64,000 nt of DNA from Candidatus Methanomethylophilaceae archaeon (GTDB taxonomy: Archaea > Thermoplasmatota > Thermoplasmata > Methanomassiliicoccales > Methanomethylophilaceae), in assembly GCA_050950505.1 (NCBI GenBank), contig JBMNHS010000001.1, positions 896,001 to 960,000 on the forward strand. The letters are read 5' to 3'. The position numbers were made by a program, and so were the translations under genes. The notes beneath the pieces were generated by a model. That model did not search any database, was not told where the DNA came from, and was given only the letters and a program-made list of their open reading frames with translations. Numbering within the stretch: position 1 is the stretch's first letter; every line of letters begins with the position of its first letter. This document shows, in pieces, positions 1 through 64,000 of this stretch.

Positions 1-495
1 CACTACGGGAGGCATTGCGAAAATGACAGTTGCGATGACTCCCGGCACGGCACCCAATCCGAAGAAGATTATGGCCGGTATAAGGTAAACGAAAGCGGGC
101 ATCGTCTGCATAAAGTCCATGACGGCTTTGATTACGGTATTCGAACTCTCGCTGTTGGATGCCCAGATTCCCAGCGGAATCGCAATGGCAACCGCCACCA
201 GAGTCGACACGAGAACCATCGTGAGGGTATCAATGGAACTCTCCCAGTACCCCATGTAGTTTATGACGGCGAAGGCAAGACCGATCAACAACGGCAACAC
301 GAGCCGTTTGGTAATCAGAATTGAAATGAAAATAAGCAGTATTATGAAAACCAGCGGACCGGGATAACTCAGGATTCCTCCCACCATGTTGATGAGGCCG
401 TCCAGAAATCTGCTCAGAAGACTCAAAAGCCCGCCGAAATAAACTTCGATAAAATCCACAACGGTTATGGCCGCTTCGCCGACGACGGAAGTCAT
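1..495 (-). CDS. proW: glycine betaine/proline ABC transporter permease (OpuAB/ProW), runs off the window edge
   Basis: Manual translation from ATG at 495 (ATGA overlap with the proV stop): hydrophobic, with motif MDFMQTMPAFVYLIPAIIFFGLGAVPGVIATVIFAMPP. Confidence 0.9.
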   Translation of the reverse strand, partial: MTSVVGEAAITVVDFIEVYFGGLLSLLSRFLDGLINMVGGILSYPGPLVFIILLIFISILITKRLVLPLLIGLAFAVINYMGYWESSIDTLTMVLVSTLVAVAIAIPLGIWASNSESSNTVIKAVMDFMQTMPAFVYLIPAIIFFGLGAVPGVIATVIFAMPPVV

Positions 496-1886
496 TCTTC
501 ACTGCCCCCGTTCAAAGTGTCGGCGGCCACCGACGGACTGACCGTTCCCAAAAACAATCCGTTTTCATCCACGACGGGTATGGGGAAATCGGTGGTGACC
601 ATAATCTGTATGACATCGCTCATCGGCGAGTCAGGTCCGACAGTGGGTGTTTCGATGATGATGTTCGACAGATCGGATTCTCCGAACTTCACTCCGCGGA
701 GTATGTCGTCGGATTCGACTCTGCCTATGAAACGGTTGTTTCGGTCTATGACAAGCATGTCGTTTCGGTCAAGACGATCCATGATTCTCAGTGCCGTCCG
801 GGGCCCCTGAGTGACATACAGAATGTTTCTGGGTCTTCTCATGAACAGTTCCGCGGTAAGGATTTTCGTACGGTCGACTTCTTTCACGAACCTGCTTACG
901 TATTCATCGGCCGGATTCTGAAGAATATCCTCCGCCCGCCCAATCTGTACGATTTTACCGTCTTTCATCAATGCGATGCGGTCTCCGAGTTTGAGAGCCT
1001 CGTCAAGATCGTGAGTCACGAACACCACGGTTTTTCCGAGTTTGGATTGAATTTTGATCAATTCATCCTGCATATCATTTCTTATCAACGGGTCCAAAGC
1101 GCTGAACGCTTCGTCCATGAATAGTATGTCCGGGTCCGTGGCCAAAGCTCTGGCCAATCCCACTCTTTGCCGCATGCCGCCGCTTAAATCGGCGGGCATG
1201 CTTTCTTCATAACCTGCAAGGCCTACGAGCTCAATCGTCTCTTCGGACCTTTTAAGCCGTTCTTCTTCGCAGACGTTCTGCATTTCCAAACCGTAAGCAA
1301 CATTGTTCAGAATATCTCTGTGGGGTATGAGCGCAAAATTCTGGAAAACCATTGACATTTTCTTTCGTCTGACCAATCTAAGATCGTCTTCGTCCAAGGA
1401 TGTGAAATCCAAACCGTCAATGTACACTTTGCCCGAGGTGGGCTCGATCAGACGGTTCATACAACGTTCCAAAGTGGATTTTCCGGAACCGGAAAGTCCC
1501 ATCAGGACGAATATTTCACCTTCCATGACATCAAAAGAAACGTCGTACAAACCGACGTTGTTGGAAGTGCGACTTTGAACTTCCTCTTTACTGTGACCTT
1601 GTTCCAGAAGCTGCAACGCTTCCTCGTGATGCCTTCCGTATATTTTGGACAGTTTTTCAACTCTGATTATCACACGATTGCCTTCCGTGTCCCGGATGGC
1701 GTCGACGCCTTCGAAAATATCGTCGGCGGTTTGCCTCTCCTTCTTGGAAGGGTGATATTTTTTTGTGAAGTTTTTGACGGATCCCTTTACGCGGGTTCCG
1801 ATTCTGCTCATATTTTCAGATAAAAGCCGGTTGAACTCGTCGTCCATGGCTTTGATCGGTCTCTTTGTGTCTATCTTTGAAGACAT
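492..1886 (-). CDS. proV: glycine betaine/proline ABC transporter ATPase with C-terminal CBS domains (OpuAA/ProV)
   Basis: Walker A GLSGSGKS, LSGGMRQRVGLARAL, DEAFSALDPLIR, CBS-like C-terminus; about 70 aa N-terminal extension. Confidence 0.93.
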   Translation of the reverse strand: MSSKIDTKRPIKAMDDEFNRLLSENMSRIGTRVKGSVKNFTKKYHPSKKERQTADDIFEGVDAIRDTEGNRVIIRVEKLSKIYGRHHEEALQLLEQGHSKEEVQSRTSNNVGLYDVSFDVMEGEIFVLMGLSGSGKSTLERCMNRLIEPTSGKVYIDGLDFTSLDEDDLRLVRRKKMSMVFQNFALIPHRDILNNVAYGLEMQNVCEEERLKRSEETIELVGLAGYEESMPADLSGGMRQRVGLARALATDPDILFMDEAFSALDPLIRNDMQDELIKIQSKLGKTVVFVTHDLDEALKLGDRIALMKDGKIVQIGRAEDILQNPADEYVSRFVKEVDRTKILTAELFMRRPRNILYVTQGPRTALRIMDRLDRNDMLVIDRNNRFIGRVESDDILRGVKFGESDLSNIIIETPTVGPDSPMSDVIQIMVTTDFPIPVVDENGLFLGTVSPSVAADTLNGGSEE

Positions 1887-2608
1887 TGTTTGTCATCTCC
1901 GAATTTCGGATCGGAAATGAACCGTTCTTCAGCGCTTACGCTAAGATTATCCAACAATGTGAGTCGCAGGATCGACCCGGGGTTTGGATACCGCGGGGTT
2001 TTCTTAGCGTATGGGCCTTTACTTTACGGATTTTCTTTTATTTTATATCCGTATTTTTATCGAACGGCTCAATTCTGACCGAACTCAGATACCTGTGTGT
2101 TTTTGAAACGCCCAGGTATCAAGGCAGAATTTGCCACGTTCGGCATTATATAAATAATGTAGGATTTGGAGATTTTTTGTGAAAATCGGTCGATTCATGC
2201 GGCAAAATCAACCTAAAAAACATACAAAAGTTATTTTTCAATCAATAAAATATGTTCTTCAGACAATCCGATGCGGAACGTTTAATCTCGGAATCCTTGA
2301 AAATTTCGTTGAAACATAAACAAACAATCCAGCATACGTTGAATAATAAATATCTTTGAATTTCGGCATATCTTCGACTTTAGACGATATAATTCTCGGT
2401 CATTAAGCGGAAATATACGTAAACTCTGATGTATTTTCGTTATTCGTACAAATTTGAGAATCTGTGTAATCCGAGTTATTTTTACGTTAAATGCAGTAAA
2501 TACGCATATTATATACGAAATTCGTAGAATAGTTGGGTATATATACAATGAGTGCGTTAATAGAGATTGAGGTGAGACCCAATTTCAAAACGTAAAGACA
2601 CTAGGATC

Positions 2609-2760
2609 TGCGGCGAAGACATGAACGAGGCATTATGTTCGTTGGTAGAGAAATGGCCGGTCGGCACCTCTCGATGCGGATAAGCGAAATTCATGTCTGC
2701 AAGACCCGACTGATGACCGCAACAAACCCCCTGCCCTTTGGGGCAGGGATTTCTTTCTCT
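2609..2760 (+). ncRNA. putative structured RNA or IS200/IS605-end-like element upstream of cas3
   Basis: Nested stems TGCGG/CCGCA and AGACATGAA/TTCATGTCT, terminal 8-bp hairpin CCCTGCCC-TTTG-GGGCAGGG, then a pyrimidine run; TATA-like sequence at about 2538-2545. Confidence 0.35.
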
Positions 2761-2858
2761 CTGAACATTTCTCTCGGTTTACACATTCTGAGATTTTTAT
2801 CGTCTGTTTATATAGAGTTATACGCTACCGTTAAATGCAAACATATTGCTGAATCAGT

Positions 2859-5660
2859 ATGAACTCCGTCGGAGGGGATGTAAAGACCAATCGGGTTCCT
2901 TTTGATGATTTATCTGATATGAGTACATCATTGTGGGCAAAAGTTTCACAGACCGTCGGTGATGTAAGTTGGCTTCCTCTTGTTGCTCATATGCATGACG
3001 CGGGATACGTTTCGTAGTGTATTTGGAGAAGATGGCTTCCGGAGTCAACTAGAAAACTAATCGAAGATGGAATTTACACGGAGGACGGACATAAATTAAC
3101 TCCGGATGTGGTTGAACGGATTCTTAAATTCGTTTCAACAACACATGATATCGGAAAAGCCACCCCCGCTTTTCAGGGGAAAATGATTTTTCAAAATCCG
3201 GATGTTCAGATTGAATGCAGGAGAAGGTTAGACGCGTCCGGAATACCAATGAGGTATGACTTGGACAATCCGAACTTGATTCCACATTCATTTGCTTCGC
3301 AATATATCCTTGAAAGCAGAGGTATAGATCGAAGCGTTGCCTCTATTGTCGGTGGCCATCATGGCACATTTCCGAACAGAGATGAGTTTAGAAAAATAAG
3401 TTCATTTAAAAATCATACAGGCGTTGGGAACAAAAAATGGGATGACATTCACGACGAACTCTTGGGGTATTCACTTTATGTTTCAGAGTTGGATTATGAA
3501 TCCATTTCAAGTTTGAAAATTGCAGTTCATTCTCAGATATTGCTTACGGCCCTGGTGATAATGTCTGATTGGATATCAAGCAATGAGTATGATTTTCCTT
3601 ATGATGAGGAGTTCACTTATTCAAATTCAATTTTAAAAGAACGGGCCATCAAAGGATGGGACCGTCTCAGTATCCCATCTATTTGGACGCCGGACACCGA
3701 TGGTATTGTGGACATTCTTTATCAGAGTCGTTTCGGATTCAATCCCAGACCTTTTCAAAAATCCATTTTGGATATATTGAACAATATAAATTCCCCCGGA
3801 CTCATTATTTTAGAAGCACCGATGGGTGAAGGTAAGACCGAGGCTGCACTTGCGGCAGCTGAGATATTGGCAGATCGGTTTGGAAAAAGCGGGTTATTTT
3901 TCGCATTGCCGACACAGGCAACGTCTGATGGAATTTTTGACAGAGTCAAAAATTGGATGGAGAAAGCCGTGGGAAAATACAGCGATGAGAAGCACTCACT
4001 GTTTTTGGCGCATGGTAAATCCAGATTTAACGAATCATACACTTCATTGTATCAAAAGAAGTGGAACGTCGGTTCGACAAATGAAAATCACAATGGAAAC
4101 GTCATCGTTCACGATTGGTTCAATGGGAGAAAAAAAGGTATTCTTTCCGATGTTGTCGTGGGAACCGTTGATCAAATACTCATGGCAAGTTTAAAACAGA
4201 AACATCTTGTATTGAGGCATCTGGGACTTGCGAACAAAGTAGTGATAATCGACGAATGTCATGCATATGATACATACATGGGAAGTTACCTGGTAAAGAC
4301 ATTGAGGTGGCTGGGCGCATATAAAGTACCGGTGATCCTGTTATCTGCAACACTTCCCCCCAATATACGTTATGATTTTGTGAAAGGATACATGTTCTGT
4401 GGTACGAACAATGAGCCCGCGTCTCTCGATTGGGTTCATAATAAAAACTACCCCCTGTTGACTTATGCAGATTCAGAAGGGATATTTCAGAACGCTCCCG
4501 AGAGCTCGGGCCGCACAGTAAAAATCAATATCGAAAACATTTCTGATGAAGATATATTAGGGATTTTGGAAGATCACACTTCTGAGGGGGGATTTGTGGG
4601 CATAATATTAAACACAGTTAATCGAGCACAAGAATTATCTAAAAAGCTTTCAGATCGCTTCGGCGAAGAGCAGATTCAACTGATACATTCCCGTTTTACT
4701 AACATAGATCGTTCCGTGAAAGAAGCAAAACTTCTCGAAATTCTTGATAAAGGAAATCGATTATCTCCCGGAAATAGGTTATTTGTCATAGGTACGCAAG
4801 TAATAGAACAATCTCTCGATTTGGATTTTGATTTACTTATAACTGATTTATGTCCTATGGATCTCCTGATACAACGTATGGGAAGACTGCACAGACATAT
4901 TCGAAAAAGATCTGCGAAAATGCATCTTCCATTGTGTTATGTTTTGGACAATGGTAAAGGGGATTTCGAACCGGGCGCCGAGAGCGTTTACGGAAAATAT
5001 CACCTTATGAACTCGAGAGAATTGCTCAGGTTACGAAAAACTATCAATTTCCCTGATGAAATTCCTTTTTTGGTGCATGCGGCATACGACGTCAACGGAA
5101 TTCCCATGCCGGAGGCCCTCAGGGACGAATATGATTGCGCGCACAAAGAATTGGAACAAAAGATGATCGATAAAGAACGCAGAGCAAAGGTTTTCCAAAT
5201 CAAACATCCTGAAAAAACGAAAAATCTCATGGGTTGGACGGAGGGTTCGGGAAGTGATACTGAAAGGGCTGCACAGGCAACAGTCAGGGATGTAAACAGT
5301 TCTTTGGAAGTAATCGTTGTCCGAAAAGACGATGAAGGAAATTTTAGAATGATTTCATCTGTGTCGGAGGATGACGGTTCTGTGATTCCTTCAGATTCGG
5401 TTCCTGATGGAAAATTGGCCTTCAGGCTTGCAGGATGCAAAGTCTCTCTTCCCGGATTTCTGTCTGCAGATTGGAAAATAGATGAAACGATACGTTATCT
5501 CGAAATGAGAAACAGTAAAGAAATTCCCAAATGTTGGCAGGAATCGGAATGGCTGAACGGAGAATTATTCTTGTTGCTTGATAACAGCGGTATCACAACT
5601 GTTATATCATATTCACTGAGGTATGACACCAAGTTCGGGTTGATGATGGTTTATGAATGA
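2859..5660 (+). CDS. cas3: type I-E Cas3 HD nuclease/helicase with in-frame TAG at 3015-3017 (probable pyrrolysine read-through; alternative start 2919)
   Basis: The upstream frame encodes SLWAK...WLPLVAHMHDAGYVS*CIWRRWLP, continuous with the 3108 ORF (HDIGKATPAFQ, GGHHG, SDWISS, APMGEGKT, DECH, SAT, QRMGRLHRH). Confidence 0.93.
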
Positions 5661-7221
5661 TGTCGATTTCAATCTCCTGTACGAGCCGTGGATATCTGTA
5701 ATGGACTATGAAGGAAAAATTCTTCAAATGGGTATCATGGATACGTTGAATCAAGCTCATAAAATCAAATCATTGGCTGGGGAAACCCCGACACAGGATG
5801 TAACGATTATACGTTTATTACTGGCAATAATATCTGCAATTTATCTTCGGACGGACTCTGATGGGACAAAGGCCCATTTGACGGACGAAGAGGATGCCGT
5901 TGAAAGATGGGGTCGATTATGGGAAAGAAACCGATTTGATTCCGAACACGTTCAGCAGTATCTGGTTGGATTCGAAGACAGATTCTATTTGTTCCACCCC
6001 AAATTTCCCTTTTATCAATCTCCTATTGAAAAAGGTACAGAGTATACATCACCCAAACTCATCGGAGATCTTCTGGAAAGCAGTAATAAACTTCGATTGT
6101 TCAGTAACAGAAACGGTGCCGGCAAAGTCAAAATCTCTTACGCTGAGGCGGCACGCTGGATACTTCATCTGAACGCGTTCGATGACACCTCTGCAAAGCC
6201 TACGGTAAGGGGAGGCAATATGCCATCTCCGGGTGCAGGGTGGTTGGGCAAGTTAGGTCTTATATATGCGGAAGGAAAGAATCTCTTTGAAACTCTGATG
6301 CTGAATTTTGTAATGACCGATCATAATTATGATCCTTTTCCGGATGGAAAGGCCATATGGGAGTCCAGCCCCCGCATCGAGGAAAGGGTAATCATACCCA
6401 TGCCCGAAAGTCCGTTGGAAATAATGACATTACAATCCCGCAGAATATTGTTGAAGCGTGAAGAGGGTTTCGTAACAGGATATATTCTGATGGGCGGGGA
6501 CATAGTTGACAGAGAAAATGCTCTGATAGAGCAAATGACTGTGTGGAGAAAGGATAAAACGGGCGCATGGTTGCCTAAAAGACACGATCCATCCCGATTG
6601 ATGTGGAGGGATTTTTCCGCAATGATGTCAGGATTTGAAGATAATATAAAACCCGGCGTTGTAAGATGGATTTCTTCACTCGTAGCGGAAGACTTGCTTC
6701 CGGATGAATTTTTAACCTTCAGAATCACAGGAATAAAATACGGAGATAAGGATTTTTTTGCCGAAGACACGATAGACGACGGAATGGTATTCAATGCCGA
6801 ACTTCTGAGTTCTCTCGGAGAATCATGGATTCATAGAATTTCAAACCTGATAAAGAGAACAGAAGAATCCATCTATGCCTTCGGTACGTTCGCACGAAAT
6901 TTATCAATTGACAGCGGCAACGACGCGGAAGGTAAAAGTGCAAAAAATGCTTCCGCATCTGCAAGAGAAATGGCATATTTCCATTTGGATATGCCTTTCA
7001 GACGATGGCTTCAATCTATAAATCCCGTGTCTGATGATGAAGAGAGCCGGTTGAATGAGTGGACCGGGTTAGTATACTCTGTTTTGGTGGACAATCTCGG
7101 AAAACAATTACTTGAGGATGCAGGAGTCCAGGCCATGGTGGGCAGCAGTCTGCAAAACAATTCAATTTCCAGGTACAGACTGTTCAGAAACAGTGTTCGC
7201 AAGATTCTTAGAGGTGATTAA
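5653..7221 (+). CDS. cse1: type I-E Cascade large subunit Cas8e/Cse1
   Basis: FNLLYEPWI start, RFYLFHPKFPFYQ motif, position after cas3. Confidence 0.9.
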   Translation: MNDVDFNLLYEPWISVMDYEGKILQMGIMDTLNQAHKIKSLAGETPTQDVTIIRLLLAIISAIYLRTDSDGTKAHLTDEEDAVERWGRLWERNRFDSEHVQQYLVGFEDRFYLFHPKFPFYQSPIEKGTEYTSPKLIGDLLESSNKLRLFSNRNGAGKVKISYAEAARWILHLNAFDDTSAKPTVRGGNMPSPGAGWLGKLGLIYAEGKNLFETLMLNFVMTDHNYDPFPDGKAIWESSPRIEERVIIPMPESPLEIMTLQSRRILLKREEGFVTGYILMGGDIVDRENALIEQMTVWRKDKTGAWLPKRHDPSRLMWRDFSAMMSGFEDNIKPGVVRWISSLVAEDLLPDEFLTFRITGIKYGDKDFFAEDTIDDGMVFNAELLSSLGESWIHRISNLIKRTEESIYAFGTFARNLSIDSGNDAEGKSAKNASASAREMAYFHLDMPFRRWLQSINPVSDDEESRLNEWTGLVYSVLVDNLGKQLLEDAGVQAMVGSSLQNNSISRYRLFRNSVRKILRGD

Positions 7222-7222
7222 T

Positions 7223-7819
7223 TTGACAAAATCTGATATGATATATAATTTTGTTAATGAGAAGATAGGCATATTGCAAACGGGAAGTCCCTGGTCTAAA
7301 GCAATGTTGGCAAAATTAAGAAGAGGAGTGGGTAAGGAACCTTCAGAATCATACGAGACGTGGGAAATCACGTTAAACGGGATTCCTGAGGAGTTGACCG
7401 GTTTTGAAGGAGTCGGAGATTTTGAGGCCAATGAGGCAGAAATGGCAATACACGTGGCTTTGACGTTATACGCACTTCATCAACAAGGTAACTCATTGCC
7501 GGTGAATTCATACAATAAATCCTTTGCCGCATCCATAAGAAGTCTCATAAATACTGACAAGTCCAATGAGGATGCAATCAAAAGACGGTTTGACGCAATC
7601 ATCACATCCGATACCTTGATGGAATTATCAACTCATGCCAGAGGACTTGTTCAGTTGATGAAAGCATCGGAGAACACATCATTCAATTACCCCTTATTTG
7701 CAAAAGATCTCTATTTCTTCCAATATCCGGAAGGTAAAAAAACAGTTCGTTTGCGATGGGGGCTGGATTTTTATAAAGTACGTATGAACGAACCTATGAA
7801 AAAGGAGGAAGAAGAGTGA
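7223..7819 (+). CDS. cse2: type I-E Cascade small subunit Cas11/Cse2
   Basis: LAKLRRGVGK, ALTLYALHQQ, LFAKDLYFFQ...W motifs; TTG start at 7223 after SD GAGGTGA. Confidence 0.9.
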   Translation: MTKSDMIYNFVNEKIGILQTGSPWSKAMLAKLRRGVGKEPSESYETWEITLNGIPEELTGFEGVGDFEANEAEMAIHVALTLYALHQQGNSLPVNSYNKSFAASIRSLINTDKSNEDAIKRRFDAIITSDTLMELSTHARGLVQLMKASENTSFNYPLFAKDLYFFQYPEGKKTVRLRWGLDFYKVRMNEPMKKEEEE

Positions 7820-8922
7820 AAAACAGAATATTTGTAGATTTGCACGTTATTCAAACAGTACCGCCCAGTTGTGTGAACAGGGATGATACGGGAAGCCCCA
7901 AAACGGCTATGTACGGCGGAGTTCGCAGAGCCCGTGTTTCCTCTCAGAGCTGGAAAAAGGCAATCAGAGATCAGTTCAAGGAAGAATTTGACGAATCTGA
8001 GTTGGGAATACGCACCTTGAACGCAGTCGATGTGATTGCTGACAAAATACGTTCCATCGATACAGCCCTCTCCAAAGAAGAAGCGGTGGGGAAAGCAGCA
8101 GGCGTTCTTAGAGTCGCAGGTATTAAATTGGACACGAAGAAGAAAAAAGATACGGAGTCAGAAGAAAATCTCCGTACGGGAGCGTTATTTTTTATCAGTT
8201 CCAAACAGGCAGAGAATATGGCCGCTTTGGCGTTGACTGAGAACTATTCTAAAAAAGACGCACAAGAGGCGCTGAACAAAGGCAACGGAGTAGACATAGC
8301 TCTGTTCGGCAGAATGGTCGCCGACGATCCGTCATTGAATTCCGACGCATCAGCCCAAGTTGCTCATGCGATATCAACTCATAAGGTTGACACGGAATAC
8401 GATTATTTTACGGCAATAGATGATAGGTCTCCCGCAGACAACGCGGGTGCCGGAATGATCGGTACCGTTGAATTCAATTCTTCTACGCTATACCGGTACG
8501 CGACAGTTTCAGTTCATGACCTGTACAACAGATTGGAATGCAATAAAGAGATGACTTCGAAAGCCATAACCGAATTCATAAAAGCATTCATGCTCAGTAT
8601 GCCCACAGGAAAACAGAATACGTTTGCAAACAGAACGGTTCCCAATGCCGCTATAATCGCAATCAGAGACGATCAACCAATCAATCTCGTCAGCGCATTC
8701 GAATCTCCCGTAGGTACAAACAAATCCTCAATCGGGTACCTGGACGAATCAATAGACAGATTAATCAAAGAAAAGGAAGAAGCAACTTCTTCCTTTGTCA
8801 AGAAATCCAAGAAAACTTGGCAGATCGGAAAAGGTCTTGATGCATTGGGGCCTTCTGCTGATGTGGAAACCACCATTTCCGAAATAGAAGACTACCTCAA
8901 TGGGGAATTAGGTGAATGGTGA
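7816..8922 (+). CDS. cas7: type I-E Cascade backbone Cas7/Cse4
   Basis: PPSCVNRDDTGSPKTAMYGGVRRARVSSQSWK, DIALFGRMVA, PTGKQNTFA. Confidence 0.95.
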   Translation: MKNRIFVDLHVIQTVPPSCVNRDDTGSPKTAMYGGVRRARVSSQSWKKAIRDQFKEEFDESELGIRTLNAVDVIADKIRSIDTALSKEEAVGKAAGVLRVAGIKLDTKKKKDTESEENLRTGALFFISSKQAENMAALALTENYSKKDAQEALNKGNGVDIALFGRMVADDPSLNSDASAQVAHAISTHKVDTEYDYFTAIDDRSPADNAGAGMIGTVEFNSSTLYRYATVSVHDLYNRLECNKEMTSKAITEFIKAFMLSMPTGKQNTFANRTVPNAAIIAIRDDQPINLVSAFESPVGTNKSSIGYLDESIDRLIKEKEEATSSFVKKSKKTWQIGKGLDALGPSADVETTISEIEDYLNGELGEW

Positions 8923-9631
8923 CATTATTGTTGAGATTGGCCGGCCCTTTGCAATCCTGGGGGGTGGGTTCCAAGTTTGAAACCCGCACTACCTCGAAAG
9001 CACCCTCAAAGAGCGGAGTCTTGGGAATGGTCGCTTCTGCAATGGGACGCGACAGAGAAGATTCTCTCGATGATTTGGCATCTTTGAAATTCGGAGTGCG
9101 GATAGATCAGGAAGGAACGATTTTAAAGGATTTTCACACAGCGCACAGCGCGAGTCGCAAGACGGCATACGTGACAAACAGACATTATCTCGAAAATGGG
9201 TGTTTTTTAGTAGGCCTTGAAGGTGATGAAACATTACTGTTTAGAATCGAAGATGCGATAAAAAATCCCTTTTATCCTCTTTACCTGGGACGCAGGTCTT
9301 GTCCACCTACGGGCAGAATGATTTTGGGATTCAGAGACAAAGTGCTGTATGAAGCACTGAGGGATGAGCCGTGGTTGGCGTCAGAGTGGTATCGAAAACG
9401 GACTCCCTCCAATGTAATGTTGGAGATTGTATGCGAAGATGATTCCGATTTATTTTCGGAATCTGTCCGGGATGTGCCCCTCAGTTTTAGCCAAACCAGA
9501 AGAAAGCATGGTTTCAGGAATGTAAGAAGAGTTCTTGACGGAAAGACAATCGAAAATTCCGATTCCGGAATCAAAAAACCCATGAATGCACAATTCGATC
9601 CAATGTTCGAAGTAAAGAAGGAGGTTCGTTA

Positions 9632-9632
<1 letters not shown>
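8916..9632 (+). CDS. cas5: type I-E Cas5
   Basis: LRLAGPLQSWG, PSKSGVLG, LYLGRRSCPP. Confidence 0.95.
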
Positions 9633-12047
<2,415 letters not shown>

Positions 12048-12133
12048 TCATCGGGTTTCAATTAAAGTTTTCATAAGTTTTCTGAGAAAAAATTATTTAT
12101 TTGAAAAAGTGTGGGTATATTGGGATTCTTAGT
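12048..12133 (+). promoter_or_regulatory. CRISPR leader
   Basis: 86-bp AT-rich stretch between cas2 and the first repeat, ending TTCTTAGT; variant repeats lie at the opposite end. Confidence 0.8.
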
Positions 12134-14228
12134 GTGGTCCCCGCGAAAGCGGGGGTGATCCTCATTCATGAAGCCTATCAGACGAAAACTCGGTGGTCCC
12201 CGCGAAAGCGGGGGTGATCCTATGAGAGACAGATAGAGATTATCGACAGGTGTGGTCCCCGCGAAAGCGGGGGTGATCCCCATGTTCATTGACACGCCAA
12301 TCGCAACAAGAAGTGGTCCCCGCGAAAGCGGGGGTGATCCTATTCTCCAACGACATCTTATCAGTTGCTATTCTAGTGGTCCCCGCGAAAGCGGGGGTGA
12401 TCCTCTCAGGCAACGTCACTTGTGGTATCCGACGTGTGGTCCCCGCGAAAGCGGGGGTGATCCTGGTAAGGTTCTTTTTCGTCCTCAAGTAGCACGTGGT
12501 CCCCGCGAAAGCGGGGGTGATCCTACGTAGCAACCATATGTTACGGGATGATATCCTTTGTGGTCCCCGCGAAAGCGGGGGTGATCCTCGGGTACATATC
12601 GTTCCTGATTATCTGGTTGAGTGGTCCCCGCGAAAGCGGGGGTGATCCTCAGGTGTAGATTCTGGACGGCTATAATCAGTGTGGTCCCCGCGAAAGCGGG
12701 GGTGATCCTCAGCACTGATTACAGCGAGAATGTCATACTAGTGGTCCCCGCGAAAGCGGGGGTGATCCTAGGTCCAGAACGACTTTTAAGACGTCTAATA
12801 GGGTGGTCCCCGCGAAAGCGGGGGTGATCCTAGTCCTTGACCGTCAGATATCAACATGTAGGTGGTCCCCGCGAAAGCGGGGGTGATCCTGAGAACTCGC
12901 AGCCGTCAACCGAGGAGGAGTGGTCCCCGCGAAAGCGGGGGTGATCCTATCAATAAGACTGTCCTATTATGTCGAATCGGGTGGTCCCCGCGAAAGCGGG
13001 GGTGATCCCCTCATCGTATGATCATCGAACTTCCACGGTGGTCCCCGCGAAAGCGGGGGTGATCCTGCAGCTGGTCAAGCACGATATAGGAAATGGTGGT
13101 CCCCGCGAAAGCGGGGGTGATCCTCTGTGATCTTCAACCGTTCCAAGTACCTCATTCTTTAAGTGGTCCCCGCGAAAGCGGGGGTGATCCTCGTCTAGAC
13201 TTCGCACTCTCGGTCAAGTCGGTGGTCCCCGCGAAAGCGGGGGTGATCCTACTTACATGTCTGCCGGAAATGATCGGTGCAATGACATGCGTGGTCCCCG
13301 CGAAAGCGGGGGTGATCCTAGATATGACTTAATTGATCTCATGTAATCAGTGGTCCCCGCGAAAGCGGGGGTGATCCCATACCCATGCGTCTTTATCGCG
13401 GAGTCTGGTGGTCCCCGCGAAAGCGGGGGTGATCCTGAGGCAACCAATAGCAATTAAGGGTCAGGTCGGTGGTCCCCGCGAAAGCGGGGGTGATCCTACT
13501 TGACCAAAGACGGTTCAGGATGCCGATTGGTGGTCCCCGCGAAAGCGGGGGTGATCCTGACCACCTACACCACAACCCAGATATCTGATGGTGGTCCCCG
13601 CGAAAGCGGGGGTGATCCCTTGGTCAAATCGACGGCGAATTTTGTCGGCTCGTGGTCCCCGCGAAAGCGGGGGTGATCCTACTTGCAGGCTATTAGCCGT
13701 GTAATGTCGGGCGTGGTCCCCGCGAAAGCGGGGGTGATCCCTCAGTAGGATAGTCAAGGCGACTGACGGCGTAGTGGTCCCCGCGAAAGCGGGGGTGATC
13801 CCGCATACCGCGAACGCAGGCTGGGGAGAACTGGGTGGTCCCCGCGAAAGCGGGGGTGATCCTATCCCGATAACGATTAGAGACAGGGAAATCAAGTGGT
13901 CCCCGCGAAAGCGGGGGTGATCCTTATATGCATATCTTGTAATATCTCTGTATGCCGTGGTCCCCGCGAAAGCGGGGGTGATTCTTGCTTGTAGAGTCCG
14001 CCGAGTTTTTTCATGTGGTGGTCCCCGCGAAAGCGGGGGTGATCCTCTGCCCTGTGGGTGCGCTTATCGATGAACCCTGTGGTCCCCGCAAAAGCGGGGG
14101 TGATCCCGGATTTATTGTTTTTGCTACTGTGTACAGTATGTGGTCCCCGCGAAAGCGGGGGTGATCCTGGGAGTATGAGTTGGAAAAACACCTAGCACCG
14201 GTGGTCCCCGCGAAAGCGGGGGTGATTC
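12134..14228 (+). CRISPR. type I-E CRISPR array, 35 repeats and 34 spacers, repeat GTGGTCCCCGCGAAAGCGGGGGTGATCC followed by T or C
   Basis: 28-nt hairpin repeat (CCCCGC-GAAA-GCGGGG) counted manually from 12134 to 14201; variants at repeats 31, 33 and 35. Confidence 0.99.
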
Positions 14229-14287
14229 ATATAACTCGAATTTGATGCTCAGAGACAGCTTTTAAATAATTAATTTGATAAATTGAT

Positions 14288-14320
14288 ATCGGACAGCATT
14301 TTTGAGAAAAACTGTCCGAT
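14288..14320. terminator. inverted repeat between the array end and the convergent gene, possible terminator
   Basis: ATCGGACAG (14288-14296) / CTGTCCGAT (14312-14320) flanking T- and A-runs. Confidence 0.45.
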
Positions 14321-14357
14321 CTGAAATAGTTTTTATCGTTCAGATGTTGTAGAATTC

Positions 14358-14852
14358 TTATTTCATGTGGACTTTGTTTTCCGCCAAAGCCTTGTGATAT
14401 TTTCCTGTGACCGATTCCGCTTCAATTTTGTATACGATGGTAGGGGGGATTTTTTTGTCATCCATTCCCGTCTTTCCGGGTACAAGTTTGTCAACGATTT
14501 CCAGAAGCATTTTCTTTTTTGTTTCGGAATCGTCAATTATCTTAACCTTCCCCCGTATAATCACGGATTCGTACACGGTGGTGGTGTCGCACGCGGCGGT
14601 ACCGCAGTCTTCGTATCCGGTTCTTTCCCAAACGGTGAAACACACTCTGGGGTCTCTTTCGATGTTTCCGACCTTTTCACCTATTTTGCGTCCGTGTATG
14701 TAGACATCCCCGTCCATGATTACGTAATTTACAGGCGAAGCATAAGGAAAACCGTCTTCTCCGTTGGTCGACAGGACGCCGACATCGGTTCTGTTTAAAA
14801 GATTCAAAATTTCTTTTTCATCCATTTTGTTTTTCATCATATTCGGTTGCAT
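14358..14852 (-). CDS. pyridoxamine 5'-phosphate oxidase-like (NimA-type) flavin-binding protein
   Basis: GVLSTNGEDGFPYASPVNY, YIHG, K..NIERDPRVCFTV, YESVIIRG. Confidence 0.8.
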   Translation of the reverse strand: MQPNMMKNKMDEKEILNLLNRTDVGVLSTNGEDGFPYASPVNYVIMDGDVYIHGRKIGEKVGNIERDPRVCFTVWERTGYEDCGTAACDTTTVYESVIIRGKVKIIDDSETKKKMLLEIVDKLVPGKTGMDDKKIPPTIVYKIEAESVTGKYHKALAENKVHMK

Positions 14853-15015
14853 TAGGGATTACCTCACAATATTGCAATCGCGATTAATCTGATGCATTAA
14901 ATAGATTTACGATTTTGTGCAATTTCAAAAAATTTTCAGTTGAGTCTGGATGGCATGGGAAGAGTTCTTTGAAGGGATTGACGGACACCGAGAATCCTGC
15001 ATAAGGGGAATGATA

Positions 15016-15091
15016 TGGTGGGCCCGCCCGGATTTGAACCGGAGTCAATAACTCCCGAAGCTACTAGTATACCAAGCTAACCCACGGGCCC
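15016..15091 (-). tRNA. tRNA-Pro(CGG), CCA encoded
   Basis: Reverse complement GGGCCCGTGGGTTAGCTTGGTATACTAGTAGCTTCGGGAGTTATTGACTCCGGTTCAAATCCGGGCGGGCCCACCA folds as a cloverleaf with anticodon CGG. Confidence 0.95.
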
Positions 15092-15128
15092 TTGTGCTCT
15101 GTATCAAGCACTATGATTAATAGATTTC

Positions 15129-17762
15129 TTATGAAATCATATTCCTCAGTACGTATTGGAGTATGCCCCCGTTTGCCAGATACTCTATCTCGGCGGGAAC
15201 GTCCGCTCTGCATATGACGTCGAAATCGATTTTCTTTCCGTCTCTGTAAGCGGTTACCGGCACCAATGAACCGGGTTCGATACCTTCAAGGAAAATATCG
15301 AAAGTCTCGGTCCCGTCCAAACCCAGGGATTCGGAGTTCTGGCCGTTGACGAACTGCAACGGCACGATTCCCATTCCAATCAGATTGGACCTGTGGATTC
15401 TTTCGTAGGATTCGGCGATGACGGCTTCGATTCCCAGAAGAAGAGGTCCTTTCGCGGCCCAGTCCCTGGAACTTCCCGTGCCGTATTCCTTGCCCGCAAG
15501 GACTATCAGCGGCGTTCTGTCTTCGGCATATCTTTCGGAGGTTTCGAATATCGTACTCTTCTTTTTCTCCGGTAGGTAAACGGAATGGCTTCCTTCGGTG
15601 TTCGGAACCAATTCGTTCTTCAGTCTTATGTTCGCGAAAGTTCCGCGGACCATTATTTCGTGATTTGCCCTTCTGGAACCGTAAGAATTGAAGTCTTCCT
15701 TTTTCACTCCGCGTTCCTTAAGATAAATTCCGGCATCGCTGTCTTCCGAGAAAGATCCTGCGGGGGAGATGTGATCCGTCGTAATCGTGTCTCCGAGTTT
15801 TGCGATGCACCTTGCACTCTTTATGTCCCTGATTTCCGGATCTTCGAAGATTTCGTCGAAGAAGGTAGGTCTGCGTATGTAAGTGGAATTCTCATCCCAG
15901 TTGAAAAGAGGGGATTCCTCGTAAGGCACCGCTTCCCATCTTTCGGACCCTTTAAACACGTCTTTGTATTCTTTCACGTAAGTTTCGGTGTTGACGTATT
16001 CGTTCTGTATTCTTTCGACTTCTTCGTCATCCGGCCAGATATCCCTCAGGAAAATCTCTTTTCCTTCGAAGACTCCCAGAGGTTCGGTTTCAAAGTCAAT
16101 GTCAATCCGTCCCGCAATCGCGTATGCGATTACCAACGGCGGGGATGCGATGTAGTTCGCTTTTACCAAGGAGTGAATTCTTCCTTCGAAATTGCGGTTG
16201 TTGGACGCAACGGCGGCGACAGCCAGATCTTTGTCGGTTATCTGTTTCGATACCTTCGGGGACAAAGGTCCGCTGTTGCCTATACAGGTCATGCATCCGT
16301 ATCCGCATACGTGGAATCCCAAATCTTCCATGGGGTTCAGAAGTCCGGACTGTCTCAGATATCCCGTGACCGCTTTCGATCCGGGCGCCAGGGATGTTTT
16401 TACATAATCTTTTTTTCTCAATCCGTATTTCACGGCGTTCTTCGCCAACACCCCGGCGGCAATCATGACCGAAGGGTTTGCGGTGTTTGTGCATGAGGTT
16501 ATGGACGCTATCACAACCGAACCGTCCCCCAGCCCGTCTCCGGAGGGAACTCTTCTTTCGGTTACGTTCAGATCCGTCATCGTGTTTTTGAAAGCGTTCT
16601 TCATCTCTGACAGCGGGATGCGGTCCTGAGGTCTCTTGTGGCCGGCCAATGACGGTTCCACGTCGCCAAGATCCAATTCCAGCATGTCGGTGTATTCCGC
16701 TTCCCCGGTATACCACAGACCTTGTTCCTTTGCGTATTTCTCTATGGTATCGATGTGCTCCGGACTCTTTCCGGTCAGCACGAGATACTCTACGGTTTTA
16801 CCGTCAATGGGACAGAATCCCATGGTTGCCCCGTATTCCGGAGCCATATTGGACAGAGTTGCCCGGTCGGCCAAATCCAAATTTTCATAACCCGGTCCGC
16901 AGAATTCCACGAACTTTCCCACAACGCCTTTTTCTCTGAGCATCTGCACGCAGGTCAGCACGAGGTCCGTGGCGTTGACGCCCGGCCTAAGTTTTCCTTT
17001 TAGTCTGAATCCTATGACGTCCGGAAGGCTCATGTAACTGGGCTGTCCGACCATCACGGCCTCTGCCTCGATGCCTCCGACCCCCCATCCGACCACTCCG
17101 AGACCGTTGATCTGCGGAGTGTGGGAATCCGTGCCGAAACAGGAATCGGGATAAGCCACCAGTCTTCCGTTTTCTTCCTTTACATGAATCACCGGTGAAA
17201 GATATTCAAGATTGACCTGGTGACAGATTCCGTTCCCGGGAGGGACGACTCTGAAATTTCCGAAAGAATTCTGGGCCCATTTGAACAATGCGTACCGTTC
17301 TTTATTTCTCTCAAATTCCAATTCCTCGTTCAGATTCTGAGCGTCGGGCACTCCGGCATAATCCGTGTGAACCGAATGATCGATGACCAAATCGACGGGA
17401 ACGAGAGGGTCTATCCGCGAAGGGTCCAAACCCATGTCCGCCACGGAATCTCTCATGGCCGCCAAGTCGACGACGGCGGCACCGCCGGTAAGGTCCTGCA
17501 GCAGAACCCTTGCCGGAATCCACGGAACATCCTCATCCGATCTGTCTTTGGGTTTCCAGGATGCGGCGGTGTACACGTTTTTGTCCGTAATCTGTTTTCC
17601 GTCCCTTTTCCGGAGCATCGATTCTATTATCACTTTAATTGAATAGGGTATTTTTGAAAGGTCTTTTATGATCCCTTTCTCCTCAAGTTCCCTGAGACTG
17701 TAAACATCGATTTCACCTTCGTCGGTGACGATGGTCCTGATGCACTTTCCTATCTCTTTCAT
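15129..17762 (-). CDS. acnA: aconitate hydratase AcnA
   Basis: PARVLLQD, DLVIDHS, GICHQVNLE, TDSHT, ITSCTNT, GCMTCIGNSG, GTGSSRDWAAKG. Confidence 0.95.
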   Translation of the reverse strand: MKEIGKCIRTIVTDEGEIDVYSLRELEEKGIIKDLSKIPYSIKVIIESMLRKRDGKQITDKNVYTAASWKPKDRSDEDVPWIPARVLLQDLTGGAAVVDLAAMRDSVADMGLDPSRIDPLVPVDLVIDHSVHTDYAGVPDAQNLNEELEFERNKERYALFKWAQNSFGNFRVVPPGNGICHQVNLEYLSPVIHVKEENGRLVAYPDSCFGTDSHTPQINGLGVVGWGVGGIEAEAVMVGQPSYMSLPDVIGFRLKGKLRPGVNATDLVLTCVQMLREKGVVGKFVEFCGPGYENLDLADRATLSNMAPEYGATMGFCPIDGKTVEYLVLTGKSPEHIDTIEKYAKEQGLWYTGEAEYTDMLELDLGDVEPSLAGHKRPQDRIPLSEMKNAFKNTMTDLNVTERRVPSGDGLGDGSVVIASITSCTNTANPSVMIAAGVLAKNAVKYGLRKKDYVKTSLAPGSKAVTGYLRQSGLLNPMEDLGFHVCGYGCMTCIGNSGPLSPKVSKQITDKDLAVAAVASNNRNFEGRIHSLVKANYIASPPLVIAYAIAGRIDIDFETEPLGVFEGKEIFLRDIWPDDEEVERIQNEYVNTETYVKEYKDVFKGSERWEAVPYEESPLFNWDENSTYIRRPTFFDEIFEDPEIRDIKSARCIAKLGDTITTDHISPAGSFSEDSDAGIYLKERGVKKEDFNSYGSRRANHEIMVRGTFANIRLKNELVPNTEGSHSVYLPEKKKSTIFETSERYAEDRTPLIVLAGKEYGTGSSRDWAAKGPLLLGIEAVIAESYERIHRSNLIGMGIVPLQFVNGQNSESLGLDGTETFDIFLEGIEPGSLVPVTAYRDGKKIDFDVICRADVPAEIEYLANGGILQYVLRNMIS

Positions 17763-17874
17763 TCTATCTCCCCCCGTATGAAGGTGGAGTAATATAAGGT
17801 TCTCTGGACCGGTTTCTATGTTTCGCAGAATAAGTTTCGTGCATTATATCAACCATTAAATCAAATGTATCTTT

Positions 17875-18537
17875 ATGCGTTGTTGCAAAATCCTGCTGGA
17901 CCGGGAAAGAAGAATAAAGGAACATCCCTGTCATTATTTTTTGCCCTTTGACGTGGAAAAGGATGTCAATATACGGATTCTGTCGTGTTCGATGATTGAC
18001 GAAATCAGTGGCTATTCAATCATGGGAATTACCGACAATTGTGGTGTTGTCAAGGAAGGTCAATACGTAAAGGAAGACGGCAAATGCGACATCGTGAGCG
18101 TCGGGTCCGATTCCTATATGGCAATCGTGACCAACATGAAATGTGTTCTGGCGAGATTGATCAATGAATCGAGATGTTTTCTCGTATCCGCCGTGCCTCA
18201 AACCGATACGTTGATCGAATGGACTCTGGTCGGTCCTTCCGACGGTGCACTGTCCGACCTGAGAAGAAGGATGAAAGAAGAAGGTTACGAATTCAAGACC
18301 CAGGCCATATATGAAATTGATTCCAAGATATCCCTCACGACCAAAGAAGTCGATGCTTTCAACCTTGCCATGAATCTGGGATATTATGACGTGCCCAAGA
18401 GAACCACCCTGGATTCGATCTGCGCACTGTTGGGCTGTTCCAAATCCACTTTGAATGTCCGTTTAAGAAATGCGGAAAAGAAAATCTTTGAACATTACAG
18501 AATATTCTCCATGGGATCCCATATGAAACGAATTTGA
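17875..18537 (+). CDS. HTH_10 (bacterio-opsin activator-type) transcriptional regulator
   Basis: C-terminal LTTKE...AMNLGYYDVPKRTTL...LGCSKSTLNVRLRNAEKKI. Confidence 0.85.
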   Translation: MRCCKILLDRERRIKEHPCHYFLPFDVEKDVNIRILSCSMIDEISGYSIMGITDNCGVVKEGQYVKEDGKCDIVSVGSDSYMAIVTNMKCVLARLINESRCFLVSAVPQTDTLIEWTLVGPSDGALSDLRRRMKEEGYEFKTQAIYEIDSKISLTTKEVDAFNLAMNLGYYDVPKRTTLDSICALLGCSKSTLNVRLRNAEKKIFEHYRIFSMGSHMKRI

Positions 18538-18549
18538 ACATGTTCGTAA
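18534..18549 (+). promoter_or_regulatory. palindromic operator copy 1 (TTGAACATGTTCGTAA), upstream of the MFS gene TATA box
   Basis: Same motif at 20120 and 22116; TTATTTAA begins at 18553. Confidence 0.7.
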
Positions 18550-18624
18550 TTCTTATTTAATATTCACATTGTGCTGTTTCCTTAGCGATTGACGAACCTC
18601 CGTCTACCCGGTCGGAGGAATACA

Positions 18625-19956
18625 ATGGCAATTGATGTAGAAAAGAAAAAAAAGACACTGTCATACAGATGGCTGATCTTTATCGTCCTAGCATTGGCGT
18701 ACTTCTTTGTATACTTCCACCGCACGACCGGTGGGGCTATATCGGATACAATGCAGGAATACTACGGGGTAGGAACCGCTTCGGTGGCCCTGTTGGCTTC
18801 GGCTTATCTGTATGCGTACACACTGATGCAGCTGCCGAGCGGCATGCTTACGGATAAATTGGGCCCGAGACAGGCCGCCACGATCTTCGTTTTATTGATT
18901 GGTATAGGTTCTGTTCTGGGCGCATATTCGGCGACCATAGTGAACTTCAATCTGATGATTGTCGCCAAGTTCCTGATCGGTATCGGAGCCGCTGTGGTGT
19001 ACATACCCATAATGAAGATACTGGCCGTTTGGTTCAGGAAGAACGAATTTGCATCCATGAGCGGAGTTTTGTTGCTTGTGGGTAATGTAGGAGGAATAGC
19101 CGCCGCGGCCCCCATGGTCCTCATGATAGATTCACTGGGAATTCAGAACACATACCTCATACTGGCCGTAATCACGGTCCTTATCGCGGTTCTCTGTTGG
19201 ATTGTCGTTCGCGATCACCCCTCCCAGAAGGGACTTCCCGCAATTGAGGACATTGTCGCGGAGGAAACCGGAGAACCGGTGACTGAGTCCACTTCCGACA
19301 AAATCGGAACCATGGAGGCGCTGAAGAGAACATTCTCCAGCGGAAGGAAGTTCTGGCCCCTGGCGATTTGGTTCTTCTGCATATACGGAACAATCATGCT
19401 CTGGCAGGCATCTCAGGCCGGTTCATTTTACAGAAACATATACGGTTTCAGTATCAGTGAAGCGGGACTTATGGTGACGATGGTCGGAGTCGGAATGGTA
19501 TTCGGATGTCCTTTGGCGGGAGTTCTCTCGGACAGAGTGTTCAAATCCCGTAAGAAGGTGATAGTCTTCGGTACGCTTGTTTACACGGCCATATGGGCTG
19601 TGATATACTTCATGACCGGAAACGTGTCCGGCAACAGCTTCGCGATACAGGGTGCAATCAACTTTGCGTTCGGATTCTTCGGAGGGTTCTTCGTGGTGTC
19701 CTATTCGCAGATCAAGGAACTTTACCCTATTGCCATGGCGGGAACATCAACGGCTTCGCTTAACCTGTTCCCCTTCCTTGGAGGTGCGGTGCTTATCACC
19801 ATAGCCGGTTATCTGGTGACCGACAAGACATTGGTCCAGTTCCAGAATGTGTGGCTGATGGCTTTGATACTGATGATCATCGGAAGCATCTGTGCGATAC
19901 TCTCTGTTGAAAAGAAGGATCTGGACAAGTTGGAGGCCGCAAAAAATAAAGATTAA
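18625..19956 (+). CDS. MFS transporter
   Basis: About 12 hydrophobic segments, MFS motif GMLTDKLGPR; ATG at 18625 after SD GGAGG. Confidence 0.9.
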   Translation: MAIDVEKKKKTLSYRWLIFIVLALAYFFVYFHRTTGGAISDTMQEYYGVGTASVALLASAYLYAYTLMQLPSGMLTDKLGPRQAATIFVLLIGIGSVLGAYSATIVNFNLMIVAKFLIGIGAAVVYIPIMKILAVWFRKNEFASMSGVLLLVGNVGGIAAAAPMVLMIDSLGIQNTYLILAVITVLIAVLCWIVVRDHPSQKGLPAIEDIVAEETGEPVTESTSDKIGTMEALKRTFSSGRKFWPLAIWFFCIYGTIMLWQASQAGSFYRNIYGFSISEAGLMVTMVGVGMVFGCPLAGVLSDRVFKSRKKVIVFGTLVYTAIWAVIYFMTGNVSGNSFAIQGAINFAFGFFGGFFVVSYSQIKELYPIAMAGTSTASLNLFPFLGGAVLITIAGYLVTDKTLVQFQNVWLMALILMIIGSICAILSVEKKDLDKLEAAKNKD

Positions 19957-20119
19957 ATCGCTCCAGCCTCTTTCAAACCTTTTATTCCTGTTAACAGGGG
20001 ATCCGTCCCCTTTTAACAGGAAACCTTTACTTATTTTTAAATTATTATTCAATTTATATCTGTTTAAAGATATCTTATATTTAAATGTTTAATCACGTTA
20101 ATATAGGTGGGATGAATGA

Positions 20120-20135
20120 TACGAACAGGTTCGTA
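20120..20135 (+). promoter_or_regulatory. palindromic operator copy 2 (TACGAACAGGTTCGTA), upstream of the corrinoid gene TATA box
   Basis: Near-perfect palindrome followed by TTATATA at 20141. Confidence 0.72.
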
Positions 20136-20215
20136 ATTTCTTATATATCCCCGGTATACGATATTTATTTTGGGTAGACGGAGAAAATGCTCAATCGTTC
20201 AAGGAGGAATAAATA

Positions 20216-20866
20216 ATGAGCAAAGAAGAAATTTTGCAGGAATTGGCCGACGTGGTCATAAATCTCAATCCCGCCATAGCAAAAACAGTTGCACAGAAGG
20301 CGTTGGATGCCAAGATGGATCCGGTTGAGGCCATAAACAAGGGGTTGGTAATAGGAATGGGAGTAATCAGTGATAGATACGCCAACAAGGAGATTTATCT
20401 CCCTCAGGTTCTTGTTGCTGCACACGCAATGTATGAAGGATTGGATGTTTTGACACCCGCTATTCCCAAAAAGAGTATGGAAGACACGAGAACCGCGGTT
20501 GCCGCGGTTGTTCAAGGTGATGTCCACGACATCGGAAAGAACATCGTGAAAACGATGCTTACCGCCGCCGGATACATGGTCAACGATTTAGGGAACGATG
20601 TTTCGCCGGTATTGATAGCCGATACGGCGAAAGATGAGAAAATCGACATCGTATGTCTCAGCACGCTGATGACTCCCACAATGGACGCCATGGCCGCCGC
20701 GGTAAAGAATCTGTTTGATAACGGTTATCGTGAGAACTGTATCGTAACCATCGGAGGTCCGCCAACCAGCGATAAATTCGCCAAAGAAATAGGCGCGGAT
20801 CACCGTGATACGGATGCCCAACACTGTGTCAAATTCGTCAACGAAGAAATCAAAAATAGGGGTTGA
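20216..20866 (+). CDS. methyltransferase cognate corrinoid protein (MtaC/MtbC/MtpC family)
   Basis: Cap domain plus B12-binding motif GDVHDIGKNIV, STLMTPT, IGGPP. Confidence 0.92.
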   Translation: MSKEEILQELADVVINLNPAIAKTVAQKALDAKMDPVEAINKGLVIGMGVISDRYANKEIYLPQVLVAAHAMYEGLDVLTPAIPKKSMEDTRTAVAAVVQGDVHDIGKNIVKTMLTAAGYMVNDLGNDVSPVLIADTAKDEKIDIVCLSTLMTPTMDAMAAAVKNLFDNGYRENCIVTIGGPPTSDKFAKEIGADHRDTDAQHCVKFVNEEIKNRG

Positions 20867-20871
20867 TAAGA

Positions 20872-21909
20872 ATGGCAAAGATGACACCTAGGGAAAGAGT
20901 TCTCGCAGCGTTGAGACAGGAATCTCTGGACAGACCTCCCGTCGCATGTTTCACCACCTGCGACACAATCGGTATGCAGAATATTTCGGGCGCCAAGTGG
21001 CCCGAAGCCCACTCTGATCCGAAACTGATGGCGACTTTGGGTTGCGCACAGGCCGATTATTTCGGTCTTGAATCAGTAAGATCGGGATTCTGTCTCACGC
21101 AGGAGGCAGATGTTTTCGGGGCCGGAGTAAACATAGGAACGCCTACAGCTTCACCGATGGTGAAGACGCATCCGTTCACATTCGAACCCATGAAGAATGT
21201 TTACGACGAACCCGAAAACCTGCCGGACCTTGAAGCCTATCCCACCATGAAAAGATTGGGAACAACCGTCGAAGCTATGGGCATAATGAAGAAAACCCAC
21301 GGCGAAAATTATGTGATCATCGGAGGAAACACCGGTCCCTTCACGGTAACCGGACACCTGTTGAACACCGAGAATCTGATATATTCGGTATGGACCGCAC
21401 CGGACATGGCCAAAAAATGGCTCTCCGCCGTTGAAAAGTACTGCAAGGCATTCGCGGAAGCCCTTTACGCAGGTGGAGCGGACGTCGTGCAGATGTCGGA
21501 ACCTTCGGCATCCGCGGATATACTGTCGCCGGATCAGTTCCCGGAATTTTCCGGACAGTACGTGAAGAGAGCTCTCGGAGATCTGCCGGGTAAATCCGTG
21601 CTGCACATCTGCGGTGACACATCGGTGATAATGCCGTTGATGATGGACACGGGAGTGACCGCCATATCCATTGAGGAAAAGGTGAATCCCTACAAAGCCA
21701 TTGAAATTGTCAACGGAAGGACTGCCGTGGTAGGCAACGTGGGATGTGCATATCCTTTGTACAAAGGAACTCCCGAAGAGGTCGAAAAAGACGCAAAGGT
21801 CTGCATGGATGCGGGCTTTAACGTAGTATCTGCGGGATGCGGTGTCCCCATAGGCACGCCCGATGAGAACATCCGTGCACTGGTCCGCGCAGTCAAGGGT
21901 GATGCCTGA
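20872..21909 (+). CDS. MtaA/CmuA family methylcobamide:CoM (thiol) methyltransferase, copy 1
   Basis: MTPRERVLAAL...DRPPV, GPFT, zinc ligands LHICG and AGCG. Confidence 0.9.
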   Translation: MAKMTPRERVLAALRQESLDRPPVACFTTCDTIGMQNISGAKWPEAHSDPKLMATLGCAQADYFGLESVRSGFCLTQEADVFGAGVNIGTPTASPMVKTHPFTFEPMKNVYDEPENLPDLEAYPTMKRLGTTVEAMGIMKKTHGENYVIIGGNTGPFTVTGHLLNTENLIYSVWTAPDMAKKWLSAVEKYCKAFAEALYAGGADVVQMSEPSASADILSPDQFPEFSGQYVKRALGDLPGKSVLHICGDTSVIMPLMMDTGVTAISIEEKVNPYKAIEIVNGRTAVVGNVGCAYPLYKGTPEEVEKDAKVCMDAGFNVVSAGCGVPIGTPDENIRALVRAVKGDA

Positions 21910-22115
21910 AGACGGATTCAGGCAACAAACGGAAACATAACAGGGTCTCCGGACCCTGGTTTTTATTCTTTTTTCTTCACAATATATGTGTTTTTTCAAG
22001 CGGTCTGTGACAGGTTCAGACTGTGTATTTTTTATTTTTTCATACATAGCCAGTACTAAAATTTGATATGTCAGAAATCGGTTCGGATCAGGTCTTTCCG
22101 TCAAACCGGAATATA

Positions 22116-22129
22116 ACGAACATGTTCGT
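22116..22129 (+). promoter_or_regulatory. palindromic operator copy 3 (ACGAACATGTTCGT), upstream of the second methyltransferase TATA box
   Basis: Perfect 14-bp palindrome followed by TTTATTA at 22134. Confidence 0.72.
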
Positions 22130-22201
22130 AAACTTTATTATCTATCAACATCGCGGTATAAAATTCAAGCAGATTTTCTGCGTTGTGGAAGGATATAAAT
22201 T

Positions 22202-23239
22202 ATGACGATGACACCAAGAGAAAGAGTGCTGTCCGCACTCAAAAAAGAATCTACGGACAGACCGCCCGTAGCCATGTTCACCGCCTGTGCTACTGCTGGG
22301 ATGATGAGAGCCGCCGATACGTACTTTCCGGAGGCGCACTCCGACGCCGGAAAGATGGCCAGACTGGGCAGTTCCCAGGCAGTGAACTTCGGTCTCGAAT
22401 CGGTAAGGGCCGGTTTCTGTCTTACGCCTGAAGCGGAGGCTTTGGGTTGCGAAGTGAACATAGGAACGGATAAATCGGGGCCAATGGTCAAAGAACACCC
22501 ATTCAATTTCAACCCCATGAAAAAAGAGTACGATGAACCCGAATTGTTGGACATCGACAAGTTTTTGCAATCCGGGCGCGTCAAAGTGACCCAGGATGCG
22601 ATGTCTATCATGAAAAAGGAACACGGCGAAGATTACGTCGTGATTGCGGGAAGCACGGGACCCTTCACGTTGACGGGACATCTGGTGAACACAGAGAATC
22701 TGATATTCTCGGTTTTCATGGATCCGGATGTTGCCAAGAAATGGATATCCGCAGTCAATCCTTATTGTAAAGCCTACGGACAGGCGTTGTTGGACGCAGG
22801 TGCGGATGTGCTGCAGATGTCTGAACCGTCTTCGTCGACGGATATATTGTCGCCGAACGATTTCCCGATTTACTCGGGGGCGTACATGAAAGATTCCCTG
22901 GGGGCTCTGAACGGAGATAACAGAATATTGCACATCTGCGGGGACACGACGGAAATAATACCTGCCATGTTCGAATCGGGAGCCTCAGGAATATCCATAG
23001 AAGAAAAAGTGGAGCCTCATGAAGCCATAAAAATCGTCAACGGAAAAGGCCCGGTGGTAGGCAACGTGGGATGTGCGTTCCCCCTGTTCAGCGGTACGCC
23101 GGAAGACGTGGTAAAATCAACGAAAGCATGCGTCGAGGCGGGATTCGATGTCGTGGCCGCCGGATGCGGAGTTCCCGTGGGCGTGCCGGATGCCAGCATA
23201 AAAGCCATGGTGGACACGGTCAAATCTTACGGAAAATAA
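22202..23239 (+). CDS. MtaA/CmuA family methylcobamide:CoM (thiol) methyltransferase, copy 2
   Basis: Clear paralog of 20872-21909; LHICG and AGCG motifs. Confidence 0.9.
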   Translation: MTMTPRERVLSALKKESTDRPPVAMFTACATAGMMRAADTYFPEAHSDAGKMARLGSSQAVNFGLESVRAGFCLTPEAEALGCEVNIGTDKSGPMVKEHPFNFNPMKKEYDEPELLDIDKFLQSGRVKVTQDAMSIMKKEHGEDYVVIAGSTGPFTLTGHLVNTENLIFSVFMDPDVAKKWISAVNPYCKAYGQALLDAGADVLQMSEPSSSTDILSPNDFPIYSGAYMKDSLGALNGDNRILHICGDTTEIIPAMFESGASGISIEEKVEPHEAIKIVNGKGPVVGNVGCAFPLFSGTPEDVVKSTKACVEAGFDVVAAGCGVPVGVPDASIKAMVDTVKSYGK

Positions 23240-23389
23240 GACTTTCCCAAAACCTCTTACTTTTTATTTTTATTTCGGTTCCGTCGATCGTGCGGACGGA
23301 ATCCTATAAAAAATCCGACAGCGGAAGCTGTCTTTCAGGTTAATGGATTAAAAAAAGAAAAACTCCGGATTTTCACCGGAGTCATTGTT

Positions 23390-23791
23390 TCACTTGCCTT
23401 CTTCCTCGTCCCATTCGCTGAAGAGCTGTACAATGCCTTTTTTGGCAATGGACCAGCTGGGAACTCCGCCGGTCAGAACGGCGACCTGAACCGCTTCAAG
23501 AATCTCGGCTCTCGTGGCACCGTAATTCTTGGCCACTTTTGCCTGTGCGTAAACACAATCGTCGCAGGCTCTCACGCATACGCAGGCGAGGGCGATGAGT
23601 CTCTTGGTTTTCATATCCAGGGCCCCGTCGGACAGAATTGCTTCATCCAAATCGCGGATGATATCCACAAAACCCGGAGTAAGGTCCTTGATGGCTTTCA
23701 GTGTGTTGGGTGCGAAATCACCCATGATTCTGCGCATTTCACAGAAAGACGCAGGATCCTTTTTGCCGCAAGCTTCATGTTTCTCGGACAT
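23390..23791 (-). CDS. carboxymuconolactone decarboxylase/AhpD family protein
   Basis: DGALDMKTKRLIALA, CDDC, GATRAEILEA. Confidence 0.85.
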   Translation of the reverse strand: MSEKHEACGKKDPASFCEMRRIMGDFAPNTLKAIKDLTPGFVDIIRDLDEAILSDGALDMKTKRLIALACVCVRACDDCVYAQAKVAKNYGATRAEILEAVQVAVLTGGVPSWSIAKKGIVQLFSEWDEEEGK

Positions 23792-23842
23792 AATTTACGG
23801 TATAGCTTCGGATGCTTTATTTAATCATCGCAGTAAACATCA

Positions 23843-24628
23843 TTAAACGAACGGCTCTCCGAAATTCTCCATCTCTTCGCAGACGGTATTTCTCAAAAAC
23901 TCAAAACTGTCTTTGCTGTTGGATGCGATAATCGGATACTCTCTGCCGTACCCTTCGTTCCCGTTAACGGAGCCGACAAATCCTCCTGCCTCCCTCACAA
24001 TCAGGGCGCCGGCGGCAAAATCCCAGGGCTGCAGCGATGCTTCGTAGTAGATATCGATTTTTCCTTCGGCCAGCAGACACATTTCGTATGCGGCGGTTCC
24101 GAACCTCCGTATGTCTTCGCACAAAGGAAACATTCTTTCGGAAATTCTGAAACACATTTCGGCCCTTTCTTTTTTGTATGCGCTCCAGGAAGTGCAGAAC
24201 ATGGAGTTCTCCAACCGTCGGTCGGATACGGTCAATTTCTTATTTCCCGAGAATGCCCCTTTCCCTTTTTCAGCATGAAACATTTCTCCGGTGTAAGGCT
24301 GGTAAACCAGACCCGTGACGGGAATTCCGTTGTCGGTCAAAGCAACGGAAACCGTACTGACCCTCAGATCTCTGGCGTAATTGGCGGTTCCGTCTATGGG
24401 ATCTGCAATCCACCCGTAACGTCCTTCCCCCTCCCTTCCGTTCTCTTCTCCCAGAAACGAGGATCCCGGCAACAGTTCCGTCAGTTCCTTTTTCAGAAAT
24501 CTTTCGACTTTGTAATCGGCGCTGGTCGCGAGGTTCTCCCGTGTGCCTTTGGATTTCACGATCAGGTTTTCCCTGTCCTCCATGATATCTCCGGCCTTTC
24601 GGACAATGTTCATGATGTCTTCAATCAT
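23843..24628 (-). CDS. inositol monophosphatase family protein
   Basis: FLGEE, WIADPIDGTANY, RRFGTAA, PWDFAAG; start trimmed to the ATG at 24628. Confidence 0.9.
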   Translation of the reverse strand: MIEDIMNIVRKAGDIMEDRENLIVKSKGTRENLATSADYKVERFLKKELTELLPGSSFLGEENGREGEGRYGWIADPIDGTANYARDLRVSTVSVALTDNGIPVTGLVYQPYTGEMFHAEKGKGAFSGNKKLTVSDRRLENSMFCTSWSAYKKERAEMCFRISERMFPLCEDIRRFGTAAYEMCLLAEGKIDIYYEASLQPWDFAAGALIVREAGGFVGSVNGNEGYGREYPIIASNSKDSFEFLRNTVCEEMENFGEPFV

Positions 24629-24878
24629 CTTACTCCCGTCACCACTGTATCGCATCATATATTCCTATAATAGCGGTTTCCGTTGCACGGCGTTTCCGAA
24701 AGAATACTTATGCTTGTTTCCGCATCATGTTTTGTAAAGTCTTAAAAAGTACTTTTGACCCAATTCCCTGAGTTCATTTTTCGACAAATGGTAAAAAACT
24801 CTGTTTTCAATTCTTTACGTCAAATGACGATAAATAAGTTCGACATTATTAAATAAGAATCCTTCTGTCTATCGAATT

Positions 24879-25571
24879 ATGACGGAGGAGTTCGGCGAAA
24901 AAATTGCCGGTGACATAGCTATGTCTTCGGAGCCTGGGAAGACTATCCGCAAATGGAGAGAAGAGTTTTCCCTGTCTCAGCAACAACTTGCGGACAGCAT
25001 GGGAGTTTCCAACTCGGTTATAAGCGATTATGAATCCGGAAGACGGAAATCCCCCGGGGTGGCCGTTATCAAGAAGCTTGTTGAATCGCTCATAGCTTTG
25101 GATGCAATCAACGGATATCCGGTTGCTTCCAGATACCGGCCCGAAACCAGGGACGAGTGTATTTTGGCCATGGAAGAATTTGACGGAGGAATCGATTCCG
25201 ACAAATTCATCGAGATCATCGCCGGGCGGAACGTGAACCCGGACAAGATGCCTTCAAGGAAAATTTACGGTTACACAATCGTGGATTCCATGAAAGCCAT
25301 TGTGAATCTGAGTTCCGAGGATTACCTGAAGATATACGGGTGGAACATCGAACGTGCGTTGATTTTCACCGACGTGCATTTCGGAAGATCCCCCATGGTC
25401 GCAATCCGAGCCCATCCGCTGACTCCCGGAATGGTTGTTTACCAAAACCCGGAGAACACGGATGTTCTGGCCATAAAACTGGCTAAATTGGAGAAGATAC
25501 CCTTGGTCACCACCAAACTGGCTGTTGAAGAATTGGTTGAACGTTTGAACAAATTAAAGGAAGGGAATTGA
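24879..25571 (+). CDS. archaeal XRE-family HTH transcriptional regulator
   Basis: IAGDIAMSSEPGKTIRKWRE, SVISDYESGRRKSPG, GRSPMVAIR. Confidence 0.88.
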   Translation: MTEEFGEKIAGDIAMSSEPGKTIRKWREEFSLSQQQLADSMGVSNSVISDYESGRRKSPGVAVIKKLVESLIALDAINGYPVASRYRPETRDECILAMEEFDGGIDSDKFIEIIAGRNVNPDKMPSRKIYGYTIVDSMKAIVNLSSEDYLKIYGWNIERALIFTDVHFGRSPMVAIRAHPLTPGMVVYQNPENTDVLAIKLAKLEKIPLVTTKLAVEELVERLNKLKEGN

Positions 25572-26624
25572 ATGGACGTAGGAATTGTAAGCTACGGGGC
25601 TTACGTGCCCCGCTACAGAATAAAACCTGAGGAAATCGGGAGAATCTGGGGTGCGGACGGCGTAGGCATGGGAAGAGGACTGGGAATAATTCAGAAATCA
25701 GTCCCCTCGCCGGATGAGGATGTCATCACGATATCTTCCGAAGCGGCGAGATACATGATGGACAGGGTTCCCGAAGTGAACCCTCAGGACATCGGAGCCG
25801 TTTACGTCGGATCCGAATCGCATCCTTATGCGGTCAAACCCTCATCCGGGACCATCGCGGAAGTCATCAGGGCAACACCCAATCTGACCGCCGCCGATTT
25901 GGAATTCGCCTGTAAAGCCGGTACCGCCGGAATACAGATGTGCAAAGGACTCGTCGGCTCCGGAATGGTAAAATACGGAGTGGCAATCGGTGCCGATACC
26001 TCCCAGGGCGCACCCGGGGACGCTTTGGAATACTCTGCGTCGGCAGGCGGCGCGGCGTTCCTGATAGGGTCCGAAAAGGTAATCGCAAAGATAAACAAAA
26101 CATTGAGTTTCACCACCGATACGCCGGACTTTTGGAGAAGGGAAGGTCAACCCTATCCAAGACACGGAGGGAGGTTCACCGGAACCCCCGCGTATTTCAA
26201 ACACATAACTTCCGCCGCGAACCTGATGTTCGAGGCCATGGGAACCAAGGCCGAAGATTACGATTATGCGGTGTTCCACCAGCCCAACGGAAAATTCCCC
26301 CAAAGGGTCGCGGCCATGCTGGGATTCACCCCCGAGCAGATTGAGTACGGTCTTATGTCTCCGTATATCGGAAACACGTACAGCGGGGCCGTTCCTATCG
26401 GACTCGCCGGAGTCTTGGACAAAGCCAAACCCGGCGACAGAATTTTCGTCGTGTCGTACGGTTCCGGTGCCGGAAGCGATGCTTTCGACATAACCGTCAC
26501 CGACGAAATGAAGAATTACAAGAAAGAAAACGCACCCACATTGGAAAAGATAATTGAAAATCCGGTATTCCTGGACTATGCATTGTATGCGAAGTACAAG
26601 GGAACCATCATGATGCCGGAGTGA
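25572..26624 (+). CDS. hydroxymethylglutaryl-CoA synthase (archaeal type)
   Basis: [36 protein letters not shown]. Confidence 0.95.
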
Positions 26625-26628
26625 TGAC

Positions 26629-27792
26629 ATGAGAGAAGTAGCTATAGTAGGCACAGGAGTCACAAAGTTCGGTGAACTTTGGGACAAATCATTCAGGGCA
26701 ATCGGAATCGAAGCCGGAATCAAAGCAATCGAAGACGCCGGCATGTCCGGTTCGGAAGTGGACGGTGTCTACTTCGGAAACATGTCTTCGAGGTTCATCA
26801 ACCAGCAGCACATCGACGCGTTGATTGCGGATTATTCGGGAATGGCCACAAGGCACGTTCCTGCCGTGAGAACCGAGGCCGGAGGAGCCTCCGGAGGCGT
26901 GGCGTTCAGACAGGGAGTCATGGCCGTGGCGTCGGGAATGAACGACGTTGTCCTTGTGGGCGGAGCGGAAAAGATGACGGACATGGACGATGAAGGCATC
27001 GCTTCGATCATGGACAGCACCGCGGATGCGGAGTGGGAAGTTTCCATGGGACTTACTTTGACTTCATTGTACGCAATGATTGCGAGAAGAATGATTTATG
27101 ACGGGATTGCGACCCGGGAGGAAATCGCGTCCTTCGCGGTAAACGCCCACAAACACGGTGCGTTGAATCCCAACGCACAGTTCAAGAGACCCGTTCCTTT
27201 GGAAACGGTTCTGAAATCCGGCCCGGTGGCCGAACCGTTGAACGTGTTTGACTGCGCTCCTTACTCGGACGGTGCCGCCGCCGTGGTGCTGGTTCCTGTG
27301 GAGCAAGCCAAAAAGATGGGCGTGGACTATGTCAAAGTGGCCGCAACCGCCCAGGCAAGTGACACGCTGGCTCTGTTCCAGAGAGAAGACATAACCACCT
27401 TCAAAGCAACCACCGTTGCCGCCAAGGAAGCATACAAGCTGGCGGGAATCGAAGCCAAGGACATCGACGTTGCGGAAGTCCATGACGATTTTACCGTGGG
27501 GGGTGTAATGGCCCTTCAGGATCTCGGATTCTTCAAGAGAGGAGAGGCCGGAAAAGCCGTCCTCGAAGAACGCATCGGAATCGACGGAGAGGTGGCAATC
27601 AACACCTCGGGCGGCCTGAAAGCCGCAGGTTATCCCGTTGGGGCCGCCGGCGTCGCTCAGATAGTGGAAATCGCCAACCAGCTCAGGAACAAGGCGGACG
27701 GCAGACAGGTTGAGAATGCAAAATACGGTCTCGCACAGTCGGTCGGAGGAACAGGTTCCGCCGTAACCGTCAGCATATTGGAGGCAATCTGA
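26629..27792 (+). CDS. acetoacetyl-CoA thiolase homolog with catalytic motifs substituted
   Basis: Thiolase fold motifs (GAEKM, SDGAAA, INTSGGLK) and HMGCS-thiolase-DUF35 synteny; TEAGGASG, HDDF and GYPVGAAG replace the Cys/His motifs. Confidence 0.88.
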   Translation: MREVAIVGTGVTKFGELWDKSFRAIGIEAGIKAIEDAGMSGSEVDGVYFGNMSSRFINQQHIDALIADYSGMATRHVPAVRTEAGGASGGVAFRQGVMAVASGMNDVVLVGGAEKMTDMDDEGIASIMDSTADAEWEVSMGLTLTSLYAMIARRMIYDGIATREEIASFAVNAHKHGALNPNAQFKRPVPLETVLKSGPVAEPLNVFDCAPYSDGAAAVVLVPVEQAKKMGVDYVKVAATAQASDTLALFQREDITTFKATTVAAKEAYKLAGIEAKDIDVAEVHDDFTVGGVMALQDLGFFKRGEAGKAVLEERIGIDGEVAINTSGGLKAAGYPVGAAGVAQIVEIANQLRNKADGRQVENAKYGLAQSVGGTGSAVTVSILEAI

Positions 27793-28196
27793 TGTCAACA
27801 GTCGCAAAAGAGTGGAGAGAAATCCCCGCGAGGTACAACCTTGTCGGTTCCGAATGCGGAAACTGCGGAAGGAAGTACTTCCCCGAGAGGAACATGTGTC
27901 CTCACTGCAGAAGGAACGGTTTCGGCAAAATGCGCCCCTATGACGTGTCGAGGAAGGGTAAGGTGTTCACCTTCTCCATAGTCCATGACGCTCCGGCGTG
28001 CAACAGGGATCTGAAACCCTATGCGGTGGTCATGGTCAGAACCGATGACGGTCTCCTGATATCCGGTCAGTTGGTTGACGCGAATCTCGGAGAAATCGAA
28101 ATCGGAATGAGAGTCCGTGCCGTGTTGAGAAAACTCAGCGAAGCAGGGGATTCCGGAATAATCCACTACGGTTTCAAGTTCGTCCCCGACCTTTGA
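27792..28196 (+). CDS. DUF35 Zn-ribbon/OB-fold scaffold protein
   Basis: CGNCGRKYFPERNMCPHC plus OB-fold, ends YGFKF; synteny. Confidence 0.9.
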   Translation: MSTVAKEWREIPARYNLVGSECGNCGRKYFPERNMCPHCRRNGFGKMRPYDVSRKGKVFTFSIVHDAPACNRDLKPYAVVMVRTDDGLLISGQLVDANLGEIEIGMRVRAVLRKLSEAGDSGIIHYGFKFVPDL

Positions 28197-28261
28197 ACGG
28201 GACGGACGGCAAACATCTTATTTCAATCAAAAGGGGGTCCGCCCCCTTGTCTTTTCATTTT

Positions 28262-28720
28262 TCAGAATTTCATTATGTCGACGGCGGCAACATGTTCCAG
28301 AATAAGTTCGGTGTACGGGATGTCCGATTTTTCCAGATTCATGTTCTTTGCGGATTCTTCGGTGCAGTCGATGAGGGAATCATCCCTTTCCGCCTCTATG
28401 TCCTCAAGACGGAAATCGTCACAGTTTCCGATAATCAGCACCACGAATCGGTCACTGTCTTTCTTCGGACTCATTTTCTTTATGGCTCTCCCGATCTGTC
28501 TGTCCGCCGAGGCGTAAAGAATTGTTTCGGAAACAAGATCCCGGGAGCGGTTTGTTCCCCTTTCCATGGCACGTTCGGCGTGAATGTAAGCGGACAGAAG
28601 GTGATCCTTTCCGCAGATGTAATCAGGATCGAAAAGTATCGCTTCGGCCCCCACGGTTTCAAAATGATCCATGATTTCATTCGGAGTCTTTTCGCATTTT
28701 ATTCCGATTGCTTTCAGCAT
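28262..28720 (-). CDS. cgi121: KEOPS complex subunit Cgi121
   Basis: HLLSAYIHAERA, ETILYASADRQIGRAI; start trimmed to the ATG at 28720. Confidence 0.85.
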   Translation of the reverse strand: MLKAIGIKCEKTPNEIMDHFETVGAEAILFDPDYICGKDHLLSAYIHAERAMERGTNRSRDLVSETILYASADRQIGRAIKKMSPKKDSDRFVVLIIGNCDDFRLEDIEAERDDSLIDCTEESAKNMNLEKSDIPYTELILEHVAAVDIMKF

Positions 28721-28836
28721 GACGGACCATGTGATGAACCCCTTCCGTTTTAACTTTATCAATGACGGAAACCGATAAAGTTTATCATATGGGGCATATA
28801 TGCCCGATTATTGGAATAATTCCGGGACTGAATCAA

Positions 28837-29769
28837 ATGAGTGACGAATGGATTAAGGTAGCCGCTCCGGCCACCACTTCTAACATCGGGCCGGGGTTCG
28901 ATACCTTCGGACTCGCGTTGAGCGAACCTTATGACATCGTGGAAGGCCGGAAAATAGATTCAGGCATGATCATCAGTGAAATCACAGGTCCCGGCAGCGA
29001 CATCATACCCATTGATCCGAAAAAGAATTCAGTCTGCATCGCGGCCGCCGAGGTTCTTCAAAAATCAGGCGAGGATTTCGGCATCGAATTCAGAATCACG
29101 AAAGGAATCAGGCCGGGAAGCGGTTTGGGTTCTTCGGGAGCTTCCGCTTCGGGCGGAGCGTATCTCGCGCATCTGATGTGCGGGAAAAAACTCACGGACA
29201 ACGAATTGGTACTGTGTGCCGCAAGAGCCGAAAGCGTGACTTCCGGAGGACTGCACGCGGACAATGTGGCTCCTTCCCTTTTGGGAGGATTCACCGTGAT
29301 ACGTTCCTACGACCCTTTCGACGTGATATCGATCGAACCGCCGAAGAATCTGGGTATTGTGGTCACTCTTCCGGACATTTACATTGAAACCAAGGAAGCC
29401 AGAAAAGTCATTCCCAAGGAAGTTCCGTTGGAACATCTCGTGTTCCACGTAGGAAACGCATCGTGTCTAACTCACGGCATGGCGACCGGCGACCTTGATT
29501 TAATCAAAAGATCCATACGGGATTTGGTATCCGAACCGAACAGAAAGGAACTCGTTCCCCGCCTGGACGAAGCGGAAGAAACGGCTTTGTCCAACGGAGC
29601 CCTGGCATCTTTCCTGGGGGGTTCGGGCCCCTGTGTCATGTCGTTCTACGACAAAAGCACCGGCGACGGAAACGTTATTGCCGAAAAAGTGAAATCGGTT
29701 TACACCCAAGCCGGCATCGGATGCGAAAGTTGGGTTACGGTTTGCGGCAAAGGCTGCAGAAGGATTTGA
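28837..29769 (+). CDS. thrB: homoserine kinase
   Basis: APATTSNIGPGFD, GSGLGSSGAS, HADNVAP. Confidence 0.93.
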   Translation: MSDEWIKVAAPATTSNIGPGFDTFGLALSEPYDIVEGRKIDSGMIISEITGPGSDIIPIDPKKNSVCIAAAEVLQKSGEDFGIEFRITKGIRPGSGLGSSGASASGGAYLAHLMCGKKLTDNELVLCAARAESVTSGGLHADNVAPSLLGGFTVIRSYDPFDVISIEPPKNLGIVVTLPDIYIETKEARKVIPKEVPLEHLVFHVGNASCLTHGMATGDLDLIKRSIRDLVSEPNRKELVPRLDEAEETALSNGALASFLGGSGPCVMSFYDKSTGDGNVIAEKVKSVYTQAGIGCESWVTVCGKGCRRI

Positions 29770-29770
29770 A

Positions 29771-30988
29771 ATGGTATCTCACAGAGTAAAGTGCTGGGAT
29801 TGCGGTTCGGACGTGGATGACCCGTTCGTCAGCGTATGCCCGAAATGCAAGGGACTGCTCACTGTCAAAATGGACTTGGAAAAAGTCAAAGAAAAATCTC
29901 CCGAAGATCTGAGGAAAACACCGATAGGAGTGTGGAGATACTCCGATTTCATGCCGGTTGACGCTTCGAAGAAAGTTTCAATACAGGAAGGGGGAACCCC
30001 GTTGTACAAGACGGACGCTCTTGCCGAAATCGTCGGCGTCGACGGGATGCACATAAAGTTTGAAGGACTGAACCCCACCGGTTCCTTCAAAGATAGGGGA
30101 ATGACCGTAGGAGTCACCCGCGCCAAGGAATTGGGCGCTGAAATCGTGGGATGCGCATCCACCGGAAATACTTCCGCTTCTCTTGCGGCTTACGCCGCGA
30201 AGGCGGGTATGAAGTGCGCCGTGTTTTTGCCGTCCGGAAAAGTTGCCGCCGGCAAACTGGCACAGGCTCTGTTCTACGGCGCCAAAGTTCTTTCCATCGA
30301 CGGAAATTTCGATGACGCCCTTGCTCTGGCAAGAACCATGTCCGAACAGAAGAAACTGTACCTGTTGAATTCGATAAACCCATATCGTCCCGAAGGACAG
30401 AAATCCGTGCTGTTCGAAATCCTCGATCAGTTGAATTACGAAATACCCGACAGAATCGTTCTCCCCGTCGGAAACGCCGCAAACATCTGGGCGGTTTACA
30501 AAGCCCTCACCGAGCTGGAAGAGGTGGGATGGATAGACAAAATGCCCATGCTTACCGGAATACAGGCGGAACTGTCCGCTCCGGTCGCCAAGGCTTTCGG
30601 CGGAAAAGAGAAAGATTTCGTTCCTGTCGAGAATCCTGAAACCATTGCCACCGCGATACGCATCGGCAATCCCGTGAGCGGCAGAAAAGCCCTTGCGGCG
30701 ATTTACGACACGGGCGGATTTTCCACCACGGTCACCGATGACGAAATAATCGAGGCCCAGAAACTCACCGCGATGAAGGAAGGCGTGTTCGTCGAACCCG
30801 CTTCCGCGGCATCCGTCGCGGGATTGATTAAGCTGAGGAAACAGGGCATCGTTGACAGAGACGAAAAAGTCGTGGCCATCTGCACCGGAAACGGACTCAA
30901 AGATCCCGAAACCGCGGTGAAGTACAGCAATCAACCGATCAAGTGCGCCAACTCCGCGGAAGCCGTGGATGAAATCCTGTCCCGTTGA
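29771..30988 (+). CDS. thrC: threonine synthase
   Basis: NPTGSFKDRG, CASTGNTSAS, PVGNAAN, EPASAA. Confidence 0.95.
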   Translation: MVSHRVKCWDCGSDVDDPFVSVCPKCKGLLTVKMDLEKVKEKSPEDLRKTPIGVWRYSDFMPVDASKKVSIQEGGTPLYKTDALAEIVGVDGMHIKFEGLNPTGSFKDRGMTVGVTRAKELGAEIVGCASTGNTSASLAAYAAKAGMKCAVFLPSGKVAAGKLAQALFYGAKVLSIDGNFDDALALARTMSEQKKLYLLNSINPYRPEGQKSVLFEILDQLNYEIPDRIVLPVGNAANIWAVYKALTELEEVGWIDKMPMLTGIQAELSAPVAKAFGGKEKDFVPVENPETIATAIRIGNPVSGRKALAAIYDTGGFSTTVTDDEIIEAQKLTAMKEGVFVEPASAASVAGLIKLRKQGIVDRDEKVVAICTGNGLKDPETAVKYSNQPIKCANSAEAVDEILSR

Positions 30989-31002
30989 TTTCTGAAAAGG
31001 AA

Positions 31003-33240
31003 TCAACGGAAGTCCAGAAGATTGGATTGCTTGGAGACCTTCTCGGCCTCCCCGTATTCCGCGGCCATGGCTTCAAGCTCATCGTCGTCGGGAGCCCAAT
31101 CCGTCTCGGGAGGTTTCGTTTCCGTCGAACCTCCCGTCTGTTCCTTCAGACTTTTGGCGAGACTGCCGCCTATTCTGTGCAGCGAAGCCAATTCGTTTTC
31201 CGATGCGGCCATGATGTCCGTTCTTCCTTTGTAGCCGGCATCAAAGAGAATTCTGGCTCTTGTTCTTCCGACTCCGCGGAATGAAACCAGATCGGTGAGT
31301 TCTTCCTTCACTCCGTATTTTATTCTCGTCAGGAGAGGTCTGATTTTCTTCATGGTTTCAGGAGCGAAAATGTATGCGATTTCACTCATGGCATACATGA
31401 TCCAGTTCATCATTTCAACCCGTGAACGGATATCCCCCGGACCGATTCCCATATTTTCTGTCACCGTTTCTTCGGGTATTTCCGAAATCCAGTCCGTGAC
31501 CATCGCGGACACCTTTATCGCACCCATCAGAACTTCTTGGGCAAAATCGTATTCTTCGTAAGGATCGTACAGCAGTTTGCTTTCGTACTCATCGGCGATG
31601 GCGTTAAGACGGTCTTCATCGCATTTCTTGGGATACAGTCCCATGACGTCCGGAGTCAGCGCCGCGGCGATGAGAATCTGCATTTCGTCCGTTTCTTCGT
31701 TAATTTTCTTTACGGCGTCTCTGAGTATCACCGCCGATTTCGGATCGATGTACAGATCGGATATCCGTTTTCCGAAAGGCAATATCCTGAGGAAATCTCC
31801 GTTCTTCTCAATCATTCCCTCTTTCGCGAGGAAGCCGGTCACATTTTTTACAACGTTCTCCACGCCGGCCATCGAAGAAGTGCTTCCGTAGAAAGTGGAA
31901 TTGAGAAAATCGACGACTTCGCTGTCGGTAGACGCGTCATTCGTCGCAATCAATCCCAGAATATGGCTTCTCAGAGTGACTTCGTTTCCGAGTTTTGAAG
32001 TGAGTTTTTCGGTATCGTGCATGATGTAATCGTACATGAGACGGTCCGAATCCGGCAGGTTTTTGGCAATCAGCACGGCCTCGCCGTAAGGATCGTAACC
32101 CGGTCTTCCGGCACGTCCCGACATCTGTTTTATTTCCATTACGGGTATTGGAACCATTCCCGCGTTGGCTTCGAATCTCCCCGTGTCCCGTATTATAACC
32201 CTTCTTGCGGGAAGGTTGATTCCCGCCGCAAGGGTGGGCGTCGCCACGATGCATTTTATGTTTCCGTTGCGGAAGTTGTCTTCGACGTACTTTCTTTGCC
32301 TGTGGGTAAGTCCCGCGTTGTGGAACGCGGTTCCGCAGGCGACGCATCCGGCAAGTTTGATTCCCAGCGCGGTGGGTTCCGCTCCCCCCTCAAGTATTGT
32401 GGATTCCGGCTTGCTCAACGTCCGCCCCGCCAATTTTTCCATGTCTCCGGAGAATCTCACGGCCAATGCTTCGGTGGATCTTCTGGCATTAACGAACACA
32501 AGACACTGTCCCCCTTCTTCTACCGTCTGTCTGACCAATCCCCAGATGGGATCCTTTTCTTTGGGAACGTCTTTCTTTTTCATATCGTCAAAGGTAATTT
32601 CACCGTCGAAGAACACGCCTTCCCTCAAAGGTATCGGACGCCAATCGTCCACCACCAATTCGGCATCCAGCCAAAGGGCGAGATCCATGGCGTTGGATAT
32701 GGTTGCGGACAGTGCGATTATCTGAAGACCGGTATTCCGTTTCATCAATTTTGTAAGGGCAACCTCCAGCGTTGGACCTCTTCCCGGGTCGTGAATCATG
32801 TGTATTTCGTCCGCAATAACGAGTCCGACGGAATCCATCCAACGATTCCCGTGTCTTATCATGGAATCCGCTTTTTCCGAGGTGGCAACGATGATGTCCG
32901 CATCGCTGATTCTTCCTCCGTCGGAATCTAAATCCCCGATGCTCATCGCAACTTTGAAGCCAAGATGTGAAAACGATTCGAGCTCGTCCCGTTTTTCAGA
33001 AGCCAGGGCCTTCAGGGGGACGATATAGAGCACTCTCTGTTTCTCCTCCAGAACTTTCTTCATTGCCGGAACATACCCAATCACGGATTTGCCGCTGGCC
33101 GTCGGTACGGAAACAACCAAACTCTTGCCTTCCAAAGCTATGGGTATCGCTCTTTTCTGATGAGGATGCAGATTGATGAAACCCTTCTCTTTCAAAGCGT
33201 CCGCGACGTTTTCGGGTATGTCCAATTCATCGAACCTCAT
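31003..33240 (-). CDS. hel308: Ski2-like ATP-dependent DNA helicase Hel308/Hjm
   Basis: PTASGKS, DEIH, LSAT, TPTLAAGINLPA, GRAGRPGYD, C-terminal HhH region. Confidence 0.93.
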   Translation of the reverse strand: MRFDELDIPENVADALKEKGFINLHPHQKRAIPIALEGKSLVVSVPTASGKSVIGYVPAMKKVLEEKQRVLYIVPLKALASEKRDELESFSHLGFKVAMSIGDLDSDGGRISDADIIVATSEKADSMIRHGNRWMDSVGLVIADEIHMIHDPGRGPTLEVALTKLMKRNTGLQIIALSATISNAMDLALWLDAELVVDDWRPIPLREGVFFDGEITFDDMKKKDVPKEKDPIWGLVRQTVEEGGQCLVFVNARRSTEALAVRFSGDMEKLAGRTLSKPESTILEGGAEPTALGIKLAGCVACGTAFHNAGLTHRQRKYVEDNFRNGNIKCIVATPTLAAGINLPARRVIIRDTGRFEANAGMVPIPVMEIKQMSGRAGRPGYDPYGEAVLIAKNLPDSDRLMYDYIMHDTEKLTSKLGNEVTLRSHILGLIATNDASTDSEVVDFLNSTFYGSTSSMAGVENVVKNVTGFLAKEGMIEKNGDFLRILPFGKRISDLYIDPKSAVILRDAVKKINEETDEMQILIAAALTPDVMGLYPKKCDEDRLNAIADEYESKLLYDPYEEYDFAQEVLMGAIKVSAMVTDWISEIPEETVTENMGIGPGDIRSRVEMMNWIMYAMSEIAYIFAPETMKKIRPLLTRIKYGVKEELTDLVSFRGVGRTRARILFDAGYKGRTDIMAASENELASLHRIGGSLAKSLKEQTGGSTETKPPETDWAPDDDELEAMAAEYGEAEKVSKQSNLLDFR

Positions 33241-33325
33241 GGTTTCCGATATCAAACCGAATAATAAACCATTATCGGAACCTTCTTGCACAATAGTTAA
33301 TAAGGGTCAGCCAATACCGCAGTCA

Positions 33326-34315
33326 GTGTGTAAAAGAAATTTGGTCGTTGCGGTGTTTGTTCTGTCTCTTTTCATGGTGCCTCTGGCATTGGCGGATGAG
33401 GCTTACGGAGCACCCGAAAGTTTCGTCGCATATCACGACAGGCTTTCCAAAGAAGATTCGGCAATCTACGAGATACTCGCGAATCCCTACGGCGACGGCA
33501 CGGTTCCGACCGGCAGCACGTGGGCACCATCCGTTTCACTTCCGTCCGGAACGACATCGGATGCGGTTGGGTCAGTTGCCAAATTGATGGTTCTGGAGGA
33601 TCCGAGATTCTATTGGCTGTGGATCGCCCCGGTTCTGAACGATGACAACACGCTTACGTTTGCACCCGTGGAAAAACTCAACACCGACAATCCCCTCAAA
33701 GAAATGGAAGATTTCGTCAAAGATGTGAAATCCGAGTTGAAACAGGAGTATACCATCGAAGACGCCGCAAGAGCGATAGATGCAGAACTCCGCAAGGGCG
33801 CCAAGTATGCCGACGGTGAAAACAAACCGTCCGCAGGAACTGCGTTCGGAGCCATCGTCCTCGGGGAAGCCGACGCTTTCGGTTTCGCCGCGGCTTTCAA
33901 CTATGCCATCAGGGAGATGTACAACGACGCGGTCAAGGTTCTGACCGTCGCGGGGAAGCTTCACGATTCCGAAGGCTATTCCCAACATGCATGGAACGTC
34001 ATAAAGAGTGCGGGCGATGACTGGTACGGTGTCGATATTGCCTTGAACCGAACGGAAAACACTGACGCATACGTCATGAAAGCGTCCAATGACAAAGGAA
34101 ATTCCGAAGGGTACACCTTTGCCGCATCCCATCAGCAGGATTTGCCCGGCTACACGGGACTGATGACGGTGTTCGACGTCCCGGAACCCTATATGAAAGA
34201 AATTAAGTCGCCGGAGCCGTCCACGGCGATAGAAAAATACGGTCCCCACGCCTTTGTGATAACAATTATAACTGTACTTTGTATAGTTATGATAGTTTAT
34301 TCGAGACGTGGTTAA
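33326..34315 (+). CDS. secreted, membrane-anchored protein with a transglutaminase-like domain
   Basis: N-terminal signal-like segment, HAWNVIK...WYGVD, C-terminal TM helix; GTG start inferred. Confidence 0.65.
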   Translation: MCKRNLVVAVFVLSLFMVPLALADEAYGAPESFVAYHDRLSKEDSAIYEILANPYGDGTVPTGSTWAPSVSLPSGTTSDAVGSVAKLMVLEDPRFYWLWIAPVLNDDNTLTFAPVEKLNTDNPLKEMEDFVKDVKSELKQEYTIEDAARAIDAELRKGAKYADGENKPSAGTAFGAIVLGEADAFGFAAAFNYAIREMYNDAVKVLTVAGKLHDSEGYSQHAWNVIKSAGDDWYGVDIALNRTENTDAYVMKASNDKGNSEGYTFAASHQQDLPGYTGLMTVFDVPEPYMKEIKSPEPSTAIEKYGPHAFVITIITVLCIVMIVYSRRG

Positions 34316-34365
34316 TATAAAAACCATTTATATATGAAGAGATAACAACCAACCGAGGAGTAAAA

Positions 34366-36456
34366 ATGGCAAACAAAGTTGAAGAGAAGCCCACCGACGA
34401 ACCCCTGGAAGCATGGGTTGAGAGGCAGACCTTCAGGTCCACCGAGGACATTGAAATACCTGCGAAGATGGCCGATCGCGTCATCGGACAGGACGAAGCG
34501 GTAGAGGTGATGAGAAAAGCCGCTTTCCAGAAGAGGCATGTGATGCTCATAGGAGAACCCGGTACGGGAAAATCCATGCTGGCCAATTCCATGGTGGAAT
34601 ATCTCCCCAAAGAGGAACTGGAAGACGTGATTTCCTATCACAATCCCGAAGATTTCAATGAACCCCGTATCAGAACCCTTCCTGCGGGAAAGGGGAAAGC
34701 GATTGTCGCGGAGCAGAAAGCTCATGCCAACGCAGTGAAGAATCAGAAGAATTCCATGTATCTCTACGTCAGTATTTTCATAATGATGATGGGATTGATG
34801 GGTTCCATACTCTTCGGCAACTGGACCATCATGTTTATCGCGCTGTTCAGCGTGTTCATCATACTGCTCTTGCTCAGGAATCCCAACCAGAGGAGCGAAA
34901 TCACAATTGTACCGAAAGTGCTGGTGGGACATTCGCCTGACGATATGCCGCCTTTCATCGACGCCACCGGCGCACACGCCGGTGCGCTGCTGGGTGACGT
35001 GAGGCACGATCCCTTCCAGTCCGGCGGACTGGAGACGCCTTCTCACGACAGGATAGAACCCGGCGACATTCACAAAGCCAACAAAGGCGTTCTTTACATT
35101 GACGAAATCAACATGCTGAGAATGGAATCCCAGCAGGCCCTTCTCACCGCCCTTCAGGAAGGAAAGATGTCCATCACCGGACAGTCCGAACGTTCTTCCG
35201 GAGCTTTGGTGAAGTCGGAACAGGTCCCCTGCGATTTCATACTCGTGTGCGCAGGCAACCTCGATGCTCTTCAGGGGATGCACCCCGCCCTCAGATCCAG
35301 AATCAGAGGTTACGGTTACGAAGTCTACATGCGCAACACCATGAAGGACACCGACGAAAACCGTGATTTCATCGCCAGATTCGTGGCGCAGGAAGTCAGA
35401 AAAGACGTCAAAATACCTCATTTCGACAAATACGCCGTGGGCGAAATCATAAGGGAAGCCCAGCGCAGGTCCGGAAGACGGGGAGAACTTACCCTCAGGC
35501 TCAGGGAGCTGGGAGGTCTGGTCCGTGTGTCCGGCGACATCGCGGTCGGAAGAAAATCCGACATTGTAACGAAGGATGACGTTCTTATTGCAAAAAGATC
35601 CGCCAGAGGTCTGGAACAGCAGATTGCCGACCGTTACGTCGAATCCAACCAGAAGTACCCTCTGTTCCACATCGAAGGTTCCGAAGTCGGAATGATAAAC
35701 GGTCTTGCGGCAATGAACTCCGAAACGGAAATGTCCGAGTATGCGGGAATCGTTCTGCCTTTGGTTGCCGAAGTTTCCCCTGCGCAGACCCGGAAACAGG
35801 GCCGCATAGTGGCCACCGGTCAGCTGGGAGTCATCGCCAAAGAAGCCGTGGAGAACATCTCCGCGGTCATCAAGAAGTACACCATGACCAACCTTACGGA
35901 CGTGGACATTCACCTTCAGTACATCGGAACATATACCGGCGTCGAAGGGGACAGCGCCTCGATAACCATGGCCACGGTCATACTCTCCGCGTTGGAGAAC
36001 ATACCCATACGTCAGGATCTTGCCATGACCGGAAGTCTGAACGTAAGGGGTCAGGTTCTTCCCATAGGTGCGGTGACCGCAAAACTGGAAGCCGCCGCCA
36101 AAGCCGGAATCAAGATTGCTTTGATACCCGAAACCAACGCAAAGGACGTCATGATGGAAGACAAGTACTACGACATGTTGGATGTTTATTCAGTGTCCAA
36201 TCTCCGCGATGTGTTGGAATACGCCTTCGTGGACTGTCCACTCAAGACTCAGTACCTCGACAAGCTTCTGCCTCTCACGCCCAATGGCAAATCCACCGTC
36301 AAAAAGCTGGAGAAGCCCGTGAAGCCTGCCGAGCCGGTCAGGGAAGTCCATACGGAAACCGTTCGGGTTTCCGAACCGGAACCCGAACCGGAACCCGAAT
36401 CGGAGCCGATTCCCGACGGTGAAATAACCGGCGGCGGATCGCCCTGCGGGGCTTAA
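34366..36456 (+). CDS. lonB: archaeal membrane-bound Lon protease (LonB)
   Basis: GEPGTGKS, two TM helices, GALLGDVRHDPFQSGG, EGDSAS, MTGSL. Confidence 0.95.
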   Translation: MANKVEEKPTDEPLEAWVERQTFRSTEDIEIPAKMADRVIGQDEAVEVMRKAAFQKRHVMLIGEPGTGKSMLANSMVEYLPKEELEDVISYHNPEDFNEPRIRTLPAGKGKAIVAEQKAHANAVKNQKNSMYLYVSIFIMMMGLMGSILFGNWTIMFIALFSVFIILLLLRNPNQRSEITIVPKVLVGHSPDDMPPFIDATGAHAGALLGDVRHDPFQSGGLETPSHDRIEPGDIHKANKGVLYIDEINMLRMESQQALLTALQEGKMSITGQSERSSGALVKSEQVPCDFILVCAGNLDALQGMHPALRSRIRGYGYEVYMRNTMKDTDENRDFIARFVAQEVRKDVKIPHFDKYAVGEIIREAQRRSGRRGELTLRLRELGGLVRVSGDIAVGRKSDIVTKDDVLIAKRSARGLEQQIADRYVESNQKYPLFHIEGSEVGMINGLAAMNSETEMSEYAGIVLPLVAEVSPAQTRKQGRIVATGQLGVIAKEAVENISAVIKKYTMTNLTDVDIHLQYIGTYTGVEGDSASITMATVILSALENIPIRQDLAMTGSLNVRGQVLPIGAVTAKLEAAAKAGIKIALIPETNAKDVMMEDKYYDMLDVYSVSNLRDVLEYAFVDCPLKTQYLDKLLPLTPNGKSTVKKLEKPVKPAEPVREVHTETVRVSEPEPEPEPESEPIPDGEITGGGSPCGA
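36371..36408 (+). repeat. short tandem repeat encoding an (EP)n linker in the LonB tail
   Basis: CCGAACCGGAACCCGAACCGGAACCCGAATCGGAGCCG. Confidence 0.6.
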
Positions 36457-36486
36457 CGCTTTAATCGGGGAGGTTGATGACATACT

Positions 36487-37017
36487 ATGTCCGACGGGCA
36501 GGGGTATGACAACTATTCTTTGATCATCGGAAGATTCCAACCCTTCCATGAAGGCCACTTTGAGGTGGTGCGCAAGTGCGCCCAGGAGTCCGACAATCTG
36601 ACCATAGGGATAGGAAGCGCACAGTATTCCCACTCTCCGGAGAACCCTTTCACCGCCGGCGAGAGATATCTGATGATCAGAAACACTCTTGACGACGAAG
36701 GGATAGACCGTTACTGCATAGTGCCCATAGAAGATCTAAACCGTTATTCCGTATGGGTTGCCCACGTGGCATCCATGTCCCCGCCTTTCCATTACGTTTA
36801 CAGCAACAACCGGTTTACCAGACGTCTTTTCGAAGAGGCCGGATACGAAATAAGGGAATCTCCGATTTACAACCGCGAGATTTATTCCGGCACCGAAGTC
36901 AGAAGACGGATGATTGCAGATGAGAACTGGGAGGAACTTCTTCCCAAACCCGTCGTTGAAGTCATCGAGGAAATTGACGGGGTGGGGCGTCTCAAAGATA
37001 TTTCCGGAGGCAACTGA
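36487..37017 (+). CDS. nadM: nicotinamide-nucleotide adenylyltransferase
   Basis: GRFQPFHEGH, GIGSAQ...NPFTAGER, SGTEVR. Confidence 0.93.
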   Translation: MSDGQGYDNYSLIIGRFQPFHEGHFEVVRKCAQESDNLTIGIGSAQYSHSPENPFTAGERYLMIRNTLDDEGIDRYCIVPIEDLNRYSVWVAHVASMSPPFHYVYSNNRFTRRLFEEAGYEIRESPIYNREIYSGTEVRRRMIADENWEELLPKPVVEVIEEIDGVGRLKDISGGN

Positions 37018-37494
37018 TTGAAGTCTTTGGACGGATTGGTCAAAGCTCTGAAATCCACGGGATCCACCTTTTCATTGGCGGAATCCTGTACCGGAGGTCT
37101 CATCGGTTCAATAATTACCGAAATGCCGGGAAGTTCCGATTATTTTCTTGGTTCCGCCGTCACTTACAGTAATTATTCCAAAAACAGACTGATCGGAGTT
37201 TCTCAGGAGACCCTGAACGAATACGGGGCGGTGAGCGAACAGACGGCTTTGGAAATGGCCGAAGGTTCACTCGATGTTTTCAACGCTGATTTCGCGGCTT
37301 CGGTCACCGGAGTCGCAGGGCCGGGGGGAGGAACGGAAAAGAAACCCGTCGGCACCGTCTGCATAGGACTGACCAACGGAAGACGGTCAATGACGTTTAC
37401 GAAACATTTCAAAGGCGACCGTTCGGAAATAAGAAGTTCGGCGGCGGATGCGGTGTTTGAACTTCTTGCGGATTTCATACTGGAGAAAATATGA
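37018..37494 (+). CDS. CinA/PncC family NMN deamidase
   Basis: AESCTGGLI, GAVSE, TGVAGPGGG..KPVGTV. Confidence 0.9.
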   Translation: MKSLDGLVKALKSTGSTFSLAESCTGGLIGSIITEMPGSSDYFLGSAVTYSNYSKNRLIGVSQETLNEYGAVSEQTALEMAEGSLDVFNADFAASVTGVAGPGGGTEKKPVGTVCIGLTNGRRSMTFTKHFKGDRSEIRSSAADAVFELLADFILEKI

Positions 37495-38192
37495 GATATT
37501 CGAGACAAACCGGTCTTCTGGGCATCGACGGTCAGAGGAAACTCGGAGATTCCTGCGTGACCGTCGTCGGATGCGGAGGGTTGGGAACCTTCGTGTCTCT
37601 GTTTCTTGCGTCCGCCGGTATCGGCAAAATAAGACTCGTGGACGGCGACGTACCTTCCGAGAGCAATTTCAACAGGCAGTTTTTTTATCCGGGCGAAGAA
37701 GGGTTCAAAGCCGACATTCTTGCCGAAAAACTGAAGAAAGTCAATGAAACAGTCATGATCGAATCGGTTTGCGAGTTTCTGAACGAAGAGAACGGCAACG
37801 AAATCGTCAAAGGAAGCGACGTGATGGCGGACTGTTTGGATTCCATAGATTCACGTCTGGTTCTCAACAGATTCGCGGTTTCCCGCAACATCCCTCTGTC
37901 TCACGGAGGCATAGACGGTCTGTTCGGGCAGGTCACTTTTGTTATCCCCGGCAAAACTCCCTGTCTTGAATGCATATTCGGGAATGTGGAAGAAGACAAC
38001 GGAATTCCCCAATCCCTTTCGTCCTCGGTTTCCATGATTGCGTCAATGCAGGCCACGGACATCATCAAACACATAACGGGAATCGGAGAAACATCGGCGG
38101 GAAATCTGTTGACGGTCTCCATGGATTCTTTTTCTTGGGACAGGGTCGAAATCAGGAAAAATCCGGAATGTCCCGTGTGCGGTGAAATATAA
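37491..38192 (+). CDS. HesA/MoeB/ThiF family E1-like adenylyltransferase
   Basis: RYSRQ, VVGCGGLG, SNFNRQ, PCLEC, CPVC. Confidence 0.9.
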   Translation: MRYSRQTGLLGIDGQRKLGDSCVTVVGCGGLGTFVSLFLASAGIGKIRLVDGDVPSESNFNRQFFYPGEEGFKADILAEKLKKVNETVMIESVCEFLNEENGNEIVKGSDVMADCLDSIDSRLVLNRFAVSRNIPLSHGGIDGLFGQVTFVIPGKTPCLECIFGNVEEDNGIPQSLSSSVSMIASMQATDIIKHITGIGETSAGNLLTVSMDSFSWDRVEIRKNPECPVCGEI

Positions 38193-38437
38193 TTCCGAGA
38201 ACCGTTACAGCACATCCCCTAATGCACGTAATTCTTCGCTATTGGAAGTATCACGATGGGATAACACGTTGACAAAACCGTGTCCTGTCGACCCATTTGC
38301 CATAGGTACGGATGCAGAATGCGTAAAGGTTCCCGCATCCGCTCTCAATTCCATTTCCGCAATATCTCTTTTTGACGGTCCGTTGCGTGCGGGCTGCCTT
38401 TCGTTGTAAATAAATACCTCTCTTCAGTTCAAGGTTC

Positions 38438-39343
38438 ATGGAAAAGATAATGACCGGGAAAGTCAAGGAAGTTTATGCCGTCGATGACGACACGCTGGAG
38501 TTCGTGTACACCGACAACATATCCGTGTTTGACAAAATAATCCCGTCACAGATACCCCATAAAGGCGAAACTCTTTGCAGAACCGCAAAGTTCTGGTTCA
38601 ATCTTCTGAACGAAAACGGAATTCACAATCACTACATAAGCGAACCCGGGCCGAACAGAATGAGGGTCAAGAAAGTCAACGTCATATGGGACTATGAGAA
38701 AATCGACGGAAAAACCAAGAATTATCTTATTCCTTTGGAAGTCATCTGCAGGCATTATGCCGCGGGTTCCCTGATGGACAGAGTGAAAGAAGGGGAAATA
38801 ACCGCCGAAGATCTGGGTTTCCCGAAAAATCACGAAGTTTCATACGGTGAGAAGTTGCCGGTTCCCTTCATCGAAGTCACAACTAAACTGGAGGAACACG
38901 ACAGGAGCCTGACCGAAGCCGAAGCCAAAGAGATGGCCGGTCTGAGCGATAAGGAATACGAAGATATCAAAAACACCGTTCTGAAAATAGACGGAATAAT
39001 CGCCGAAGAAGCCGCCAAACGCGGATTGATTCATTGTGACGGAAAGAAAGAATTCGGTTTTGACAAAAACCGCAAGCTGATGGTTTTGGATACGTTCGGC
39101 ACGTTGGATGAGGACAGATGGTGGGACGCGGAAGAATACGCAAAAGGAAAAGTATCGGAACTGTCCAAGGAATTCGTGCGTCAGCATTACAGGAACAGCG
39201 GTTATCACGCGGAACTTATGGAAGCCAGGAACAGAGGCGGGGATGAACCGGACATACCTCCGTTGCCGCAGGACATCATCGACCGCACCAGCGACCTCTA
39301 TGTCGGCATGTACGAAAGAATCACCGGCGAGAATTTCAGATAA
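38438..39343 (+). CDS. purC: SAICAR synthase
   Basis: GKVKEVY, TDNISVFD, DGKKEFG, SKEFVR. Confidence 0.93.
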   Translation: MEKIMTGKVKEVYAVDDDTLEFVYTDNISVFDKIIPSQIPHKGETLCRTAKFWFNLLNENGIHNHYISEPGPNRMRVKKVNVIWDYEKIDGKTKNYLIPLEVICRHYAAGSLMDRVKEGEITAEDLGFPKNHEVSYGEKLPVPFIEVTTKLEEHDRSLTEAEAKEMAGLSDKEYEDIKNTVLKIDGIIAEEAAKRGLIHCDGKKEFGFDKNRKLMVLDTFGTLDEDRWWDAEEYAKGKVSELSKEFVRQHYRNSGYHAELMEARNRGGDEPDIPPLPQDIIDRTSDLYVGMYERITGENFR

Positions 39344-39406
39344 TCCGTTTTGGACGTGAAGACATCCGGGTAACGCAACCCGAAATATTTCAGCGAACGG
39401 TGCGGT

Positions 39407-39835
39407 TCAGATCAACATGACGGAAACCATGTTTTCCCCGTAAGGGCAATCCAAATCGCCCTCGACGGATTCAACCCTGAGTTTGGCGCCGGATATCTCG
39501 GACGGAGGGTGGCATCTGAACCAGTTTTCGCAACAGTTCATGTTGCAGTCCACTTCCTGGAAAGTAACCATTCCCCCTTCAATCACGTATTTTTTCTGCA
39601 TTGCCGCGGGAATGCTTATCTTGTCCACTTCCACGACCTTGACTTTGTCTTCGGTTTCAATGCAGTCGTGTGTCTGGTCCCTCAGTGCGGCAATCCTGTA
39701 ACGGGATCCCTTTTCAAGGTTGAGGCAGACGCTTTTCAATCTGCATTCCCTGCATCCGTCCATGGGCCCTGTGTAATAGAATTCAAAACCTTCTTTTGCG
39801 GAAATCTCGGATACCAAAGTTATCAGGACCATCAT
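39407..39835 (-). CDS. UPF0179 family protein
   Basis: ITLV...GFEFYY.G...CRECRLKSVCLNLEKG pattern; downstream of egsA. Confidence 0.8.
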   Translation of the reverse strand: MMVLITLVSEISAKEGFEFYYTGPMDGCRECRLKSVCLNLEKGSRYRIAALRDQTHDCIETEDKVKVVEVDKISIPAAMQKKYVIEGGMVTFQEVDCNMNCCENWFRCHPPSEISGAKLRVESVEGDLDCPYGENMVSVMLI

Positions 39836-40899
39836 ATCACCCCTGTTTCTTTTGCCACGTTGGCGGCGGCTTCACGGCTTATGCCGTTGCCCAGAATCGT
39901 AAATCTGTCTTTTCTTATTCCGGCGGCGGCGGTAAGGGCTTCGATTACCTCATCATCGCTCAGACCGATCTGTTTGCCGGTGGTGGGTGCGCCCACGTTC
40001 TCCAAAGCATCCCGGATGATTTTCCAATCCCCTCCGTGGAGATACATCATCATTATTGCGCCGACGCCGCACTGTTCCCCGTGCATAGCACGCCCGGGAT
40101 ACAGTGTGTCTATCGCGTGGGAGAACATGTGCTCCGAACCGCTGGTGGGTCTGGAACTTCCCGCAACACTCATCGAAACACCGGATATTATTATCGGTCT
40201 CATCGCAAGCCAGACACTTTCTTCCAGATCCGGCCGCATGAGTTCGGAATTTTCTATGATGGTTTCCGCCGCATACAGAGACAGTGAATACGCCGACCGG
40301 CTGAATTCGTCATTCCTGAGTCTGTGGGCGAATTTCCAATCTTTCAAAGCCGTAAGGTTGGATATTACATCGGCACAGCCAGATGCCAGATATCTGTAAG
40401 GGGCTTTGTTGATAATCTGTGTATCCGCCAACACCCCCAGAGGGGAAGTGGCGGAAATGGATTGGGGTCCCATATCCATTTTCAACGAAGCGCGTCCGGA
40501 TGCGATTCCGTCATGAGCGGCGTTGGTGGGGATGCTGATGAATGACATGCCCATGTCGTCGGCGGCTATTTTTGACAAATCTATTTTGCTTCCTCCGCCG
40601 ACGGCCAGAATGAAAGTGGAATCCGTTTCCCGTATCACGGATTTGACTTCTTCCAGATTGTCCAATGTGGCATTTCCTGTTTTGAGGGTATGGAGATCGT
40701 AATTCTCGGACATGTGTTCCTCGACAAGCTTTCCGGCGGCTTCGTAGGTGTTGTCTCCCGTCACCATCAGCCCGGTCTTTCCGAATCTGAAAGATTCGCA
40801 CATTTCCGGCAATTTGCCCAATACGTCATGTCCCATGTATACGGTTCTCGGGAACTCCATTTTTTTAGCTTTGTCGAAAAGGTCCATCATGTCTCTCAT
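39832..40899 (-). CDS. egsA: sn-glycerol-1-phosphate dehydrogenase
   Basis: VGGGSKID, PTNAAHDGIAS, SSRPTSGSEHMFSHA, HGEQCG. Confidence 0.93.
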   Translation of the reverse strand: MRDMMDLFDKAKKMEFPRTVYMGHDVLGKLPEMCESFRFGKTGLMVTGDNTYEAAGKLVEEHMSENYDLHTLKTGNATLDNLEEVKSVIRETDSTFILAVGGGSKIDLSKIAADDMGMSFISIPTNAAHDGIASGRASLKMDMGPQSISATSPLGVLADTQIINKAPYRYLASGCADVISNLTALKDWKFAHRLRNDEFSRSAYSLSLYAAETIIENSELMRPDLEESVWLAMRPIIISGVSMSVAGSSRPTSGSEHMFSHAIDTLYPGRAMHGEQCGVGAIMMMYLHGGDWKIIRDALENVGAPTTGKQIGLSDDEVIEALTAAAGIRKDRFTILGNGISREAAANVAKETGVI

Positions 40900-40947
40900 T
40901 AGGTGATATTCTGAAAGATATAAAAGGAACTCAGTGGATTCTGCCCC

Positions 40948-41496
40948 GTGGAACCCAAAGTTTTATTGATTTGTGCCTGCGGAAGGCGGGAAGGATTCAC
41001 TTACACCATGTGTTCCGAGGCGGAAAAGACTTTCAGAAACGGAGGGTGGGACGCCGAAACAGTATATCCTGTCGAAATGGACATCGGTCATTGCACGGGA
41101 TGCGGGATATGCGAAAACGGCAAAGGCTGTGTGTTGGACGATGATATGAATTCCGTTTACGAATCTTTCGGAAACGTCGATTTGGTTCTCATGGCCACCC
41201 CGATTCATTACAGCGGAGTTTCGTCGGTGATGAAAGTCGTGATAGATCGATTCCAAACTCTGTGGCATTCTTCCGAGAGAGGTCCGAAATACATGGCGGC
41301 AATGATGTGCGGCGGTCATGAGCTTCCGGAATTCCGCGGTGCGATGCACGTTTTCAAATCCTTCGCCATCACGGCGGGTTCCGAATGGATCGGCGACCTT
41401 AAAATCAAAGATACCGATAAAAAAGAATATTCCGGGATTGAAAAAGAAACTCATGATTTCGTTTTGAATCTCATGTCTTTTATGGAACAGGAATGA
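40948..41496 (+). CDS. flavodoxin-fold (iron-sulfur flavoprotein-like) protein
   Basis: CTGCGIC...C..DDDM, ATPIHY, K..IDR. Confidence 0.82.
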   Translation: MEPKVLLICACGRREGFTYTMCSEAEKTFRNGGWDAETVYPVEMDIGHCTGCGICENGKGCVLDDDMNSVYESFGNVDLVLMATPIHYSGVSSVMKVVIDRFQTLWHSSERGPKYMAAMMCGGHELPEFRGAMHVFKSFAITAGSEWIGDLKIKDTDKKEYSGIEKETHDFVLNLMSFMEQE

Positions 41497-41593
41497 AATC
41501 CGCGGCCTTCGGCGAAAGAGTCCGTTTGAGCGTAAGTTCCGTTATGGAAAGTATTATACAATTCCGAAATGGTTTCAGCGACGAGGTTTTGAT

Positions 41594-41977
41594 ATGGCAG
41601 AAGTAAGAACCGTACATTTTTGTGAAAAATGCAAACAGATAGTCGAAGTCCTCTTTGAAGGCAAAGGAGTTCTCTCCTGTTGCGGACAGCCCATGAAACA
41701 GTGGAACCCGCAGACCGAAGATTTCGCTTTTGAAAAGCACGTTCCTTATATCGAGAAAGTCGACGGAGGAGTGCGCGTATTGGTCGGAAAGGAAGAAGAC
41801 CACCCCATGGCCGATGCGCACTACATAGCATACATCGAGATCTGTGCGGACGGAGTCCTTATGCGCAAGTATCTCAAACCCGGAGACAAACCGGAAGCCT
41901 TCTTCGCCACCGATGCAAAAGTCATCACTGCGAAAGAACTCTGCAACGTACACGGTGTTTGGGTTTATAACCAGTAA
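41594..41977 (+). CDS. dfx: desulfoferrodoxin (2Fe superoxide reductase)
   Basis: CEKC...CCGQPM, EKHVP, HPM...HYI, CNVHG. Confidence 0.93.
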   Translation: MAEVRTVHFCEKCKQIVEVLFEGKGVLSCCGQPMKQWNPQTEDFAFEKHVPYIEKVDGGVRVLVGKEEDHPMADAHYIAYIEICADGVLMRKYLKPGDKPEAFFATDAKVITAKELCNVHGVWVYNQ

Positions 41978-42228
41978 GTTCAGCTTTGAAACCTTTTTCC
42001 AAACAACTTATCTTTTTCAACAACGTTCGGGAACTTTGCGGCCTAAGTTGTCTGTGGAATTTTTTGTGACATTTTAATCACAATAAATGTATTAACCTCA
42101 ACGTTGTTCGAGGCCTGTGAAGTCGGAGTTTGTCGTTTTCATTATACCTCAACAACAACGCGTTTTCAGACGGAAATTCCGCGGTGTTCATTTACACGCT
42201 TCGCTTCACACAGGTTACGGTGATTCAG

Positions 42229-42531
42229 ATGAGCAATAAAAAAGACAATGGACCCAAAGCCGTTAAGAGACATGCCGCTTTGGCCGCCGAACGGAAGATG
42301 GAAGAAGAGATTCTGAAGGAAAAATTACACAATCTCAAACATCAGAACCGGAAAATCATAAAGGATTACCGCGCAGACATCAAGAAACTCATGAAGGAAG
42401 AACGTCCTTTGGCCAAAGAAAAGCTCAAAATGATGACCGAGGAAATGAAAGCGGCGGAAAACGAACTCAAAGAAGAACACAGAGAAATGGTCAGAGAGCG
42501 GAAAGAATGGGCACGGAATACCCGCAGCTGA
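42229..42531 (+). CDS. small charged coiled-coil hypothetical protein
   Basis: ATG after SD GGTGA; K/E-rich helical sequence. Confidence 0.7.
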   Translation: MSNKKDNGPKAVKRHAALAAERKMEEEILKEKLHNLKHQNRKIIKDYRADIKKLMKEERPLAKEKLKMMTEEMKAAENELKEEHREMVRERKEWARNTRS

Positions 42532-42621
42532 GTCTGAAAAACCATAATCCGCAGATCAAAACCAGTCTAGATAATCTTTATATACGGTTTACCTAATTAT
42601 CTGACTATCGTCCGAGGTCAT

Positions 42622-42666
42622 ATGATGATTTCCGCACTGTACACCGATTTATTAATATTGGAATGA
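42622..42666 (+). CDS. putative leucine-rich leader peptide MMISALYTDLLILE
   Basis: SD GAGGT at 42614-42618, codons CTG..TTA TTA ATA TTG, between a TATA box (42577) and the leu operon. Confidence 0.6.
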   Translation: MMISALYTDLLILE

Positions 42667-42698
42667 ATCAGTGCGAATTAGGACGGTTTGGTGATTTT

Positions 42699-44306
42699 AT
42701 GAAAATTAAACAAACCAGTGTAAACGCTGAAGATATGGAGAAGATGCTCGCCGTGAGTCCGTACAACAGGATCGCGCTCGAGGGCATCGAGCCCATCGGG
42801 AAGATCAGCATGTTCGACACCACTCTCAGAGACGGCGAACAGGCTCCCGGTATTGCTCTCAGCCCCGAGGACAAGGTCCGTATAGCCACGGCACTGGACG
42901 ATCTTGGAGTCGATGCAATCGAAGCAGGCTTCGCGGCATCGTCCGAGGCCGAAAAAGAAACACTCAGAAAAATAGCGGGCAGCGGCATCAATGCGGACGT
43001 ATACAGTCTCGCAAGATGCGTCAAGTCGGATATAGACGCAGTCATCGATACGGGGCTCAGTCACATTCACACATTCATCGCCACCTCCGATCTTCACATG
43101 AAATACAAACTGAAAATGTCTCCCGAGCAGGTAAAAGAAAGAGCCGTGGAGACCGTTCAGTACGCGAAAGATCACGGACTCACCGTACAATTTTCCTGTG
43201 AGGACGCCACACGCAGCGACATGGATTTCATGAAAGAGGTTCTTCTCGCGGTTCAGGAAGCCGGTGTTGATTCGGTCAACATTCCCGATACCGTGGGAGT
43301 CATCACGCCCCGGGCCATGTCGTATGTGATATCGGAAATCAACAAAGCCGTGAAGGTTCCCATTTCCGTGCATTGTCACAATGACATGGGACTTGCCCTT
43401 TCCAACACAATAGCCGCGGTCGAAGCCGGAGCTTCAATCTGTCACGTATGCATAAACGGAATCGGCGAGCGCACCGGAAACGCCGCTCTCGAAGAAGTGG
43501 CTCTCAACCTGTTCGCCAACTACGGGGTGCAGACCGTCGACCTCTCAAAGATAGGTCAGACCTCCAAACTGATCGAAAGGATAACGGGATTCTCCATGGC
43601 CCGCAACAAACCGATTGTGGGACGGAACGCTTTCGCCCACGAATCCGGAATTCACGTGCACGGAGTGATGAGCAACACCGCAACCTACGAACCCTTCCTT
43701 CCGGAACTTGTCGGCGTGGACCGTCAGATTGTCATAGGGAAGCATTCGGGCATACATTCGGTTCAGGGAAGACTCAACGAACTCGGAATCGAATTCCCCG
43801 AAGACAGAATGGATGAGCTCATGGCATCCGTGAAAAACATAGCCGCGGGGGGCAAACAGATAGACGATGCGGAACTCATTACGATTGCGGATCACATACT
43901 CTGGAGAAGTTCGGCTGTGGAAGAAGCCGTGGACCTGAAACAATTCGTTGTTTTCACCGGGAAAGATATAACATCTACCGCCACTGTCACGGTGGATATT
44001 GCCGGTGACAAACGCACCGTTTCCGAAATAGGAGTCGGGCCTGTGGACGCCGCAATCAATGCAATCAAAAAAGCAGTCAACGACAACATGTCCATGGAAG
44101 AATACAAACTGAGCGCAATCACAGGCAAGAGCGACTCTATCTGTGAAGTAACCGTAATGGTTAAGAATGTTCAGGATGACGGTTTCATGTCCGTCGGCAA
44201 AGCCGTCGGACTCGACATAGTCGAAACATCTGTGGATGCGACGATGGTTGCCATCAACAGGGATTATGCCAGACAGAGGAAGAATAATGGGAAAAACAAT
44301 AGCTGA
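42699..44306 (+). CDS. leuA: 2-isopropylmalate synthase (or citramalate synthase)
   Basis: DTTLRDGEQAPG, HCHNDMG, GIGERTGN, HESGIH, C-terminal GVGPVDA regulatory domain; first gene of a leuCDB operon. Confidence 0.85.
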   Translation: MKIKQTSVNAEDMEKMLAVSPYNRIALEGIEPIGKISMFDTTLRDGEQAPGIALSPEDKVRIATALDDLGVDAIEAGFAASSEAEKETLRKIAGSGINADVYSLARCVKSDIDAVIDTGLSHIHTFIATSDLHMKYKLKMSPEQVKERAVETVQYAKDHGLTVQFSCEDATRSDMDFMKEVLLAVQEAGVDSVNIPDTVGVITPRAMSYVISEINKAVKVPISVHCHNDMGLALSNTIAAVEAGASICHVCINGIGERTGNAALEEVALNLFANYGVQTVDLSKIGQTSKLIERITGFSMARNKPIVGRNAFAHESGIHVHGVMSNTATYEPFLPELVGVDRQIVIGKHSGIHSVQGRLNELGIEFPEDRMDELMASVKNIAAGGKQIDDAELITIADHILWRSSAVEEAVDLKQFVVFTGKDITSTATVTVDIAGDKRTVSEIGVGPVDAAINAIKKAVNDNMSMEEYKLSAITGKSDSICEVTVMVKNVQDDGFMSVGKAVGLDIVETSVDATMVAINRDYARQRKNNGKNNS

Positions 44307-45549
44307 GAAAATTCTCTCAGAAAAATCGGGCACCGATGCCCGGGCGGGACAGATTGTTGTTGCCAACATCGATTACGTCATGGTCAATGACGTGACAGGT
44401 CCCATCGCATTCAGAGAATACGAGAAACTGAACACCGACAAACTGTACAAAGACAAATTGGTGCTTATTCCGGATCACTATGTTCCGAACAAGGACATAG
44501 CTTCCGCCGAACAGGCGAAGGAAATGAGGGAATTCGCAGTCAAACACAAGATCGACAATTATTTCGAAGTTGGAAGAGGCGGAGTCTGCCATCAGGTCAT
44601 GGTCGAAGAAGGATACGCCGCGCCCGGAAGATTGATTGTCGGCGCCGATTCCCACACCTGCACCTACGGCGGGATAAACGCATTCTCCACCGGAATAGGA
44701 TCCACCGAAGCATGCGCCGCGTTCTCCACCGGGCGCCTGTGGTTCAGAGTCCCCGAAACAATCAAAGTGGAACTTACCGGCGGGTTCAGGAACGGAGCCT
44801 GCGGAAAGGATCTGATTCTGAAAATCATCACCGACATAGGCGTGGATGGAGCCAATTACAAGGCATTCGAATTCCACGGACCCGGAATAGCCAACATAAC
44901 GGTTTCCGACAGATTGACCATCTCCAACATGGCAATAGAAGCCGGAGGAAAGGCAGGGATATTCCCTTGTGACAAAATGACCGAAGAATACATCAAAGAC
45001 ACCGCCAAGGGGGAATGGAAGGCCGTCGAAGCCGATCCCGACGCGGAATACGTTTCGGTTCTGAAGTACGATCTGTCGGAAATAGTTCCCATGGTGGCTT
45101 ATCCCCATCTTCCCGAAAACGGACGTCCCGTAAAGGACGCCGATGTGAAAATAGATCAGGCTTATCTCGGTTCATGCACCAACGGACGCATCGAAGACAT
45201 GAGAATCGCCGCCGAAATCGTCAAAGGCAGGAAAGTCGCCGAAGGCGTGAGATTCCTGGTGGTTCCGGCATCCCAGAAAGTCGTCAGACAGATGATTGAC
45301 GAAGGCCTCATGCAGATATTCCTTGATGCGGACGCTTTCGTGTCCGGTCCCACCTGCGGGGCGTGTCTCGGAGGATACATGGGTATCCTGGCATCGGAGG
45401 AGAAAGCCGTTTCCTCCACGAACAGAAATTTCATAGGAAGAATGGGCGACAAGAACTCCGAAGTGTATCTGGCCGGCCCCGCCGTCGTTGCGGCTTCCGC
45501 CATTGCGGGAAGAATCGTCACCCCCGATGAACTGGAGGAACTGTCATGA
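44287..45549 (+). CDS. leuC: 3-isopropylmalate dehydratase large subunit
   Basis: GVCHQ, GADSHTCT, GSCTNGR, CGACLG. Confidence 0.9.
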   Translation: MGKTIAEKILSEKSGTDARAGQIVVANIDYVMVNDVTGPIAFREYEKLNTDKLYKDKLVLIPDHYVPNKDIASAEQAKEMREFAVKHKIDNYFEVGRGGVCHQVMVEEGYAAPGRLIVGADSHTCTYGGINAFSTGIGSTEACAAFSTGRLWFRVPETIKVELTGGFRNGACGKDLILKIITDIGVDGANYKAFEFHGPGIANITVSDRLTISNMAIEAGGKAGIFPCDKMTEEYIKDTAKGEWKAVEADPDAEYVSVLKYDLSEIVPMVAYPHLPENGRPVKDADVKIDQAYLGSCTNGRIEDMRIAAEIVKGRKVAEGVRFLVVPASQKVVRQMIDEGLMQIFLDADAFVSGPTCGACLGGYMGILASEEKAVSSTNRNFIGRMGDKNSEVYLAGPAVVAASAIAGRIVTPDELEELS

Positions 45550-46025
45550 ATAAAATCGAAGGCAAAGTCTGGAGATTCGGAGACAACGTCGACACGGATC
45601 AGATAATACCGGCAGAACGGTTGGTGGCTTCCAATCTCGACAGCCTCAACGAATACATTTTTGAAAAAGTGAGACCCCGATTCGCACAGCAGGTCGGAAA
45701 GGGAGACATAATCGTGGCCGGGAAGAACTTCGGTTGCGGATCTTCCAGGGAACATGCCCCCCTGTCCCTGATACAGGCCGGCATCACCTGCGTGGTTGCG
45801 GAATCTTTCGCAAGAATATTTTACAGAAATTCCATGAACATCGGACTTCTTCTTGTCGAATGCAAAGTCGACGCCAAGGAAGGAACCGTAATTTCAATTG
45901 ACACCGAAAAGGGAGAAGTGGTTTCCGACGGAAAAGTTTTCAAATTCCCGCAGTACCCGCCGTTCATCAGTGAAATGGTCAAATCCGGCGGTCTTATGAA
46001 TCTTGTCAAGGAGAATAGATTATGA
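45546..46025 (+). CDS. leuD: 3-isopropylmalate dehydratase small subunit
   Basis: DNVDTDQIIP, NFGCGSSREHA, SFARIFYRN. Confidence 0.9.
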   Translation: MNKIEGKVWRFGDNVDTDQIIPAERLVASNLDSLNEYIFEKVRPRFAQQVGKGDIIVAGKNFGCGSSREHAPLSLIQAGITCVVAESFARIFYRNSMNIGLLLVECKVDAKEGTVISIDTEKGEVVSDGKVFKFPQYPPFISEMVKSGGLMNLVKENRL

Positions 46026-47140
46026 AACATCTGGCTATCATCCCCGGAGACGGTATCGGAAAGGAAGTCATCGACGCAGGATTGGAGGTTCTCGACGCGG
46101 TCGCGGAAATATCCACCTTCGAATATGACGGAGAAATCTTCGACATAGGTTCGGACAGATACCTCAGCACCGGCGAACTTCTTACCGACGAAGATATAGA
46201 CGATTTGAGAAAGAAAGATGCGATTTACTTCGGTGCCATCGGCGATCCGAAAGTTCCTCCGGGAGTTTTGGAACAGGGCGTTCTTCTGAAAATGAGGGCC
46301 GTTTTCGACCAGTACATCAATATGAGACCCGTCACTTCCTGGTTCCCCTTCGTCCCGTTGAAGAGAGAAGTTCCCTTCGACATGATGTTCCTCAGGGAAA
46401 ACACCGAGGATTTCTACATGGGAGCCGGTGGACGTTTCGGACCGACTTACGGCGGCAAGACTTCAAAACTGAAAGTAAAGAGGGATCTTTACGAAATGGA
46501 CGTCACAATCAATGCGGATGCATCCAACGATGACGATTTCGCTTTTGAACTGGGTTTCCTTTCCAGAAAAGGAATCACCCGTTTCGCGGATTATGCCTGC
46601 AGATACGCTTTGGCCCGCGGCGATGACAGAATAACCCTTGTGGACAAGGCAAACGTAATCACTGACATGTACGGCCTGCAGCGTGAAATATTCACCGAAA
46701 AGACGGAAGAGTACGGATTGGAACTGAACTTCATGTTCGTCGACGCGATGGCCATGGCCATGGTCGTGCGTCCGGAAACTTTCGGAACCGTGGCAGTGTC
46801 CAACCTCTTCGGGGACATCCTCACGGATTTGGGAGCTCAGCTTCAGGGCGGATTGGGAATGGGTTGCAGCGGCAACATAAACCCCGAAGGCGTCAGCATG
46901 TTCGAACCCATACACGGATCTGCTCCGGACATAGCCGGAAAAGGAATAGCGAACCCCATCGCCGCGATACTTGCGGCTCAGATGCTGTTGGAAGATCAGG
47001 GATATCCCAGAGAAGGCAAAATGATCCACAAAGCGGTCGAAGAATGCCTAAAGGAGAACAAAACAACTCCGGATCTCGGAGGCAACCTGAGCACCGAACA
47101 GGCAGGTTCCGCCGTGGCCGAAAAGATACTGAAAAGCTGA
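46022..47140 (+). CDS. leuB: 3-isopropylmalate dehydrogenase
   Basis: PGDGIGKEV, RENTE, DKANV, NLFGDILTD, FEPIHGSAPDIAGKG. Confidence 0.9.
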   Translation: MKHLAIIPGDGIGKEVIDAGLEVLDAVAEISTFEYDGEIFDIGSDRYLSTGELLTDEDIDDLRKKDAIYFGAIGDPKVPPGVLEQGVLLKMRAVFDQYINMRPVTSWFPFVPLKREVPFDMMFLRENTEDFYMGAGGRFGPTYGGKTSKLKVKRDLYEMDVTINADASNDDDFAFELGFLSRKGITRFADYACRYALARGDDRITLVDKANVITDMYGLQREIFTEKTEEYGLELNFMFVDAMAMAMVVRPETFGTVAVSNLFGDILTDLGAQLQGGLGMGCSGNINPEGVSMFEPIHGSAPDIAGKGIANPIAAILAAQMLLEDQGYPREGKMIHKAVEECLKENKTTPDLGGNLSTEQAGSAVAEKILKS

Positions 47141-47144
47141 TCCG

Positions 47145-47408
47145 ATGAACAGTTTGGATCTGACTTCCGAATACGAATCCCCGGAAATTGCCGAGGCCGT
47201 CGCCGCGGCGTTGGATCCGGAAAACGAAGAATTCGTTGAGATGGAAGTCCGCGGCAAAACAATTTATTTCAGAATGGAGGCCGAGTCGGCCGGTTCCCTC
47301 AGGAACACGGCCGACGACCTCCTGTCCTGCCTGAAAATCGCAGAGGAAGCCTCAGGCCTCGTCGGAAGTTCCGCTTCTGACCCTGACGGCGATTCCTTTT
47401 TTGAATGA
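47145..47408 (+). CDS. pcc1: KEOPS complex subunit Pcc1
   Basis: A.AV..AL.PEN and EAESAGSLRNTADDLL pattern. Confidence 0.75.
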   Translation: MNSLDLTSEYESPEIAEAVAAALDPENEEFVEMEVRGKTIYFRMEAESAGSLRNTADDLLSCLKIAEEASGLVGSSASDPDGDSFFE

Positions 47409-49289
47409 TTTTATTTCTTTCTTTGTCATCGTGATTCTTCCGGTGGCAAGAACATTGTCGTCTTTGTCCGTGACGATGACTTCGTCCATAGGCTTCAGAT
47501 TTGAATCGCAATCGATGACGAACTGACAGAATGCGTTTCTTCCTTTGGAGACGAAAGGTATCGAATCATCGTTTACCACGACTCTCATAAAGGGGGCCGG
47601 GACGTCTTTCGCGATACGTGTGGCACCTTCTTTCTTGAGAGTGTACAATCCGTCTCCCGCCCTCATGGACAATATATGTTCCCCGTCGGAACTCACGTTC
47701 CTTATCCTGTCGTTGTTTTTGCTTTTTACGAATTCTATTTTGCCTTTGAACAAAGCATCGGTGGCAGGAATTCCGAACTGGTATCTTGAAACGGCTTTGG
47801 CTCTTGCCAAATCCCAGTCAAAACCGTCGGATCCGAGATCTTCCAATCCATCCATACCGATGACTTCTCTGAACCCGTGTTTTTCTATGAACTCATTCAT
47901 CAGGGACGAGGAACGTTCTTCCGTTTCCCGGTCCGTGATGGCCGGGAACAATGACTGGGACAACGGATAGACTTCATCCAAATCCGCGGGCACCGGGCCG
48001 AAAGGAGTCGAAACAACAGGAACGTATCCGTTGTTTGCGGCGATTTTGAATTCTTCGGAGTACGGACGGCTGTATGGTTTGTTGGGGTTGTCCGGGAATA
48101 TCACGGCTTTGTCCGACCATGGCACATATCGGTCCATAATCCGTGTGCCGTATCTTTCAAAAATAGGGCGGTTGTACGTTTCGGTTCCGGTGTAAAACAA
48201 CGCACCGTTTCTGCTCAGAGGCTCGTGGAGTTCCATGAATCCGATGTATTCTTTCAGTCTTCTGAGACCGTCCAGCATCGCCGGGTGGGATCTGCACCTT
48301 ATTTCCACAAGTTCCCATAGACGTTCTTCCCTGATGTATCTCTTAATCGTATCAAGTTCCTTCGTTATTTGATAAAGGTTGTGTCTGGCTATTGTTCCTT
48401 CACGTTCTTTGTCATTCAGTTTTCTCAAAGATTCCAGAGTGTGTTCCTTGCAGGCGGGACAGTTGCAGTCCAGAGTTTCCATTTCCCTAAGGCGGGAGGT
48501 TCCGTCAATGAACATCATCCTGTCGTCCCTTGCGAATTTTGCGTAAGAGGCGGAATCGAAGAGATCGCACCCCATGAGAGCGGCAAATGCCAGAACCATC
48601 GGATGTCCCGCACCGAACAGGTGAACCGGTCTTGACGGATCCATTCCCAATTTGGAACTCATCACGACGTCCACGAGCTCCGCGTACCGGTACTGTTCCA
48701 TCAACGGCACCACGCCGCCGATGGGATGGACGTCAATATCCAGTTCTGCCATTTTTTCGGCACAGTAGGTTCTGAGTTCCGGATAAACAGAACCTTGAAT
48801 AACGCCGTTTATGAGCATATCCCCTTTCATGTCGCAGGCTTCTTTGGTTCTCACCAATGTTTCCTCGATGGCCCATTTTGTTTTCTCTTCGGACCATCCC
48901 GGTTCGGTGAAAATATCAAGAACGGTTCCGATATCGGTGCCTATGCCTTTCTGGAACTCTATTATTTCGGGATTGGTAAGGTCGACTTCGCCGTACATGT
49001 AACTCTGGAAGGTTCCGGAGTCGGTCATGATTATGCCGTCGAAATCCAGCATTTTGTGCAACCCTTCGGTCAAAGCCTGTTCGCTGAGGTCTTTGTGTTT
49101 TTTGATTATGTAAGAGTTGGTGATCAACGCACCGAAACCGAACACCTCCTTCAGTTCCCTGGGTGCCACCGTGTTTATTTTGGGATTTATCACCGGCAAC
49201 AGAGCCGGGGTTTCAATCGTGCCCGATCCGGCGGTCAGTTTGCAGATTCTGGACAAACCGTCTTTTTTGACAAGTTCAAACTCGACCAT
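47352..49289 (-). CDS. tgtA: archaeosine tRNA-guanine(15) transglycosylase with PUA domain
   Basis: ETPALLPV, MTDSGTFQ, IGGVVPLME, HLFGAGHP, DLFDSASY. Confidence 0.95.
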   Translation of the reverse strand: MVEFELVKKDGLSRICKLTAGSGTIETPALLPVINPKINTVAPRELKEVFGFGALITNSYIIKKHKDLSEQALTEGLHKMLDFDGIIMTDSGTFQSYMYGEVDLTNPEIIEFQKGIGTDIGTVLDIFTEPGWSEEKTKWAIEETLVRTKEACDMKGDMLINGVIQGSVYPELRTYCAEKMAELDIDVHPIGGVVPLMEQYRYAELVDVVMSSKLGMDPSRPVHLFGAGHPMVLAFAALMGCDLFDSASYAKFARDDRMMFIDGTSRLREMETLDCNCPACKEHTLESLRKLNDKEREGTIARHNLYQITKELDTIKRYIREERLWELVEIRCRSHPAMLDGLRRLKEYIGFMELHEPLSRNGALFYTGTETYNRPIFERYGTRIMDRYVPWSDKAVIFPDNPNKPYSRPYSEEFKIAANNGYVPVVSTPFGPVPADLDEVYPLSQSLFPAITDRETEERSSSLMNEFIEKHGFREVIGMDGLEDLGSDGFDWDLARAKAVSRYQFGIPATDALFKGKIEFVKSKNNDRIRNVSSDGEHILSMRAGDGLYTLKKEGATRIAKDVPAPFMRVVVNDDSIPFVSKGRNAFCQFVIDCDSNLKPMDEVIVTDKDDNVLATGRITMTKKEIKSFKKGIAVRVRSGTSDEA

Positions 49290-49293
49290 GCGC

Positions 49294-49689
49294 TCACATG
49301 ATCCTGTTTTTGTAACAATCCGCGTAAATTTTGGATATGGCGTTTTTCATGAGAACGTCGGGTATATCCTCTATGTATTCCTTCTTCCAGTCAAGAACCG
49401 GCCGTTCGAACTTTATCAGATTGGGGCGGTTGAGATTGCAGGAATCCTCGGAATCCAGCATTCTTATTTCCAATCCGTTGAGAATGTCATGAACGTTTTC
49501 TCCGTTAATCAGAACAGTGTTTTTTCCCTCTGTCTCGGTCTCTGTCAGTCTTGCGGGAATATCGGAAATCATCATGTCGGCCACGAGACCGGCGAGATAT
49601 TCCGTCATTTCCCTGTTGCTTCTGCGTCTGAGTTCTTCGGACCCGGGAGGTTCGGAAGAATGCCGGTATTCTATGTTTATGATTGTCAT
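49294..49689 (-). CDS. hypothetical protein (possibly DUF2703-like)
   Basis: Clean ORF abutting tgtA; NTVLING...YIEDIP pattern. Confidence 0.6.
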   Translation of the reverse strand: MTIINIEYRHSSEPPGSEELRRRSNREMTEYLAGLVADMMISDIPARLTETETEGKNTVLINGENVHDILNGLEIRMLDSEDSCNLNRPNLIKFERPVLDWKKEYIEDIPDVLMKNAISKIYADCYKNRIM

Positions 49690-49780
49690 AAACCGTCAAT
49701 CGGCACTTATGTTAAAATGATTGCTCATTTACAATGTCAGACCGTTGTTTAAAATACTGAATGAACTTACTTCCGACTGT

Positions 49781-50149
49781 ATGTCTAAGAACTCCGACGG
49801 TTGCAAACTCGTGATAATCGTGAGAAACGACGTAAAGATGACCAAAGGCAAAATTGCCGCACAGGCGGGACATGCCGCCGTGAATTGCGCCTTCGCATCC
49901 AAAAAGAAGTATCCCTCCAAGTTCAACGAATGGTACGATTCCGGACAAACCAAAGTGGTACTGAAAGTGAATTCCCTCAGCGAACTGTATGAATGCAAAG
50001 CCATCGCCGAAGCTCAGGGAGTGACGTGTTCCCTCATCACCGACGCGGGAAGGACCCAGATAGAACCCGGAACCGTGACGTGTCTGGGAATAGGCCCTGA
50101 CAAAGAATCGGTTTTGGACAAAATCACCGGCGAATTAAAGATGCTCTAA
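49781..50149 (+). CDS. pth2: peptidyl-tRNA hydrolase Pth2
   Basis: KMTKGKIAAQAGHA, DAGRTQIEPGTVTCLGIGP. Confidence 0.93.
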   Translation: MSKNSDGCKLVIIVRNDVKMTKGKIAAQAGHAAVNCAFASKKKYPSKFNEWYDSGQTKVVLKVNSLSELYECKAIAEAQGVTCSLITDAGRTQIEPGTVTCLGIGPDKESVLDKITGELKML

Positions 50150-50755
50150 ACCCGCTTCAAAATTGGTTTTCAGTTCCCTGATGAGAATATTGAGATTTTC
50201 GGTTCTCATGGCGGAAGATCTTATGCATGCCCCAGAACCGCCGCTTGAAGCTATATGGCGTATGTTGTAAGCGTTTATGCCGCCGATTCCGAACACGGGT
50301 ATGTCGAAGCTTCTGTAAAGCTTCTCGATGAATTTGGGTCCTTTGGGTTCGGCGTCCGGTTTGCATTCCGTGGGATACACCGGACCGGCGATAAGATAAT
50401 CCGCACCCAGTTCCGCGGCTTCCTCCGCTTCTTCGAGAGAATGGACCGAAACGCCGATTGAATCCAATCCGTCCCGGTCCTTCAGAGTCCTCATAACGCC
50501 GAGAGGAATCTGCACTCTGTCCACCCCCATGTCTTTCGCGATATCGACAAAGGTGTTTATGCACAGAGGCACGCCGTAATCCGTGCATATGGCGGCACAT
50601 TCGTTTGCAAGATATTTGTATTCGGATTCACTCAGATCTTTTTCTCTGAGTATTACCATGTCCGCTCCGGAAGCGGAGATGTCCGCTATCTTTTCCGCAA
50701 AAGGTTTGGACATTATCTTTCTGTCCGTGACCACGTATATTTTCGGTGTCTTCAT
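50135..50755 (-). CDS. thiamine-phosphate synthase/TenI-like protein
   Basis: LREKDL, GVSVHSLEEA, GPVYPTECKP, IGGI. Confidence 0.82.
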   Translation of the reverse strand: MKTPKIYVVTDRKIMSKPFAEKIADISASGADMVILREKDLSESEYKYLANECAAICTDYGVPLCINTFVDIAKDMGVDRVQIPLGVMRTLKDRDGLDSIGVSVHSLEEAEEAAELGADYLIAGPVYPTECKPDAEPKGPKFIEKLYRSFDIPVFGIGGINAYNIRHIASSGGSGACIRSSAMRTENLNILIRELKTNFEAGLEHL

Positions 50756-51909
50756 ATTCTCACATAATCTTTGAAAACAGGCTGAATTCCGTTTGCCAGC
50801 AATGCATTTTTGATTTCATCCAAACTTCTCGGATCTGAAATGTCAAACTGGACGTCTCCCTTTTCTATGCCCGAGTGTTCTCCGACCCCCACGCTTACCC
50901 CTGCCGAAATCTTGGTTGCGCAGATTTTGACGATGTTGTCCCTGAAGACGGGTCTTTCCCTGGTGGAGATGGTCTGACCGGCATAGGGCATGAACAGACG
51001 GTAAGCCATCGCAACCTGCAACAGCTGGGTTTCGGTGACATCGTTTACCACCAGATCTTTGTTCATGAACGGTCTGAGTCTGGGAAGCGAAAAAGATATT
51101 TCCGCATGAGGATATTTTCTCTGTATTTCCATCGCGTGAATGCCGCAGGTAAACGCATCCTTTCTGAAATCAGAAAGACCCAGCAACGGGGCGAAACCGA
51201 CGCCTCTCATGCCCCCCATCAACGCCCTTTCGTTGGAATTGAATCTGTAGGAGTAGTTTCTTTTGCGTCCTCCCGGGTGCATTTCCGCGTAGATTTCCGG
51301 ATTGTATGTTTCCTGAAACACCGTGACGTAGTCCGCTCCGGCTTCCTGCATTCTCCGATATTCGGAAGTGTTCATGGGATAAACTTCCAGGCCTATTATC
51401 GAGAAATGATTTGTCGCTCTTTTTACCAAATCTTCGATATAATCCGGTCCGGAGTGATGTCTGGACTCTCCGGTGAGCAGAAGAATTTCCTGCATTCCGG
51501 TGGAAGCGATGGCTTCCATTTCCCGGTCGATTTCGTCTCCTGTGAGTTTGGCGCGGTGAATGTCGTGTCTGTTGCTGAATCCGCAATAAATACACTGATT
51601 GGTACAATAATTGGAAGCGTAGAGGGGAGTGAATATTATGACGGAATTTCCGAAATGTTTTCTCGTTTCTTCTCTGGCTCTCACGGCAATGTCTTCGATG
51701 AAAGGTTCTGCCGCCGGAGAAAGAAGGGCGCCGAAGTCTTCGGAATCCGGATAATTTTCCGACAGTGCGGATTTCACGTCCCTTTTGGTATAATTCTCGG
51801 GACGGTAACGTGAGGAAAGTTCAAGGACGCTTTCCATCAGAGTCGGATCGATGTACTCCATGCCTTCTTCGTAGTCGACGGCATCCGTGAAATCCCTGGT
51901 GATGATCAT
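50752..51909 (-). CDS. thiH: 2-iminoacetate synthase (radical SAM tyrosine lyase)
   Basis: [45 protein letters not shown]. Confidence 0.93.
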
Positions 51910-52676
51910 TCCTCCAGGAATCCGGTAAGCGGGCTTGAGGCTTCGCCTTTGTTTTCAAGGACTCTTCCTGGCCCGGACAGATAAGCCAGACGTCCCGCTT
52001 CTATAGACATTTTGAAAGCTTTGGCCATGATTGCGGGATCGTCCGCCGTGGCAATCGCGGTGTTTGCCATTATCGCGTCGACGCCCAATTCCATGGCTTC
52101 GCAGGCTTGGGAAGGTCTCCCTATGCCGGCATCCACTATTATCGGCAAATCTATTTCGTCAACCAATATTTTTATGAAATCCTTGGTCAGAAGGCCTTTG
52201 TTGCTTCCTATGGGAGCCCCGAGAGGCATTATCGCGTCGGCTCCGGCCTCTTCCATGTCCCTTGCGGCCGAAAGGTCGGGCATCATGTAAGGCAGTATCA
52301 CGAAGTCTTTTGCCTTCAGTCTGGCAATGGCTTTGGTGGTTTCCGCATTGTCGGGAAGAAGATACTTCGTATCCCTTATGATTTCGATTTTTACAAAATC
52401 CCCGCACCCTAATTCCCTTGCGAGTTCGGCGATTCTCACCGCCTCGTCCGCATTCCTGGCACCGGATGTGTTTGGCAACACGGTGATTCCTTCGGGGATG
52501 TAATCCAGAATGTTTTCCATGCCTCCGACGTTCGCTCTCCTGACTGCCAATGTGGCCATTTCCACTCCGCCGTTTTCTATGACGGTCCGGGTCATGTCGA
52601 GGCTGAACTTTCCCGATCCGAGAATGAATCTCGATTTGAATCTGTGTCCGCCGATGTCCAAAAGGTCAGTGTTCAT
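51906..52676 (-). CDS. thiG: thiazole synthase
   Basis: [45 protein letters not shown]. Confidence 0.95.
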
Positions 52677-53247
52677 TGTTTTCATCTTCCATTTCATGTA
52701 TCAGTCTGAGGATCTGATTTGCCTGATGTCCTGCGCAGACCAATACTCTGGGCGCGTGCATGTCTTTCATGTCATCCGAGGTACCGTCCCCGCACACGTA
52801 AATCTTTCCGAACCTGTGCACGGTGACTATCGTGTTGGGCGTCCCGAATCCCGATATTCCGCTTCCGGACACAAGATAGGTCTCTTTCATTTCCGAAAGA
52901 ACGGTTTCCGCCAGCATGGCTTTGTCTTCGGCGGTATCCAACCCTTCGCAGATTATTCTGCAGTCTTTGAATACCTCGGGTATGTTTTTCTCGGTAAGGC
53001 GCAAATCGTGAAGTTCGAGTTCCGCACCGGAATCTATGAGTTTCAGTATTTCGGAACAGGCTTCGGTCTTCTTCATGCCTATGTGTTTTCTGAAGTATAT
53101 CTGACGGTTGAGATTCGACTCCTCCACGGTGTCGAAATCCGCCAAAACCAGGTTCCTCACCCCGGAACGCACCAACATCATTGCCACGTTGGACCCCAAT
53201 CCCCCGAGCCCCGCAATTCCGACTTTCAGATTATCCGCCTCCGACAA
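52666..53247 (-). CDS. thiF: sulfur carrier protein ThiS adenylyltransferase
   Basis: [36 protein letters not shown]. Confidence 0.9.
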
Positions 53248-53425
53248 AGCTCACTATTTCGATCGAATCCGTATTTTTCAGAATCATTTCACCGTAAGTC
53301 TTCTTAGGTACAATCTCTCCGTTCAGCTCAACGGCTATCCTTCCGATGTCGTATCCCGACGTTTCAAGAAATTCTTTCAGTGGAATTTCTTTTATGATTT
53401 CGATTTCTTTTCCGTTGACTCTCAT
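53231..53425 (-). CDS. thiS: sulfur carrier protein ThiS
   Basis: IAVELNGEIV, C-terminal FVGGG. Confidence 0.93.
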   Translation of the reverse strand: MRVNGKEIEIIKEIPLKEFLETSGYDIGRIAVELNGEIVPKKTYGEMILKNTDSIEIVSFVGGG

Positions 53426-53466
53426 CTCGTGACTCCGATGGATTACTTCCGATACATTGTCTTCGA

Positions 53467-54111
53467 TTAACTTCCTTCTCTGATGTGGGGCCGGGTTTTC
53501 AGTATGGCGTCCCGAAGTTCGTGAGCCGCTTTCTTTATGTCTTTTTTGGATACCACGGCAGATACCACGGCGGCGGAATCCGCTCCGGCACGGATAACAT
53601 CTTTTATGTTACCCAGATTTATTCCGCCGATGGCCACCAGCGGTATGTCGGGAACGGCATTCCTGACTCTGACAATGGCGTCCAGTCCTATGCCTTCGCC
53701 CGCGTCCTCTTTGGTGGATGTGCTGAATATGGAACCTATCGCGACATAATCCGCACCGTTCTCATAGGCTTCGACGGCTTCCTTTTCATCGGATACCGAT
53801 ATGCCTATTATGAAATCGTCTCCGAGAATCTCTCTCGCACGGGACAACGGCAGGTCGTCCTGACCGAGATGAACCCCGTCGGCTCCGGCGGCAAGGGCGA
53901 CGTCCACATTGTCGTTGACAATGAATATTCTGTTCATGTCGTCGGCGATTTTCTGAATCTTCATTGCCTGTTCCAATATTTCTTCGTCGGAAGCGTTTTT
54001 CATTCTCAATTGAACGGTTTCCGCACCGCCCTCATAAGCGAGTTTTGCAACCTCCCAATCTTCTTTCCCTCCGGAAAGCGAAGAATCGGTGATGACATAC
54101 AGGTCCAACAT
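53467..54111 (-). CDS. thiE: thiamine-phosphate synthase
   Basis: LYVITD, VQLRMK, IVNDNVD, GVHLGQDD, TSTK, AIGGI. Confidence 0.93.
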   Translation of the reverse strand: MLDLYVITDSSLSGGKEDWEVAKLAYEGGAETVQLRMKNASDEEILEQAMKIQKIADDMNRIFIVNDNVDVALAAGADGVHLGQDDLPLSRAREILGDDFIIGISVSDEKEAVEAYENGADYVAIGSIFSTSTKEDAGEGIGLDAIVRVRNAVPDIPLVAIGGINLGNIKDVIRAGADSAAVVSAVVSKKDIKKAAHELRDAILKTRPHIREGS

Positions 54112-54216
54112 AACAATCCCGATGCAGACACAGGGTTTAATCCAATCGTTGCGGGAAGGCGGATTGCAAACAGTGTAAAAAGGGAAATAAAAAGTTTGAG
54201 TCGCCGTATATCCGAA

Positions 54217-56052
54217 TCAGAACATACAGCGGACGCTGAGGTTGGAGGGCATGTACATGGGACGCACGGGCATGCCTTCGGTTTCCTTCTTGATTCTGTC
54301 GATGAGTTCTTCGACGGTCATGTCCACATCTTTGTTTTCGGATCTGACGTAAACCTTCAGGGAATCGGATTCGATTTCCTTCTCCCCGATAACCGCGGCG
54401 TAGGAACACCAATCCTGTTTGGAAAGCCGGACTTTCTTTCCGACGGTTGCTCCCGTATCGTCGACGGACACCCGGATTCCCGCTTTGCGGATTCTGTTGG
54501 CCATTTCCATGGTAACGCCGATGCAGTCGTCGTTCTTGGCCATCAGTCTGACCTGTTCGGGGGAAATCCAAGTGGGAAGATATCCGGGAACCCCGGATTT
54601 TTCCAGTGCGACGGCGGTGTCCAGAAGGGTGTACATCCATCTTTCGATGGAACCTACGACGGCACAGTGAAGAATAACCGGATACTGTCTTTCGCCGTTC
54701 TCGTCGGAATACTGTATGCCGAACCTTTCGGCGTTTCCTATGTCAATCTGAACGGTGCCGATTTCTCTCGGTCTGTTCATCTGATCCAGCATGTGGTACT
54801 CTATGTTCACGGTCCAATAGTAGTTGATGCCTTCGGGATAGATGTGAATCAACGCGTCTCTGCCGTGTTTTCTGCAAAGGTCGAGAATCAGATCTTTGTT
54901 TTCTTCGTAAGCCTGTCTGGACGAGAAGTTCACCAGCATGTCGTATTCCCTGCCGATGTTTTCGATTTCGTCGAAAATCTTTCCGTCAAGCATTTCGAAG
55001 TTTTCTTTGGCTTGAGGCACGTCTTTGCAGACAACGTGGAAGTCGGGCATGTTCAATCTTCTGGTTCTGAAACACAGCATGGTTTCTCCCGACTGTTCCA
55101 TTCTGTACGCGTCGGCGACCTCGTATGCTCCGAAAGGAAGGTTTCTGTAGCTTATGTTCCAGTTGCGGATCATTGCGAACTGCTGGTGACACGCCGCATA
55201 CCTGAGAATGAATTTCTTTTTCCCGGTGTCTACGGTGTACAGCCGGTCTCCGAACAAATCTGCGTGTTCCTTCACCGCGGGTTCGTCCAGAGAGAACATG
55301 TTGGTTCCTTTCACGCTGTAAACTCCGATGCCGGTGTTGTTCACGATATCTGTGGCGTAATCGGAAATAAGATCGAACATCATTGCGCCGTGGGGTCCGA
55401 GGCTCATGTGGCCGGCATCAGACATGGATTCCCACTGTATGCCGAATTTTTTGCAGAGTCTGAGATAATCGGGTTCTTTGACCGGAGGCGCATCCTTCCC
55501 CAACGCTTCCTTGTCAATCATGTATTTCATGCAGGGGGAAGAGGATTTGTATTCGTTTACTGAAATTTCGTCTCCGTCGGAAGTCAGGACGAAGTATGTG
55601 CTTTCCGCGGTTTCCGCGGGTTTTGCCGATTTTCCGGATATGTCTCTCGAGAGTTCGGACAAAGGATGTCCCTTGCAGCTGATCTCAAAGGATTTGTACC
55701 AACCGAAAGGAGCTCTCATGACCTCAGCTCCGGCTTCGGAAACAATATTTTCGACTGCGTTGAGAATTTCAATGCTGGTTTTCGGTTTTCCGAGATCCTT
55801 GCTCAGGTGGGCGTAGGGATACAGCATAATCCTTTCGGCTTTGACCTGTTCCGCCACGTTCAGAATGTCTTTGGCAGCTTCTGCCGCAACATCTTCCGCC
55901 GCGTCCTCGTCATCGCTCTCCACCGTAATGAATGCGACGAGCACTTCTTTCATTTCTTTTTCGTGAAGTTCGTCGGGAATATCCTCGGCGACCTTGGTCT
56001 TTTCTTTGGCTTCGAATTTCATCGAATCCGCGTGAATGTACAATGCTTTCAT
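54217..56052 (-). CDS. thrS: threonine--tRNA ligase (archaeal type with N-terminal editing domain)
   Basis: YPYAHLS, PFGWYK.F...CKGHPLSELSR, LRYAAC, MPDFH; start at the ATG at 56052. Confidence 0.95.
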   Translation of the reverse strand: MKALYIHADSMKFEAKEKTKVAEDIPDELHEKEMKEVLVAFITVESDDEDAAEDVAAEAAKDILNVAEQVKAERIMLYPYAHLSKDLGKPKTSIEILNAVENIVSEAGAEVMRAPFGWYKSFEISCKGHPLSELSRDISGKSAKPAETAESTYFVLTSDGDEISVNEYKSSSPCMKYMIDKEALGKDAPPVKEPDYLRLCKKFGIQWESMSDAGHMSLGPHGAMMFDLISDYATDIVNNTGIGVYSVKGTNMFSLDEPAVKEHADLFGDRLYTVDTGKKKFILRYAACHQQFAMIRNWNISYRNLPFGAYEVADAYRMEQSGETMLCFRTRRLNMPDFHVVCKDVPQAKENFEMLDGKIFDEIENIGREYDMLVNFSSRQAYEENKDLILDLCRKHGRDALIHIYPEGINYYWTVNIEYHMLDQMNRPREIGTVQIDIGNAERFGIQYSDENGERQYPVILHCAVVGSIERWMYTLLDTAVALEKSGVPGYLPTWISPEQVRLMAKNDDCIGVTMEMANRIRKAGIRVSVDDTGATVGKKVRLSKQDWCSYAAVIGEKEIESDSLKVYVRSENKDVDMTVEELIDRIKKETEGMPVRPMYMPSNLSVRCMF

Positions 56053-56188
56053 TGGACCATGTCCTATATTGCCCCGTCCCCACAGAAAGGGCGGTGCTTC
56101 TTTGTGGAAGATGAAGAGGGTAATATTAAAAACGTTTGAAAAAGTCCGCAATATATTTTAATAAAGGGTATACTTCACTGACTCATAC

Positions 56189-57073
56189 ATGGCATTATTC
56201 AGTAAGCGCAAACGGGACGTGGAGCCTATCTTGGCCATAAGTGTCGTGATATTCCTGGTGGCATCCGGGGCGGTCGCGTCCATGTCAATTTTCGGCAGCT
56301 ACGTCAATGAAGACGATCTTCAGGTCGCACCCGGAAGAACCGTGGAAGTCTACTACACCGGTTCTCTCTACGGATATTATGATGACGAAGGAGCGCTTAT
56401 TTTTGATACGAATGTCAGTGAAAACGTCGAAAACGAAGATTACGCATTTGTTGGCGGATTCGACAAATCCAACAGTTTCAGTGCTATGTCCTACATACAG
56501 GGCAAGGGCAAACTTTTGGCGATGTTCGAAGACGCTCTTGCCGGACACAAGGCCGGAGAGACCGTCAGGGTGGAGATACCTCTGGGCAGCGGATATGAAT
56601 CCGAACATATGGTAAGACCGGACACGTTCACCGTCAGCAAAACGGAATACATGAGTCTGACGAAATTTCAGAGTCTTTATGATGTGTATCTTCCGTCCAA
56701 CGGAGTATTCCCGGTGACTTTCGATACCGTATACGGATGGGAAGCAACCGCGGTTTGGGATTCCGCCAAAGGCGCGGTTGAAATCGTGCACAACCCCACG
56801 GACGGCGAGGAATACGAACTGGAATCCAATGAACTTAACGTTCGGGGTACGGTCAACCTTAAGGTCACGCTCAACGGTGATGAAATCGAATGCAAGATTA
56901 TTCTTGACATTGACGACGATACCGACGATTACATGCTTTGGGTCAAGACCCACTATGATTCGTATTACATATACGGCGAAGCGGACAACAACCGGCTGAA
57001 AGTCACAAACAAACCCGCCGCCGAAGATACGATATACTTTGTTATAACGATAAAATCCGTTTCTGAAAGCTGA
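56189..57073 (+). CDS. membrane-anchored FKBP-type peptidyl-prolyl isomerase-like protein
   Basis: N-terminal TM, VEVYYTG...IFDTN, FEDAL.G...GE...V.IP...GY. Confidence 0.7.
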   Translation: MALFSKRKRDVEPILAISVVIFLVASGAVASMSIFGSYVNEDDLQVAPGRTVEVYYTGSLYGYYDDEGALIFDTNVSENVENEDYAFVGGFDKSNSFSAMSYIQGKGKLLAMFEDALAGHKAGETVRVEIPLGSGYESEHMVRPDTFTVSKTEYMSLTKFQSLYDVYLPSNGVFPVTFDTVYGWEATAVWDSAKGAVEIVHNPTDGEEYELESNELNVRGTVNLKVTLNGDEIECKIILDIDDDTDDYMLWVKTHYDSYYIYGEADNNRLKVTNKPAAEDTIYFVITIKSVSES

Positions 57074-57111
57074 ACGTTACGGTGCAAACCGTGACGGCAA
57101 AAGTTTCGGGT

Positions 57112-57888
57112 TTAATCGATTCGTATCATCGGATTGACCACTTCGTCCCCTTTGCCTATGACGTACTGAGTCTCTATGGACTTCTGAATCAGGGCTCTGG
57201 ATTTCTTTATGGATGAAATCATCTCCGATCCTTTGGCGCAATTGGCGGTTATGAACGAGGATAAAGTGCAACCGCTGCCGTGACCCGAACGTTTCAGACG
57301 GGGATACGCGATGGTCAGGATTTCTCCGTCTTTGTAATAATAATCGATTACGTCGGAAGTGTCCATGTGACCGCCTTTGAGGTAAACGGGAGTTCCGTCT
57401 TTCCCGATAATTTCGCAGGCTTTAATCGCGTCGTCCTCATTGTGAATCTCAATCCCGGCCAGCACCTCGCCCTCAAATCTGTTCGGAGTGATAAGTTCAC
57501 AGAGAGGCATCAGGTGTTTTTTCACCGCGTCGGCGACGCCGTCCCCGGCAAGGGAGCCTCCGACACTGGCGGTGAATACGGGATCTATGATTACCGGCAC
57601 TCCGACGTTTTCCAATTTTTCGGAAACCAATCCGGTGATTTCCGAATTATACAGCATTCCGGTTTTCACGGCCTTGATGTCGCAATCCTCAAAAACGGCA
57701 TCAATCTGTTTTTCAATGACGTACAAAGGAATGGGAAAGATTTCGGACACTCTGCAGGTATTCTGAGCCGTCACCGCCGTGATGACGCTGGTTGCGTGAA
57801 CTCCCAGACTACCCATGGCTTTTATGTCGGCCTGAATCCCGGCTCCGCCCACAGAGTCGGAGCCCGCTATCGTCAACGCGGTTCTCAT
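57112..57888 (-). CDS. thiD: hydroxymethylpyrimidine/phosphomethylpyrimidine kinase
   Basis: TIAGSDSVGGAGIQADIK, TAQNT, KTGML, TPNRFE, HGSGCTLS. Confidence 0.93.
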   Translation of the reverse strand: MRTALTIAGSDSVGGAGIQADIKAMGSLGVHATSVITAVTAQNTCRVSEIFPIPLYVIEKQIDAVFEDCDIKAVKTGMLYNSEITGLVSEKLENVGVPVIIDPVFTASVGGSLAGDGVADAVKKHLMPLCELITPNRFEGEVLAGIEIHNEDDAIKACEIIGKDGTPVYLKGGHMDTSDVIDYYYKDGEILTIAYPRLKRSGHGSGCTLSSFITANCAKGSEMISSIKKSRALIQKSIETQYVIGKGDEVVNPMIRID

Positions 57889-57982
57889 CCCTTCGCAATC
57901 GGTATCGACCTATTAAACGGATTTGAGCGGCATACGTTCAGATTGTCAAAAATGATTAATAAACCCACCAGGATAGGGGGCT

Positions 57983-58348
57983 GTGAAATACAACAGCGCC
58001 CATTTCGTATTGACGGGAGATTCCAGCTACAAAGACTTGGCTCCCGTGTTCCCTGACATTCTGAATATGCTTTTGGGGGAAATCGGCCAGGTGCCCGAGG
58101 AAGAGGAGATTCTGCAAATGTACATTGAGCAAAACATGAGCGACCTTCTCAATGACAAAAAACCCGAAGGATACAACCGCAAGGGAAAGGTCAGACTGAT
58201 TTTCCCCATGAACAAGAAGGAATTTTACCTCAAAAGTTACACCAAGACGGTGGATCTCATCGCCTTGGCGGACGCCGTGTCGGACATTCTGAACGAAGCC
58301 GGCATCAGTTTCGAAACCCTTGAGAACGACCGGACTTCCTTCAGTTGA
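57983..58348 (+). CDS. hypothetical protein
   Basis: Clean GTG-start ORF filling the gap between thiD and argH. Confidence 0.6.
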   Translation: MKYNSAHFVLTGDSSYKDLAPVFPDILNMLLGEIGQVPEEEEILQMYIEQNMSDLLNDKKPEGYNRKGKVRLIFPMNKKEFYLKSYTKTVDLIALADAVSDILNEAGISFETLENDRTSFS

Positions 58349-58349
58349 T

Positions 58350-59795
58350 TCAGCCCAACAATCTGTTCCAGCACTTTTCCGAGTGCAGGGCTTCTCTCAT
58401 GACCCGGTCCATGGTTTCGGCGACGGAGGCTTTGGCGTTGGCTATCTGAACGGTGACGGACGAGGGTGAAGTTCCCCCGTAGGAATTCCTGCGTTCTATG
58501 CATTTTTCCACCGACAGTATGTCGTATACGTCGGCGTCTATCTTCTCACTGAAGGATTTCATTTTTTCCGGAGGAAGCTCCTCAAGTCCGATGTTTTCTT
58601 CGATGCAGTATCTCACTGCGGCGCCGACGATGCCGTGGGCTTCCCTGAAAGGAATGCCCTTCGTAACAAGATAATCGGCAAGATCCGTGGCGTTGATGAA
58701 ACCTCTGTTCATGACCTCCGCCATTCTGTCTTTATTGATTTTCACGGTAACAATCATGTTGTACGTCATGTCCGTGCAATCGGCAACCGTCTGCAATGAT
58801 TCCATAATCGGCTTTTTGTCTTCCTGCATATCCCTGTTGTAAGTCAGCGGAAGACCTTTGAGCATCGTGAGAACGGATATCAGCGAGCCGAAGCTCTGTC
58901 CGGTTTTTCCCCGTATGAGCTCCGCTATGTCTGAATTTTTCTTCTGGGGCATTATCGACGATCCGGTGGAATACCGGTCGTCCATCTCGACAAAACCGAA
59001 TTCCTGGGATGACCACAGAACCAATTCCTCAGACAGGGAAGACAGGTGGGTTGCCAGCATTGCCGCGCAGAACGCGGTGTCGGCAACGAAGTCCCTGTCA
59101 CTGACGGAATCCATGGAGTTCTCGGTAGGCGCCGAGAATCCAAGAGCGTCGGAGGTCATCTGCCTGTCTATGGGGTACGTGGTGCCCGCAAGAGCGGCGG
59201 AACCCAGAGGGCATTCGTTGAACCTCTGATATGCACTCATGAATCTGGAGGAATCCCTTCCCAATTTGAAAACATAAGCCATGAGATGATGTGCGAAGGT
59301 AACCGGCTGTGCATGCTGAAGATGGGTCATGCCCGGCATCACGGTTTCTGTGTGTTCTTCGGCGATTTCTATCATCCCGGTTCGCAGATGTTCGATTTTT
59401 TCAACGACTTCCAGCACGGCGTCCTTAAGAAACATTCTGAAGTCGGTGGAAACCTGATCGTTTCTGCTCCTCCCGGTGTGCAGTTTGCCGCCCACGGGAC
59501 CTATCATCTCCGTGAGCCGGTTTTCCACACAGGTGTGGATGTCCTCCAGGGATTCGTCTATTTCGAACTTCCCGTTTTCCATCTCAACGATTATCTTCTT
59601 CAATCCGTCGATGATCAAATCGGCATCTTCCGCCGGCAGGATGTTGCATTTTTTCAACATCCTGACATGGGCGAGGGATCCCATGACGTCATAGTATCCC
59701 AAAGCAACGTCGACGTCCAGTGAGGACGTGAACGCCAACGTGTCGTTGTCCATGCCTGTGTCGAACCGTCCGGACCAAAGAGGATTTTGTGTCAT
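58350..59795 (-). CDS. argH: argininosuccinate lyase
   Basis: LWSGRF, LHTGRSRNDQ, THLQHAQP, GSSIMPQKKN. Confidence 0.95.
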   Translation of the reverse strand: MTQNPLWSGRFDTGMDNDTLAFTSSLDVDVALGYYDVMGSLAHVRMLKKCNILPAEDADLIIDGLKKIIVEMENGKFEIDESLEDIHTCVENRLTEMIGPVGGKLHTGRSRNDQVSTDFRMFLKDAVLEVVEKIEHLRTGMIEIAEEHTETVMPGMTHLQHAQPVTFAHHLMAYVFKLGRDSSRFMSAYQRFNECPLGSAALAGTTYPIDRQMTSDALGFSAPTENSMDSVSDRDFVADTAFCAAMLATHLSSLSEELVLWSSQEFGFVEMDDRYSTGSSIMPQKKNSDIAELIRGKTGQSFGSLISVLTMLKGLPLTYNRDMQEDKKPIMESLQTVADCTDMTYNMIVTVKINKDRMAEVMNRGFINATDLADYLVTKGIPFREAHGIVGAAVRYCIEENIGLEELPPEKMKSFSEKIDADVYDILSVEKCIERRNSYGGTSPSSVTVQIANAKASVAETMDRVMREALHSEKCWNRLLG

Positions 59796-59799
59796 ATGC

Positions 59800-61044
59800 T
59801 CACTTTTTTGATTTTTTCCTGCGTACGCTGGCCGCAGTTCTTCCGGGCAAACCCCAGCAGTAGATGAATCCTATCGCCGAAGTGTGATCGAAAGTATCTC
59901 CTTCGGAATATGTGGACAATCCCATATCGTACAGGGAGTTTTCCGACTTTCTTCCAACAACGGTGCAGCTGCCCTTGAAGAGCTTCATGCGCACAACACC
60001 GTCGACGACTTCCTGTGTCTGGTCCACAAAGGCCATGAGTGCGGGTCGGAGGGAATCGAACCACAGTCCGTCGTAAATAATCTGACTGATTTTCTGTTCA
60101 ATCGTGCGTTTGAATTCAATGACATCCCTGGACAGAACCAATCCTTCAAGAGCCCTGTGGGCCGTAATAAGAGTAATCGCGGCGGGACATTCGTAGGTTT
60201 CCCGGCTTTTGATTCCGATAAGGCGGTCTTCCACATGGTCTATTCTTCCGATTCCGTGGTTTCCCGCAATCTTTTCTACGGCCGCAACGAGTTCCGAACC
60301 CTCCATCTTTTTTCCGTTGAGGGCAACCGGAACACCGTTCCTGAATTCGATTTCGATGTATTCGGGCTCATCGGGAGCATCTTCGGGGTTGACGGTCTTG
60401 GTCCAAACTCCCGCGGGAGGTTCCATCCAAGGATCTTCCAAAGCACCGCATTCGCAGGATGCGCCCCATAGGTTTTCGTCCCTGGAGTACGGGCTTTCTT
60501 TCTTCACGATGATTTCGATGTCATGTTCTTTGGCGTACTCGACTTCCTCTTCGCGGGTCACGGGGCATTCCCTCATGGGAGCTATGACTTTCAAATCGGG
60601 GTTCAGTGCGACAATTCCGGCGTCGAAACGTACCTGATCGTTTCCTTTGGCGGTACAACCGTGGGAAATGTATTTTGCCCCTTCCCTTTCGGCCACTTCG
60701 ACAAGTTTTTTGACCATGAGTGGACGGGCAACGGCGGTGCTCAGGGGATATACGTTCTGATACATCGCGTTGGCTTTCAGCGAAGGCCATATGTATTCCT
60801 CGATGAATTCTTTCTTGGCGTCTATGAGTTCTGCCTTCAAGGCTCCGTTTCTGAGCGCCCTGGCGATTATATCGTCATCGCTGGGAGGCTGTCCGACGTC
60901 AATGGACACCGCTATGACGTCCAAACCGTAGTTTTCCTGAATCCAGCGTATGGCCACCGATGTGTCCAATCCGCCGGAGTAAGCCAGGACCACTTTGTCC
61001 CGCTTTTCTGTTTTTTCTTTTCCGGAGCTGTTGCCGTTCAACAT
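59800..61044 (-). CDS. argG: argininosuccinate synthase
   Basis: LAYSGGLDTS, HGCTAKGNDQVRF, GIKSRETYE. Confidence 0.96.
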   Translation of the reverse strand: MLNGNSSGKEKTEKRDKVVLAYSGGLDTSVAIRWIQENYGLDVIAVSIDVGQPPSDDDIIARALRNGALKAELIDAKKEFIEEYIWPSLKANAMYQNVYPLSTAVARPLMVKKLVEVAEREGAKYISHGCTAKGNDQVRFDAGIVALNPDLKVIAPMRECPVTREEEVEYAKEHDIEIIVKKESPYSRDENLWGASCECGALEDPWMEPPAGVWTKTVNPEDAPDEPEYIEIEFRNGVPVALNGKKMEGSELVAAVEKIAGNHGIGRIDHVEDRLIGIKSRETYECPAAITLITAHRALEGLVLSRDVIEFKRTIEQKISQIIYDGLWFDSLRPALMAFVDQTQEVVDGVVRMKLFKGSCTVVGRKSENSLYDMGLSTYSEGDTFDHTSAIGFIYCWGLPGRTAASVRRKKSKK

Positions 61045-61318
61045 GATATCGTCGCTTTGATAGCATTTTTTTATTTATATTATTGTGGTATGAATCGCCG
61101 TACGGGAATCGTGTTTTTACGGTTCGGGGGATGTATATGTCTACATTTGTGTCTTTTATCAGACCCCGGTCATACCCAGAGCATCAGTCATCAAACGTTT
61201 CTATACCGCCAAACTGTTGTTAAATTAACGATGTATACACCATATGTCTGAAATAGAACAATATCTTTTTAATAAAGTCTTACGTAAGCACCATTCATAG
61301 ATTTACAGAGGGTCCCCA

Positions 61319-62335
61319 TTGAAAAACATAGGAATCATAGGAGGCACCGGGTACACCGGGAGGGAACTTGCGCGCATACTGTCGGTTCACCCGGAAGTCA
61401 GAATCACGGCCATGACTTCCCGTCAGAACGCAGGAACGGAAGTAAGCGACCTGCAACCGAATCTGAAAGGATATATGAATCTGAAATTCACCGAAAACAT
61501 TCCGGACTCGGCCGATGTGGATCTGGTTTTCACCGCCACTCCCCACGGAGCATCGATGAAACAGATTCCGTCTCTGATGGAACAGGGGATAAAAACCGTC
61601 GATCTGTCAGGGGATTACAGGTTCAAGGATCGCAAGGTGTACGAAAAATGGTACGGGTTTGAACACACCGACCCGGAGAACATACCCAAAGCCGTTTACG
61701 GACTGCCGGAATTTTACCGCAAAGAAATAGCGGATGCCGCACTTGTGGCGAATCCCGGCTGTTACGCCACATCCGCGATTCTGGCCATAACGCCATTGGT
61801 TAATACGGGACTTGTCGAAGGCAGCATATTCGTAGACGGCAAAAGCGGCACCTCGGGGGCCGGAATGAATCCTTCCCCGCGTCTGCACCACCCTGCCTGC
61901 GGGGAATCGGTGATACCTTACGGAATCGGTACCCACCGCCACACGCCGGAAATCGAAGCCGTGGTGAAAGACGTGACGTCGGAGGATGCAGACGTGTTCT
62001 TCGTACCTCATCTGATTCCGATTGTCCGCGGAATACTGTCAACATGTTACGCCGGACTGACCGAAGAAACGACTCAGGAAGACATCGATGAAGTTTATGA
62101 AAAATTCTACGGAAAAGAGTTTTTCGTGAAATACACGGAAGAACCCTCGATCAGGTCCGTGGTGGCATCCAACCATGCGGAGGTTTCCGCAAAAGTCCGC
62201 GGAAAGAACGCGGTGGCCATGTGCGCTTTGGACAATCTCGTGAAAGGAGCTTCCGGTCAGGCCGTACAGTGTATGAACATAATGTTGGGTTTCAAAGAAA
62301 CCTTGGGAATAGGAACACCCGGATTGGGAGTGTGA
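61319..62335 (+). CDS. argC: N-acetyl-gamma-glutamyl-phosphate reductase
   Basis: GGTGYTG, DLSGDYR, ANPGCYAT, SGTSGAG, DNLVKGASGQAVQ. Confidence 0.95.
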   Translation: MKNIGIIGGTGYTGRELARILSVHPEVRITAMTSRQNAGTEVSDLQPNLKGYMNLKFTENIPDSADVDLVFTATPHGASMKQIPSLMEQGIKTVDLSGDYRFKDRKVYEKWYGFEHTDPENIPKAVYGLPEFYRKEIADAALVANPGCYATSAILAITPLVNTGLVEGSIFVDGKSGTSGAGMNPSPRLHHPACGESVIPYGIGTHRHTPEIEAVVKDVTSEDADVFFVPHLIPIVRGILSTCYAGLTEETTQEDIDEVYEKFYGKEFFVKYTEEPSIRSVVASNHAEVSAKVRGKNAVAMCALDNLVKGASGQAVQCMNIMLGFKETLGIGTPGLGV

Positions 62336-62339
62336 TGCA

Positions 62340-63563
62340 ATGAATATCATAGAAGGGGGAATTACCACGCCCGGCGGATTCAAGGCCGCGGGCGTTCACT
62401 GCGGAGTCAAATACCGTTCGTTGGATTTGGGTGTCGTTTATTCGGAATGTCCCGCAAGCGCGTTCATCGGATACACCAGCAACAACGTGAAAGCCGCACC
62501 CGTGCAGATAATGATGGAACAGAACTCGCCGACGCTTTCGGCGGTGGTGGTCAACAGCGGAAACGCAAACGCCCTCACGGGGCGCCGCGGCATAGAGGAC
62601 GCTCTGTCGATGCAATCCACCACGGCAAAAGAATTGGATTTGGAGCCGGAACAGGTCTGCGTTATGTCCACCGGTCTGATCGGCCGTTTCATGGATATGC
62701 ACAAAATCCGCTACGGGATCAGCCGTGCGGTGAAAGAACTGGAATCGGGAAGCGAAGCGGATGCCAAGATGGCCGAGGCAATCATGACCACGGATACCAT
62801 GAAGAAAGAATTCTCGGTAAGCGTGCGTCTGACCGACGGCACCATGGTTTACATCTCCGCCCTCGCCAAAGGCAGCGGGATGATCGCGCCACACATGCGC
62901 GTACTGCAAGGAACGACCCTGTCCATCATAACCACCGACGCCAAACTGTCTCCGGGCTTCGGAAGCAAATGGCAGGAAGTTCTTGACGATACAATGAACA
63001 TGGTCTCCGTCGACGGAGACCAGTCAACGAACGACATGGCCGTGCTCATGGCCAACGGGATGTCGAACAGCGATTACGCCGATGACGACCCGGAGTTCCT
63101 GGAAGCGTTGAAATATCTCATGACCCAGATTGCGAAAGCCATTGCGGTCGACGGAGAAGGTGCGACAAAACTCATAGAAGTCGAAGTCACCGGAGCAAAA
63201 ACCAAGGACGAAGCACGCAAAGTCGCGAAGACTATAATCAATTCGCCTTTGGTGAAATCCGCAATATTCGGATCCGATCCGAATTACGGGCGCATTATGA
63301 TGGCCATCGGAAACAGCGGCAGCGAATTCAACATCGACGAAATGAGACTCATAATCAAAGGAGGGGAGATGGAAGTCCCGATTCTTGACGGAGGCTCCCC
63401 GGTATTCCAGGAAGAACGTTCCGTTGAAGTGGTCCGTATGGCAATGGACAACAAAGAAGTCACCATAATTGTGGATCTGGCCGCCGGCGAGGAGTATGCC
63501 ACGGGATGGGGGTGCGATCTCACTTACGATTACGTGAGAATCAATGCGGAATATGCCACCTGA
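62340..63563 (+). CDS. argJ: ornithine acetyltransferase/N-acetylglutamate synthase
   Basis: NSGNANALTG, STGLIG, AIMTTD, DGEGATK, GCDLTYDYVRINAEYAT. Confidence 0.93.
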   Translation: MNIIEGGITTPGGFKAAGVHCGVKYRSLDLGVVYSECPASAFIGYTSNNVKAAPVQIMMEQNSPTLSAVVVNSGNANALTGRRGIEDALSMQSTTAKELDLEPEQVCVMSTGLIGRFMDMHKIRYGISRAVKELESGSEADAKMAEAIMTTDTMKKEFSVSVRLTDGTMVYISALAKGSGMIAPHMRVLQGTTLSIITTDAKLSPGFGSKWQEVLDDTMNMVSVDGDQSTNDMAVLMANGMSNSDYADDDPEFLEALKYLMTQIAKAIAVDGEGATKLIEVEVTGAKTKDEARKVAKTIINSPLVKSAIFGSDPNYGRIMMAIGNSGSEFNIDEMRLIIKGGEMEVPILDGGSPVFQEERSVEVVRMAMDNKEVTIIVDLAAGEEYATGWGCDLTYDYVRINAEYAT

Positions 63564-63574
63564 GGTTTAGATTC

Positions 63575-64000
63575 ATGTTGTATCTGATAAAATTCGGGGG
63601 CAATGCCATAAGTGACGACGGGGACCTCCGTCGCATCTGCGGCGAAGTCCGCGAGCTGAAAGAATCCGGTTCCGATGTGATACTGGTTCACGGAGGGGGC
63701 CCGGCGATTTCCGCCGCAATGGAGAAAGCAGGGCTGAAACCCGAGAAAGTGAACGGTGTGCGCATAACTGATTCCGAAGGATTGAAAGTGGTCGAAAAGG
63801 TTCTCGGAGAAATCAACCTCAGGGTTTGCGAAACGCTCGATTCTTTGGAAGTTTCCAACAAAGGGATGGCGGCTTATTCCTGCACCCTGTGCAAAAAGAT
63901 TTCCCCGGTCAGTTTCATCGAGGACGGCAAGGAAAAAACCGTCGATTTGGGATTGGTGGGGGAAGTCGACACCGTCGATGCCGAAACGTTGAAAGCATTG
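63575..64000 (+). CDS. argB: acetylglutamate kinase, runs off the window edge
   Basis: Manual translation MLYLIKFGGNA...VILVHGGGPAIS...GVRITD; follows argJ. Confidence 0.9.
   Translation, partial: MLYLIKFGGNAISDDGDLRRICGEVRELKESGSDVILVHGGGPAISAAMEKAGLKPEKVNGVRITDSEGLKVVEKVLGEINLRVCETLDSLEVSNKGMAAYSCTLCKKISPVSFIEDGKEKTVDLGLVGEVDTVDAETLKAL

Follow-up and report, generated by a model that had tools for sequence, protein, structure and literature searches.

An in-frame TAG, almost certainly read as pyrrolysine, in the type I-E cas3 of a Methanomethylophilaceae-like methanogen

The 64,000-nucleotide stretch of a Candidatus Methanomethylophilaceae archaeon genome analyzed here (the window) hosts a type I-E CRISPR-Cas locus in which cas3 is interrupted by a single in-frame TAG. 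We consider it likely that this type I-E cas3 gene is intact and functional, that UAG is decoded as pyrrolysine (Pyl) genome-wide ("Genetic Code 34"), and that the TAG is tolerated at a variable site. Judging from the sequence, codon 53 is almost certainly read as Pyl; exclusive insertion of Pyl, efficient read-through and activity of the resulting Cas3 protein are inferred.

Results

Under the standard code (translation table 11), the open reading frame called for cas3 spans 3108-5660 and lacks the Cas3 N-terminus. As the sequence-only reading of the window had recognized, the same frame extends upstream to an ATG at 2859-2861, with only the TAG at 3015-3017 intervening. Translation of 2859-5660 with TAG as Pyl (O) yields 933 residues with one non-standard step (O53) and zero further stops, and the upstream peptide quoted in that reading, ...SLWAKVSQTVGDVSWLPLVAHMHDAGYVS-TAG-CIWRRWLPESTRKLI..., is an exact match to this translation. 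The features of the gene and of the surrounding locus are as follows.

2807..2814, + strand: TTTATATA, a TATA-box-like motif and putative cas3 promoter, read from the sequence, ~45 nt 5' of the ATG at 2859
2859..5660, + strand: full-length type I-E cas3, 933 codons plus stop; HD nuclease, SF2 helicase and Cas3 C-terminal domain
2988..2999, + strand: HD motif I, His44-Met-His-Asp47, upstream of the TAG (PDB alignments)
3015..3017, + strand: in-frame TAG, codon 53, almost certainly read as pyrrolysine (translation; kept in independent contigs; TAG at the aligned codon of a second species, G009)
3108..3110, + strand: GTG (Val84), the earliest possible start after the TAG and the start of the 850-aa truncated ORF under the standard code
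3144..3149, + strand: HD motif II, His96-Asp97 (THDIGK), from the translation, aligned to 'hdigk' of solved Cas3 proteins
5653..7221, + strand: cse1/cas8e (PF09481, E 1.4e-93)
7112..7819, + strand: cse2 as the listed ORF, the true start probably lying later (PF09485, residues 66-221)
7816..8922, + strand: cas7, CT1975-like (PF09344, E 6e-118)
8916..9632, + strand: cas5 (PF09704)
9632..10285, + strand: cas6e (PF08798)
10282..11250, + strand: cas1 (PF01867)
11247..12047, + strand: cas2e (PF09707, residues 1-84 only; TIGR01873, residues 1-83)
12134..14228, + strand: CRISPR array, 35 repeats of 28 nt at a spacing of ~61 nt (0 expected from shuffles)

The TAG lies nine codons 3' of the first histidine of the HD domain, His44, which we take to be a metal ligand and which aligns to the His of 'CHMLD' in PDB structure 4q2c and of 'CHSLD' in 6c66/4qqw. 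A GGHHG motif is visible in the translation and alignment as well, alongside H44/D47 and H96-D97. The Pfam Cas3_HD model (PF18019) matches residues 26-245 without a break across the TAG (E 2.1e-39), and the NCBIfam cas3_HD model (TIGR01596) likewise spans it (residues 41-242). The helicase core and C-terminal domain are matched by PF00270, PF04851, PF22590 and PF18395, TIGR01587 scores 238 bits (cut-off 102), and 4q2c_A aligns to residues 26-929 (E 1.4e-110). The Cas3-type N-terminal HD domain with its His/Asp motifs is present, and it is complete only with read-through of the TAG.

No in-frame ATG, GTG or TTG occurs between the TAG and the GTG at 3108, so residues 54-83 require read-through, and the earlier claim that full-length Cas3 depends on it holds. 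A restart at this GTG loses residues 1-83, including the motif-I residues His44 and Asp47, again as had been anticipated. The putative promoter TTTATATA, presumably an archaeal TATA box by its consensus, is in a position that suits the long form of cas3. No PYLIS-like structure was found 3' of the TAG, where the 120 nt from this codon fold like shuffled sequence (z -0.18). A division into separate Cas3'' and Cas3' proteins was considered and rejected, as the break would sit within the HD domain, past motif I. The only RNA contig over the locus (run X15, 190 nt) covers 2675-2864, upstream of the coding region, and is uninformative on expression.

The rest of cas3 is matched by Pfam models and the remaining cas genes (cse1, cse2, cas7, cas5, cas6e, cas1 and cas2) are all intact under table 11, in agreement with the sequence-only reading; cas2e carries a C-terminal extension of ~180 aa beyond its family matches. 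In the array, 32 of the 35 repeats are identical and the three variants are at the cas-distal end. The gene thus adjoins Cascade genes, cas1, cas2 and a CRISPR array, as membership in type I-E Cas3 requires.

The sequence-only reading had named several points on which its proposal would turn, among them support for the TAG, the presence of pyl genes in the genome and conservation of the codon in relatives, and evidence for each of these was found. The apparent stop inside cas3 is real and is no assembly error. Contigs from three of three independent DNA runs, from three studies (X4, X5 and X7), show no difference at 3015-3017, and both JGI metagenome contigs covering the site retain the TAG, one of them identical (L065) and the other a TCA-TAG variant (L064). 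Strain variants occur nearby, with X5 and X7 carrying G3014A (TCG to TCA, synonymous), G3044T (Glu to Asp) and others. The 52-aa ORF upstream of the TAG was found on 14 contigs, and several metagenomes of digester, bioreactor and landfill origin lend the TAG population support. The metagenome scan for the locus recovered three near-identical contigs only, the related-locus search of genome contigs found no relative, and the 52-aa N-terminal fragment, used as a query for other lineages, returned only its own peptide. While a single-base error from TCG, TGG, TTG, CAG, AAG, GAG or TAY is conceivable, nothing was found in favor of it; the agreement of the run contigs and the JGI contigs on TAG, neighboring-base variants included, already refutes a sequencing or assembly error, the recurrence of the upstream ORF also speaks against one, and we give this reading next to no credence.

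The genome encodes pylS (267 bits), pylB (438 bits), pylC (315 bits) and pylD (217 bits), all scoring above the NCBIfam cut-offs and clustered at C1:4851-8552, and PylS matches short PylRS structures (E 4e-107). Directly 5' of pylS is a cloverleaf of 71 nt whose anticodon is CUA, found by eye and by folding. This candidate tRNA-Pyl was called neither by ARAGORN (genome and pylS locus) nor by Rfam (pylS locus), and it folds no more stably than shuffled sequences do (z -0.10).

Across 1057 long ORFs of this genome (49% GC), TGA is the stop codon in 765, TAA in 259 and TAG in 33 (3.1%, counted from crude ORF sets). In mtmB, mtbB and mttB, in-frame TAGs interrupt Pfam domain matches or lie between them, and five genes other than cas3 and the methyltransferases also have an internal TAG, in four of them inside or between Pfam matches. 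These four are a UbiA/DGGGPS-like gene with the TAG inside the UbiA domain, an AAA_14-DUF4143 gene (two TAGs), a KAP NTPase and a PLD-helicase-DUF3427 gene. The fifth encodes an Fe-S protein in which the TAG is 5' of the Fer4 and NCBIfam matches and the codon score is what supports the upstream half. The UbiA/DGGGPS-like gene is the sole DGGGP-synthase-like gene of the genome, and 163 of the 174 genomes of the family have such a gene. For cas3, homology is found on both flanks of the TAG (domains, PDB alignments and G009). The codon-score survey for internal TAGs produced 42 rows, from which 15 candidates were picked by eye for Pfam searches; five of the 15 had no Pfam match, and the survey missed cas3 itself. 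An M16 peptidase and a DHQS gene were discarded as false positives, with the TAG 5' of the real start.

TAG apparently still terminates some genes. One of these is pylB, in which read-through would add 29 residues and create an 89-nt out-of-frame overlap with pylC. In all, read-through would produce overlaps of >60 nt in 9 of the 33 TAG-ending ORFs, which comprise one genuine read-through gene, pylB and otherwise candidate ORFs of the crude ORF set. These apparent TAG-ending genes (up to eight ORFs, pylB among them) suggest that termination at UAG may persist alongside Pyl insertion and that recoding of the genome may be incomplete.

To follow the TAG among relatives, we compared this cas3 with that of G009, a second species of the same genus whose Cas3 is 60% identical. 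The TAG is present at the same aligned codon, flanked by codons that show synonymous differences. Synonymous sites are saturated in this pair (pS 0.77-0.90), and pN is 0.325 over residues 22-52, 0.324 over residues 54-83 and 0.25-0.28 over the remainder; residues 54-83, beyond the reach of any restart, are conserved. Because this cas3 occurs in 2 of the 15 genomes of the genus, conservation of the TAG rests on one directly observed pair.

More broadly, 5 of 16 same-family type I-E cas3 orthologues carry seven internal TAGs, in six alignment columns and all within conserved blocks, and no internal TAA or TGA was found in any full-length frame among the 16. Among the genomes searched, the TAG at codon 53 is common to this genome and G009 only, and more distant cas3 genes, L042 for example, carry TAG elsewhere. 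TAGs at other positions in other orthologues look like drift under a recoded codon. In the 13 other orthologues, column 53 is Ser (four), Glu (three), Val (two), Gly (two), Thr (one) or Arg (one), and the solved Cas3 structures have Leu there. Equally variable columns have the same residue in both species at 74 of 232 positions (32%), and retention of the TAG in one pair is therefore unremarkable. Among database proteins, the matches of at least 57% identity (six of six) lack the N-terminus, including P0005 (59% identity) and P0010 (57%), whose called sequences begin with 'MPFST', seven codons 3' of the TAG position. The best full-length match is P0007 at 50% identity; distant matches mostly cover 94-100% of the query, with less in P0029, P0110 and P0010. 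One family orthologue (L035, in G082) is without the N-terminal part.

Discussion

The host would be a methylotrophic methanogen with a small genome, belonging to the Methanomassiliicoccales (Methanomethylophilaceae-like), in which constitutively expressed PylRS and tRNA-Pyl(CUA), together with PylBCD, would decode UAG as Pyl essentially genome-wide, with the ribosome inserting Pyl at codon 53 and completing a 933-residue nuclease-helicase. The domain order of this Cas3 (HD, two RecA-like domains and C-terminal domain) is that of 4q2c, 4qqw and 6c66, which we take to be canonical bacterial type I-E Cas3 proteins from standard-code hosts, although these have Leu where the TAG is found here, and the operon (cse1-cse2-cas7-cas5-cas6e-cas1-cas2) and 28-nt repeats also resemble bacterial type I-E systems. 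A I-E system of originally bacterial type probably entered a TAG-recoded lineage, with the TAG mutation arising later at a structurally tolerant, variable position in the stretch after HD motif I and thereafter being inherited by at least two species. The cas3 TAG would then be one of several internal TAGs accumulating in weakly constrained accessory and defense genes.

If the TAG were instead a nonsense codon, Cas3 would be incomplete, and the locus would be decaying or limited to adaptation and Cascade binding. The standard code does truncate cas3, the public protein sets hold it only as the 850-aa form (database protein P0002), and one family orthologue has lost its N-terminal part. However, the TAG has been kept in G009 across saturated synonymous divergence, with pN on either side of it far lower than pS, as purifying selection leaves it, and with conservation of the very residues that no restart could translate; the frame has acquired no frameshift, TAA or TGA; each of the seven internal stops among the 16 orthologues is a TAG; and the array repeats are nearly all identical. 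The recent nonsense mutation that the sequence-only reading held as its alternative is rejected on the retention of the TAG at 60% identity and on the pN and pS values, and a pseudogene of any kind is very improbable. It is also quite unlikely that Pyl was selected at this site, either as an aid to Cas3 function beside HD motif I or as a lock that restricts the locus to Pyl-decoding hosts. Such selection would account for a TAG in two species despite saturated synonymous sites, the 'MPFST' starts of P0005 and P0010 fit a stop just upstream (the stop codon being deduced from the protein starts), and the closest matches lack their N-termini while most of the distant ones reach near full coverage; but the site is variable in 13 orthologues and Leu in the solved structures, and the sharing of residues at equally variable columns is common enough to explain the pair. 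A clade-wide selective maintenance of Pyl 53, in two species and at least two implied lineages, with a nuclease role or as a host lock or throttle, is doubtful; if true, Pyl 53 would join the very small number of Pyl sites that are conserved in proteins other than the methylamine methyltransferases.

The sequence-only reading had proposed a Pyl-gated immunity tied to methylamine status. In a weakened form of this idea, read-through of UAG-53 would be incomplete or confined to times of plentiful Pyl-tRNA, during growth on methylamines, tuning Cas3 and interference. Several observations are compatible with such a gate or dosage throttle: pylB and others are apparently TAG-terminated, such that release factor may still compete, codon 53 is early and a cheap place to terminate, and a non-recoded Pyl archaeon and a bacterium are described in a recent preprint as switching their Pyl systems off (Kivenson et al., 2024, bioRxiv 10.1101/2024.09.30.615893). 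Acetohalobium arabaticum would set the example for coupling the making of Pyl proteins to the availability of methylamines; for this organism, Borrel (2014, PMC4153887) gives conditional Pyl decoding and 20-30% TAG terminators. The present genome is the opposite, with at most 3.1% TAG terminators and a TAG in a core gene, and the combination of dispensable, substrate-switched Pyl decoding and common TAG terminators that would mark conditional decoding appears to be absent from it. Read-through is needed for the sole DGGGPS-like lipid-synthesis gene, which, together with the rarity of TAG stops, argues for constitutive, efficient decoding and against a cas3-specific switch. Moreover, there is no stable RNA structure 3' of the TAG, the site is variable and non-catalytic, and orthologues with TAGs elsewhere or none indicate that there is no family-wide conserved regulatory site. 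The proposed gate therefore finds no support, and a throttle in any form is improbable. We conclude that the cas3 TAG is not a dedicated regulatory device or a special immunity switch.

Amber-containing cas3 and cas1 genes are already in the literature, and the cas3 TAG is a known kind of oddity. The available sections of Li et al. (2016, PMC5011839) report an in-frame amber codon in cas3 (AR505_1089) of the Methanomassiliicoccales strain ISO4-H5, a case much like the present one in that cas3 is broken only by TAG in a rumen/digester member of the order with pylTSBCD and dozens of amber-containing genes; those sections of the paper are without TAG position or conservation analysis, unlike the present study. 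The sequence-only reading was correct in recalling an amber-containing cas1 in Ca. Methanomethylophilus alvus, as predicted by Borrel (2014, PMC4153887). For M. alvi, the preprint of Kivenson et al. (2024) describes mass spectrometry that identified Pyl in Cas1 as well as in 12 of the 15 Pyl proteins that were expressed, with no residue other than Pyl at TAG; it also lists Pyl in Cas2, Cas4, Cas8e and Cas10, cites earlier Cas3 predictions, and attributes Pyl in Cas proteins to neutral accumulation, with no selected enrichment. M. alvi Cas1 and the Cas3 described here are alike as CRISPR-associated proteins whose genes have an internal TAG, each in an archaeon recoded for TAG ("Genetic Code 34"), and differ in the Cas protein and CRISPR type concerned and in that Pyl was identified there by proteomics and is predicted here from sequence.

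Implications

Under standard-code annotation, this cas3 becomes an 850-aa gene without its first HD motif and the locus is scored as defective, whereas with TAG as Pyl it is intact; the same annotation problem affects one lipid-synthesis gene and several defense genes of this genome. The cas3 TAG opens no new question, and what is added here is its conservation across two species and its support in metagenome populations. Genes with an internal TAG would be nonfunctional in any recipient that lacks the Pyl machinery. Taken together, these data contribute a well-documented case to a view already in print, namely that methanogens of the Methanomethylophilaceae-like kind use TAG as a sense codon and gather internal TAGs in their accessory genes.

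An intact cas3 gene with one in-frame TAG

The type I-E cas3 gene of this genome (G000) is called short under table 11, from GTG 3108 (850 aa), and its reading frame continues upstream through a single TAG at codon 53. The features concerned are as follows.

2859-2861, forward strand: ATG start of cas3, sharing its frame with the table-11 ORF 3108-5660
3015-3017, forward strand: in-frame TAG of cas3, likewise in frame with ORF 3108-5660 of table 11
12134-14228: CRISPR array of 35 repeats of 28 nt, 3' of the cas genes

The sequence-only reading, which described an in-frame amber codon in an otherwise intact cas3, is confirmed: with the TAG taken as a residue, 2859-5660 translates into 933 residues with O53 as the one non-standard step and no other stop. 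The Pfam Cas3_HD domain spans the TAG unbroken (residues 26-245), followed by DEAD/ResIII, Cas3-like_C_2 and Cas3_C, while the NCBIfam models place cas3_HD at residues 41-242 and score cas3_core at 238 bits (cut-off 102). Among solved structures the closest relative is 4q2c_A, with an alignment spanning residues 26-929 (E 1.4e-110). That full-length Cas3 needs read-through is likewise borne out, as residues 54-83 are conserved and the window sequence holds no in-frame ATG, GTG or TTG between the TAG and GTG 3108; a restart product would start at Val84, without motif I (His44, Asp47) and with His96-Asp97. The other cas genes, lying 3' of cas3 (cse1, cse2, cas7, cas5, cas6e, cas1, and cas2), are all seven open under table 11, as had been claimed, and 32 of the 35 repeats are identical, the three variants all at the cas-distal end.

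Two further observations were made at this locus. Cas2e (11247-12047, forward strand) has 266 aa, with Cas2 models covering residues 1-84 only; its C-terminal ~180 residues have no Pfam or NCBIfam family match and show weak conservation in G009, another species of the genus (tblastx, 35% over 11775-11981). Upstream of cas3, a 36-nt block (2694-2729), single-copy in the genome, recurs in other metagenome contigs with unrelated flanks on both sides, the loose ends being 2694 and 2729; a GC-rich hairpin (~2728-2749) and a T-rich run follow. The sole RNA-library contig placed on the window covers exactly 2675-2864, a region without Rfam matches, which might represent the edge of an island, a terminator, or a small RNA.

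Origin and conservation of the TAG

The sequence-only reading had called for read support for the TAG, for its conservation in relatives, and for pyl genes in the genome, and all three were found. The region 2600-3600 occurs in many metagenomes of digesters, bioreactors, landfills, and wastewater: 20 rows from 12 studies contain it whole or in part, and in 14 of these rows half or more of the sampled words are present. In three DNA runs other than the source, each from a different study (X4, X5, and X7), contigs span 3015-3017 without any difference there. Those of X5 and X7 stand for a variant strain in which, among other changes, G3014A (TCG to TCA, synonymous) lies immediately 5' of the TAG and G3044T replaces Glu with Asp. 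Two JGI metagenome contigs, one identical and one with the TCA-TAG variant, also retain the TAG, and together these contigs rule out a sequencing or assembly error.

Relatives were sought in 61 related genomes and then in 174 genomes of the family. The Cas3 of G009 is 60% identical and has one in-frame TAG, which occupies the same column of the codon alignment, while conserved residues flanking it use different synonymous codons in the two genomes (e.g., TTG/CTT, AGT/TCA, and CTT/TTG). Nei-Gojobori proportions show synonymous divergence to be saturated across the whole gene (pS 0.77-0.90), with pN of 0.325 for residues 22-52 just 5' of the TAG, 0.324 for residues 54-83, which lie 3' of the TAG and 5' of the earliest restart codon available, and 0.25-0.28 for the rest of the gene. 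Both flanks have thus long been kept as protein in this frame, which requires translation through the TAG. A recent nonsense mutation, offered earlier as the alternative, is ruled out by these flanks and by the TAG shared with G009 at such divergence. The I-E operon and CRISPR array are collinear between the two genomes, and the flanking genes differ. Since a UbiA/DGGGPS-like core membrane protein is 61% identical between them, the Cas3 divergence lies within the range of vertical divergence; transfer within the genus is nonetheless conceivable.

TAG codons in cas3 across the family

We aligned 16 I-E cas3 orthologues, each as its longest TAA/TGA-bounded frame, of which 15 are full length. The longest frame of L035 (G082:C1:527611-529959) lacks ~110 N-terminal residues and with them HD motif I, and may be genuinely truncated or frameshifted, unlike the TAG-only interruptions elsewhere. 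Seven internal TAGs, all within conserved blocks, occur in five of the 16 genes, in six alignment columns.

Column 97: TAG common to G000 and G009
Columns 113 and 164: TAGs in G090
Columns 162 and 648: TAGs in G144
Column 949: TAG in G160

No internal TAA or TGA was present in the 16 frames, and this TAG-only pattern is expected of a sense codon and unexpected from random gene decay.

Probable pyrrolysine decoding in the host

The genome (1.33 Mb, two contigs, 49% GC) contains mcrA and the components of pyrrolysine decoding.

C1:4851-8552: pyl cluster with pylD, pylC, pylB, and pylS, all above NCBIfam cut-offs
L001 2337-2407, reverse strand: candidate tRNA-Pyl of 71 nt with a cloverleaf fold, directly upstream of pylS

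PylS (274 aa) matches short PylRS structures end to end. In the candidate tRNA the acceptor stem is 7 bp long, the D loop small, and the anticodon stem interrupted; CCA is encoded, and the loop CUCUAGA carries the anticodon CUA. This tRNA was called neither by ARAGORN nor by Rfam, including the Rfam tRNA model, so that automated annotation would report no suppressor tRNA; this failure fits the unusual tRNA-Pyl described for Methanomassiliicoccales. Among 1057 non-overlapping ORFs of at least 120 aa, TGA ends 765, TAA 259, and TAG 33, and several of the TAG-ending ORFs are upstream halves of read-through genes. As to read-through efficiency, some genes appear still to end in TAG. One is pylB (G000:C1:6786-7835, reverse strand), where read-through would add 29 residues and give an 89-nt out-of-frame overlap with pylC; termination at UAG may persist in places, or the extension may be part of PylB.

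A codon-score survey gave 42 candidate rows with internal TAGs, of which 15 were chosen by eye for Pfam searches; five had no Pfam match, and two proved false, with the TAG upstream of the true start.

MtmB, Dimeth_Pyl (MtbB), and MTTB: TAG inside the Pfam domain match
G000:C1:626552-627397, reverse strand (L049/L062): UbiA-family gene, TAG at codon 85, domain 18-270
G000:C1:223352-224713, reverse strand (L046): AAA_14-DUF4143 gene, two TAGs inside DUF4143
G000:C1:255191-257419, forward strand (L047): KAP NTPase, TAG inside the Pfam domain match
G000:C1:1138060-1140903, reverse strand (L051): PLD-ResIII-Helicase_C-DUF3427 gene, TAG between the helicase lobes, inside a SWI2_SNF2 match
Fe-S protein: TAG upstream of Fer4 domains, with codon score the sole backing for the half 5' of the TAG

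The internal TAGs seem concentrated in defence-type and accessory genes. The UbiA-family gene best matches geranylgeranylglycerol-phosphate geranylgeranyltransferase models, below their cut-offs; besides it, the genome has a single UbiA-family gene, which is MenA-like. Of the 174 genomes of the family, 163 have the DGGGPS-like gene, as do 88 of the 90 of high quality. TAGs also occur in the orthologues of G007 (82% identical), G080, and G183; most other family members are free of them. DGGGP synthase is needed for archaeal membrane lipids. Because the only DGGGPS-like gene carries a TAG, this organism cannot do without TAG decoding.

Is pyrrolysine selected at codon 53?

The column of codon 53 is variable, with S4, E3, V2, G2, T1, and R1 in the 13 other orthologues and Leu in solved bacterial Cas3 proteins. 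Among columns of equal variability, the residue is the same in G000 and G009 in 74 of 232 cases (32%), which makes retention of the TAG in this pair unremarkable. As a rough density, uncorrected for phylogenetic non-independence, cas3 shows six TAG gains in ~14,900 codons and the DGGGPS-like gene at least five TAG codons in ~46,000 among the matches listed; cas3 thus collects TAGs roughly a few-fold more often, without statistical claim, which fits weaker constraint on an accessory gene.

For the six public proteins at least 57% identical to Cas3, query coverage is just 75-93%. Five of them lack the N-terminal end, and P0010 begins early and is short at the C-terminal end; P0005 and P0010 begin at 'MPFST', seven codons 3' of the TAG position. 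Cys occupies that position in the best full-length match, P0007 (50% identical), and most remoter matches cover 94-100% of the query (exceptions P0029, 92%, and P0110, 87%). This pattern hints at further Cas3 lineages with a stop at this codon or close to it. The 52-aa N-terminal fragment, used as query, returned the window's own peptide only. Outside the archaeal family, the closest relatives of full length come from bacteria (Cloacimonetes, Syntrophomonadaceae, and Clostridiales, 41-48% identity), consistent with a TAG that arose after the I-E system had been acquired from anaerobic bacteria sharing the habitat.

Implications

The gene is an intact cas3 dependent on TAG read-through, very probably as pyrrolysine. 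The proposed pyrrolysine gate on CRISPR immunity gives way to general TAG recoding, given the TAG of the DGGGPS-like gene; lineage-wide recoding most probably acts on a tolerant site of cas3. Literature searches on pyrrolysine together with Cas3, or with CRISPR and Methanomassiliicoccales, found no paper proposing Pyl-dependent control of CRISPR immunity, and one on 'genetic code 34' with pyrrolysine found only the preprint of Kivenson et al. (2024).

Cas3 is one of the 46 genes with an amber codon listed for ISO4-H5 (Li et al., 2016, PMC5011839), and Ca. M. alvus has 1.6% TAG terminators and 16 predicted non-methyltransferase Pyl proteins, including DGGGP synthase and the Cas1 that the sequence-only reading had correctly named; constitutive Pyl expression and stable fixation of new amber codons were also argued (Borrel et al., 2014, PMC4153887). 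The preprint proposing Genetic Code 34 confirms Pyl in 12 of the 15 Pyl proteins expressed in M. alvi, detects it in Cas1, lists it in Cas2, Cas4, Cas8e, and Cas10, cites earlier predictions for Cas1 and Cas3, and describes its incidence in Cas proteins as not notably different from random mutation (Kivenson et al., 2024, bioRxiv 10.1101/2024.09.30.615893). This cas3 lineage may already be in supplementary tables of published work. What is modestly new is a non-methyltransferase Pyl codon conserved across two species and several natural populations, together with the recurrence of independent TAGs in cas3 genes of the family.

Follow-up and report, generated by a model that had tools for sequence, protein, structure and literature searches.

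A candidate leucine-codon leader peptide upstream of the leuACDB operon in Methanomethylophilaceae and related archaea

Does a short translated leader, rich in leucine codons, control leucine biosynthesis in an archaeon? The question is raised by the leu locus of a Methanomassiliicoccales archaeon of the family Methanomethylophilaceae, a gut/digester methanogen, where a small upstream open reading frame (uORF) precedes leuA in the 64,000-nucleotide stretch of DNA analysed here (the window, to which all coordinates refer). Leader-peptide attenuation is a textbook bacterial mechanism. Full-text literature searches found no published archaeal leader-peptide case, and according to a 2021 paper on archaeal transcription neither attenuation nor antitermination is known in archaea (PMC8448881).

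Operon layout and the leader ORF

The promoter, leader ORF and structural genes are arranged as follows:

42577 to 42584, forward strand: TATA box TTTATATA of the leu operon promoter, read in the sequence
42605 to 42610, forward strand: predicted transcription start, placed at the TATA centre plus 26.5 nt
42614 to 42618, forward strand: Shine-Dalgarno (SD) sequence GAGGT of the uORF
42625 to 42666, forward strand: leader ORF MISALYTDLLILE with its stop codon, 13 codons, with an extra in-frame ATG at 42622
42649 to 42660, forward strand: candidate regulatory codon run TTA TTA ATA TTG (Leu Leu Ile Leu), uORF codons 9 to 12
42690 to 42695, forward strand: leuA SD GGTGAT, complementary to the 16S rRNA 3' end
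42699 to 44306, forward strand: leuA, 2-isopropylmalate synthase (NF002085, E 2.6e-187, 623.6 bits against a cut-off of 517)
44236 to 47140, forward strand: leuC, leuD and leuB, with overlapping stops and starts

The four genes form one overlapping operon in the order leuA, leuC, leuD, leuB (leuACDB). Matches to the TATA box TTTATATA with at most two mismatches occur at a fixed distance in 42 of 43 type-I leaders. A distance of 26.5 nt from the TATA centre is the spacing rule for archaeal promoters; in 43 leaders, the start predicted in this way lies 16–25 nt ahead of the uORF ATG, the distance being 18 nt in 23 of them, and the predicted leu mRNA leader is about 95 nt long. A literature search found no published transcription-start map for Methanomassiliicoccales, and in metatranscriptome contigs from four runs, compared over 42300–43300, leuA is covered from 42738 onward, coverage beginning 3' of the leader. 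The 16S rRNA of the same genome ends in ...GGATCACCTCCT at its 3' side. SD-like 4-mers are common at the uORF in relatives, being found at most 16 nt upstream in 43 of 46 type-I uORFs, and the place of the leuA SD in the alignment is occupied by GGTGR or GAGGTG.

The preliminary description of this locus read the uORF from the first of its in-frame ATGs (42622–42666, MMISALYTDLLILE and a stop codon), with the end TTA TTA ATA TTG GAA TGA. These coordinates, the TATA box at 42577, the GAGGT sequence and the 32 nt between the uORF stop and the leuA ATG at 42699 were all confirmed in the sequence. The start conserved in relatives aligns with the second ATG, at 42625, which gives 13 codons and an SD spacing of 6 nt. 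An in-frame ATG at 42663, overlapping the uORF stop, is not conserved. The suspected rarity of TTA also proved correct: over 966 long ORFs of the genome, 4.2% of the Leu codons are TTA, 1.4% CTA and 32.4% CTG.

The same architecture recurs in the 46 type-I leaders. The uORF has 13 codons in 30 of them, the Leu run begins at codon 9 in 30, and the distance from the stop (TGA in 23, TAA in 23) to leuA is 31–38 nt in 45. At least three Leu codons fall within the last six codons in 41 of 46, whereas each of the other two frames gives at most 1 of 46. Codon use within the run is diverse (CTT 97, CTA 19, CTC 12, TTG 8, CTG 7, and TTA 6; n = 149), and the first three uORF codons (Met-Ile-Phe/Cys) are kept.

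Distribution of the Leu-codon ORF among relatives

The presence of the element was scored as an ATG-initiated uORF of 8–30 codons, containing LL, LIL or LFL, at most 140 nt upstream. Such a uORF precedes leuA in 47 of 55 distinct loci at the family level. For the remaining families of the order the figure is 68 of 76 loci, or 73 of 76 if any start codon is allowed, and in two more families of the class a Leu-rich uORF was found in 19 of 20 loci. The Leu-codon uORF is kept across the order and beyond, with well over a hundred related archaea as carriers in total. The outgroup leuA-like loci yielded none (0 of 30), and the same test before other long ORFs of this genome was positive in 64 of 965. 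The frequency of Leu-run uORFs before leuA is far beyond chance. The encoded peptides are otherwise unrelated between lineages: all that they have in common is the Leu/Ile run, which is written with six synonymous codons.

The element is also restricted to a single genomic context. The covariance model R1 has exactly one match in this genome, before leuA, and matches in 42 of the 50 family genomes having leuA; the leader is present in one copy per genome, always preceding leuA, and is absent from the cimA-like paralogue. When the whole genome was screened, crudely, for further leader peptides matching the product of their operon, 238 raw matches were returned, all apparently due to chance. Seven genes checked downstream of such matches (MinD/ferredoxin-like, mtaC, one unknown, dnaJ, aRF1, asparagine-synthase-like, and a methyltransferase) include none for amino-acid biosynthesis. 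The core idea that a Leu-codon leader peptide would control an archaeal leu operon is strongly supported by this comparative evidence, and the leader is probably a leucyl-tRNA-sensing leader peptide.

RNA helices around the leader and the leuA start site

The leader alignment contains several candidate helices, located in the window as follows:

42607 to 42613, forward strand: 5' strand of P1, ATCGTCC, at the predicted mRNA 5' end
42614 to 42632, forward strand: predicted P0 hairpin, GAGGTCAT with ATGATTTC, holding the uORF SD and the conserved start codon (minimum free energy fold, MFE)
42633 to 42639, forward strand: 5' strand of P2, CGCACTG, in uORF codons 3 to 5
42669 to 42675, forward strand: 3' strand of P2, CAGTGCG; the Leu codons and the stop sit in the P2 loop
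42681 to 42690, forward strand: hub, in which the P1 3' strand GGACGGT (42681–42687, alignment columns 116–122) overlaps the P3 5' strand ACGGTTTG (42683–42690, columns 117–124)
42692 to 42708, forward strand: P3b, TGATTTT with AAAATTA (from leuA codon 2 to the first base of codon 4), whose loop holds the ATG; it includes the T run at 42695–42698
42711 to 42719, forward strand: 3' strand of P3, CAAACC(A)GT, leuA codons 5 to 7, the pairing extending to the first two bases of codon 8
42717 to 42728, forward strand: P4, a small hairpin AGTG....CGCT in the RNAalifold consensus

Of the P1 cells (columns 17–23 with 116–122), 90.9% are paired. When pair 27:115 is added, giving 8 pairs, 87.5% are paired and 19 cells carry double changes, a result reached by 0 of 500 shuffles, although shuffle tests overstate significance because the leader sequences are related; slid controls pair in 23–46%. 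P3 is paired in 98.1% of cells, with double changes in 3 pairs and again 0 of 500 shuffles (slid controls, 24–41%), its covariation resting on 4 cells because this helix is nearly invariant; P4 is likewise nearly invariant and its covariation therefore small. P1 and P3 have six alignment columns in common and would compete for the corresponding six nucleotides, which lie immediately 5' of the leuA SD. On the other side of P3, leuA codons 5–7 are frozen (n = 47; CAA in 42, ACC in 42, and AGT in 46) and, given that CAA and AGT make up 28% and 8.3% of synonymous usage, unfavoured codons are kept in this strand. P3b is paired in 69% of cells, with change on both sides in 6 of its 7 pairs; together, P3 and P3b, both conserved, enclose the leuA SD and ATG. 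The uORF middle pairs with the post-stop segment (P2) in most leaders, with differing sequences (mean -8.2 kcal/mol, mean z -1.1). The predicted P0 hairpin is weakly supported, 76% of cells being paired over columns 28–36 and 42–49 with one-sided changes only and zero double changes.

Two of these helices had been noticed in the preliminary description from complementarity in the window: CGCACTG with CAGTGCG is conserved as P2, and CGTCC (42609–42613) with GGACG (42681–42685) is conserved and covarying as P1. It had further proposed a leucine-sensing translational switch in which CACCGA (42642–42647) would pair with TTGGTG (42688–42693) over the leuA SD. The Leu-codon leader peptide at the heart of that proposal has strong comparative backing, but the pairing does not share it: complementarity of the two segments, with one G-U, is confined to the window and the relatives nearest to it (L002; CACCA in L011), and the rest of the genus lacks it. 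The conserved alternative is P3, which joins the P1 3' strand to leuA codons 5–7 and the first two bases of codon 8. No U-tract terminator had been evident to the preliminary description; the leader indeed contains no GC-rich hairpin followed by a U tract, the only T run being one of four, and a search of Rfam (cmscan over 41500–43500, E up to 10) returned noise only, the best match being a snoRNA model with E 0.41.

These elements suggest how the leader could work. Codons 9–12 (Leu Leu Ile Leu, with the rare TTA) would gauge charged tRNA-Leu, possibly also tRNA-Ile. In a closed form, the hub would pair with the mRNA 5' end through P1, enclosing P0 and P2 and leaving the leuA start site free; in the other form, the hub would pair with leuA codons 5–7 and two bases of codon 8 (P3, extended by P3b), closing a hairpin round the leuA SD and ATG. 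As the P1 5' strand abuts the uORF SD, we propose that P1 is kept from forming, and P3 is favoured, while ribosomes load on the uORF, by which leuA would be turned down. A shortage of Leu-tRNA would stall a ribosome at codons 9–12; in so short an ORF, this ribosome would block further loading but leave the 5' end free, P1 would form, and leuA would be translated. That control operates through this translational P1/P3 version, on leuA translation, is in our judgement an almost evenly balanced proposal, tilted slightly to the negative. What the comparison shows is that the uORF and its Leu run are kept, that P1 and P3 are conserved on partly common nucleotides, and that synonymous sites in leuA codons 5–7 are frozen. 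We infer the translation of the uORF, the stall-driven refolding, the direction of the effect, and a translational rather than transcriptional control; equilibrium folding gave no stall-dependent opening.

In those calculations (44 leaders, ribosome footprints kept unpaired), the opening of the leuA start site from -15 to +15 differed in no consistent way between ribosomes stalled at the Leu codons and at the stop: the cost was 11.2 kcal/mol for the free leader, 12.1 with a ribosome initiating on the uORF, 11.5 with one stalled at Leu, and 11.2 with one at the stop. For this genome, opening the leuA start site costs 10.0 kcal/mol, against a median of 10.3 for 150 other SD-bearing genes, so that this site is not unusually closed. 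A gapless statistic, scoring a single hub k-mer for pairing on both sides, was no better than shuffles for any of the families (6.0 versus 5.4 in f1; f3 and f7 unsupported), the hub design being seen in families f4 and f6 by inspection only. Other pairings were rejected. The post-stop segment pairs with the hub, the P3 3' region or the start site no better than shuffles (S2:hub, mean -5.5 kcal/mol and z -0.6; S2:S4 and S2:RBS, z about -0.2 to -0.3), leaving an ermC-like re-pairing unsupported. Pairing of the Leu run is likewise unsupported, both with the region of the leuA SD (mean -4.6 kcal/mol, z 0.12; 2 of 44 leaders below z -2) and with either SD (mean z 0.1 and -0.3).

Known leader systems, alternative readings and significance

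The leader of the enterobacterial leu operon, leuL (Leu_leader in Rfam), and classical attenuators resemble the archaeal leader in having a short SD-led ORF, product-matched codons, rare Leu codons, and mutually exclusive helices. Unlike leuL, the archaeal element has neither a terminator hairpin with a U tract nor an Rfam match, it is served by an archaeal transcription machinery, and its alternative helix forms no terminator but closes round the structural gene's start site. In the translational attenuation of ermC and cat, the segment following the stall site re-pairs with the 5' arm of the start-site hairpin. The archaeal leader shares with them an ORF upstream of a start site, here predicted to lie in a hairpin, and a proposed stall-driven re-pairing, but the re-pairing that defines those systems is unsupported here, the competitor strand is the mRNA 5' end, and the signal would be an amino acid, not a drug.

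Another likeness is with the LEU element of Actinobacteria (Seliverstov et al. 2005, PMC1262725). This element also comprises a short Leu-run uORF directly upstream of leuA and a compact conserved fold whose base stem adjoins the leuA SD, with no obvious terminator, and control of translation start is, for both elements, suspected only. In the LEU element the Leu run itself pairs with the leuA SD, and a pseudoknot has been proposed (PMC1262725), whereas the archaeal Leu run shows pairing with neither SD. In the archaeal leader, the base stem connects the mRNA 5' end with the hub, which has leuA codons 5–7 and two bases of codon 8 as its alternative partner, and the host is an archaeon, with a TATA promoter.

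A rather unlikely alternative is that the same Leu-sensing leader peptide acts on transcription, the polymerase stopping early at the T run, or through FttA/aCPSF1 on untranslated RNA, unless a ribosome stalled at the Leu codons prevents this stop, either because it shields the RNA or because it hinders folding of P1/P2; the bacterial tna and pyrBI leaders are the comparison for such a process. Archaeal polymerases do terminate at oligo-T tracts, equilibrium folding revealed no translational switch, and a run of at least four T lies directly after the hub in 32 of 47 type-I leaders, compared to 7 of 220 among the genome's other SD-bearing genes, with five T in 22 of the 47 related leaders. However, 15 of the 47 type-I leaders, and 55 of 75 from other families, have a shorter run or none at all. 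The run counts only four T in the window, and it sits between the leuA SD and ATG, where P3b pairing with the AAAA of codons 2–3 also explains it. The lack of a GC-rich hairpin with a U tract likewise speaks against transcriptional control, as does the above statement of the 2021 paper that archaeal attenuation and antitermination are not known (PMC8448881).

The two other alternatives dispense with leucine sensing by a ribosome. The leader might be an RNA element read by a protein (Lrp-type or ACT-domain) or by a small molecule, as in a riboswitch, or P1 might set mRNA stability, the ORF being incidental. P1, P3 and P4 are indeed conserved at the nucleotide level, and P1 pairs the predicted 5' end, but the Rfam search matched no family, and an incidental ORF would not keep its ATG, SD, frame, length, fixed stop distance, and a Leu run using six codons across leaders that cannot be aligned, which makes this reading improbable. 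It is just as hard to credit that the uORF is translated without leucine sensing, as a constitutive device (leader opening or translation coupling) or for a small hydrophobic peptide that is functional in its own right: Leu-rich peptides are hydrophobic and the first codons, Met-Ile-Phe/Cys, are conserved in type-I leaders, but pairing with the SD in P0 explains this conservation, the Leu/Ile run is the sole feature common to unrelated peptides of different families, and each genome has a single copy of the element, always ahead of leuA, with the rare TTA in the window.

A leucyl-tRNA-sensing leader peptide is, by comparison, the reading that we prefer, and it is directly testable, because the relatives bearing the leader include cultured or enriched Methanomethylophilus and Methanoplasma lineages. 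If true, a product-matched leader ORF would show that archaea, too, use the translating ribosome as an amino-acid sensor. It is conceivable, albeit somewhat doubtful, that sensing of amino acids by leader peptides is an old and widespread archaeal form of control across the leuA-bearing lineages of the class, by a mechanism, combining the stall, the 5' end and the hub, that is undescribed in bacteria. The choice between P1 and P3 would provide a defined RNA switch for studying the interplay of archaeal translation start, transcription-translation coupling, and termination factors, and the leader flags small ORFs that genome annotation misses in such gut methanogens.

The leu operon and its leader ORF

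The genome of the window (2 contigs, 1.33 Mb) carries the leucine genes in the order leuACDB, and these form one operon since their stops and starts overlap. The TATA box, Shine-Dalgarno (SD) sequence, short upstream ORF (uORF), terminal codon run and 32-nt gap before leuA listed in the preliminary description are all present exactly where it placed them:

42577-42584, + strand: TATA box TTTATATA (sequence inspection)
42614-42618, + strand: uORF SD, GAGGT (complementarity to the 16S rRNA 3' end)
42622-42666, + strand: ORF MMISALYTDLLILE*, ending TTA TTA ATA TTG GAA TGA (sequence inspection)
42699-44306, + strand: 2-isopropylmalate synthase, leuA (NCBIfam NF002085, E 2.6e-187, above cut-off)
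44236-45549, + strand: large subunit of an isopropylmalate/homoaconitate-type dehydratase, leuC (NCBIfam)
45546-46025, + strand: small subunit of the same type of dehydratase, leuD (NCBIfam)
46022-47140, + strand: isopropylmalate-type dehydrogenase, leuB (NCBIfam)

Both GAGGT (uORF) and GGTGAT (leuA) qualify as SD sequences because the 16S rRNA 3' end reads ...GGATCACCTCCT, and 32 nt separate the uORF stop from the leuA ATG (42699). TTA, noted beforehand as apparently rare in the surrounding genes, accounts for 4.2% of the Leu codons when 966 long ORFs from the whole genome are counted (CTA 1.4%, CTT 19.8%, CTG 32.4%); all five tRNA-Leu isoacceptors were found. An ATG at 42663-42665, in frame with leuA and overlapping the uORF stop (ATGA), would add 12 codons to leuA; its use as a start is unlikely, as it is not conserved in relatives. 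Upstream of the promoter lies an ORF (42130-42531, + strand) for a Lys/Glu-rich protein of 133 aa with no NCBIfam match. The closest LeuA relatives come from records of Methanomassiliicoccales, Candidatus Methanomethylophilaceae, Methanoplasma and Methanoprimaticola, and near-identical DNA occurs in metagenomes of digester, wastewater, bioreactor and landfill. RNA contigs of four metatranscriptomes cover leuA from 42738 on but not the leader, on which they have no bearing.

Conservation of the leader ORF

The comparison drew on the regions preceding leuA orthologues at 30 loci from relatives and 79 from named records. Loci with at least 54% LeuA identity gave 62 distinct upstream regions, 47 of them recognisably homologous to the leader of the window (type-I leaders, alignment A1); the other 15 lacked the motif (L020, L021, L059, L066, L067), had a mis-set start (L100) or belonged to other families (L023-L030, L089). 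Excluding L086, which has ACG in place of ATG, 46 uORFs remained for statistics. Their conserved start aligns with the second ATG of the window (42625), their length is 13 codons in 30/46 (range 10-18), an SD-like 4-mer lies at most 16 nt upstream in 43/46, TGA and TAA stops are equally frequent (23 each), and the stop lies 31-38 nt from the leuA ATG in 45/46. The longest Leu/Ile run begins at codon 9 in 30/46, and Leu fills three or more of the six final codons in 41/46, against 1/46 and 0/46 in the two alternative frames. These runs are written with 149 Leu codons, namely CTT (97), CTA (19), CTC (12), TTG (8), CTG (7) and TTA (6); the run is conserved as an amino acid and as no nucleotide word. 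Four type-I leaders preceding Methanomethylophilaceae-type leuA (61-68% identity) come from records with bacterial titles, Bacteroidaceae, Dialister, Lachnospiraceae and Eggerthellaceae (L043, L044, L055 and L070, respectively); mis-binning of archaeal DNA is the probable explanation.

We searched 151 genomes of the order with a covariance model (R1) built from type-I leaders. It found a single copy in the window's genome, before leuA, and matched 42/63 other family genomes (one of them twice) and none of the 87 genomes in the six other families. LeuA orthologues (E at most 1e-140) are encoded in 127/151 genomes, including 50 of the 63. Eight family genomes have leuA without an R1 match: in three (G081, G149, G156) a contig end falls at or within leuA, and five (G023, G113, G115, G143, G157) have divergent upstream regions. 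Genus g6 has neither R1 nor a leuA orthologue (0/8 genomes for both, 95-99% complete) and, being without leuA, is likely a lineage of leucine auxotrophs. In genome G155, leuA is present twice, both times behind a type-I leader of its own.

In the other families of the order, where R1 does not recognise the leader, 9 + 63 further upstream regions were taken by coordinates; nearly all contain a short ORF in which Arg follows a run of Leu (...HGLLRA, ...CLLRL, ...DLLLRLLPASLL, ...LALILREY, ...GLLLILRLVPAPLL). The preliminary description had proposed looking for a conserved Leu-codon uORF in relatives, and one is indeed widespread: an ATG-uORF of 8-30 codons, at most 140 nt upstream and containing LL, LIL or LFL, precedes 47/55 distinct family-level loci, 68/76 loci of other families (73/76 with any start codon) and 0/30 outgroup leuA/cimA-like loci (5/30 with any start codon; Thermoproteota, Nitrososphaera, Methanobrevibacter, Methanomicrobiales and others), counts that are not independent events because the genomes are related. 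For all long ORFs of the window's genome, the figure is 64/965. When 200 other genomes of the class were sampled, this long type of LeuA turned up in two more families, f10 (21/22) and f30 (2/3). A Leu-rich uORF (LL, LIL or LFL; any start codon, 6-35 codons) is present in 19/20 upstream regions taken from them (e.g., MPHKSNGLLILPLGLLILA and MKLGNLDLLLLLLG); the ORF of the twentieth is Leu-rich without adjacent Leu. Peptides of different lineages have nothing in common except the Leu/Ile run. The leader ORFs at loci L219-L238, which represent two other families of the class, carry a pair of Leu clusters with Pro-Leu-Gly between them (e.g., ...GLLILPLGLLILA), and the first leuA codons there (..CCGAGTGAGAATGCT..) are similar to those of the window (..ACCAGTGTAAACGCT..) at the same place. 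This suggests that the leader and the leuA 5' end have a shared origin across orders.

Two mutually exclusive RNA helices

Two helices are conserved on A1, both involving the segment just 5' of the leuA SD (the hub):

42607-42613 with 42681-42687, + strand: P1, ATCGTCC, just 5' of the uORF SD, with GGACGGT
42683-42690 with 42711-42719, + strand: P3, ACGGTTTG with CAAACC(A)GT (leuA codons 5-7)

For P1 (7 pairs plus one more, alignment columns 27:115), 87.5% of cells are paired, compared with 23-46% after shifting the partner by 1-3 columns, and 19 cells show double-sided changes (e.g., CCGTC:GACGG to CCACC:GGTGG, CCGTTC:GAACGG or CGCCA:TGGCG). For P3 the figures are 98.1% and 24-41%, with double changes at three pairs (e.g., GGTTCG:CGAACC). 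Neither set of values was reached in any of 500 shuffles. The RNAalifold consensus of type-I leaders consists of P3 and a small hairpin, P4. Since P1 and P3 share six alignment columns, both cannot be complete together. Synonymous sites are frozen in the leuA codons forming the P3 3' strand (CAA 42/47, ACC 42/47, AGT 46/47 leaders); genome-wide, 28% of Gln codons are CAA and 8.3% of Ser codons are AGT, and identity between the LeuA proteins ranges only from 61% to 90%.

Weaker elements are P0 (uORF SD with uORF start codon; 76% paired, one-sided changes only), P3b (TGATTTT with AAAATTA around the leuA ATG; 69% paired) and P2, which joins the middle of the uORF to the segment behind its stop, leaving the Leu codons in the loop, and recurs in most leaders with differing sequences (mean duplex energy -8.2 kcal/mol, mean z -1.1). 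In archaea, the centre of the TATA box generally lies some 26-27 bp upstream of the transcription start. The start predicted from the TATA position precedes the uORF ATG by 18 nt in 23/43 leaders (range 16-25), and the transcript would therefore begin at the P1 5' strand. Of the other families, only f4 and f6 show the hub design on visual inspection, and a crude statistic for hub sharing did not beat shuffles in any family. Four leaders (L086, L044, L049, L064) have decayed uORFs, with ACG for ATG or only one or two Leu in the run, and keep P1 and P3; they are possible natural "mutants" for comparison. Outside the window (G000:C1, about 21,765-21,830), a 6-bp hairpin (CAACTG...CAGTTG) lies against the SD GAGGTGG of a 398-aa isopropylmalate/homocitrate-synthase-like leuA paralogue that has no uORF upstream, and may be a separate start-site structure.

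A candidate leader-peptide attenuator

By function, the leu leader is a predicted leader-peptide attenuator, and the uORF probably encodes a leucine-sensing leader peptide. The preliminary description was probably right about the kind of control; the helix that it had proposed over the leuA SD (CACCGA:TTGGTG) differs from the conserved one. The leader is not of the enterobacterial type, as it lacks a terminator and matches no Rfam family. Nor is it of the ermC type, since duplex tests gave no support for re-pairing of segments 2 and 3, in which the post-stop segment would take part. The Leu run of the actinobacterial LEU element pairs with the SD (PMC1262725); the duplex test did not support such pairing in the archaeal leader, which is therefore not a LEU element. 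Archaea have no known transcription attenuation or antitermination according to PMC8448881, and we found no case of an archaeal leader peptide or attenuation in searches of openly available full texts.

A translational switch between P1 and P3 is a plausible but tentative mechanism. The hub paired with the mRNA 5' end (P1) would leave the leuA start site free, and paired with leuA codons 5-7 and bases 1 and 2 of codon 8 (P3 + P3b) would enclose SD and ATG. Ribosome loading on the uORF would exclude P1 because its 5' strand lies immediately next to the uORF SD. In the proposed switch, steady uORF translation would favour P3. As the uORF is very short, a ribosome of usual footprint size that stalls at codons 9-12 would block further loading and leave the 5' end free, allowing P1 to form. 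We folded 44 leaders with ribosome footprints kept unpaired (L086, L049 and L044 were excluded for their degenerate uORFs). The predicted cost of opening leuA from -15 to +15 was 11.2 kcal/mol for free leaders, 12.1 with an initiating ribosome, 11.5 with a stalled one and 11.2 with one at the stop, with no consistent difference between stall and stop among the 44; the window's cost of 10.0 is no different from the median of 150 other genes (10.3). Both findings count against the detailed model, as do the unsupported ermC-like re-pairing, the unsupported pairing of the Leu run with an SD and the shared-hub statistic that did not beat shuffles. A transcriptional version of the leucine-sensing leader is a less likely alternative. 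A run of at least four T precedes the leuA ATG in 32/47 type-I leaders, against 7/220 other genes; it is missing from 55/75 leaders of other families.

In other methanogens, LeuCD and LeuB serve isoleucine synthesis too, via citramalate. The window's genome has a cimA-like paralogue, and the Ile codon in the uORF run would be sensible if LeuCD and LeuB also served isoleucine synthesis here.
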